Positions 1 to 64,000 of a DNA stretch of 64,000 nucleotides are shown here, one piece after another. The notes beneath the pieces were generated by a model. It saw only the letters and a program-made list of their open reading frames with translations. It was not told where the DNA came from and made no database searches. A program made the position numbers and the translations under genes. Numbering within the stretch: the stretch's first letter is position 1; the number at the start of each line of letters is the position of its first letter. This DNA comes from an uncultured Clostridia bacterium (lineage in GTDB: Bacteria; Bacillota; Clostridia; TANB77; CAG-508): NCBI GenBank assembly GCA_934120675.1, contig CAKOUU010000002.1, forward strand, positions 37,455 to 101,454, read 5' to 3'.

Positions 1-696
1 CTAATTATTCAGTTTTTAAATGCCAATGGATATATTGTAAATATTGGAAAATCAAAAAATGTGTATGCATTAGATTCAATTGTTGCAGAGTATCAAGATA
101 TAAATGGAAATGTTGATAATATAAAAATAGAGATTAATTATATGAATAGAGTACATATTTTAGAAACAAAAAGGTTAAAAATAGATACAGATGTATTTGA
201 AGATAAAAACTTTAAAATTCATTGTGTTAACCCAATAGAAATTTATGCTACCAAAATATGTGCATTATTAAGTAGAACAACTGCAAGAGATTTATTTGAT
301 GTATATACATTAAGCAAATATAATTTATTTGATTATAAAGATAAAAAATTATTGAAACAATGTTTTTTGTTGGAATATATTGCAGTTAATAATTATACAT
401 TTGACGATATGAACATTGAAAGAATAGAAAGATTAGATAAACAAGATATAAAAACAAGGCTATTGCCTACGCTAAAAGATAGAAATCCAAGAAAAAGTAA
501 TATTGATGAAATGAAAAGATACGTAAAGGAATATTTAGAAGATATTTTGATTGTTGATGATAAAGCAAAAGAATTTTATGATAAATTTCAAAATGGAATT
601 TATGAGCCGGAATTATTATTTGCGGATGAAGAAATAATAAAGAGAGTAAAAGAACATCCAATGATTATATGGAAATTAGACCAAAAATTGAAATGA
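1..696 (+). CDS. AbiEii-family nucleotidyltransferase (type IV TA toxin / abortive infection); 5' end lies outside the window
   Basis: Frame 1 is open from base 1. Motif SRTTARDLFDVY is typical of DUF1814/AbiEii. The partner AbiEi would lie upstream of the window. Confidence 0.5.
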   Translation, partial: LIIQFLNANGYIVNIGKSKNVYALDSIVAEYQDINGNVDNIKIEINYMNRVHILETKRLKIDTDVFEDKNFKIHCVNPIEIYATKICALLSRTTARDLFDVYTLSKYNLFDYKDKKLLKQCFLLEYIAVNNYTFDDMNIERIERLDKQDIKTRLLPTLKDRNPRKSNIDEMKRYVKEYLEDILIVDDKAKEFYDKFQNGIYEPELLFADEEIIKRVKEHPMIIWKLDQKLK

Positions 697-883
697 TTAC
701 ACCGTACAAAAATTTGAAATTGTTAATTATTATTAAAAAAGAAAAAATTTTAATGATTTCTTGACCACTATACACATTTGGCTTATAATATGTGTATGGA
801 GGTCAAAAATTAAAATATATCTCCTTAAGTCATTATGAAAAAAATAATGTAAAAACGGAAAATTGATATTTTCCGTTTTGTTT

Positions 884-1390
884 CTATATCATCTTAAACC
901 AAATTTTTCTCTTTACAAATATATAAAAAGTTGAAATATCTCCTTTAGTAAATGTATTTTTCTCTAATAAAAAAGCATGGTCTTTATTGATATAAAGATA
1001 GAAAAAATCATTTGTCTCATATATTTTATACAACTTCCAATATTTTATTTTTTCAAAATTATTTGAATCAGAAATAGTAAAATATTTTTCATAAAACTTG
1101 AAAGTAAACTCTTTTTCTTTTTCAAACTTTTCTGTTTTTAATTCTTTTTTTACAAGACTAATTGGTTGAAAAAATCTATAAAGGCAGAAAACTAATAAAG
1201 CCAATAATAAGATAAATCCAGTAGTTTTATTTGCATACTTAAAGTTTGTAATAATACAAAAACATAATAGTACTATAATTAGTATGGTTATAAATCTATA
1301 TTTGGTTCCAAATTTATTTTGATGAAATTGTAAATATTTTGCATATGTCTCTTTTGTGTATTTTGTTTTGTTTTTATATAATACCTTCAT
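884..1390 (-). CDS. YcxB-like small membrane protein
   Basis: 168 aa with two central TM helices and a Lys-rich N-terminus. A hairpin terminator (aaaacggaaaattgatattttccgtttt, ~845-872) follows on the minus strand. Confidence 0.4.
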   Translation of the reverse strand: MKVLYKNKTKYTKETYAKYLQFHQNKFGTKYRFITILIIVLLCFCIITNFKYANKTTGFILLLALLVFCLYRFFQPISLVKKELKTEKFEKEKEFTFKFYEKYFTISDSNNFEKIKYWKLYKIYETNDFFYLYINKDHAFLLEKNTFTKGDISTFYIFVKRKIWFKMI

Positions 1391-1659
1391 TTTTTACTCC
1401 TTGTTTTTTGTATTATATCATATAAAATATTAATGTTAAAGTATTAATAATTGAAAAATTAAAATAAAAAAATTATATTTTAAAATATAGAAAATTGTAA
1501 CCAAAAAGTAATAAAAATGTAATAATTAGGGAAAAAATAGTTTCCGTAAAAGAAAAAAGGGGACTATTTTTTTATGACTAAAAATGCTATTTACAAAATT
1601 CTTTATATATGAAATGATATAGGTGTAAAAATATATGAGGATAGGGGCATTAGTTTTAT

Positions 1660-4218
1660 ATGAAAAAAAATAAAATTGTAGCATTAATAGTTTTAGGAAT
1701 AATATTATTGCAAATAGTAATACCATCATTAGCAGATATAGATTGGAATGTTGTATTTGCAGAAGAGATAAATACATGGGATATATCACAAAATGGAGAT
1801 GGAAGTGTAATGGCAACACTTTCAGATGATGGAACATTGACTATTTCTGGTAATGGAGAAATGGAGCACTGGAGAAATAGTTACGTTGTGGCTTGGGATA
1901 GTAATAGGAAAAATATAAAAAATGTTATAATAAATAATGGGGTAACCAGTATAGGAAATTTTGCATTTTCTGATTGTACAAGTTTAACAAATATAACAAT
2001 ACCAAATAGTGTAACAAGTATAGGAGATTATGCATTTTATGGTTGTGAAAATTTAATAAATATAACAATACCAAATAGTGTGACAAGTATAGGAAATTTT
2101 GCATTTTGTATGTGTACAAGTTTAACGAGTATAAACGTTGATTCTAATAATGAAAAATATATGAGTGATAATGGAGTTTTGTATACAAAGGACAAAAAGA
2201 CTTTAATACAATATCCTAGCAAAAAAGAGAAAACAGAATATATTATTTTACAAGGAACGACAAGTATAGAAAATTATGCATTTCATTATTGTACAAATTT
2301 AACAAATATAACAATACCAAATAGTGTGACAAGTATAGGAGATGATGCGTTTTATATTTGTACAAATTTAATAAATATAACAATACCAAATAGTGTGACA
2401 AGTATAGGATATCGTGCATTTTATTTATGTAAAAGTTTAACAAATATAACAATACCAGATGGTGTGATAAGTATAAAAAATCAGACATTTTATTGTTGTG
2501 AAAGTTTAACAAGGCTAATAATACCAAGTAGTGTGATAAGTATAGGAGATTATGCATTTCATTATTGTACAAATTTAACAAATATAACAATACCAAATAG
2601 TGTGACAAGTATAGGAGATAATGCATTTTATGGTTGTGAAAATTTAATAAATATAACAATACCAAATAGTGTGACAAGTATAGGAAATGATGTATTTAAC
2701 GGTTGTATAAGTTTAACAAGTATAAATGTCGATTCTAATAATGAAAAATATATGAGTGATAATGGAGTTTTGTACACAAAAGACAAAAAGATTTTAATAC
2801 AATATCCTGGCAAGAAAGAGGGAACGGAATATCTTATTTTGCAAGGAGTAGAAAGTATAGAAGATTATGCATTTTGGGGTTGTGGGAATTTAACCAATAT
2901 AATAATACCAAATGGTGTGACAAGTATAGGAGATTCTGCATTTTATAGGTGTACAAGTTTAACCAATATAACAATACCAAATAGTGTGACAAGTATAGGA
3001 GATTATGCATTTTGGTATTGTAATTTAAAAAATATAACAATACCAAATGGTGTGACAAGTATAGGATATTCTGCATTTTATAGTTGTACAAGTTTAACAA
3101 ATATAACAATACCAAATAGTGTGACAAGTATAGGAGATTTTGCATTTAATGAATGTACAAGTTTAACAAATATAGCAATACCAGATAGTGTGACAAGTAT
3201 AGGTGATCATGCGTTTTATAAGTGTGACAGTTTATCAGTATTATGCAAAAGTAATTCATATGCAGAACAATATGCAAAAGAAAATAATATTAAATATGTT
3301 ATAGATGATTCTGTGCCAACAATAAAAAATGTAACAGGAAATGAAAAATGGACCAAGGACAAGGTAATATTAATAGTAAATGCAGAAGATAGTTTATCAG
3401 GACTAGCAACTGAAGCATATAGTTTTGATAATGGGCAAACATGGCAGAAAGAGAATACAAAAACATATACAGAAAATATACAAGGAGTAATAATAAAAGT
3501 AAGAGATGCAGTTGGAAATATAGCAACACAAGAAATAGGAACAATAAAAATAGATAACCAAGCGCCAACAATAAAAAGTATAACCGGAAACCCAACACAA
3601 TGGACTAAAGACAAAGTAATATTAACAATAAGTGCAGAAGATAGTTTATCAGGGCTAGCAACTGAAGCATATAGTTTTGATAATGGGCAAACATGGCAGA
3701 AAGAGAATACTAAAACATATACAGAAAATACACAAGGAATTATTATAAAAGTAAGAGATGCAGTTGGAAATGTTGCAACATATAAAACAATAGACATAAA
3801 TAATATATTAAAAATAGAAATTAGTAATTATGAAAAAATAACAAAAGATAATAATGAGTACTTAACAAAAATAGAGGCAAATACAACGATAGCACAATTA
3901 AAAGAAAAAATAAAAACAAATGGAACAATAAAAGTTTTAAAAGACAACAATGAAATAACAGATACAAATACACTTGTAGGAACAGGAATGCAAATACAAA
4001 TAGAAACAGAAAAATATATAGCAATAGTAAAAGCAGATTTAAATGGAGACGGAAAAATTGGATTAAGTGATTTATCAAACATAAAATTTAGTTTGATAGG
4101 AAAAAAACAACTAAGTATAGAAGCACAAATGGCAGGAGACATCAATGGAGACGAAAAAGTATCATTAAGTGATATGGCTAAATTAAAAATGTATTTGGTA
4201 GGAAAAGCAAATATATAA
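1660..4218 (+). CDS. Cell-surface leucine-rich-repeat (BspA-type) protein with two Ig-like repeats and a C-terminal type-I dockerin
   Basis: Signal peptide. About 17 tandem 23-aa LRR units (NITIPNSVTSIGDYAFYGC...). Two ~90-aa repeats (SLSGLATEAYSFDNGQTWQKENTKTYTEN). C-terminus carries two Ca-binding loops, DLNGDGKIGLSD and DINGDEKVSLSD. Confidence 0.75.
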   Translation: MKKNKIVALIVLGIILLQIVIPSLADIDWNVVFAEEINTWDISQNGDGSVMATLSDDGTLTISGNGEMEHWRNSYVVAWDSNRKNIKNVIINNGVTSIGNFAFSDCTSLTNITIPNSVTSIGDYAFYGCENLINITIPNSVTSIGNFAFCMCTSLTSINVDSNNEKYMSDNGVLYTKDKKTLIQYPSKKEKTEYIILQGTTSIENYAFHYCTNLTNITIPNSVTSIGDDAFYICTNLINITIPNSVTSIGYRAFYLCKSLTNITIPDGVISIKNQTFYCCESLTRLIIPSSVISIGDYAFHYCTNLTNITIPNSVTSIGDNAFYGCENLINITIPNSVTSIGNDVFNGCISLTSINVDSNNEKYMSDNGVLYTKDKKILIQYPGKKEGTEYLILQGVESIEDYAFWGCGNLTNIIIPNGVTSIGDSAFYRCTSLTNITIPNSVTSIGDYAFWYCNLKNITIPNGVTSIGYSAFYSCTSLTNITIPNSVTSIGDFAFNECTSLTNIAIPDSVTSIGDHAFYKCDSLSVLCKSNSYAEQYAKENNIKYVIDDSVPTIKNVTGNEKWTKDKVILIVNAEDSLSGLATEAYSFDNGQTWQKENTKTYTENIQGVIIKVRDAVGNIATQEIGTIKIDNQAPTIKSITGNPTQWTKDKVILTISAEDSLSGLATEAYSFDNGQTWQKENTKTYTENTQGIIIKVRDAVGNVATYKTIDINNILKIEISNYEKITKDNNEYLTKIEANTTIAQLKEKIKTNGTIKVLKDNNEITDTNTLVGTGMQIQIETEKYIAIVKADLNGDGKIGLSDLSNIKFSLIGKKQLSIEAQMAGDINGDEKVSLSDMAKLKMYLVGKANI
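1925..3200 (+). repeat. Tandem 69-nt LRR coding repeats, with a longer internal duplication (approx 2101-2230 vs 2695-2820)
   Basis: The repeated nucleotide string ataacaataccaaatagtgtgacaagtatagga recurs with a 69-nt period. Antisense ORFs 1925-3145 are artefacts of this periodicity. Confidence 0.7.
3292..3830 (+). repeat. Two tandem ~270-nt Ig-like-domain coding repeats inside the LRR gene
   Basis: Near-identical blocks ...gataatgggcaaacatggcagaaagagaatac... occur at 3420 and 3660. Confidence 0.7.
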
Positions 4219-4319
4219 TTTTTTATCCAAAATTTTGTAAAAAATTTATAAAAAACATTGATAGAAAAAAATAAGTATGATATTATTGGTGTAATTATTA
4301 TACAAAAGGAGAAAAAAAT

Positions 4320-5141
4320 ATGAAAATTAGAAAAAATTTAATCACAATTTTACTTGTATTAAGCACAATAATGTTAGTGTGTAGTACGAATGTTAGTAAT
4401 GCAGCAGATAATGCAAAAATAGGTTTAACTGCAGATAAAACAGAAGCGGTAGCAGGTGATACTGTAAAAATCACTGTAAAAGTAAAGGATATTACAGGAA
4501 TTACAGATGGAATTATAGGATTACAGGGAAATTTGGTATATGATAATACAATATTCGAAAGTGTTACATTTGCAAATTTAAATAATTGGGATAAACCTGA
4601 TTATAATGAAACTAGTGGAAGTTTCTTAACAGCAAAAGGAGATTTTGTTAAAAATGATGAGGATGTTTTTACAATTTCATTAAAATTAAAAAGTGATGCT
4701 AAACTGGGGGATACAAAAGTTCAATTAAAAGATATACAAGTAGCAGATTTAGACAAGGAATATACATCTACTGGTGCGGAAATTACAATAAAAGTAGTAG
4801 AAAAATCTATAACAGATGATGATAAAGGAAACTCAAACGACAAAGGAAATACCGATAACGGTGGAAACTCAAATGACAAAGGAAATACTGATAACGGTGG
4901 AAACTCAAATGATAAGGAAAGCACTGATAATGATGGAAAATCAAATGGTGGAAGTTCACAAGACAGTGGAACACCAACAACAGGTGATTCAACTACAAAG
5001 AAAACTGATGATACAACAAGCAAGGGCGTATTACCTAAAACAGGTTTAAATGGTAACATTTTAGTTATTGCAGGTATGGTTTTCGTATTAATAGGTGCTA
5101 TTTCATATAGTAAATATAAGGACTATAAAAAAATAAAATAA
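4320..5141 (+). CDS. Cohesin-domain protein with Gly/Asn/Asp-rich linker and LPXTG sortase anchor
   Basis: Signal peptide. A ~140-aa beta-rich module (KIGLTADKTEAVAGDTVKITVKV...) resembles type-I cohesin. LPKTG is followed by a hydrophobic stretch and a KYKDYKKIK tail. The gene sits next to the dockerin protein. Confidence 0.6.
   Translation: MKIRKNLITILLVLSTIMLVCSTNVSNAADNAKIGLTADKTEAVAGDTVKITVKVKDITGITDGIIGLQGNLVYDNTIFESVTFANLNNWDKPDYNETSGSFLTAKGDFVKNDEDVFTISLKLKSDAKLGDTKVQLKDIQVADLDKEYTSTGAEITIKVVEKSITDDDKGNSNDKGNTDNGGNSNDKGNTDNGGNSNDKESTDNDGKSNGGSSQDSGTPTTGDSTTKKTDDTTSKGVLPKTGLNGNILVIAGMVFVLIGAISYSKYKDYKKIK
4827..4934 (+). repeat. 36-nt x3 tandem coding repeat (GNSNDKGNTDNG) in the cohesin-protein linker
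   Basis: ggaaactcaaa(c/t)gacaaaggaaata(c/t)(c/t)gataacggt appears three times. Confidence 0.7.
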
Positions 5142-5154
5142 AATATTCAAACTA

Positions 5155-5184
5155 TTGACAATATACCCCATAATAATGTATAAT
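5155..5184 (+). promoter_or_regulatory. Sigma-A-like promoter upstream of rpsU
   Basis: TTGACA at 5155-5160 and TATAAT at 5179-5184 with an 18-nt spacer. Confidence 0.4.
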
Positions 5185-5258
5185 GAGTAACGTATATAGG
5201 GTAAGAAAAGAAAAAATCCCACATACATTTTCGTATGACCGGAAGGAGGGGAATATAA

Positions 5259-5429
5259 ATGTCAGAAATTAAAGTTAATAATGGAAATATAGAAGATGCC
5301 TTAAAAAGGTTTAAAAGACAATGTGCTCGTAACGGAGTTTTACAAGAAGTTCGTAAAAGAGAACACTATGAAAAACCAAGTGTAAAAAGAAAGAAAAAAT
5401 CAGAGGCAGCAAGAAAAAGAAAATTTTAA
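5259..5429 (+). CDS. rpsU: 30S ribosomal protein S21
   Basis: Translates to [56 protein letters not shown] (56 aa). RBS ggaaggaggg upstream. Absent from the ORF track because it is under 60 aa. Confidence 0.9.
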
Positions 5430-5441
5430 TTACATAGTGAA

Positions 5442-5490
5442 AGGTAGAAGTTTATATGGTAGTAGTATATCTAGAACTTCTGCCTTTTTT
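5442..5490 (+). terminator. Rho-independent terminator of rpsU
   Basis: Stem aggtagaagtt ... gaacttctgcc followed by tttttt. Confidence 0.6.
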
Positions 5491-5535
5491 GTATTAAAAA
5501 AATTTTTTGGGATAAAATAGAAATGGAAATAAAAA

Positions 5536-5562
5536 GGGATTGGAGACCCGTCCCCCAATCCC
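5536..5562 (-). repeat. Copy A of a 27-nt GC-rich hairpin repeat (GGGATTGGGGGAC.GGTCTC.AATCCC)
   Basis: gggattggagacccgtcccccaatccc. Folds best as a minus-strand transcript (G-U pairs, then a U-tract). It is an orphan here, ~60 nt past the rpsU terminator. Confidence 0.5.
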
Positions 5563-5606
5563 TAAAAAATTTGATATAGAAATGCAAAAGAAGGGAATGA
5601 TAATTA

Positions 5607-6875
5607 GTGGAATATAAACAAATAGAGATAAAAAAAGGAATCAAACTTCATACAATTAAAACTGAAAAGTTCAAAACGAATTTGATAGCAATAATGCTAA
5701 CAACAAAATTAGACAGAGAAAATGTTACAAAAAATGCGTTAATACCAGCGGTTTTAAGAAGAGGTACAAAGAACTTAACAACACAAGAGGAAATTAACAA
5801 GAAGTTAGAAGAAATGTATGGAGCAAGTTTGGATTGTGGGCTTGATAAAACAGGAGATAATCAGGTTTTGAAATTTTATATAGAAACAGTAAATGATGAA
5901 TTTTTACCACAAGAAGCGGAAAATATGTTGAAAATATCTTTAGAAAAGATATTTGAATTTGTATTTAATCCATATCTAGAAAATGGATGCTTTAAAAAAG
6001 AATATGTGGAGCAAGAAAAAGAAAATATAAAACAAATTATAGATGGAAAGATAGACAACAAGGCAAGATATTCACTGGATAGATGTATAGAAGAAATGTA
6101 CAAAGACCAGCCATATGGTCTCTATAAATATGGATATGTAGAAGATATGAAAGACATTAATGAAAAAAATCTATATGAATATTATCAACAATTAATAAAT
6201 GAATGTAAAATTGATATTTTTGTATCTGGAATAATAGACGAGGAAACTGAAAATATAATAAAAAATAATGAAAACATTATTAAATTAAAAGATAGAGAAC
6301 CACAATATAATGAACCAGAAATTATAGCAAAGAAATCAGAGAAAGTGAATGATGTTCAAGAATCAATGGATGTAACACAGGGAAAACTTATTATTGGAAT
6401 GGATTTAGACATTGATGATGACAATTTAAGATTTGATGTAATGATTTATAATAGTATTTTTGGTGGAAGTGCAAATTCAAAATTATTCCAAAATGTGCGT
6501 GAAAAGGCAAGCCTTGCATATACAGCAAGTTCAAGTTATTATAGATTTAAAAATAACATTTTTATTAATTGCGGAATTGAAATTAAAAACTATGAAAAAG
6601 CATTAGAAATAATAAAACAACAGATTGAAGATATGAAAAAAGGTGATTTCACAGATGAAGAGGTTGAAAATGCTAAAAAAGGAATAATAGCATCAATTAA
6701 AACAATTGATGATGAACAGGATACTGAAATAACATATTTCTTTGGTCAAGAGTTATCAAAGAGTAAGTGTAATATTGAACAATATATGCAGAGAATATCT
6801 GAGGTTACTAAAGATAAGGTTGTTGATGTTGCTAATAAAGTTAGTGTTAATACTGTATATTTCTTAAAGGACTAG
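5607..6875 (+). CDS. M16-family peptidase, non-catalytic (no HxxEH) partner subunit
   Basis: 422 aa, pitrilysin-like fold. Paired with the HxxEH-containing gene downstream. Confidence 0.65.
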   Translation: MEYKQIEIKKGIKLHTIKTEKFKTNLIAIMLTTKLDRENVTKNALIPAVLRRGTKNLTTQEEINKKLEEMYGASLDCGLDKTGDNQVLKFYIETVNDEFLPQEAENMLKISLEKIFEFVFNPYLENGCFKKEYVEQEKENIKQIIDGKIDNKARYSLDRCIEEMYKDQPYGLYKYGYVEDMKDINEKNLYEYYQQLINECKIDIFVSGIIDEETENIIKNNENIIKLKDREPQYNEPEIIAKKSEKVNDVQESMDVTQGKLIIGMDLDIDDDNLRFDVMIYNSIFGGSANSKLFQNVREKASLAYTASSSYYRFKNNIFINCGIEIKNYEKALEIIKQQIEDMKKGDFTDEEVENAKKGIIASIKTIDDEQDTEITYFFGQELSKSKCNIEQYMQRISEVTKDKVVDVANKVSVNTVYFLKD

Positions 6876-7032
6876 TTGAAAAATAATTATAATTTTGACT
6901 GTGTCAATTTTTATTTAAAACGCGGTTACATACAACATGTATGCACCCTTGCCTTTTAAATAAAAGTTTCCGTGTCAAAATTTAATTCTTTTCTAACTAA
7001 AGAATATATAAGTTGAGAGGAGAACGAGAAAA

Positions 7033-8304
7033 ATGCAAATAATTGAGAATTCAAAAGTTAAAGAAAAATTATATATAGAGAAATTAGAAAACGGCTTAAC
7101 AGTAATGATAATTCCTAAAAAAGGAATCCAGAAAAAATATATTATATGGGGAACAAACTATGGTTCAAATGATAATAAATTTATAGTACCAGGAGAAACA
7201 GAAATTACAGAAGTACCAAAAGGTGTAGCACATTTTCTGGAACACAAAATGTTTGAACAAGAAAATGGCAAAAATAGTTTGGATGTACTTACTGCACTAG
7301 GTGTTAATGCAAACGCATATACAACAAATAATCATACAGCATATTTATATGAGTGTACAGACAATTTTTATGAGGCATTGGATGAATTTATGGACTATGT
7401 TCAACATCCATATTTTACAGATGAAAATGTTGAAAAAGAAAAGGGCATAATTGGTCAAGAAATTATGATGTATGACGATTATCCAGACTGGAAAGTGTAT
7501 TTAAATGCATTAGAGTGTATGTATCAAAAACATCCTGTAAAACTTGATATTACTGGAACTGTTGAAACAATAAGTCATATTGATAAAGGTATTTTATATA
7601 AATGTTATAATACTTTCTATAACCCATCAAATATGGCAATGGTTGTATCTGGAGACTTTGAACCAGAAAAATTATTAGAAGAAATAAAGAAAAGATTAAT
7701 TGACAAAAAAGCAAATGGTGAAATAAAGAGGATTTTTGAAGAAGAACCAAAAGAAATTGTAAAAGAAAAAGTAACTCAAAATATGGAAGTTAGTAAACCA
7801 CTTTATGCAATTGGAATAAAAGATACGCCAGCTGAACCAAAAGAAAAAGTTAAAAAACATATTTCAATAGAAATATTGTTAAACCTACTAATTGGAGCAA
7901 GTTCAGAGCTGTATAAAAAATTATATGATATGGGAAATTGTTTCTCAGTACCAAGTATTGAATATGAATTTGATAGAAATTATGCACATATTTTGATAAT
8001 AGGACAATCAAATGAACCAGAAGAATTGTATAAAATGTTCAAAGAAGAAGTTGGAAAATTTATACAAAAAGGTGTAAATGAAGAAGATTTTGTAAGAACT
8101 AAAAAAATGATTTATGGTGAATATGTAAAAGAATATGACGATGTTGTCAATATTTCTAGAATGTTTTTGTCAGATTATTTTAAAGGTATAAATAGTTTTG
8201 ACTATTTAGAAGAAATAAACACTATAAATGTAGAATATTTAAATCAAGTGTTAAAAGATGTGTTTAATGAAAAAAATATGATATTATCTGTTGTAAAAAA
8301 TTAG
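7033..8304 (+). CDS. M16-family zinc peptidase (insulinase-like), catalytic subunit
   Basis: HFLEHKMFE zinc-binding HxxEH motif. 423 aa. Confidence 0.8.
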   Translation: MQIIENSKVKEKLYIEKLENGLTVMIIPKKGIQKKYIIWGTNYGSNDNKFIVPGETEITEVPKGVAHFLEHKMFEQENGKNSLDVLTALGVNANAYTTNNHTAYLYECTDNFYEALDEFMDYVQHPYFTDENVEKEKGIIGQEIMMYDDYPDWKVYLNALECMYQKHPVKLDITGTVETISHIDKGILYKCYNTFYNPSNMAMVVSGDFEPEKLLEEIKKRLIDKKANGEIKRIFEEEPKEIVKEKVTQNMEVSKPLYAIGIKDTPAEPKEKVKKHISIEILLNLLIGASSELYKKLYDMGNCFSVPSIEYEFDRNYAHILIIGQSNEPEELYKMFKEEVGKFIQKGVNEEDFVRTKKMIYGEYVKEYDDVVNISRMFLSDYFKGINSFDYLEEINTINVEYLNQVLKDVFNEKNMILSVVKN

Positions 8305-8325
8305 ATAAAAATTTTGTTGAATGAA

Positions 8326-8366
8326 CAGCATAAAAATTGAAAAAGATTTTATGCTGTTTTCTTTTG
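8326..8366 (+). terminator. Rho-independent terminator after the M16 pair
   Basis: Stem acagcataaaa / ttttatgctgt followed by a T-tract. Confidence 0.55.
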
Positions 8367-8501
8367 ATTTTCTGTGTCGAATAATGTTGAAAATACTTGT
8401 ACGAAAGTTGCTAAAAACCGTTGAAAATACTTGACTTGAAGATTTTTATATGTTATTTTATAAATATACGAATGAGAAAAATTGAAAAAGGAGAGATTAG
8501 T

Positions 8502-8663
8502 ATGTTAAATGAAGAAATTTGTAAATTAAGAGATAAATTGAATAAGAGTATCGAAAATGGTGATGATTATTCTATTACATATAAATTAAGTATTGAGTTG
8601 GATGAGCTTATTGCAAAATTTTATAGAGATAGTAAAAAGACTTGTGATAATGCAAAAGTATAA
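8502..8663 (+). CDS. Spo0E-family aspartyl-phosphate phosphatase-like small protein
   Basis: MLNEEICKLRDKLNKSIENGDDYSITYKLSIELDELIAKFY has a Spo0E-like helix-loop-helix. RBS aaaggagag upstream. A TGTCGAA (0A-box-like) heptamer lies at 8375-8381. Confidence 0.5.
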   Translation: MLNEEICKLRDKLNKSIENGDDYSITYKLSIELDELIAKFYRDSKKTCDNAKV

Positions 8664-8944
8664 TGAGATAAGAAGTTTTGACAGAAAAATTGTTGAAACT
8701 TTTTTCTTTTTCTTTCCCTTGCTAAAACCACAAAAATATTATATAATAGTATATCAAGAAAAGGAGTTACTTAAAAAATAATTACAATTTTTTTTAAGTA
8801 GTTTTTATATTCTAGGAAAGTTATCATAGTATGATAACTTTCTGTAGAAGATAAATATGGCAGAAATTAGATTTTGTAGCAGTTTGCACTGCGTACAAAA
8901 TCTTAATTCTGGTTTTTTACAATGGGAAGGGAATGAAATTTTAA

Positions 8945-11900
8945 ATGCTAGTAAACGAAAATGTAATAGAACAACTATGTATAGATGCGGGACATGCAAG
9001 AACACAAAAAGCAAGAAGATACCAAATGTTAGGAAATGTATCAATAACAAAAGTAGAATACGAAAACGAAAACAATTTTGAAATACATGCTAAAGTATCT
9101 GGAACAGAACAATATGACACATATGTTGAAGTGAAAAATGGAGAAGTAGAAGAAATAAGTTGCGATTGCCCAGATTATTACAATACATATGGTGTCTGCA
9201 AACATAGTTTAGCATCAGTTTTTGAATTTGATAGAAATGGATTTCAAGACATAAAAAATCCAGATATAATTAAAAATCAAGATAGTATCACAAGACAAAA
9301 CAATAAAAACGCAAACAAATACAACGGTTTCCATCAAATTGTAAAAACACTATACAACGAAGAATTAGATGAAATAGATTCGGATATAGATGTTGAATTA
9401 AAAAATAAAGGAACTATAAAAATAGAACCACAAATAATATATGATAAGTTTACTAGAGAAATGAAAATAGAATTTAAAATCGGAAATAAAAGAATGTACA
9501 AACTCAAAAATTTAGCAGAATTTTATGTGAGAATGATGAACAAAGAATTATATAAATATGGTGATAAATTAGAATTTGTACATACACAAGAAGTGTTTGA
9601 AGAAAATAGCCAGAAAATGTTGGATTTTATAATGAAATATGCAGAAGTAATTGCATACACGAATTCTTCAGCAAATTCAAATTATAGATATTACGGAAAA
9701 GCTTTAAATGAAAGTTCAATTATAATTGGGAATACAGCGATCGATGAATTGTTTGATACATTAGAAAATAAAACAGTTTTAATTACAAGAGAATATGAAA
9801 AACAAAATATAAAATTTGTAGACCAAAATCCAGATTTAACATTTAGACTAGAAAAGATAGACAATGACGAATATAGAATTATAGCAGACTTTGATGTTTT
9901 CAAAATTGTAATTTTAAATGGAAAAAAATATAAATATGTTTTAACAGATGAAAACCTTTATAGATGTAACAAGGAATTTGAAAAAACAACTTTAAGATTA
10001 TTAAAAGTTTTTAGAGAAAATTTTTTAACACAGATATCACTTGGAAAAGATGAGTTAGGAGAACTATTTTCTGTAGTACTTTCAAAGGTAAAAAATGCTA
10101 TAAAAATAGAACCTGAATTATTGGAAGAGATAAAAGAATATGAACCTGAGAAATTAGGAGTAAAAGTATTTTTAGACTATGACAAAAATAATTATCTTGT
10201 AGCGGATGTAAGATTATGCTATGGAGAGAATGAATTTAATCCATTGAATTCACAAGAGGAAAAAGAATTTAAATATTCAAGAAATCTTATTGAAGAAACA
10301 AAAGCAATGAATATTTTCAGAAAAACAGGTTTTATGTTTGATGTTCAAAATCTTAAATTTATATTACCAGATGAGGATAAAATCTATGAATTTTTAACAA
10401 ATGACATCAATTATTATATGAAAAAATTCGAAGTATTAGCAACAGAAAATTTTAAATCAAAAGAGGTTGCAAAACCTAAAATAGGAACAGTTGGTGTAAG
10501 AGTTGAAAATAATCTTCTAGAAATAGATATGGATAAGTTAAATATAGATTTAAACCAATTAGAAGATATTTTGCAAAAATATAAATTAAAGAAAAAGTAT
10601 TACAGATTAAAAGATGGAAGTTTTCTTGATTTACAAGAAAGTAATGAAATTGATTTTGTTGATAAGTTAATTTCAGGAACAGATGTTGATTATAAAGAAT
10701 TAGAGAGTGGAACAATTAGACTGCCAGTAAATAGAACATTGTATTTAAATCAGCTTTTAAAAGAAATAAAAGGCACAGAAATAGTAAAAAATAAAGAATA
10801 TAAGAATATCATAAATGGGCTAGATAAAAACTTATTGGATGAAGGCGAAAAAATACCAGAAGAAGTTGAACCAATATTAAGACCATATCAAAAAATAGGT
10901 TTTAAATGGTTAAAAACACTTGATAGATATAAATTTGGAGGAATACTTGCAGATGATATGGGACTTGGAAAAACAATTCAAATTATCTCAATTTTGCTAG
11001 ACTACAAGCAAAATACAGAAGATGCGAAAACAAGTATAGTAGTATCTCCAAGCTCATTATCATTAAACTGGAAAAATGAAATAGAAAAATTTGCACCAGA
11101 TTTAAAAATGAAAGTAATTAGAGGAACTGCATCAGAAAGAAAAATGGAAATTAACCACTTGGAAAAATATGATATAATAATAACATCATATGATTTGTTA
11201 AAAAGAGATATTGATGTGTACAAAGATAAAAAATATTGCTTTAAATACATAATCGCGGATGAAGCACAGTATTTGAAAAATAATACAACCAAAAATGCAA
11301 AGGCAATAAAAATGTTAAATGCAGAAACAAGATTTGCATTAACAGGAACACCAATTGAAAATTCATTAGCAGAATTGTGGTCAATATTTGACTTGATAAT
11401 GCCGGGCTATCTATTTAGTTACAAAGAATTTAAATCAACATATGAAATGCCAATTGTAAGAGATGAAGACCGAGATGCAATGAATAAATTAAAAATGTTG
11501 ATAGAACCATTTGTATTAAGAAGAACTAAAAAAGAAGTTTTAACAGAATTGCCAGAAAAAACAATTACAGTTTTAAATAATGAAATGGAAGAAGAACAAA
11601 GAAATATTTATTTATCATATTTGGTTCAAGCAAAACAAGAATTGCAAGATGAAATTAGTTCAAATGGATATGAAAGAAGTCAAATAAAAATACTTGCCGC
11701 ACTTACAAGATTAAGACAGATATGTTGTCATCCAGGCTTATTTATAGAAAATTATAAAGGTGGAAGTAGTAAATTAGACCAATGTATGGAAATTGTTGAA
11801 GATGGAATAACGGCTGGACACAAGATTTTACTATTTTCAACATATACTTCAATGTTTGAAATATTAGAAAAAGAACTTAATAAAAGAGATATCAAATATT

Positions 11901-12277
11901 TTAAATTAACAGGAAGTACAAAAGTTGATGAAAGAATAGAATTGGTTGATGAGTTTAATCAAAATAAAGATATAAGCGTATTTTTAATATCATTAAAAGC
12001 AGGTGGAACAGGACTAAATTTAATTGGTGCAGATATGGTTATACATTATGACCCATGGTGGAATTTATCTGCAGAAAATCAGGCAACAGATAGGGCGTAT
12101 AGAATTGGACAGAAAAATAACGTTCAAGTGTACAAGTTGATAACAAAAGATTCAATTGAAGAGAAAATTTATGAACTTCAACAACGTAAGGCGGAACTTA
12201 CTGATAATATGCTTAATACGCAGACGACTTTTATTAATAAATTATCAAAAGATGATATTATGAATTTATTTAGTTAA
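8945..12277 (+). CDS. SNF2-family helicase with N-terminal SWIM zinc finger (YwqA-like)
   Basis: SWIM CxC...CxH (CDCPDYYNTYGVCKHS). SNF2 motifs DDMGLGKT and DEAQYLKN. Helicase C-terminal domain. Confidence 0.85.
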   Translation: MLVNENVIEQLCIDAGHARTQKARRYQMLGNVSITKVEYENENNFEIHAKVSGTEQYDTYVEVKNGEVEEISCDCPDYYNTYGVCKHSLASVFEFDRNGFQDIKNPDIIKNQDSITRQNNKNANKYNGFHQIVKTLYNEELDEIDSDIDVELKNKGTIKIEPQIIYDKFTREMKIEFKIGNKRMYKLKNLAEFYVRMMNKELYKYGDKLEFVHTQEVFEENSQKMLDFIMKYAEVIAYTNSSANSNYRYYGKALNESSIIIGNTAIDELFDTLENKTVLITREYEKQNIKFVDQNPDLTFRLEKIDNDEYRIIADFDVFKIVILNGKKYKYVLTDENLYRCNKEFEKTTLRLLKVFRENFLTQISLGKDELGELFSVVLSKVKNAIKIEPELLEEIKEYEPEKLGVKVFLDYDKNNYLVADVRLCYGENEFNPLNSQEEKEFKYSRNLIEETKAMNIFRKTGFMFDVQNLKFILPDEDKIYEFLTNDINYYMKKFEVLATENFKSKEVAKPKIGTVGVRVENNLLEIDMDKLNIDLNQLEDILQKYKLKKKYYRLKDGSFLDLQESNEIDFVDKLISGTDVDYKELESGTIRLPVNRTLYLNQLLKEIKGTEIVKNKEYKNIINGLDKNLLDEGEKIPEEVEPILRPYQKIGFKWLKTLDRYKFGGILADDMGLGKTIQIISILLDYKQNTEDAKTSIVVSPSSLSLNWKNEIEKFAPDLKMKVIRGTASERKMEINHLEKYDIIITSYDLLKRDIDVYKDKKYCFKYIIADEAQYLKNNTTKNAKAIKMLNAETRFALTGTPIENSLAELWSIFDLIMPGYLFSYKEFKSTYEMPIVRDEDRDAMNKLKMLIEPFVLRRTKKEVLTELPEKTITVLNNEMEEEQRNIYLSYLVQAKQELQDEISSNGYERSQIKILAALTRLRQICCHPGLFIENYKGGSSKLDQCMEIVEDGITAGHKILLFSTYTSMFEILEKELNKRDIKYFKLTGSTKVDERIELVDEFNQNKDISVFLISLKAGGTGLNLIGADMVIHYDPWWNLSAENQATDRAYRIGQKNNVQVYKLITKDSIEEKIYELQQRKAELTDNMLNTQTTFINKLSKDDIMNLFS

Positions 12278-12327
12278 TGTCGCATTGGGGACGGTTCTGT
12301 TTGAGACATCGGTTCCAAAACAGACAT
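12275..12327 (+). repeat. Copy 1 of a 53-nt intergenic repeat that starts on the stop codon (TAATGTC..GGGACGGTTCTGTTTGA.ACAT.GGTTCCAAAA.AGACAT)
   Basis: About 85% identical to 45686-45738. Confidence 0.6.
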
Positions 12328-12365
12328 TGAAATTGTTACAAAATAATAATAATGGGGGAAATATT

Positions 12366-12704
12366 ATGGAAAATTGGATGCAAAAATTTGAAAATAAACA
12401 AGAAGAAACATATGAAGAGACGATAAGGAATGAGTTAGATCCATTATTAGATTTGGTTGATCATTCAAATATATATAGAGTTACTGACATGGAAAAGGCC
12501 TTGGCACGTATTGTTGAACTATATGAAAAACTAGAAAAATCAAGATTAGAATATGATAAAAAAGATATGATTCTAAAAAAGAAGCAATTAGTAGAGTTGA
12601 GATTTAAAATTAAAAAAGAAGAACATATGGAATCACATGAATCAGAGTCATGGAATGAGTTTGAAAAAGAGGAGCAAGAAAGGGACGATGATGAAGAAAG
12701 ATAG
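12366..12704 (+). CDS. Hypothetical acidic protein
   Basis: RBS ggggga is followed by ATG at 12366. The longer ORF from 12285 merely reads through the repeat element. The 3' end overlaps the trmFO start by 17 nt. Confidence 0.4.
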   Translation: MENWMQKFENKQEETYEETIRNELDPLLDLVDHSNIYRVTDMEKALARIVELYEKLEKSRLEYDKKDMILKKKQLVELRFKIKKEEHMESHESESWNEFEKEEQERDDDEER

Positions 12705-14130
12705 TATTACAATTATAGGTGGAGGCCTTGCCGGGTGTGAGGCTGCATATCAAATTGCAAAAGCAGGAATAAAAGTAAAATTATATGAAATGAAACCAAT
12801 TAAATATTCTGAAGCACATTCAAATCAAAATTTGGCGGAGATAGTGTGTAGTAATTCTTTTAAATCAAACTTGCTAACAAATGCATGTGGCTTATTAAAA
12901 GAAGAATTGAGGAGATTAGATTCTTTATTAATTAGAATTGCTGACGAAACTCAAGTTCCTGCAGGTCAAGCATTAGCAGTTGATAGAGAATTGTTTGCAA
13001 AAAGGGTAACAGAGGAAATCGAAGCAAATCCATTAATAGAAATTATCCACAAAGAGGTAGAAAGTGTGGATTCAAAAAGTGAAATAAATGCAGATGATGG
13101 GATAGTTATAATTGCTACAGGCCCACTGACTTCAGAGAAAATGGCAAAACAGATTTCTAAATTGACAGGTGAAGATAAATTATATTTTTATGATGCGGCT
13201 GCACCTATCATATCAAAAGATAGTATTAATTTTGATATTGCTTTTTATGGGAATAGATATGAACAAGAAAAGAAAAAAGATGAGACTGTAGAAGAATGGC
13301 AAGAAAAACAAAAAAATCAAGAGAAAAGTTATATCAATTTGCCTATGAATAAAGAAGAGTATGATGCTTTTTGGAAAGAATTAACAGAAGCGGAAGTTGT
13401 TACTTTACATGATTTTGAAAAAAGAGAAATTTTTGAAGGATGTATGCCAATAGAAATTATGGCAAAAAGAGGAATGGATACATTACGTTTTGGACCATTA
13501 AAACCAGTTGGGTTTGATGACCCAAGATATGCCAAAAGACCTTATGCCGTTGTGCAATTGCGTCAAGATAATTCTGAAGGAAATATCTATAATATGGTTG
13601 GTTTCCAAACAAATTTGAAATTTGGAGAGCAAAAAAGAGTGTTTAGTATGATTCCAGGACTTGAAAATGCAGAGTTTGTAAAATATGGTGTAATGCACAG
13701 AAATACATATATCAATTCAACTAAATTATTAGACGAGACATATAATTTGAAATCAAATCATAATATTTTCTTTGCAGGGCAAATAACAGGTGTAGAAGGA
13801 TATGTAGAATCTATTTCTTCTGGAATGGTTGCGGCTTTGAATGCAATTAAATTATTTAAAAAGAATGTTGACGGTCATGTAAATGATAAAATAAAAATGC
13901 AAAATAATAATGAGACTGGTTTAAATAATGAGATAAGTTTAGAAGATAGGGTTGTATTTTCTGAATATACAGTAATTGGAGCATTGGCAAAATATATTTC
14001 AACTGAAAATGATAAGTTCCAACCAATGAATGCAAATTTTGGAATTTTACCTGAATTAGAAGGTAAAAAGATTAGGGATAAAAGGGAAAGGTATGCAAAA
14101 CTAGCAGAGAGAAGTTTGAAATTTTTTTAG
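12688..14130 (+). CDS. trmFO: Methylenetetrahydrofolate--tRNA-(uracil54-C5)-methyltransferase TrmFO (Gid)
   Basis: FAD-binding motif ITIIGGGLAGCEAA and TrmFO-conserved blocks. Start chosen at the ATG after RBS aagaggag. Confidence 0.85.
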   Translation: MMKKDSITIIGGGLAGCEAAYQIAKAGIKVKLYEMKPIKYSEAHSNQNLAEIVCSNSFKSNLLTNACGLLKEELRRLDSLLIRIADETQVPAGQALAVDRELFAKRVTEEIEANPLIEIIHKEVESVDSKSEINADDGIVIIATGPLTSEKMAKQISKLTGEDKLYFYDAAAPIISKDSINFDIAFYGNRYEQEKKKDETVEEWQEKQKNQEKSYINLPMNKEEYDAFWKELTEAEVVTLHDFEKREIFEGCMPIEIMAKRGMDTLRFGPLKPVGFDDPRYAKRPYAVVQLRQDNSEGNIYNMVGFQTNLKFGEQKRVFSMIPGLENAEFVKYGVMHRNTYINSTKLLDETYNLKSNHNIFFAGQITGVEGYVESISSGMVAALNAIKLFKKNVDGHVNDKIKMQNNNETGLNNEISLEDRVVFSEYTVIGALAKYISTENDKFQPMNANFGILPELEGKKIRDKRERYAKLAERSLKFF

Positions 14131-14295
14131 GTGTAATATTACTGTAATGTTACAAATATGTTAAATTTTAAAGAATTTACATAATACTATTGCAAACGTT
14201 GTCAAATTTTGCTATAATTTTAATTAGTGATAATATTTGAGAAAAGAAGGAGGAATTAATCAATTAGATTTTATATAATTGATTATGAAAATATT

Positions 14296-15924
14296 ATGGA
14301 TAAAATTTTAGATGAATTAAAAAAGATGGAAGAAATTAATATTGAATTTAAAAAAAGTGCAGAAAATGAAAGAACTATGAAAATTAAAGAAAAAGAAATA
14401 GCAAAGATGTACGAAAATGCACAGTTGAAGATGATTGGAACAGAAGAAAGAGAACAAGCTTTAAAGGAATATGAAGAAAAGAAAAACAGGCTTGAAAAAA
14501 TTAGTGAACTAAAAAAAGCCGGAGATAAGGAAATTGAGGAAAATTTTGAAAATAATAAAAAGGCAATAATTGAAGAAATAGATAAAAGGTTAGAAAAATA
14601 CGAAAAAATAGAACAAGAAAAAGAAAAAATGAAAGAAGCAAAAAAAGAAAGAGACGAAGAGGTTTTAAAATTAGAGAGTCAAAAAAATGTGTATTCTAAA
14701 ATTGCTCAAAACAGTAAAAAAGATATTGCAAATATTCTTGAAAAATTAAATAATGGTGAACGAGTTAGTATGGATAGACTAACAGATGCTCAAAATGAAT
14801 ATAATGCAAATGTGTCAAAAGTCATTGGTATCGAAAACCAAATTAAAGAATTAAATGATAAAGAATTTGAAATTTCAGAGGATATTGAAAAGAATCCAGA
14901 GGAAATATTGGATTTACAATATTTAAAGTATAGAATTGTTGGAATTAAAATTAGTGAGCTTGATAAAATAAAAGAAGATCCTTTTGTTGAAAAATATGGA
15001 AAAGAAGAAACAAAAGATGAAAATGACAAGCCGGGAGAAAATTCTGAAAAAGGTTCAAACGACGAAAAAGACAAGCCAGGAGAAAATTCTGGAAAAGATT
15101 CAAACGACGAAAAAGACAAGCCAGGAGAAAATTCTGGAAAAGATTCAAATGACGGAAAAGATAAGTCAAGAGGAAAAACTCCTAAATTTAAAGATACAAT
15201 AGTATTAGATGCTTATAACAATAAACTTGTTGTAAATGGCGTACTAAAAGATTTCCTAGAAGTATTTAGAAAAGATGGAAAAAAACTAAAAGAAGATAGT
15301 GATCTTGCTATAGGAAGCTTATTTGCAGGCGATAAAAAGATGGTTAAATATATAGACTATGGATTATTAAAAGCTTTGGATGATAAAGATAGAAATCTTG
15401 CTTTAGAATACCTAAATGTTATAAGAGGAGGAGGAGAAAAATCTTCTAGTGAAAGTGCTGAAATATTAAAAAATGCAATAGATATTAAATATAAATTTAA
15501 TAATGATTTAAATACATTTTTAAGTTTTAGAAAAAAGATGATTGCAAGAAAAGCAGTTGAACTAGGAATTGCTGAAATAGAAGGAATAAATGACAAAAGT
15601 TTGGCTAAAAGAATAAAAGAAAGAATGTCTAAAGCAAAAAATATTAAATTATTTGGAACGAAAGAAAAAGTAAAAGAAATTGCAAGTGGTGATGTTAAAA
15701 CTATAGCTCAACAAGATAAAGAAAAAACGATTGAAAAAATAAAAGAAGATAGAGCTAATGGAAGTAGAATTATGCAAAATGTTAAAGTTGATGATAGTGT
15801 AAAAGAAAATTTAAATACTGTGTCTAAAAAGTATAGTGAAACTGAAAATGAGATTACAAACGAAATAGGAAAAGATGTTAGAAAAATAGTTGCTGAAAAT
15901 AATGAATCTGAAATTTGTGAATAA
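14296..15924 (+). CDS. Hypothetical cytoplasmic coiled-coil protein with 15-aa tandem repeats
   Basis: 542 aa, Lys/Glu-rich, no signal peptide. Three NDEKDKPGENSGKDS repeats. Confidence 0.5.
   Translation: MDKILDELKKMEEINIEFKKSAENERTMKIKEKEIAKMYENAQLKMIGTEEREQALKEYEEKKNRLEKISELKKAGDKEIEENFENNKKAIIEEIDKRLEKYEKIEQEKEKMKEAKKERDEEVLKLESQKNVYSKIAQNSKKDIANILEKLNNGERVSMDRLTDAQNEYNANVSKVIGIENQIKELNDKEFEISEDIEKNPEEILDLQYLKYRIVGIKISELDKIKEDPFVEKYGKEETKDENDKPGENSEKGSNDEKDKPGENSGKDSNDEKDKPGENSGKDSNDGKDKSRGKTPKFKDTIVLDAYNNKLVVNGVLKDFLEVFRKDGKKLKEDSDLAIGSLFAGDKKMVKYIDYGLLKALDDKDRNLALEYLNVIRGGGEKSSSESAEILKNAIDIKYKFNNDLNTFLSFRKKMIARKAVELGIAEIEGINDKSLAKRIKERMSKAKNIKLFGTKEKVKEIASGDVKTIAQQDKEKTIEKIKEDRANGSRIMQNVKVDDSVKENLNTVSKKYSETENEITNEIGKDVRKIVAENNESEICE
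15025..15159 (+). repeat. 45-nt x3 tandem coding repeat
   Basis: gacaagccaggagaaaattctggaaaagattcaaacgacgaaaaa appears three times. Confidence 0.7.
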
Positions 15925-16041
15925 TAAATATCATAAAAATATAAGTTACTGTTTTACAAAAGATAGATAAAGTTATAATTCACAGCTAATAATCAAATGC
16001 AACACAGATAAAACTGAATTGAAAAAAAAATCAAGTTTTTC

Positions 16042-16070
16042 TTGACTTATAGACATAAAAATGGTACAAT
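16042..16070 (+). promoter_or_regulatory. str-operon promoter
   Basis: TTGACT at 16042-16047 and TGgTACAAT (extended -10) at 16062-16070, with a 17-nt spacer. Confidence 0.5.
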
Positions 16071-16207
16071 ATAAACTGTTATGGTAAATTGTGTGAAATG
16101 TACAATTCCGTAACAGTTTATTACATTTTAAAAGTGTAAATATTTCAAAAATATTACACAGAAACAATAAAAAATGTAAAAATAAAAAAGTAGGAGGTGA
16201 AATTTAA

Positions 16208-16621
16208 GTGCCAACAATTAATCAATTAGTAAGAAAAGGAAGACAAACAGGAGTAACAAAATCAACTGCACCAGCTCTTCAACATGGATGGAACTCAAAA
16301 AATAAAAAATTAACAAATAACAGAGCTCCACAAAAAAGAGGTGTATGTACAGTAGTTAAAACAGTTACACCTAAGAAGCCAAACTCTGCTTTAAGAAAAG
16401 TAGCCAGAGTAAGACTTTCTAATGGTTATGAAGTTACATCTTATATCCCAGGTATAGGACATAACTTACAAGAACACAGTGTTGTATTAATCAGAGGTGG
16501 TAGGGTAAAAGACCTTCCAGGTGTTAGATACCATATCATTAGAGGAACATTAGATACAGCTGGTGTTAAAGATAGAATGCAAGCTCGTTCTAAATATGGG
16601 GCTAAGCGTCCTAAAAAATAG
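16208..16621 (+). CDS. rpsL: 30S ribosomal protein S12
   Basis: GTG start. [12 protein letters not shown]...[10 protein letters not shown]...[13 protein letters not shown]. Confidence 0.95.
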
Positions 16622-16641
16622 AAAAATGAACTAAATCAGCT

Positions 16642-16732
16642 ATCTTGCACATTTTTAACATTTGCTCCAGACTTCGGCATACAAACGTATAGCCTCAGCC
16701 TGTAACAAACATTAAAAATGCACAATATAACT
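16642..16732 (+). repeat. str-operon intergenic repeat, copy 1 (divergent core)
   Basis: Shares the ends atcttgcacatttt ... gacttcggc ... aaaaatgcacaatataac with copies 2 and 3. The rpsL-rpsG spacer is unusually long at 356 nt. Confidence 0.6.
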
Positions 16733-16977
16733 AATTTATTCCATTTTAATATTATTTAAAGGAAGATTAGTAACATGAAATTGAAAATTAGTGCTTGTAA
16801 TACTTACTAAATTTTTCTAAATGTTTTTAGAATGAACTTGTTGTTTATTTTTATAAACATAAAAAGGTACTTAAATTTAGGAATATATTATAATGCACTA
16901 TACGGATAGGTTATCCTATCAGAGTACCTAAGATATTTTATAAATATCTAATAAAAATTTTTAAGGAGGGAAGAATA

Positions 16978-17448
16978 GTGCCAAGAAGAGGATATATAGC
17001 AAAAAGAGATGTTTTACCAGATCCAATTTATAATAGTAAAGTTGTTACAAAATTAGTAAACAACATAATGTTAGATGGTAAAAAATCAGTTGCTCAAAAC
17101 ATAGTATATGATGCATTTGATATCATAAAAGAAAAAGAAGGAAAAAATCCTTTAGAAGTTTTTGAAGCAGCTTTAGAAAACGTAATGCCAGTTCTAGAAG
17201 TTAAAGCTAGAAGAGTTGGTGGAGCTACATACCAAGTTCCATTAGAGATTAGACCAGAAAGAAGACAAACTTTAGGTTTAAGATGGTTAGTTTCTTATGC
17301 AAGAAATAGACATGAAAAAACTATGGCTGAAAAATTAGCTGGTGAAATTATGGATGCTGTTGCTGGAAATGGTGGAGCATTTAAGAAGAAAGAAGATACT
17401 CATAGAATGGCTGAGGCTAATAAGGCTTTTGCTCACTACAAATGGTAA
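16978..17448 (+). CDS. rpsG: 30S ribosomal protein S7
   Basis: GTG start with RBS aaggaggg. Sequence [18 protein letters not shown]... Confidence 0.95.
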
Positions 17449-17465
17449 AATTTCCGTTAAAAGCA

Positions 17466-17560
17466 ATCATCTGCACATTTTCAATATTAATTCCAAACCT
17501 TGACGTACCTACGTACGACTTCGGCTTGTAATTAATCTTAAAAATGCACAGCTAATCACT
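17466..17560 (+). repeat. str-operon intergenic repeat, copy 2
   Basis: About 90% identical to copy 3: ...tgcacattttcaatattaattccaaaccttgacgtacctacgtacgacttcggcttgtaattaatcttaaaaatgcaca... Confidence 0.7.
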
Positions 17561-17629
17561 TTTAACAAAAATTTAAATTTGAGAGTATTAAAAAAGAATT
17601 ATAAAAGAAACCGAGAGGGGGAAATATAG

Positions 17630-19711
17630 ATGGCAGGAAGAGCATACCCATTAGAGAGAACAAGAAATATAGGAATAATGGCTCATATTGATGCTGGTAA
17701 AACAACAACAACAGAGAGAATATTATTCTATACAGGTAAAACTCACAAAATAGGTGAAGTTCACGAAGGTGCTGCTACAATGGACTGGATGGCACAAGAA
17801 CAAGAAAGAGGTATTACAATTACATCTGCTTGTACAACATGTTTCTGGAAAAATAATAGAATTAATATTATTGATACTCCAGGTCACGTTGACTTTACAG
17901 TAGAGGTTCAAAGATCTTTAAAAGTTCTTGATGGTGCTGTAACAGTTTTAGCAGCAAAAGGTGGAGTTCAACCACAAACAGAAACAGTTTGGAGACAAGC
18001 TGATAAATATAGTGTACCAAGAATGGTATATGTAAATAAAATGGATATTACTGGAGCTAACTTTATGCTTTGTGTTGAACAATTAAAAACAAGATTAAAA
18101 GCAAATGCAGTTCCAATCCAATTACCAGTTGGTGCAGAAGACAACTTCCAAGGTATAGTTGATCTTATTAAAATGAAAGCATACATCCAAGATGATAAAT
18201 TAGGTGAACACATTGTTGAAACAGATATTCCAGAAGATATGAAGGAAGATGCTGAAAAATGGAGAGCTAATATGATTGAGGCTGTTGCTGATCAAGATGA
18301 AGAATTAATGATGAAATACTTAGATGGTGAAGAACTAACAGCTGAAGAAATCAAAAGAGGTTTAAGAGCTGGAACATTAGCTAATAAAATAGTACCAGTT
18401 ACATGTGGTTCTTCATACAAAAACAAAGGTGTTCAAGAATTATTAGATGCAATAGTTGACTATATGCCATCACCATTAGATATACCACATATCAAAGGTG
18501 AAACATTAGATGGAGAAGAAACAGAAGCTAAAACTTCAGATGATGCTCCATTCGCAGCATTAGCATTTAAAATTGCTACTGACCCATTTGTTGGAAAATT
18601 ATGTTTCTTCAGAGTTTACTCTGGAACACTTGAATCTGGATCAACAGTTCTAAATTCAAGTAAAGACAAAAAAGAAAGAGTAGGAAGAATTCTTCAAATG
18701 CATGCAAATCACAGAGAAGATATTGAAAAAGTATATGCTGGTGATATTGCTGCAGCTGTAGGTTTAAAAGATGTTACAACTGGAAATACTTTATGTGATC
18801 CAGATCATCCAATAATCCTAGAATCAATGGAATTCCCAGAACCAGTTATCGATATAGCTATTGAGCCTAAAGATAAAGCTGCTCAAGAAAAAATGGGAAT
18901 CGCTTTAGCAAAACTTGCTGAAGAGGATCCAACATTCAAAGCTTATACAAATCAAGAAACTGGACAAACAATCATCGCTGGTATGGGTGAATTACACCTA
19001 GATATCATCGTAGATAGATTAAAAAGAGAATTCAAAGTTGAATGTAATGTAGGTAAACCACAAGTTGCTTACAAAGAAACAATTAGAAATAAAGTTAAAG
19101 TTCAAGGTAAATTTATTCGTCAATCTGGTGGTAAAGGACAATATGGTGATGTTTGGTTTGAAATGGAACCATTAGAGCCAGGCAAAGGAATAGAATTCGA
19201 AAGCAAAATCGTTGGAGGAGCTGTTCCAAAAGAATATATTAAACCTATTGAACAAGGTATGAGAGAAGCTGCTGAAAGTGGTATCTTAGCTGGTTACCCA
19301 GTTATAGATTTCAAAGTTTCATTAGTTGACGGTTCATACCACGAAGTTGACTCTTCAGAAATGGCATTTAAAATAGCTGCTTCTATGGCATTTAAAGAAG
19401 GATGTAAACAAGCTAAGTCAGTTATCTTAGAGCCAATTATGAAAGTTGAAATAACAGTTCCAGAAGAATACATGGGAGATGTTATTGGTGATGTAAACTC
19501 TAGAAGAGGTAGAATGGAAGGTATGGATTCTGAAGATGGAATGCAAGAAATACATGCATTTATTCCATTATCAGAAATGTTTGGTTATGCAACAGACTTA
19601 CGTTCTAAGACTCAAGGTAGAGGTTCATACTCTATGGAACCTTCTCATTATGAAGAAGTTCCAAAATCTGTTCTTGAAGCTATCGTGGCTTCTAGAAAGA
19701 AAAGTGAGTAA
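17630..19711 (+). CDS. fusA: Elongation factor G
   Basis: AHIDAGKTT and DTPGHVDF G-domain motifs. 693 aa. Confidence 0.95.
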
Positions 19712-19725
19712 ATCGCTCTAAAATC

Positions 19726-19818
19726 ATCATCTTGCACATTTTCGATATTAATTCCAAACCTCGACGTACACACGTACGACTTCGGCTTGTAATTAATCTC
19801 AAAAATGCACAATATAAC
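19726..19818 (+). repeat. str-operon intergenic repeat, copy 3
   Basis: atcttgcacattttcgatattaattccaaacctcgacgtacacacgtacgacttcggcttgtaattaatctcaaaaatgcacaatataac. Confidence 0.7.
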
Positions 19819-19988
19819 GATTTTATATCGATTTGAATCAACGAAAATATATATTTAATAAAAGTACTTGCATTTTTAATGAAAATGTTGTAAAATGCAA
19901 GTGCAATAAATAATTTACGTTATTAAATTTTAAAATAAAGTAGCTACGTTCGAAAAGAACGGCTAACTAAAATAAGGAGGATTTTAAA

Positions 19989-40530: not shown

Positions 40531-42768
40531 TTAAATTTTTTCATGAATTGTTCTGTTTACAACATCTAATTGTTGTTCTCTTGTTAATTTTGTAAAGTTA
40601 ACAGCATATCCAGAAACACGAATTGTAAGTTGAGGATATTTTTCTGGATGGTCCATAGCATCTAGTAATAGGCTTCTATCAAAAACATTTACATTGATGT
40701 GATGACCTGTTTGTTTAAAGTATCCATCTAACATATTAACCATATTTGTAACTCTTTCGTCTTCAGTTTTTCCAAGAGTTCCAGGTGTTATTGAAAATGT
40801 GTAAGAAATACCATCTTCTGCTTCTTCAAATGGTAGTTTTGCAATTGAGTTCATAACTGCTAATGCTCCATTTGTGTCTCTACCATGTAGAGGGTTTGCT
40901 CCTGGTCCGAATGGGGCTCCGGCTCTTCTTCCATCAGGTGTGTTTCCAGTGTTTTTACCATAAACAACATTTGATGTTATTGTTAATATTGATAATGTTT
41001 GTTTTGAATTTCTATAAGTTTGATGTTTTTGCAATTTTTGTAAAAATCTTTTTACAACACATACAGCAATTTCGTCAACTCTGTCGTCATCATTACCAAA
41101 TTTAGGGAAGTCTCCTTCAATTTCATAATCGACAGCTAGACCTGTTTCATCTCTTATAACTTTTACTTTTGCATATCTGATAGCTGATAATGAGTCAGCA
41201 ACTACTGATAATCCAGCGATTCCACATGCCATTGTTCTTAAAATTTCTCTATCATGTAAAGCCATTTCGATTGCTTCATATGAATATTTATCATGCATAT
41301 AGTGAATTGCATTTAATGCTTTTATATAAATTTTTGCAACATATTCCATCATTTGGTCAAATTTTTCTAATACTTCGTCAAAGTCTAAGTATTCAGAAGT
41401 TATTGGTGCATATTTTGGTGTAACTTGTTTTCCAGAGATTTCGTCTCTACCACCGTTTATAGCATATAATAATGTTTTTGCTAAGTTTGCTCTTGCACCG
41501 AAAAATTGCATTTGTTTTCCTATTTTCATAGGTGAAACACAACAAGCAATTCCATAATCATCTCCTAATGTGATTCTCATTAAATCGTCATTTTCGTATT
41601 GAATTGAAGATGTTTTTATTGATAAATCTGTTGTATATCTTTTAAATCCTTCTGGTAATCTTGTTGACCATAATACTGTTAAGTTTGGCTCTGGTGCAGG
41701 ACCTAAGTTTTCTAGTGTGTGTAAAATTCTAAATGAGTTTTTAGTAACTAATGTTCTACCATCAATTCCCATACCACCAATACTTTCAGTTACCCAAACA
41801 GGGTCTCCACTGAATAGTTCATTATATTCTGGTGTTCTTAAAAATCTAACTAATCTTAATTTCATAACAAAGTGGTCCATTATTTCTTGAACTTGTTCTT
41901 CTGTTAATGTTCCATTTGCCAAATCTCTTTCAAAATAGATGTCTAAGAATGTAGATGTTCTACCAATACTCATTGCGGCACCATTTTGGTCTTTTATTGC
42001 TCCTAAATATCCAAAATATAACCATTGAACAGCTTCTTTTGAATTTGAAGCAGGTTTTGATATGTCATATCCATATTTTGCAGCCATTACTTTTAATGCT
42101 TGTAATGCGTCAATTTGTTCTTTCATTTCTTCTCTTTCACGAATAATTTCTTCTGTGAATTCATTTGTATCTAAAACTTCTAATTCTTCTTTTTTTAGTG
42201 CTATTAAAACATCAACACCGTAAAGAGCAACTCTTCTGTAATCTCCTATAATTCTTCCACGGCCATATCCATCTGGTAGACCTGTTATTAAATGACTACT
42301 TCTTGCAGCTCTTATGTCTGGTGTATATACACTGAAAACACCGTCATTATGTGTTTTTCTTATTGTATGGAAAATTTTATCAACTTCTGGGTCAACTTCT
42401 CTTCCATAAGCTTCACAAGATTTTTCTACAATACGTATTCCTCCAAATGGCATAATTGCTCTTTTTAAAGGTGCATCTGTTTGTAGACCTACGATTTCTT
42501 CTAAGTCTTTGTCAATGTATCCTGCGTCATGTGCAGCTACTGTTGATACTGTTTTTGTGTCAATATCTAATACTCCGCCTTTTGCTTCTTTTTCTTTTTT
42601 ATATAGTTCTAATACTTCGTCCCATAGTTTCTTTGTTTTTTCTGTTGTTCCTTTTAAGAAACTTGAGTCTCCTTCATATGGTGTGTAGTTGTTTTGTATG
42701 AAGTCTCTTACATTTATTTCGTGTTGCCAGTCTCCTGACTTGAATTTGTTCCATTGTTCAAATTGCAT
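40531..42768 (-). CDS. pflB: Formate C-acetyltransferase (pyruvate formate-lyase)
   Basis: 745 aa. Glycyl-radical motif RVSGYAVNF. Active-site Cys-Cys (IACCVSPM). Confidence 0.95.
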
Positions 42769-42901
42769 TTTTGTACCTCCTTATTTTTTCTTCTTTTAGT
42801 GTGTTCTTTTTTTCAAATATTATGATATCATAAGTGAGGTTTATTATCAATTATTTGAATAAATTTTTAAGTGAAATTTTTGTGAATAAAAAGCAACACC
42901 A

Positions 42902-43285
42902 TTATTTGATGTTGCTTTTTTTAAAATTCTCTTCAAGTTGAAGTTTTACTAAATCATTAGCAAGTCTACTAATAACTTTTTTATTATAGTCATTTAATTG
43001 TGAATAATCTTCTAAAAATTTATTATCAACTAAATCTGCAAAAGCGGAAGAACTTGTATCAATCAAGCCACTAAAAAGAAAATCTGTAGAGATATTAAGT
43101 GCATTACACAAACTAACAATAGTAGTAGCACTACCAAAAGCTATACCACGCTCTAATTGGCTGATATATCTTGGTGATAAAGAAGTTTTTTCTGCAAGAA
43201 CTTCTTGTGTGTACTTAGTTTTAGTTCTAGCTAATTTCAATTTTTTTCCAATATTTTTTCTTAATTTTTTTTCGATTTCTGTCAT
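42902..43285 (-). CDS. XRE-family HTH transcriptional regulator
   Basis: YTQEVLAEKTSLSPRYISQLERG. Confidence 0.75.
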   Translation of the reverse strand: MTEIEKKLRKNIGKKLKLARTKTKYTQEVLAEKTSLSPRYISQLERGIAFGSATTIVSLCNALNISTDFLFSGLIDTSSSAFADLVDNKFLEDYSQLNDYNKKVISRLANDLVKLQLEENFKKSNIK

Positions 43286-43486
43286 AAAATACCTCCAAAT
43301 ATATAAGAATTATTTAGTTTTGAGTATATCAATCATAATTAAATAATAACACGAAGTATTAGTACGAAAAGATTTTATTTGTAATACTGTTAATAGTACA
43401 AAAAATAATTTTAAATATCAGATAAAAAACAGAAAATATTGTAAAAAATTTCAAACATAAAAATATAATAAAAAAATTGTTACAGT

Positions 43487-43713
43487 TCAGTAGGAAAAAT
43501 TCCTGAAATACCTGTGAATGATATTTTTCATACTTTCTCAGGTTCCCTACATGATGTTAACAAATTCTAATGTAAATACTCTAACAATACCCGAAGGCAG
43601 GACCCTTTAGAGCATTTACTTAAGAATTTGTAACACTATTTTGGTCACATTCGAAATATATTCAAAATATCATTCACAAGTGTTTCAAGGATTTTTTTAC
43701 TGAACTGTAACAA
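43487..43713. repeat. ~230-bp imperfect nested palindrome (P2) in the divergent XRE/mraZ promoter region
   Basis: Perfect 16-bp outer IR ttgttacagttcagta / tactgaactgtaacaa. Second IR tgtgaatgatattt / aaatatcattcaca. Inner 30-bp IR tgttaacaaattctaatgtaaatactctaa / ttagagcatttacttaagaatttgtaaca around loop caatacccgaaggcaggaccct. The inner IR is homologous to the arms of P1. Confidence 0.8.
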
Positions 43714-43840
43714 AAAATTTATAAAAAAATAAAAAAATTTTAAAAAAACTATTGCAAAATAAATAAAGTTATATTACAATTTACATTAAGTGGAGAAAAG
43801 TGGTATAAAGTGGTAGAGAAATGAAAAGAGGTGAAGACCA

Positions 43841-44266
43841 TTGTTAATGGGTGAATATGAGCATACTCTAGATGCCAAGGGCAGATTAATAATGCCTGCA
43901 AAATTAAGACAAGACATTGGAGATAAATTCGTTATAACTAAAGGATTAGACGGATGTTTATTTGCTTTTTCACAAGAAGAATGGTTGAACTTTGAAGCAA
44001 AACTAAAATCACTACCACTATCAGATAGAAACGCAAGAAACTTTGTTAGATTTTTCTTATCAGGAGCAACTGAATGTGAGATTGATAAACAAGGTAGGTT
44101 TCTAATTCCAAATAATTTACGTTCAGCAGCAGAACTAGAAAAAGAAGCAGTAATAATTGGAGTAGGTACTAGGTTAGAAATATGGAATAAGGCAAATTGG
44201 GAAAAATGTGACGAGAATATATCTGTAGATGAAATTGCTGAAAATATGACTATGCTTGGTATATAA
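43841..44266 (+). CDS. mraZ: Transcriptional regulator MraZ
   Basis: M(L/F)[24 protein letters not shown] start after RBS agaggtga. Confidence 0.9.
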
Positions 44267-44284
44267 CTTGCAAAAGTTTATATA

Positions 44285-44600
44285 GAATACAAAAGACATA
44301 ATTACGAAAGAAAGACATACAAAAGATTAAAAATACAAAAGATAAGTTTACAAAAGAAAATGTTACTAAAGATTGCTAAAGTAACTAAAGAAAAGATTAC
44401 AAAAGATTAAATTACAAAAGTTAAAAGAACAAAAGAAAATGGTACAAAAGATAAATGTACTTGAGAAAATATGTTCAAAAGAAAACTAATACTAAAGATT
44501 TTACAAAAGATAAAAAATTACAGAAGAATATCAAAAAACATAAGTAAAAAATCCAAAGAAAAGATTACTAAGGATTTTATAAAAATACCAAAAGAAAAAA
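44285..44600. repeat. Degenerate ~15-bp tandem array (TACAAAAGATAAAWT, ~18 units) in the 490-bp mraZ-rsmH spacer
   Basis: Unit starts fall at 44288, 44318, 44334, 44349, 44364, 44398, 44413, 44428, 44443, 44458, 44475, 44490, 44502 and 44518. A-tracts are phased at ~15 bp. Confidence 0.75.
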
Positions 44601-44610
44601 CATATAATGC

Positions 44611-44644
44611 AAACAGCTGGTACTTTTACCAGCTGTTTTGCGTC
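44611..44644 (+). terminator. Perfect 12-bp-stem hairpin, terminator/attenuator-like, ahead of rsmH
   Basis: aaacagctggta cttt taccagctgttt then tg. Confidence 0.55.
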
Positions 44645-44758
44645 TATAAAAGAAAAATATGAGTATTTGAATATAAACTTATTAAAAAAGGTTTTAGAAA
44701 AATCGTATATATAATTTTATAGAATATGTAATATCAAAAACTTTTAAGAGGTGAAAAA

Positions 44759-45688
44759 TTGGAATTTAAGCATAAACCTGTAATGTTAGAAGAATGCATA
44801 TGTGGGTTGAATATTAAACCTGATGGAATATATGTTGATGGAACTCTTGGAGGAGCAGGACATAGTAGAGAAATAGTAAAAAGATTATCAAAAGAAGGAT
44901 TACTAATTGGAATAGATAGAGATGAAGACGCTCTAAAAGCAGCAAAAGAAAACTTAAAGGAATTCCGAAATGTAAAATTCGTTAAAGATAATCATGACAA
45001 TATAAAGCAAATTTTAGAAGACATCGGAATAGAAAAAGTTGATGGAATCTTACTTGATTTAGGTGTTTCTTCATATCAATTAGATGAAAGAAATAGAGGA
45101 TTCAGTTATCTAGGTGAAAATGAACTTGATATGAGGATGGATAAAAATCAGGAATTATCTGCGAAAAATGTTGTAAATGAGTATCCAGAAGAAAAACTTG
45201 CAAATATCATATATGAATATGGTGAAGAAAGATTTTCAAGGCAAATAGCAAGAAACATATGCGAATATAGAAAAGAACATTTAATTAATACTACAAAACA
45301 ATTAGTAGAAATAATAGAAAAATCAATTCCAAAATCAAAACAAAATGATGGACATCCTGCAAAAAGGACATTCCAGGCAATTAGAATTGAAGTAAATGAT
45401 GAAATTAAACCATTATATAATACAGTAAAAGATTGCATAGAATGCTTAAAACCACAAGGAAGATTATGTATTATAACATTTCATTCTTTGGAAGATAGAG
45501 CTGCTAAAAATGCAATGTTAGATGCAAAAGGGAAATGCACTTGTCCACCTGATTTACCATATTGTGTATGTGGTGCAAAATCACTGGGAAAAGTAATTAC
45601 TAGAAAACCAATTGTAGCTACGAAAGAAGAACAGGAAGAAAATAGCAGAAGCAAAAGCGCAAAACTTAGAATTTTTGAAAAAGAATAA
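44759..45688 (+). CDS. rsmH: 16S rRNA (cytosine1402-N4)-methyltransferase RsmH (MraW)
   Basis: TTG start with RBS aagaggtg. Motifs [15 protein letters not shown] and FHSLEDR. Confidence 0.9.
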
Positions 45689-45738
45689 TGTCTTATGTGG
45701 GACGGTTCTGTTTGAAACATTGGTTCCAAAATAGACAT
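45686..45738 (+). repeat. Copy 2 of the 53-nt repeat, starting on the stop codon
   Basis: taatgtcttatgtgggacggttctgtttgaaacattggttccaaaatagacat. Confidence 0.6.
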
Positions 45739-45775
45739 ATATGAATTTAAAAGAAAGAGAGGTGAAAAATAACTT

Positions 45776-46285
45776 ATGGCACAAGCAAAGTATCAATATG
45801 GAACTAGCCCTAGAAAGTTAGAACCAGATTATACTAGAAAAACAAGTCAAAGACAAAAAAGAAAACCATTAAAAGTTGTCAAAGAATTGCCTAGACAACA
45901 AATACAAATTTCTAAAGAACAACGTAAAAAACAAATGAAAACAACAGTTACAGTTGTTGGGTTATTTTTGTTGTTATTAACCATAAGTTGTAGAAACTCT
46001 CAAATAGATAGACAATTTGAACAAATCCAAGATCAAAAGAAACAGTTGGCTGCTTTGCAAAAAGAGAATGAGCAATTAAAAGTTAGTATTGAAAATAGTG
46101 TAAATATTAGCAATATTGAAAAGGTTGCTAAAGAAGAATTGGGAATGCAAAAATTAAGTGGTAAACAAACAATATATGTTACTTTACCAAAAAAAGATTA
46201 TGTTGAATCTGCTTCAGAAAAAGTGGTTATTGAAAAAAATAAAACTTGGTGGGAAAAAGTTGCAGATAAAATTTTGAATTTTTAA
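45776..46285 (+). CDS. ftsL: Cell-division protein FtsL-like (septum-formation initiator family)
   Basis: Basic N-terminus, one TM (TVTVVGLFLLLLTI), extracytoplasmic coiled coil. Position in the dcw cluster supports the call. Confidence 0.6.
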   Translation: MAQAKYQYGTSPRKLEPDYTRKTSQRQKRKPLKVVKELPRQQIQISKEQRKKQMKTTVTVVGLFLLLLTISCRNSQIDRQFEQIQDQKKQLAALQKENEQLKVSIENSVNISNIEKVAKEELGMQKLSGKQTIYVTLPKKDYVESASEKVVIEKNKTWWEKVADKILNF

Positions 46286-46389
46286 TTTTTAATTTTTAAT
46301 TTTATTGATAAATTTTAAAATTTGCTACAAGAAAAATTTAATAAGAATAAATTAAAACACTTCTAATAAATATTATTAGAGGTGTTTTT

Positions 46390-48381
46390 ATGGTGAAAAT
46401 TAATTTATCAACAAAAAAGAGGATGAGAGTAACACTGTTTATAATTTTTTTAATAATCGTATTGTTAATCGGAAGATTAGGATATGTGCAACTAGTAGAT
46501 GGAAAGAAATTATCAAAATTGGCATATGAACAACAAACACTAGATAGAACAATAAACCCAAAGAGAGGAACTATTTATGATGCAACAGGGCAGGTTCTGG
46601 CACAAAGTAGTACTGTTGAGACTGTTACTGTAAATCCTGGAAATATTGATAAGAATGATAAAGAAAAGGTGGCAAAAAAACTTTCTGATATTTTTGAGTT
46701 AGATTATGAAAAAACTTTGAAGAAAGTTTCTAAGAGAAGTTCTATAGAAACTATTGCCAAAAAGGTTGATAAGAAAAAGACTGATGAACTTAGAAAATGG
46801 ATGGAAGAGGAGAATATCACAACAGGAATAAACATTGATGAAGATACAAAAAGATATTATCCTAATAATAATTTAGCATCTCAAATTATAGGATTTTGTG
46901 GAAGTGATAATCAAGGGCTTGATGGAATTGAAGCAAAATATGATAGTGTGCTTTCTGGAACAAAAGGTGCAATTAAGAGACATACTGATGCAAAAGGTGG
47001 AGAAATAGGTGAAGAAGGAGAGACATATGTTGCAGCTAAAAATGGAAATGATGTTGTTCTTACGATAGATATGAATATTCAATCAATTGTAGAAAAATAT
47101 TTGAAAGAAGCATGTATTGACAATAAGTGTACAGATGGTGGAAATATTGTTGTTATGAATCCACAAAATGGTGATATTCTAGCGATGGCGACATATCCGG
47201 ATTATAATTTAAATGAACCATATGCAGCATATACAGACGAATTAAAGGGAATTTGGGATACAACAGATCAGGCAGAAAAGACAAAAAGCTTACAGGCTGT
47301 TTGGAGAAATAGAGCAATTACAGATACATATGAGCCTGGGTCAACGTTTAAAACTATTACTGCATCTGCATCTCTTGAGGAGGGGATAGTTACAGATATA
47401 GATAAACAGGGGCAATTTTGTTGTACAGGTGGAATTGAAGTTGCGGGAGTAAGAATAAAATGTTGGAGATATTATAGACCACATGGGGCAGAGAGTTTAA
47501 GACAGGCATTAATGAATTCATGTAACCCAATTTTTATAGGCCTAGGTCAAAAAATGGGTGTTCACACGTATTATAGCTATTTACAGAAATTTGGTTTATT
47601 AGAGAAAACTGGAATTGATTTGCCAGGTGAGGCAGGAAGTATATTTTTGGCTGAAAATAAGGCTGGTCCTGTTGAATTAGCAACAATAAGCTTTGGCCAA
47701 AGATTTGAAATTACTCCAATTCAGTTGGTAACAGCTGTTTCTTCAATAGCAAATGGTGGAAATTTAGTCCAACCAAGAGTTGTTAAATCTATAATTGATA
47801 GTGAAACAGGTGAAAAAACTGATATTGAAACAAAAGTTAAATCACAGACAATTTCTAAAGAAACATCGGAAAAAGTTTTAAGTATGATGGAATCTGTTGT
47901 TTCAGAAGGTACTGGTAAAAATGCTAAAGTTGCAGGTTATAGAATTGGTGGAAAGACTGGAACTTCTGAAGATGGTGTAAATACTAATAAATATGTTACT
48001 TCATTTTTAGGTGTTGCACCTATTGAAAATCCACAAGTGGTTTTACTTGTTACTTTGTATAACCCTACTGGTGAGGGAGGACATCAAGGTGGTGGTGTTG
48101 CTGCTCCTGTTGGAGGCCAAGTTTTTAGTGAGATTTTGCCTTATTTGGAAGTATCACAGGGAAATCAAGATGAAGTTGAACAGGTAGAACAAGTTCAAGT
48201 TCCTAATGTTGAAGGATTAAGTATTAAAGAGGCGGAAAAAGCTACTAAAGAAGTGGGGTTGGAAATTAGTGTTCAAAATGATTCTGAGGAACTTGATAGG
48301 GAAAATACGGTTATTAAGGAACAGTCTCCAAGAGAAGGTGTTAGTGTTAATAAAGAAAGTAAAATTTTTGTACAATATTAG
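46390..48381 (+). CDS. Class B penicillin-binding protein (FtsI/SpoVD-like) with C-terminal PASTA domain
   Basis: STFK, SCN and KTGT motifs. PASTA segment VPNVEGLSIKEAEKATKEVGL. Confidence 0.85.
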   Translation: MVKINLSTKKRMRVTLFIIFLIIVLLIGRLGYVQLVDGKKLSKLAYEQQTLDRTINPKRGTIYDATGQVLAQSSTVETVTVNPGNIDKNDKEKVAKKLSDIFELDYEKTLKKVSKRSSIETIAKKVDKKKTDELRKWMEEENITTGINIDEDTKRYYPNNNLASQIIGFCGSDNQGLDGIEAKYDSVLSGTKGAIKRHTDAKGGEIGEEGETYVAAKNGNDVVLTIDMNIQSIVEKYLKEACIDNKCTDGGNIVVMNPQNGDILAMATYPDYNLNEPYAAYTDELKGIWDTTDQAEKTKSLQAVWRNRAITDTYEPGSTFKTITASASLEEGIVTDIDKQGQFCCTGGIEVAGVRIKCWRYYRPHGAESLRQALMNSCNPIFIGLGQKMGVHTYYSYLQKFGLLEKTGIDLPGEAGSIFLAENKAGPVELATISFGQRFEITPIQLVTAVSSIANGGNLVQPRVVKSIIDSETGEKTDIETKVKSQTISKETSEKVLSMMESVVSEGTGKNAKVAGYRIGGKTGTSEDGVNTNKYVTSFLGVAPIENPQVVLLVTLYNPTGEGGHQGGGVAAPVGGQVFSEILPYLEVSQGNQDEVEQVEQVQVPNVEGLSIKEAEKATKEVGLEISVQNDSEELDRENTVIKEQSPREGVSVNKESKIFVQY

Positions 48382-48494
48382 TACAAAATTCCCAAAAAAC
48401 TCTATACAAAAAGCAAAAATAGTTATATAATGTAACCAAAATTATGAGCAAAAATTTGGTCATAAAACATATTAAAATGAAGGGATGATTCTAA

Positions 48495-49970
48495 ATGGAA
48501 TTAAAAAAAATATTAGTAGGATTAGAAGGGATTAAAGCAAAGGGAAATGTAGACTTAGAGATTAAAGGAATTGAAAAAAATTCAAAAGAAGTAAAAGAAG
48601 GATATATGTTTGTTGCAATAAAAGGTTTTTCAGTTGATGGACATAAATTTATAGCAGGTGCAATTGAAAATGGTGCAACAGCAGTAATGGTAGAAGAAGG
48701 ATGTGATTTAAAATCATTAAATATACCAGAAAATGTAACAATTTTAATGGTACCAGACACAAGAAAAGCATTAGCAATATGTTCATCAAACTTTTATGGT
48801 AATCCATCAGCACAATTAAAATTGATTGGTGTTACTGGAACAAAGGGAAAAACAACAACAACATTTATGATTAAAGAAATATTAGAAAAAGCAGGTAAAA
48901 AAGTTGGACTAATAGGAACAATTGCAACATATATAAATGGTAAGAGAATAAAAGATAGTGATAGAACAACACCAGAAAGTTTGGAATTACAACAAACTTT
49001 TAGACAAATGGTAGACGAAGGTGTAGAAGTTTGTGTAATGGAAGTGTCTTCACAAAGCTTAAAATTGCACAGAGTTGATGGATGTCAATTTGATATAGTT
49101 TTATTTACAAACTTTTCAGAAGATCATATAAGTGAAAAAGAACATCCAACTATGGAAGATTATTTTAATTCAAAATTAAAATTATTTGAAATGTGCAAAA
49201 CAGGAATAGTTAATGCAGATGATTTACATGCGGCAAAAATACCAAGATTATTCCCAGAAAGCAATATTGTAACATATGGTATTGATAATTTTGCAAATGT
49301 CTTAGCAAAAGATATAACAATTACAAATTCATATGTTGATTTCAAAGTAAAAATAACAGACAGAAATGAAAGAGTAAAAACAGGAATACCAGGGAGATTC
49401 AGTGTTTACAATTCATTAGCTGCTATTTGTGTAGCACAAAAATTTGGAATTGATCCAGAAGTTATAAAGGAAGCTTTAGCTGAGGTTAGAGTACCAGGAA
49501 GATCAGAATTAGTGGATAATAAATTAGAATTAACTATAATGATAGACTATGCTCATTCTCCAGAAAGTTTGCAAAATATTTTGCAAGCAGCTAAGAGCTA
49601 TACTCGCGGAAGAGTTATTTCTGTATTTGGTTGCGGTGGAGACAGAGACTCTGGTAAAAGACCAATAATGGGTGAAATATCAGGTAAAATAGCGGATTAT
49701 ACAATAGTTACATCAGATAACCCAAGAACAGAAGACCCACAGAAAATTGTTGATCAAATTGAAGAGGGTATTAAAAAGACAAAAGGTAAATATGAGGTTG
49801 TTGTTGATAGAGTTGAGGCTATTGAACATGCTATCAAGATGGCAAATAAAAGAGATATCATTATTTTAGCTGGTAAGGGGCATGAACCTTATCAAGAAAT
49901 AAATGGTGTTAAACATCCTTTTGATGAGAGAATTATAGTAAGAGATATTATAGAAAAAATGGGAAAATAG
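48495..49970 (+). CDS. murE: UDP-N-acetylmuramoyl-L-alanyl-D-glutamate--2,6-diaminopimelate ligase
   Basis: GVTGTKGKTTT P-loop. DNPR motif (meso-DAP-specific). Confidence 0.9.
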   Translation: MELKKILVGLEGIKAKGNVDLEIKGIEKNSKEVKEGYMFVAIKGFSVDGHKFIAGAIENGATAVMVEEGCDLKSLNIPENVTILMVPDTRKALAICSSNFYGNPSAQLKLIGVTGTKGKTTTTFMIKEILEKAGKKVGLIGTIATYINGKRIKDSDRTTPESLELQQTFRQMVDEGVEVCVMEVSSQSLKLHRVDGCQFDIVLFTNFSEDHISEKEHPTMEDYFNSKLKLFEMCKTGIVNADDLHAAKIPRLFPESNIVTYGIDNFANVLAKDITITNSYVDFKVKITDRNERVKTGIPGRFSVYNSLAAICVAQKFGIDPEVIKEALAEVRVPGRSELVDNKLELTIMIDYAHSPESLQNILQAAKSYTRGRVISVFGCGGDRDSGKRPIMGEISGKIADYTIVTSDNPRTEDPQKIVDQIEEGIKKTKGKYEVVVDRVEAIEHAIKMANKRDIIILAGKGHEPYQEINGVKHPFDERIIVRDIIEKMGK

Positions 49971-50189
49971 TAAATACAATTTGTAGAATTTAAAATTTGA
50001 TAATATATTGTTTTTTTATACCTTGGTGTCGCAATTTCCATATTTTAAATATACTTATATGTAAATTGCTCCAGTTCGCACTCGCTTGTGCTCGTTTGAT
50101 CGCTTACGCGGTATTTCAAAAACAATATATTATCAAAATATGGTAAATTATGAATATTAAAAAAACAACAAAAGATATAAAAGGAAAGG

Positions 50190-51179
50190 TTGATTAAATT
50201 GGATTTGGAGATAAAAGTATTGCTGACAACATTTGTTATTTCAGTAATTTGTGGATTAATAACAATACCAATATTAAAAAAATTAAAAGTAGGTCAAATA
50301 GAAAGAGATGATGGACCTGCATCACATTTAAAGAAACAGGGAACCCCTACAATGGGAGGAATTATAATGATAATTGCAATAATTATTGCAGTTACAGGTA
50401 CATATATATTTTTACATTTAACAGGAAATGAAGAAGTAGCGAAAAAATTGTTACCAATGTTATTAATAACAATTGGATATGGATTGATAGGTTTTATAGA
50501 TGACTTTAAAAAATTAGTTTTAAAAAATACAGAAGGTTTAAAACCAAGTTATAAAATGTTAGGACTTTTAATTATAGCCGTTGCATATGTTTTATTCTTA
50601 ATATATGGTTTTAAAATAGGAACAGAAACATATATTCCAATTTGGAAAATGTATATAAACATTCCAGAAATTTTATATATTCCTTTGGCAATTATAGTTA
50701 TATTAGGAACAACAAATGCAGTAAATCTTACAGATGGAATTGATGGCTTATCTTCAAGTGTTTCTGCAATAATTATAACAGCACTAACAGTTATAGGAAT
50801 AAGTAATCAAGTATATGAAGTATCAATATTTGGAAGTATTGTAATTGGTGCAACATTAGGATTTTTAATGTTTAATTTACATCCAGCAAAAGTATTTATG
50901 GGAGATACAGGTTCATTGATGCTTGGTGGAGTGATATCAGGATTAGCATTATATTTAAAAATGCCATTATTATTACTTGTTATAGCAATAATACCTGTTT
51001 TAGAAACATTATCAGTTATAATACAAGTTGCATATTTTAAAAAGACTGGAAATAGAATATTTAAAATGGCACCTTTACATCATCATTTTGAGTTATCAGG
51101 TTGGAAAGAAAATAAAGTTGTAGTTGTATTTTCTTTGATAACTTTAGTTATGTGCTTTATAGGGCTAAAAATAGTGTAG
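50190..51179 (+). CDS. mraY: Phospho-N-acetylmuramoyl-pentapeptide transferase
   Basis: TTG start. MraY TM topology. Motifs NAVNLTDGIDGL and HHHFE. Confidence 0.9.
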   Translation: MIKLDLEIKVLLTTFVISVICGLITIPILKKLKVGQIERDDGPASHLKKQGTPTMGGIIMIIAIIIAVTGTYIFLHLTGNEEVAKKLLPMLLITIGYGLIGFIDDFKKLVLKNTEGLKPSYKMLGLLIIAVAYVLFLIYGFKIGTETYIPIWKMYINIPEILYIPLAIIVILGTTNAVNLTDGIDGLSSSVSAIIITALTVIGISNQVYEVSIFGSIVIGATLGFLMFNLHPAKVFMGDTGSLMLGGVISGLALYLKMPLLLLVIAIIPVLETLSVIIQVAYFKKTGNRIFKMAPLHHHFELSGWKENKVVVVFSLITLVMCFIGLKIV

Positions 51180-51193
51180 TAGGAGGATTATAA

Positions 51194-64000: not shown

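What the first reader, a model, noticed from the sequence alone, without database searches (positions are those of the whole stretch)
1660..5141. Minimal cohesin-dockerin pair: dockerin-tagged BspA-like LRR protein next to an LPXTG-anchored cohesin
The LRR protein ends in a canonical duplicated dockerin (DxNxDGxxxxxD twice). The next gene encodes a cohesin-like module, a repetitive linker and LPKTG. This looks like a two-component wall-display system in a non-cellulolytic context, comparable to the toxin/glycosidase cohesin-dockerin pairs of Clostridium perfringens. It sits in an accessory stretch with an AbiEii toxin fragment.
Basis: partly seen in the sequence, partly recalled or inferred. 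Interest (0 to 1): 0.55.

Follow-up and report, generated by a model that had tools for sequence, protein, structure and literature searches.

The report
Wall-anchored cohesin docks LRR adhesin
Two neighbouring genes in an uncultured human-gut Clostridia bacterium most likely form a plug-and-socket pair, in which a wall-anchored cohesin holds a secreted leucine-rich-repeat adhesin by its dockerin tail; this is a minimal, enzyme-free version of a known surface-display system.

Summary
ORF 1660-4218 encodes a signal peptide, BspA-type LRRs, two Ig-like repeats, a small beta-rich module and a C-terminal dockerin (Pfam Dockerin_1 31.2 bits, cut-off 22.9). ORF 4320-5141 encodes a signal peptide, one cohesin (36.8 bits, cut-off 24.1), a disordered repetitive linker, LPKTG, a membrane helix and a basic tail.

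The AlphaFold models are confident for both modules. The cohesin matches C. perfringens cohesins best (TM 0.82). The dockerin matches the C. thermocellum type I dockerin (TM 0.93).

The two genes are gained or lost together as a ~3.7 kb indel in a hypervariable ftsH-rpsU island. In 13 of 16 related locus types a small anchored cohesin gene lies directly next to a dockerin gene. Cohesin clades match dockerin clades one to one (Mantel r 0.88).

Cargo proteins are LRR, Fn3/Ig or transglutaminase-like proteins, never glycoside hydrolases.

The principle is already known. R. flavefaciens ScaE, R. bromii Sca2 (which binds an LRR-dockerin protein in vitro) and Limousia cSca5 are all sortase-anchored single cohesins. 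I call this a new member of a known kind.

Binding, the sortase and the ligand are untested. The "AbiEii fragment" is only cut by the window edge.

The parts
1453..5134 (.). Two-gene cassette (~3.68 kb), present or absent as a unit. Borders are good to about +/-10 nt and lie in A-rich microhomology.
   Evidence: Alignment to L005 and L006, whose flanks are 97-98% identical. Those loci go straight from ycxB to rpsU. No integrase or transposase is present, and there is no plasmid or phage relative.
1660..4218 (+). Gene for the secreted LRR-dockerin protein (852 aa).
   Evidence: Identical in L002. Seen on 25 contigs.
1660..1761 (+). Signal peptide (MKKNK, then a hydrophobic core). Cleavage is after SLA(25) or VFA(34); the exact site is uncertain.
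   Evidence: Read directly from the sequence. Inference only.
1882..3294 (+). BspA-type leucine-rich repeat region: 23-residue repeats from 69-bp DNA units.
   Evidence: Pfam LRR_5 E 3e-127, four stretches. TRF period 69. Partial NCBIfam HupY/LrrG match.
3316..3849 (+). Two near-identical ~90-aa Ig-like / OmpL47-type beta domains, acting as a stalk.
   Evidence: NF047446, 42.7 bits against a cut-off of 40, two stretches. Not modelled confidently because no alignment depth was available.
3814..4029 (+). Small beta-rich module with one helix, immediately before the dockerin ('X-like' module, residues ~719-790).
   Evidence: AF2 pLDDT 80-96. Conserved with the dockerin in L018 and L050. No significant PDB match.
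4030..4215 (+). Dockerin (residues 791-852) with two Ca-binding loops and helices. The two halves are 12/23 identical.
   Evidence: PF00404, 31.2 bits above 22.9. phmmer to type I dockerins, E ~1e-5. The model superposes on 2ccl_B and 1ohz_B with TM 0.93 and rmsd 0.7 A.
4219..4319 (+). Intergenic spacer with a promoter-like site (TTGATA-17-TATTAT, 4258-4286) and an AAAGGAG ribosome-binding site. No terminator-like hairpin.
   Evidence: These are consensus matches only.
4320..5141 (+). Gene for the wall-anchored single-cohesin protein (273 aa).
   Evidence: Seen on 50 contigs.
4320..4403 (+). Signal peptide, probably cleaved after SNA(28).
   Evidence: Sequence plus AF2 helix 3-21. Inference only.
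4404..4814 (+). Cohesin module, a nine-strand beta sandwich.
   Evidence: PF00963, 36.8 bits above 24.1. AF2 pLDDT 93-98. Foldseek hits to 2vo8 and 2jh2 with TM 0.82 and rmsd 2.2 A.
4815..5030 (+). Disordered D/N/G/K/S/T-rich linker containing the 36-bp tandem repeat (4827-4947). It probably spans the wall.
   Evidence: pLDDT below 50. TRF result. Length variants of 261, 273 and 285 aa among cluster members.
5031..5138 (+). Sorting signal: LPKTG, a hydrophobic helix and the basic tail KYKDYKKIK.
   Evidence: TIGR01167, 18.2 above 15.9. AF2 helix 245-271.

Best explanation
The region is a self-contained two-gene surface-display cassette.

Proposed steps:
1. Both proteins are exported through Sec signal peptides (inferred).
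2. A sortase cleaves the 273-aa protein at LPKT|G and links it covalently to peptidoglycan (inferred; no sortase gene was seen).
3. Its ~70-residue disordered linker passes through the wall and holds a single cohesin at the outer tip.
4. The 852-aa protein is secreted. Its C-terminal type-I-like dockerin folds around two Ca2+ ions and binds the neighbour's cohesin non-covalently. This is inferred from homology, gene coupling and matched diversification.
5. A ~20-repeat BspA-type LRR solenoid is therefore displayed on a stalk made of two Ig-like domains and a small beta module.

The likely role is adhesion to host, mucus, food particles or other microbes. The ligand is unknown.

The cassette is strain-variable. 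Relatives use the same socket-and-plug design with other matched cohesin/dockerin types and other non-enzymatic cargo.
For: Domains score above curated cut-offs.

The models are confident. The cohesin has pLDDT 93-98 and TM 0.82 to C. perfringens cohesins. The dockerin has pLDDT ~90-96 and TM 0.93 to the C. thermocellum type I dockerin.

The sorting signal is complete.

The two genes are one 3.68-kb indel relative to L005 and L006.

A family of small single-cohesin proteins exists, about 85% of which carry an [LI]Px[TA]G signal plus a membrane segment.

Of 16 distinct locus types, 13 have a dockerin gene immediately adjacent, one has it one gene away, one is probable and one has none. Outside cohesin loci, about 1.3 Mb of related DNA held a single stray dockerin ORF, in L050.

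Cohesin clades A-D each pair with one dockerin clade. Gene order and dockerin position are reversed in clade C. Mantel r is 0.88 with p 2e-4.

There is experimental precedent: R. bromii Sca2 (cohesin plus sortase signal) binds a 2xLRR-dockerin protein (PMC4611034).
Against: No sortase gene is present in the window or in any held locus.

The whole genome was not available, so other dockerin-bearing clients or other cohesins cannot be excluded.

The mirror-tree correlation is partly inflated by shared phylogeny.

Dockerin loop position 9 is G in the first loop and S in the second, not the usual D/N. The second loop has E at position 6.

L037 carries a lone cohesin with no dockerin gene nearby.
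Confidence: 0.75

Rival explanations
1. The cohesin is a general cell-wall anchor, like ScaE, Sca2 or cSca5, for several dockerin-bearing proteins encoded elsewhere in the genome, possibly including enzymes. On this view the LRR protein is only one client and the locus is part of a larger cellulosome-like system.
For: Known anchored single cohesins bind many dockerins (PMC4611034; PMC12997984). In L040, L054, L089 and L101, two dockerin proteins flank one cohesin.
Against: A search with the X-dockerin region found only 12 clusters, mostly fragments of the same gene, and no enzyme architecture. There is no second dockerin in 64 kb. No glycoside hydrolase lies in any neighbourhood. The pair is gained and lost as a unit.
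Confidence: 0.17
2. The two modules do not bind each other. The dockerin is only a Ca2+-binding stabilising module or binds something else. The cohesin-like sandwich is a spacer or a ligand-binding domain of an independent LPXTG surface protein, and the adjacency is inherited synteny.
For: Many non-cellulosomal cohesin- and dockerin-like modules have no demonstrated partner (my own recollection of Peer et al. 2009, not read here). L037 has a lone cohesin. Type A and type B loci share ancestry at the ftsH-rpsU spot.
Against: Adjacency also holds in unrelated genomic contexts and in the opposite gene order: clade C, L041, L098 and L100. Cohesin and dockerin types match one to one. The two genes are co-inserted or co-deleted.
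Confidence: 0.06
3. The feature is an artefact or decaying genes: a chance motif match, an assembly chimera or pseudogenes.
For: Many database copies of the LRR gene are fragments of 76-702 aa.
Against: The fragments come from scaffold gaps, for example 100 N in L001. Intact identical copies occur on many independent contigs from different cohorts. HMM scores are above the curated cut-offs.
Confidence: 0.02

Closest known systems
ScaE of Ruminococcus flavefaciens / R. champanellensis (sortase-anchored single-cohesin anchoring scaffoldin)
   Same: Signal peptide, one cohesin, a linker and an LPXTG sorting signal. It holds dockerin-bearing proteins on the cell wall. R. flavefaciens FD-1 also has many SIGN-LRR-Doc proteins, 10 of them in the ScaE-related dockerin group 4a (PMC2930009).
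   Different: ScaE anchors a whole cellulosome through the ScaB dockerin and also anchors the cellulose-binding protein CttA. Here there are no scaffoldins or enzymes. The cohesin is not closest to ScaE by fold or sequence: no ScaE complex appears among the top 50 Foldseek matches. The host lineage is also different.
Sca2 of Ruminococcus bromii (amylosome)
   Same: A cohesin plus a C-terminal sortase signal. It was shown in vitro to bind a 2xLRR-dockerin protein, CBL14720.1 (PMC4611034). That is the same kind of interaction proposed here.
   Different: Sca2 is 534 aa and promiscuous, also binding amylases and a peptidase, and it is part of a starch-degrading system. Here a 273-aa protein sits in an apparently dedicated gene pair.
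cSca5 of Limousia pullorum (mucinolysome)
   Same: An N-terminal cohesin with a C-terminal LPxTG anchor in a gut Clostridia bacterium (PMC12997984).
   Different: cSca5 is predicted to dock multi-cohesin scaffoldins and most glycoside hydrolases. Here the cargo is a non-enzymatic LRR protein.
Clostridium perfringens non-cellulosomal cohesin-dockerin pairs (NagH/NagJ/NanJ family; PDB 2vo8, 2jh2, 2w1n, 2ozn)
   Same: These are the best structural matches of the cohesin (TM 0.82, rmsd 2.2-2.5 A). They have a weak profile match (E 1e-3). The context is non-cellulolytic and host-associated.
   Different: In C. perfringens both modules sit inside large secreted glycosidases or toxins and link enzymes to each other. 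Here the cohesin is on a dedicated wall anchor. Sequence identity is only 14-18%.
BspA-like LRR surface proteins (Pfam LRR_5; streptococcal HupY/LrrG)
   Same: A 23-residue LRR_5 solenoid (E 3e-127) and a partial match to the HupY/LrrG adhesin model.
   Different: Those proteins are anchored directly, by LPXTG, a lipobox or a T9SS C-terminal domain. Here anchoring is outsourced to a dockerin. The score of 201 bits is far below the equivalog cut-off of 1250.

Membership tests
Cohesin (PF00963) | Profile match above the curated cut-off | tested here: met
   36.8 bits against 24.1, residues 36-151.
Cohesin (PF00963) | Nine-stranded beta-sandwich (jelly-roll) fold | tested here: met
   AF2 pLDDT 93-98. 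All significant Foldseek PDB matches are cohesins, the best with TM 0.82.
Cohesin (PF00963) | Binds a dockerin | not testable with these tools
Only indirect evidence is available.
Dockerin type I (PF00404) | Profile match above the cut-off, with a duplicated 22-24-residue segment made of a Ca loop and a helix | tested here: met
   31.2 bits against 22.9. Loops are DLNGDGKIGLSD and DINGDEKVSLSD, and the two halves are 12/23 identical.
Dockerin type I (PF00404) | Dockerin fold | tested here: met
   The model superposes on 2ccl_B and 1ohz_B with TM 0.93 and rmsd 0.7 A, probability 1.00.
Dockerin type I (PF00404) | Ca2+-dependent folding and binding | not testable with these tools
   Needs biochemistry.
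Sortase-anchored (LPXTG) surface protein | LPXTG, a hydrophobic segment and a positively charged tail at the C-terminus, with an N-terminal signal peptide | tested here: met
   TIGR01167, 18.2 against 15.9. LPKTG at residues 238-242. Helix 245-271 and tail KYKDYKKIK.
Sortase-anchored (LPXTG) surface protein | A sortase encoded in the genome | tested here: inconclusive
   None in the 64-kb window or the held loci. The whole genome was not available.
ScaE-type anchoring scaffoldin | Architecture: signal peptide, single cohesin, linker, LPXTG | tested here: met
ScaE-type anchoring scaffoldin | Anchors a scaffoldin or enzyme complex via an X-dockerin; ruminococcal type III cohesin lineage | tested here: not met
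   No scaffoldin or enzyme lies in any related locus. The closest folds are C. perfringens and type I cohesins, not ScaE.
Cellulosome / amylosome / mucinolysome | Several dockerin-bearing carbohydrate-active enzymes plus a multi-cohesin scaffoldin | tested here: not met
   Within the sequence held there is one dockerin, one cohesin and no CAZyme. The X-dockerin search gave no enzyme architectures. The genome-wide count was not possible.
C. perfringens toxin/glycosidase Coh-Doc complexes | Cohesin and dockerin embedded in secreted glycoside hydrolases or toxins | tested here: not met
   The cohesin carrier has no other domain and the dockerin carrier is an LRR protein. Only the cohesin fold is closest.
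BspA-type LRR protein (PF13306 LRR_5) | LRR_5 repeats | tested here: met
   E 3e-127, four stretches.
AbiE type IV toxin-antitoxin (neighbour) | Full-length AbiEii with an upstream partner | tested here: met
   A 321-aa AbiEii follows a 250-aa ORF in L001, L002 and L006. The window begins inside the gene. The 250-aa partner has no Pfam hit.

The most novel reading that the evidence does not exclude
The small anchored cohesins are not leftovers of cellulosomes. On this reading they form a large, undescribed class of dedicated one-to-one socket-and-plug cassettes in gut Clostridia. Each cohesin type is specificity-matched to the dockerin of the adhesin gene beside it (LRR, Fn3/Ig giant proteins, transglutaminase-like). 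This would allow strain-level swapping, sharing or shedding of non-covalently held adhesins at hypervariable loci. It would be a modular adhesin-display system, distinct in purpose from enzyme-assembling cellulosomes.
Probability: 0.45. Interest if true: 0.55.

Novelty: new member of a known kind. Interest (0 to 1): 0.35.

Why it matters
The locus shows the cohesin-dockerin mechanism reduced to its minimum: one socket, one plug and no enzymes. The host is an abundant but uncultured low-GC human-gut Clostridia lineage.

It also points to many similar small anchored cohesins in metagenomes. The profile search returned 4,860 representatives at E<=1e-3. Of the top 137, 97 are at most 320 aa.

If the pairs really are specificity-matched, they explain how these reduced-genome bacteria vary their adhesins between strains. 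They would also supply a set of naturally orthogonal Coh-Doc pairs for surface-display engineering.

The finding does not change the known principle, which is already demonstrated for ScaE and for Sca2 with an LRR-dockerin client.

Tried and rejected
1. Genome-collection scan with the cohesin protein found no confirmed relative. The species representatives closest to the window (L004-L009) lack the cassette.

3. I looked for phase variation as the cause of the many truncated LRR-gene copies. I rejected it: L001 differs from L002 only by a 100-N scaffold gap inside the duplicated Ig-like repeat.

4. I tested for a mobile-element origin and rejected it. There is no integrase, only generic LRR similarity on four plasmids, and no phage hit.

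5. A sortase motif scan of all held ORFs found nothing convincing.

6. Rfam found no RNA family in the window.

7. The fold of the two Ig-like repeats was not resolved. pLDDT was about 30 for lack of homologues, so their assignment rests on the NCBIfam OmpL47-type hit alone.

8. The X-like module had no significant PDB match.

9. I considered filing the locus as a cellulosome or amylosome component. I rejected this because no enzyme or scaffoldin was found in any of the roughly 100 loci.
Full report
**Observation**

ORF 1660-4218 (+, 852 aa) starts with a typical Sec signal peptide: MKKNK followed by a hydrophobic core. Its other features are:
- Pfam LRR_5 (BspA-type) at E 3e-127.
- Two ~90-aa repeats that match the NCBIfam OmpL47-type beta domain (42.7 bits, cut-off 40).
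- A C-terminal Dockerin_1 match at 31.2 bits (cut-off 22.9, residues 792-846).

The dockerin has two loop-helix segments, DLNGDGKIGLSD-LSNIKFSLIGK and DINGDEKVSLSD-MAKLKMYLVGK. They are 12/23 identical. The second loop has E where the canonical motif has G, and near-identical database variants carry G there.

ORF 4320-5141 (+, 273 aa) has the following parts:
- A signal peptide ending SNA|AD.
- A Cohesin match at 36.8 bits (cut-off 24.1).
- A D/N/G/K/S/T-rich linker encoded partly by a 36-bp tandem repeat (4827-4947).
- LPKTG at residues 238-242, a hydrophobic segment and the basic tail KYKDYKKIK. The TIGR01167 LPXTG anchor model scores 18.2 against a cut-off of 15.9.

A six-frame scan found no other dockerin loop and no other LPXTG signal in the 64 kb.

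**Organism and setting**

GC content is 22-33% across the window. The rest of the window is ordinary chromosome:
- rpsU, two M16 peptidases and an SNF2 helicase.
- A GIDA-family (PF01134) gene, rpsG, fusA, tuf and plsX.
- The dcw cluster, pyruvate formate-lyase, leuS and topA.

Exactly the same proteins occur on 25-50 metagenomic contigs from human-gut cohorts, including the Hadza.

The nearest genome records are uncultured Clostridia MAGs and 'Clostridium sp. 28_17', CAG:389 and CAG:575.

Across 80 related loci the core gene order is ftsH - [variable island] - rpsU - M16 - M16 - spo0E-like - SNF2. The island varies as follows:
- It is empty in L007, L011 and L027.
- It holds a TED/SpaA adhesin, an AbiE pair and ycxB in L006.
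- It holds those genes plus the LRR-Doc/Coh pair in the window's strain.

So 'accessory stretch' is correct. The AbiEii gene, however, is intact (321 aa in L001, L002 and L006) and is merely cut by the start of the window.

**The pair is one genetic unit**

L005 and L006 have flanks 97-98% identical to the window. Relative to them, the window carries a single insertion of ~3.68 kb (about 1453-5134). It contains exactly the two genes, their upstream region and the 101-bp spacer. The borders are short A-rich microhomologies.

No integrase or transposase is present. There is no plasmid or phage relative beyond generic LRR similarity.

The spacer has a promoter-like site and a strong ribosome-binding site. 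It has no terminator-like hairpin.

**Structure**

With a 52-sequence alignment, AlphaFold2 models residues 30-165 of the small protein as a nine-strand beta sandwich at pLDDT 93-98. The linker (169-241) is disordered. Residues 245-271 form a membrane helix.

All significant Foldseek matches in the PDB are cohesins:
- The best are the non-cellulosomal cohesins of C. perfringens glycosidases: 2vo8, 2jh2 and 2w1n (target-normalised TM 0.81-0.82 for 2vo8 and 2jh2, rmsd 2.2-2.5 A).
- Next come type I and type III cellulosomal cohesins.
- By sequence profile, the closest solved chains are scaffoldin cohesins at E 1e-6 to 1e-3, including NagJ.

For the C-terminal 313 residues of the LRR protein, only the last ~135 were modelled confidently (pLDDT 80-96). 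That part is a small beta-rich module with one helix followed by a three-helix dockerin.

The dockerin superposes on the C. thermocellum Xyn10B type I dockerin (2ccl_B, 1ohz_B) with TM 0.93 and rmsd 0.7 A. phmmer likewise finds type I dockerins at E ~1e-5.

**Family and gene neighbourhood**

A profile of the cohesin found 109 clusters in the word-indexed database. Nearly all are 200-290 aa and unnamed. About 85% end in [LI]Px[TA]G plus a membrane segment.

The exhaustive HMMER search gave 4,860 representatives at E<=1e-3 and 1,715 at E<=1e-10. Of the top 137, 97 are at most 320 aa, and 74 of those carry a sorting signal. The remainder are multi-cohesin scaffoldins, often with dockerins.

I examined 16 distinct locus types that carry such a small cohesin gene:
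- 13 have a gene with an HMM-significant dockerin immediately adjacent.
- One has it one gene away (L092).
- One has a probable dockerin remnant next door (L096).
- One has none (L037).

Outside cohesin loci, about 1.3 Mb of related sequence contained a single stray dockerin ORF, in L050.

The arrangement is not just inherited synteny:
- In clade C and in L098, the order is cohesin then dockerin protein. The dockerin is N-terminal and the cargo is an Fn3/Ig-rich protein of 1,150 to over 2,300 aa. In the clade C loci (L084-L088, L094) an HTH regulator lies upstream and the chromosomal context is different.
- In L041 the pair lies between spo0E and SNF2, and the cargo is a transglutaminase-like/Ig protein that also carries a cohesin.

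Cohesin clades map one to one onto dockerin clades:

| Clade | Loci | Dockerin signature |
|---|---|---|
| A | window, L018 | GLSDLSNIKF |
| B | L040, L054, L089, L092 | DVTDFLMLKRHLV |
| C | L053, L084, L087, L094 | ATQVELTNIIRYIV |
| D | L041 | (its own type) |

Pairwise identities of cohesins and of their adjacent dockerins correlate at r = 0.88 (Mantel permutation p = 2e-4, 11 pairs). Shared phylogeny contributes to this figure.

Cargo in all cases is non-enzymatic or at least not a glycoside hydrolase.

A search with the X-dockerin region of the window protein returned only 12 clusters. Most are fragments of the same gene, so there is no sign of further clients carrying this dockerin type.

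**Mechanism**

What is shown:
- Both proteins have export signals.
- One has a complete sortase sorting signal, a disordered spacer and a high-confidence cohesin.
- The other has a high-confidence dockerin behind an LRR solenoid.
- The genes travel together and diversify together.

What is inferred:
- A sortase attaches the small protein to peptidoglycan.
- The linker spans the wall.
- The Ca2+-loaded dockerin binds the cohesin. The internal symmetry of the dockerin leaves a dual binding mode possible.
- The LRR domain is thereby displayed as an adhesin with an unknown ligand.

In several relatives two dockerin proteins flank one cohesin (L040, L054, L089, L101). This suggests competition or alternation at one socket.

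**Comparison with known systems**

The architecture of the small protein is that of ScaE of R. flavefaciens, a single cohesin with LPXTG that is sortase-anchored. FD-1 also encodes 28 LRR modules in dockerin proteins (PMC2930009).

R. bromii Sca2 has a cohesin plus a sortase signal. It was shown experimentally to bind a 2xLRR-dockerin protein (PMC4611034).

Limousia cSca5 is another LPxTG-anchored single cohesin (PMC12997984).

The mechanism proposed here therefore has a direct, experimentally supported precedent. The differences are:
- The system is stripped to one socket and one plug.
- There are no enzymes or multi-cohesin scaffoldins in view.
- The two genes form a strain-variable cassette.
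- The cohesin is structurally nearest to the C. perfringens non-cellulosomal cohesins rather than to ScaE.
- The host is a different, uncultured low-GC Clostridia lineage.

I file it as a new member of a known kind.

The more novel reading is a large class of dedicated, specificity-matched adhesin-display cassettes. It is compatible with the neighbourhood data but needs binding and whole-genome evidence.

**Limits**

- No binding assay or complex model was possible.
- No sortase gene lies in the sequence held.
- The Ig-like repeats and the X-like module remain poorly characterised.

Noticed in passing
L002:1382-4486 (just upstream of the window start; also in L001, L005, L006, L013): The 1034-aa thioester-domain (TED) plus SpaA-repeat adhesin ends '...KVLPKTGY*' (L013: 'VLPKTGF*'). 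It has an LPKTG motif but no hydrophobic segment or basic tail after it. The ending is conserved across five loci down to 70% identity, and no downstream frame continues it. This is an unusual tail-less sorting motif.
   Followed up: partly
window 1-696 and L002:4666-6377: AbiEii (PF08843) is full length (321 aa) in related contigs, preceded by an overlapping 250-aa ORF with no Pfam hit that is presumably the AbiEi partner. The window simply starts inside AbiEii.
   Followed up: yes
window 24396-29087 and 29646-30581: A second large surface protein (1563 aa; TED thioester domain plus DUF11) with a C-terminal membrane segment, followed by a 311-aa protein with a Cadherin-like domain.
   Followed up: no
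window 22792-24077 (- strand): The D-Ala-D-Ala carboxypeptidase (Peptidase_S11) is split into two overlapping ORFs. ORF 23580-24077 matches profile positions 6-115 and ORF 22792-23619 matches positions 117-239. This is a likely frameshift, pseudogene or sequencing error.
   Followed up: no
window 4827-4947: The 36-bp (12-aa) tandem repeat in the cohesin linker varies in copy number between strains. Cluster members are 261, 273 and 285 aa long.
   Followed up: partly
L001:9291-9390: Many database copies of the LRR-dockerin gene are fragments because assemblies break in the duplicated Ig-like repeat or the LRRs. L001 has a 100-N scaffold gap there, not a frameshift.
   Followed up: yes
L041:7842-11663: A 1265-aa protein beside a small anchored cohesin carries a transglutaminase-like core, Ig domains, its own cohesin (ORF residues ~995-1124) and a C-terminal dockerin. 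It could act as an adaptor or self-associate.
   Followed up: partly
L084-L088, L094 (clade C loci): These cassettes have a divergently transcribed HTH_3/HTH_19 regulator upstream of the cohesin gene. An Fn3/Ig-rich protein with an N-terminal dockerin lies downstream, followed by a 158-166-aa ORF with no Pfam hit; L084-L088 also have a 529-616-aa ORF in between.
   Followed up: no
window 14296-15924 and 34483-36228: Two sizeable ORFs (542 and 581 aa) have no Pfam match at E<=1e-3.
   Followed up: no
window 33669-34370 and 38612-39544: An SSB with a ~118-residue N-terminal extension and an ORF with a Replication-relaxation domain (PF13814, E 1e-7) sit among housekeeping genes. They may be remnants of an integrated element.
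   Followed up: no

What the first reader, a model, noticed from the sequence alone, without database searches (positions are those of the whole stretch)
44285..44644. 490-bp insert between mraZ and rsmH: ~18 copies of a 15-bp A-tract repeat followed by a strong hairpin terminator
mraZ and rsmH normally abut. Here they are separated by a degenerate tandem array (TACAAAAGATAAAWT) that ends in a perfect 12-bp stem hairpin (aaacagctggta/taccagctgttt). The 15-bp phasing of A4-5 tracts predicts intrinsically curved DNA. The terminator would uncouple rsmH and the dcw genes from the mraZ promoter unless antiterminated. It could be a minisatellite, a protein-binding array (MraZ binds repeats) or an attenuator.
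Basis: seen in the sequence. Interest (0 to 1): 0.55.

Follow-up and report, generated by a model that had tools for sequence, protein, structure and literature searches.

The report
Conserved repeat array between mraZ and rsmH
The 492-base spacer between the cell-division genes mraZ and rsmH is a conserved, undescribed element: about 18 copies of the motif UACAAAAGA in unstructured A-rich sequence, bracketed by two hairpins. It occurs in at least 80 species of uncultured gut Clostridia and most likely acts in the RNA to uncouple expression of the two genes.

Summary
The spacer (44267-44758) holds about 18 units with core TACAAAAGA, mostly 15 nt apart. They are followed by a perfect 12-bp hairpin (HP2, 44611-44638; -22.8 kcal/mol).

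It is not a local insert. All 79 related species with rsmH on the fetched stretch have a 175-570 bp spacer of the same design:
- a weak AU hairpin over the mraZ stop codon (HP1);
- 5-17 units with C3, A6 and G8 essentially invariant and A-rich spacers;
- a conserved last unit 25-26 nt before HP2;
- the rsmH ribosome-binding site about 36 nt after HP2.

HP2 shows compensatory changes and 26 G·U against 6 A·C cells, so it folds in the + strand RNA. The array is the least structured 317-nt stretch of the window.

A U-tail follows HP2 only in the window's subclade, so "terminator" is not the general role. A-tracts recur every 7.5 bp, not 10.5, so curvature is not supported. The canonical MraZ boxes lie upstream of mraZ. 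Array length is stable within species. Rfam has no match.

Best reading (0.42): a cis-acting RNA platform for a sequence-specific factor. The motif and its tolerance pattern resemble the MazF-Da site UACAAA. The partner is unidentified.

The parts
43752..43780 (+). Promoter-like site upstream of mraZ (TTGCAA-17-TACAAT), the presumed operon promoter
   Evidence: The same hexamers appear in most of the listed relatives, and all 79 loci have a promoter-like site of at least 9/12 here.
43790..43813 (+). Three GTGG boxes at 10-bp spacing, the canonical MraZ operator type
   Evidence: Read. GTGG-N6-GTGG-N6-GTGG is present upstream of mraZ in 78 of 79 species. That MraZ binds such repeats is established knowledge, not tested here.
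43841..44266 (+). mraZ (141 aa, TTG start)
   Evidence: PF02381, 6.8e-41.
44259..44283 (+). HP1: weak AU-rich hairpin GUAUAUAACUU-GCAA-AAGUUUAUAU that encloses the mraZ stop codon
   Evidence: -4.8 kcal/mol, z = -0.5, so not significant alone. GGT ATA TAA CTT..AAGTTTATATA is almost invariant in 79 species, synonymous sites included. Loop insertions keep complementarity in L017, L024, L026, L043, L049 and L068. L053 carries a free-standing copy. L194 has a compensated stem CTCTTG/CAAGAG.
44286..44605 (+). Array of about 18 units, core (U)ACAAAAGA plus an A-rich spacer, modal spacing 15 nt. A first, variant unit (TTGCAAAAGT, 44268-44277) sits in the HP1 loop.
   Evidence: It is the least structured 317-nt segment of the window (-19.0 kcal/mol against a mean of -51.0, sd 11.5, with 0 of 157 windows as unstructured).
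44586..44603 (+). Conserved terminal unit TACCAAAAGAAAAAACAT
   Evidence: Conserved across the clade at a modal 25-26 nt upstream of HP2. It is lost together with HP2 in L019, L025, L029, L032 and L034.
44611..44638 (+). HP2: 12-bp perfect stem with loop CUUU and core CAGCUGGUA/UACCAGCUG
   Evidence: Present in 69 of 79 species. 9 of 12 pairs show changes on both sides, reached by 0 of 500 shuffles. The core has 26 G·U cells against 6 A·C cells. No other copy occurs in the window or in 450 kb of flanks.
44636..44639 (+). Short U tract (UUUU, then G) partly inside the stem; terminator-like in this subclade only
44746..44753 (+). rsmH Shine-Dalgarno sequence AAGAGGTG
   Evidence: Read. AGAGGTG precedes rsmH in nearly all relatives.
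44759..45688 (+). [quoted passage not shown]

Best explanation
The spacer is a cis-acting RNA element inside the mraZ-rsmH (dcw) transcript. Transcription starts at the MraZ-controlled promoter upstream of mraZ and runs through the spacer.

The RNA has three parts. HP1 folds over the mraZ stop codon. A long, deliberately unstructured A-rich stretch displays 5-20 copies of UACnAAAG. HP2 is a stable hairpin about 36 nt before the rsmH start.

The repeats are a multivalent landing pad for one sequence-specific factor that reads single-stranded RNA. The most likely factor is an endoribonuclease of MazF/EndoA-like specificity, or an RNA-binding regulator. Action on the array separates the fates of the two halves of the operon. 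The mraZ part ends in HP1 and the rsmH-dcw part begins with HP2, so the ratio of regulator to division genes can be set after transcription.

In the window's own subclade HP2 has also acquired a short U-tail and probably terminates part of the transcripts.

Shown here: conservation, motif constraints, RNA-strand pairing of HP2, lack of structure in the array, no room for a promoter after HP2.

Inferred: that the spacer is transcribed from the upstream promoter, that a factor binds or cleaves the units, and what the hairpins protect.
For: 1. Clade-wide conservation with turnover. All 79 species have a 175-570 bp spacer holding units of the same kind. Arrays of close species (92-97% RsmH identity) are not alignable unit for unit, yet they keep the motif.
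2. Position-specific constraint. There are 308 exact TACAAAAGA copies in 79 spacers. C3, A6 and G8 tolerate almost no substitution, while T1, A4 and A9 do. This is the signature of recognition by a macromolecule.
3. RNA-level evidence. HP2 keeps pairing through compensatory changes (CAACUGG/CCAGUUG, CAGUUGG/CCAACUG, CAGCUGAAG/CUUCAGCUG), with 9 of 12 pairs changed on both sides and 0 of 500 shuffles as high. Its core has 26 G·U cells against 6 A·C cells. Loop length ranges from 4 to 30 nt, which a double-stranded DNA site would not tolerate.
4. The array is the least structured stretch of the window. Even its spacers are A-rich and T-poor (A/T 2.4, against 1.3 in the noncoding DNA upstream of mraZ).
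5. Every unit is on the sense strand. No cluster occurs elsewhere in 64 kb plus 450 kb of flanks. All metagenome arrays of this unit type with 7 or more units sit between mraZ and rsmH.
6. HP2 ends a median 36 nt before rsmH (43 of 70 at 40 nt or less) and no promoter-like site follows it in the window. rsmH must therefore be transcribed through the element.
7. Precedents from the literature: RNase Y cleavage between saeP and saeQ is guided by a downstream double-stranded structure and shifts the operon's expression ratio (PMC5449607). EndoA has a strong primary-sequence motif, whereas RNase Y has a weak one (PMC11780869). MazF-Da cleaves U^ACAAA, is tolerant at A4 and strict at A6 (PMC8634880). 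That is the same tolerance pattern as positions 4 and 6 of the unit.
Against: There are no expression data, so transcription across the spacer and any processing are inferred.

No partner protein is identified. No MazF, Hfq or CsrA homologue lies in the window, although the window is only a few percent of the genome.

G8 is invariant but lies outside the six bases read by MazF-Da. ACAAAAG is not avoided in the sense strand of the dcw genes.

HP1 is thermodynamically weak and shows almost no sequence variation, so it is supported mainly by loop variants and one distant compensated case.

The sharp 15-nt spacing mode (292 of about 750 intervals) is not required by independent RNA sites. The same core at the same 15-bp spacing acts at the DNA level in lambda-type origins.

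Five or six species lack any second hairpin but keep the array, so the hairpin-protection part of the model is not universal.
Confidence: 0.42

Rival explanations
1. DNA-level element. The array is a row of direct-repeat sites for a DNA-binding protein, or an easily melted, strand-asymmetric region, which acts on transcription or topology between mraZ and rsmH. It would be related in kind to the A/T-rich repeats next to the iterons of lambda-type replication origins.
For: The same core ACAAAAGA occurs three times at the same 15-bp spacing immediately after the O-protein iterons, inside Phage_rep_O genes, in about 45 viral contigs of 28-60% GC. Lambda itself has two exact units and a degenerate third. 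Two phages read the repeat in different frames (TKDTI and QKKLL), so there the constraint is on the DNA. The host spacing mode is exactly 15 bp. The spacer is 21% GC. An XRE-family HTH gene is a conserved divergent neighbour in 49 of about 60 loci.
Against: The viral match was forced by the search pattern, and the spacers differ (phage [ACT]A[ACT]TAT, host TAAAAT). More than half of the host intervals are not 15 bp (range 11-40 and beyond), which is awkward for cooperative binding on a helix. Orientation is strictly the sense strand and the spacers are A over T. Both flanking hairpins behave as single-strand structures. No iterons or initiator gene lie nearby, and the element sits inside an operon.
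Confidence: 0.17
2. Trans-acting sponge RNA. Termination or processing at HP2 releases an array RNA, alone or as a long mraZ 3' UTR. This RNA titrates an RNA-binding protein or a small RNA, as CsrB/RsmZ do for CsrA and CrcZ does for Hfq/Crc.
For: The design matches: many copies of a short single-stranded motif, rapid unit turnover with the motif kept, and an ending hairpin, which in the window's subclade carries a U-tail. Hairpins at both ends would protect an excised fragment, as proposed for operon-derived fragments in E. coli (PMC6156199). UpsM shows that a dcw leader can yield a small RNA by partial termination (PMC5089854).
Against: Most species have no U-tail and only about 36 nt between HP2 and rsmH, so a discrete terminated RNA is not general. 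No conserved promoter lies at the 5' end of the array. No GGA motifs are present. Many units do not form clean A-R-N runs, and the invariant bases are C and G rather than A. The element is always tied to one locus.
Confidence: 0.15
3. No dedicated function. An A-rich 15-bp minisatellite expanded by slippage in a tolerant spacer, next to an ordinary mraZ terminator.
For: The 15-bp mode and copy-number differences between species fit slippage. Mobile elements insert into the same spacer in several species, so it tolerates change.
Against: Slippage homogenises whole units. Here the spacers vary while three core positions are invariant across at least 80 species. Length is fixed within species. 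The terminal unit, HP1 and HP2 are conserved in position. The U-tail is absent in most species. Outgroups manage with 32 nt.
Confidence: 0.1
4. Curved DNA or an extended UP-element that drives an internal rsmH promoter just upstream of HP2.
For: A -10-like CATATAAT/TAAAAT lies 5-15 nt before HP2 in 30 of 70 species, against 23% in background windows. In 13 species a promoter-like match of at least 9/12 ends there. A start site there would give a 5'-terminal hairpin.
Against: There is no power at the helical period. No -35 element is conserved, and the site is absent in more than half of the species. The consensus scan finds no promoter there in the window.
Confidence: 0.06
5. Secondary MraZ operator array.
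For: MraZ binds direct repeats, and the array lies in its own operon.
Against: 0 of 79 spacers contain GTGG-N6-GTGG, while 78 of 79 have the canonical triple upstream of mraZ. The unit has no GTGG and a 15-bp rather than 10-bp period.
Confidence: 0.03

Closest known systems
Intercistronic processing cassettes (saeP-saeQ RNase Y site in S. aureus; cggR-gapA in B. subtilis; puf and pap operons)
   Same: An untranslated spacer inside an operon, with a single-stranded A/U-rich target next to a stable downstream stem. The outcome is a shifted ratio between an upstream regulator and downstream genes (PMC5449607). The cggR-gapA, puf and pap cases are from general knowledge.
   Different: Those have one cleavage site and no repeated sequence motif. 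Here 5-20 copies of a strictly constrained 9-mer occupy 150-400 nt. Processing has not been shown here.
MazF/EndoA target clusters (MazF-Da site U^ACAAA; UACAU-rich sraP in S. aureus)
   Same: The first six bases of the unit equal the MazF-Da site, with the same tolerance at position 4 and strictness at position 6. The site is in single-stranded RNA. Transcripts enriched in a toxin's site are a known idea (the sraP case is from memory).
   Different: G8 and A9 lie outside the MazF-Da site. No MazF gene has been linked to these genomes. The sites are in a noncoding spacer and are regularly spaced.
Protein-titrating repeat RNAs (CsrB/RsmZ, about 18-22 GGA sites; CrcZ, A-rich CA motifs)
   Same: Many copies of a short motif in one RNA, unit turnover with the motif conserved, a terminal hairpin and an A-rich motif (as in CrcZ).
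   Different: It is embedded between two cistrons rather than being an independent gene. It has no GGA. The motifs lie in unstructured sequence, not hairpin loops. No conserved promoter of its own was found, and no terminator outside one subclade.
TRAP-binding trp leader (11 G/UAG repeats before a terminator)
   Same: A repeat array directly upstream of a hairpin in a leader, which could couple a multimeric RNA-binding protein to termination.
   Different: No alternative antiterminator can form, because the array is too U-poor to pair with the HP2 arm. Unit spacing is 15 nt, not 5-6. The terminator tail is absent in most species.
UpsM leader of the Rhodobacter dcw cluster, and the actinobacterial mraW RNA motif
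   Same: RNA-level control elements attached to the same operon. UpsM contains a partial terminator (PMC5089854). The mraW motif lies upstream of mraW/rsmH (from memory).
   Different: UpsM lies upstream of mraZ and has no repeats. No Rfam family, the mraW motif included, matches this region even at E up to 10.
A/T-rich repeats of lambda-type replication origins
   Same: The same ACAAAAGA core, 15-bp spacing and A-rich strand.
   Different: About three copies next to initiator iterons, inside a phage replication gene, acting on DNA. The host array has up to about 20 copies, no iterons, and flanking RNA hairpins.

Membership tests
Intrinsic (Rho-independent) terminator | Stable G+C-rich stem-loop | tested here: met
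   HP2 folds at -22.8 kcal/mol, z = -7.1.
Intrinsic (Rho-independent) terminator | U-tract immediately 3' of the stem, conserved with the stem | tested here: inconclusive
   The window has UUUU then G, and three of those U pair with the upstream AAA. The scan criterion (at least 5 T in 8) is not met. Across species, 16 of 16 tetraloop hairpins but only 17 of 54 long-loop hairpins have a T-run of at least 3.
Intrinsic (Rho-independent) terminator | 3' ends of transcripts at the U-tract | not testable with these tools
   No transcript data are available.
MraZ operator | Direct repeats containing GTGG(G/T) at 10-bp spacing | tested here: not met
   0 of 79 spacers have GTGG-N6-GTGG. The canonical triple is upstream of mraZ at 43790-43813 and in 78 of 79 species.
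CsrB/RsmZ-type CsrA sponge | Multiple GGA motifs, mostly in hairpin loops | tested here: not met
   The unit core is ACAAAAGA. GGA occurs only once or twice near the 3' end in one subclade, and the array is unstructured.
CsrB/RsmZ-type CsrA sponge | Independent gene with its own promoter and terminator | tested here: not met
   No conserved promoter lies at the 5' end, and the U-tail is not conserved.
CrcZ-like Hfq sponge | A-R-N / AAnAAnAA motifs bound by the Hfq distal face | tested here: inconclusive
   Units contain AAA-AGA(-AAA) runs, but the invariant positions are C and G, not A. Whether these genomes encode Hfq is unknown (one search covers the window only).
MazF/EndoA cleavage-site cluster | Repeated match to a characterised toxin recognition sequence in single-stranded RNA | tested here: met
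   UACAAA is the first six bases of the unit. There are 308 exact TACAAAAGA copies in 79 spacers, and the tolerance at position 4 and strictness at position 6 mirror MazF-Da. The array is unstructured.
MazF/EndoA cleavage-site cluster | A cognate MazF-family toxin in the same genomes, and cleavage at the sites | not testable with these tools
   Whole genomes of the clade could not be read. None is in the 64-kb window.
TRAP-type attenuator | Mutually exclusive antiterminator and terminator structures controlled by protein binding to the repeats | tested here: not met
   No alternative pairing for the HP2 arms appears in the fold. The array has few U and very little G or C to pair with CAGCUGGUA. 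The terminator tail is missing in most species.
mraW RNA motif and any other Rfam family | Match to the covariance model | tested here: not met
   No relevant hit at E up to 10 in 43300-45000. No family reaches its gathering score anywhere in the window.
Variable-number tandem repeat / contingency locus | Copy number differs between strains of one species | tested here: not met
   Ten contigs of one species all have 317 nt. L215 and L261 equal L021 at 304 nt. L279 and L298 equal L034 at 191 nt. There is one 25-nt variant, L256.
Intrinsically curved A-tract DNA | A-tracts phased with the helical repeat (10-11 bp) | tested here: not met
   Power at 10, 10.5 and 11 bp is at or below the shuffle mean. 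The pooled peak is at 7.5 bp.
Lambda-type origin A/T-rich region | Adjacent initiator iterons and a replication initiator gene | tested here: not met
   The neighbours are mraZ and rsmH. No iteron-like repeats flank the array.

The most novel reading that the evidence does not exclude
A new class of operon-embedded repeat RNA: a dedicated array of recognition sites for one sequence-specific RNA-reading factor, for example a MazF-like endoribonuclease, placed between the regulator mraZ and the division genes. Its role would be to make expression of the whole dcw cluster answer to that factor. It would be ancestral to a large clade of uncultured gut Clostridia. A still bolder variant is that the same 9-mer at the same 15-nt phase in lambda-type origins is read by a related, widely conserved factor.
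Probability: 0.3. Interest if true: 0.8.

Novelty: new variant of a known kind. Interest (0 to 1): 0.6.

Why it matters
How the dcw cluster is regulated after transcription starts is poorly understood, and the balance between MraZ and RsmH is known to matter in E. coli (from memory: MraZ overproduction is toxic and RsmH counteracts it). This is a large, conserved, sequence-specific element sitting at exactly that junction, in at least 80 species of abundant but uncultured gut bacteria.

If it is a binding or cleavage array, it would be a rare case of a multi-site regulatory RNA embedded inside an essential operon. Its design is simple enough to test in a reporter. The strict C3/A6/G8 signature also gives a direct bait for finding the partner protein.

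Tried and rejected
- Rfam search of the region at E up to 10 and of the whole window at gathering score: nothing relevant.
- Coding reading: all frames are broken by stops, arrays are not alignable between close species, and the 63-aa ORF at 44471-44662 runs through HP2. Rejected.
- Long-range pairing of AAGTTTATAT (44274-44283) with ATATAAACTT (44671-44680): the 3' partner lies in sequence absent from most relatives. Rejected.
- Internal promoter at HP1 (TTGGTA-17-TATATA, 8/12, no T at the last -10 position; TTGCAA with no -10 at 16-18 nt): rejected by reading.
- Avoidance of ACAAAAG in the sense strand of downstream genes: none found. It ranks mid-table among the 42 permutations.
- Search for MazF, Hfq and CsrA in the window: none, but uninformative for the genome.
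- The search for homologous proteins with MraZ returned only relatives of at least 85% identity, so it was useless for finding the clade boundary. The boundary came from the metagenome scan instead: array present at 66% MraZ identity (L194), absent at 61% (L254).
- Literature search for the 9-mer: only primers and unrelated sequences.
- Metagenome scan for the unit pair: every array of this unit type with 7 or more units was at mraZ-rsmH. The rest were 1-6-unit matches, many clearly inside coding sequence, so no second locus or regulon was found.

Full report
**Observation.** mraZ (43841-44266) and rsmH (44759-45688) are identified by Pfam. They are separated by 492 bp at 21% GC, against 28% for the window. 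Tandem Repeats Finder reports period-15 arrays. ACNAAAG occurs 13 times between 44289 and 44503, mostly at exactly 15-bp steps. A weight matrix finds 15 units in 44267-44533, and weaker ones run on to 44595. This is the only cluster of three or more units on either strand of the 64 kb. The hairpin 44611-44622 / 44627-44638 is perfect and folds at -22.8 kcal/mol, z = -7.1.

**Comparative picture.** A scan of one genome per species with MraZ returned 80 loci. All are uncultured gut Clostridia, including Clostridium sp. CAG:389, CAG:343 and CAG:440, and UMGS1516 at 99% identity. rsmH follows mraZ in the 79 loci long enough to show it, and the spacer is 175-570 bp in all 79. Every spacer has the same design.
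- Directly after the stop codon comes the block CTTGCAAAAGTTTATATA. With GGTATATAA of the coding end it forms a weak AU hairpin, HP1. Both arms are nearly invariant, synonymous sites included. Loop insertions keep complementarity, and L053 has a free-standing copy.
- Next come 5-17 units with consensus (T)ACAAAAGA(T/A)AA. Spacing peaks at 15 nt (292 of about 750 intervals) with a tail to 23.
- A better conserved last unit, ACCAAAAGAAAAAACATA, lies a modal 25-26 nt before HP2.
- HP2, with core CAGCTGGTA/TACCAGCTG, is present in 69 of 79 species.
- HP2 ends a median 36 nt before the rsmH start codon.

A metagenome scan extends the design to a relative at 66% MraZ identity. This relative, L194, has compensated versions of both hairpins. 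A relative at 61% identity (L254) has a 32-nt spacer and no array. All 36 arrays of this unit type with 7 or more units found there lie between mraZ and rsmH.

**What is constrained.** Counting every single-base variant of TACAAAAGA in the 79 spacers gives an unbiased profile. There are 308 exact copies. C3, A6 and G8 accept essentially no substitution. T1, A4 and A9 are tolerant. Arrays of species with 92-97% identical RsmH cannot be aligned unit by unit, yet they keep this profile. The selected property is therefore the motif and its multiplicity, not a particular sequence. Within a species the array is stable: ten contigs from different assemblies all have 317 nt, other same-species pairs are equal or nearly so, and there is one 25-nt variant.

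**RNA or DNA.**
- HP2 keeps pairing through changes on both sides in 9 of 12 pairs, a level reached by 0 of 500 shuffles.
- Its core has 26 G·U cells, which would be A·C on the other strand, against 6 of the opposite kind.
- Its loop ranges from 4 to 30 nt. These three points argue for a hairpin in the + strand RNA, not a double-stranded DNA site.
- HP2 is unique to this locus in the window and in 450 kb of flanks.
- The array RNA is the least structured 317-nt stretch of the window: -19.0 kcal/mol against a mean of -51.0, sd 11.5, with 0 of 157 windows as unstructured.
- The spacers between cores are A-rich and T-poor (A/T 2.4, against 1.3 in noncoding DNA upstream of mraZ). This fits selection for single-strandedness.
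- All units are on the sense strand.

**The terminator question.** In the window HP2 is followed by UUUU then G. The scan's terminator criterion is not met. Across species, all 16 tetraloop-type hairpins (the window's subclade) have a T-run of at least 3, but only 17 of 54 long-loop hairpins do. HP2 usually sits 21-40 nt before rsmH, and no promoter-like site follows it in the window. rsmH and the dcw genes must therefore be transcribed through it. HP2 is a conserved 5'-proximal structure of the rsmH message, and termination is at most a subclade-specific addition. The operon promoter (TTGCAA-17-TACAAT) and three GTGG boxes at 10-bp spacing lie upstream of mraZ in 78 of 79 species. No spacer contains such boxes.

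**Rejected parts of the first interpretation.**
- A-tract phasing shows no power at 10-11 bp. The pooled peak is at 7.5 bp, so planar curvature is not predicted.
- MraZ binding is not supported.
- Strain-to-strain variability is not seen.

**Mechanism.** The anatomy is a weak hairpin at the end of the upstream cistron, a long unstructured run of one strictly defined motif, and a strong hairpin just before the downstream ribosome-binding site. This is what an intercistronic uncoupling cassette would look like. Any cut or binding event in the array leaves mraZ ending in HP1 and rsmH-dcw beginning with HP2.

Known precedents cover parts of this design. RNase Y processing between saeP and saeQ is guided by a downstream duplex and shifts the operon's expression ratio (PMC5449607). 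RNase Y prefers to cut after G in A/U-rich sequence (PMC4608709), but in B. subtilis its consensus is weak, whereas the MazF homologue EndoA has a strong sequence motif (PMC11780869).

The unit's first six bases are the site of MazF-Da from a member of the Clostridia. That enzyme cuts U^ACAAA, is tolerant at A4 and strict at A6 (PMC8634880). The unit shows the same tolerance pattern. This is a resemblance, not a test. G8 is outside that site, and no toxin gene could be linked to these genomes. I therefore commit to a multivalent single-stranded RNA platform for a sequence-specific factor that uncouples mraZ from rsmH-dcw, at 0.42. An endonuclease is my preferred partner.

**Rivals.** A trans-acting sponge (CsrB- or CrcZ-like) shares the multiplicity and turnover. 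It lacks its own promoter and, in most species, a terminator (0.15).

A DNA-level role gets 0.17 because of an unexpected finding. ACAAAAGA three times at 15-bp spacing is the conserved A/T-rich segment right after the O-protein iterons in lambda-type origins. Two phages read it in different frames. Lambda itself has two exact units and a degenerate third. That match was forced by my search pattern and the spacers differ, so it may be coincidence. It is nevertheless the only other place where this motif and phase were found to be conserved.

Neutral minisatellite (0.10), curved DNA or UP-element (0.06) and MraZ operator (0.03) are disfavoured for the reasons above.

**Novelty.** Nothing in Rfam 15 matches. 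The literature search found dcw-linked RNA elements only upstream of mraZ (UpsM) or inside coding regions. The element is best described as a new variant of known kinds (repeat-bearing regulatory RNAs and intercistronic processing cassettes), with no identified partner.

Noticed in passing
Loci L081-L181 (for example L113:2855-2892, L112:2555-2592, L100:4366-4403); lambda J02459 39119-39165 (L182:220-266): ACAAAAGA three times at 15-bp spacing is a conserved segment immediately after the iterons of lambda-type origins, inside Phage_rep_O genes, in about 45 viral contigs of 28-60% GC. The iterons differ between phages but this segment does not. Two phages translate it in different frames (TKDTI and QKKLL), so the constraint is on the DNA. 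Lambda has two exact units and a degenerate third.
   Followed up: partly
window 43752-43813: Textbook operon control region: promoter-like TTGCAA-17-TACAAT followed by three GTGG boxes at 10-bp spacing, then a Shine-Dalgarno sequence and a TTG start for mraZ. Conserved in 78 of 79 related species.
   Followed up: yes
window 44259-44283: HP1, an AU-rich hairpin that encloses the mraZ stop codon. The last two sense codons and the stop (GGT ATA TAA) are invariant at synonymous sites. The three species that lack the 3' arm use ATT instead of ATA.
   Followed up: yes
window 42902-43285 (- strand): A 127-aa XRE-family HTH protein is transcribed divergently from mraZ. A homologue is present upstream of mraZ in 49 of about 60 related loci with enough upstream sequence. 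It could be a further regulator of the cluster.
   Followed up: partly
L075:3783-3977, L028:3422-3568, L075:5570-5642, L069:5281-5325: A repeat element of about 150 nt (83-87% identity between copies, internal inverted repeat) is inserted between HP2 and rsmH in L075 and, in the opposite orientation, in the HP2-less spacer of L028. Partial copies lie elsewhere. It looks like a miniature mobile element. L004 and L042 carry similar TTTTCGCG-containing inserts.
   Followed up: partly
window 43554-43636: A long imperfect inverted repeat (about 24 bp stem, G+C-rich loop, -24.9 kcal/mol) lies in the divergent promoter region between the XRE gene and mraZ. It produced the chance microRNA-family hits in Rfam and was not found in any related locus.
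   Followed up: partly
window 44545-44581: A small hairpin AAAUCC...GGAUUU encloses one unit in its loop. It is conserved only in the window's closest relatives (L001-L010) and contains the only GGA of the array.
   Followed up: no
L001, L003, L006, L011, L021, L035, L057, L078 (5' ends): Eight of 80 assemblies break 130-215 nt upstream of mraZ, in the extremely A/T-rich stretch before the promoter. This is probably an assembly or coverage artefact of low-complexity sequence.
   Followed up: no
L205 and L240 (metagenome contigs, 46-49% GC): An unrelated array with a 9-nt period (GCACCAAAG and variants) scored as many 'units' but has no mraZ or rsmH nearby.
   Followed up: no
window 1-64000: No Rfam family reaches its gathering score anywhere in the 64-kb window.
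   Followed up: no
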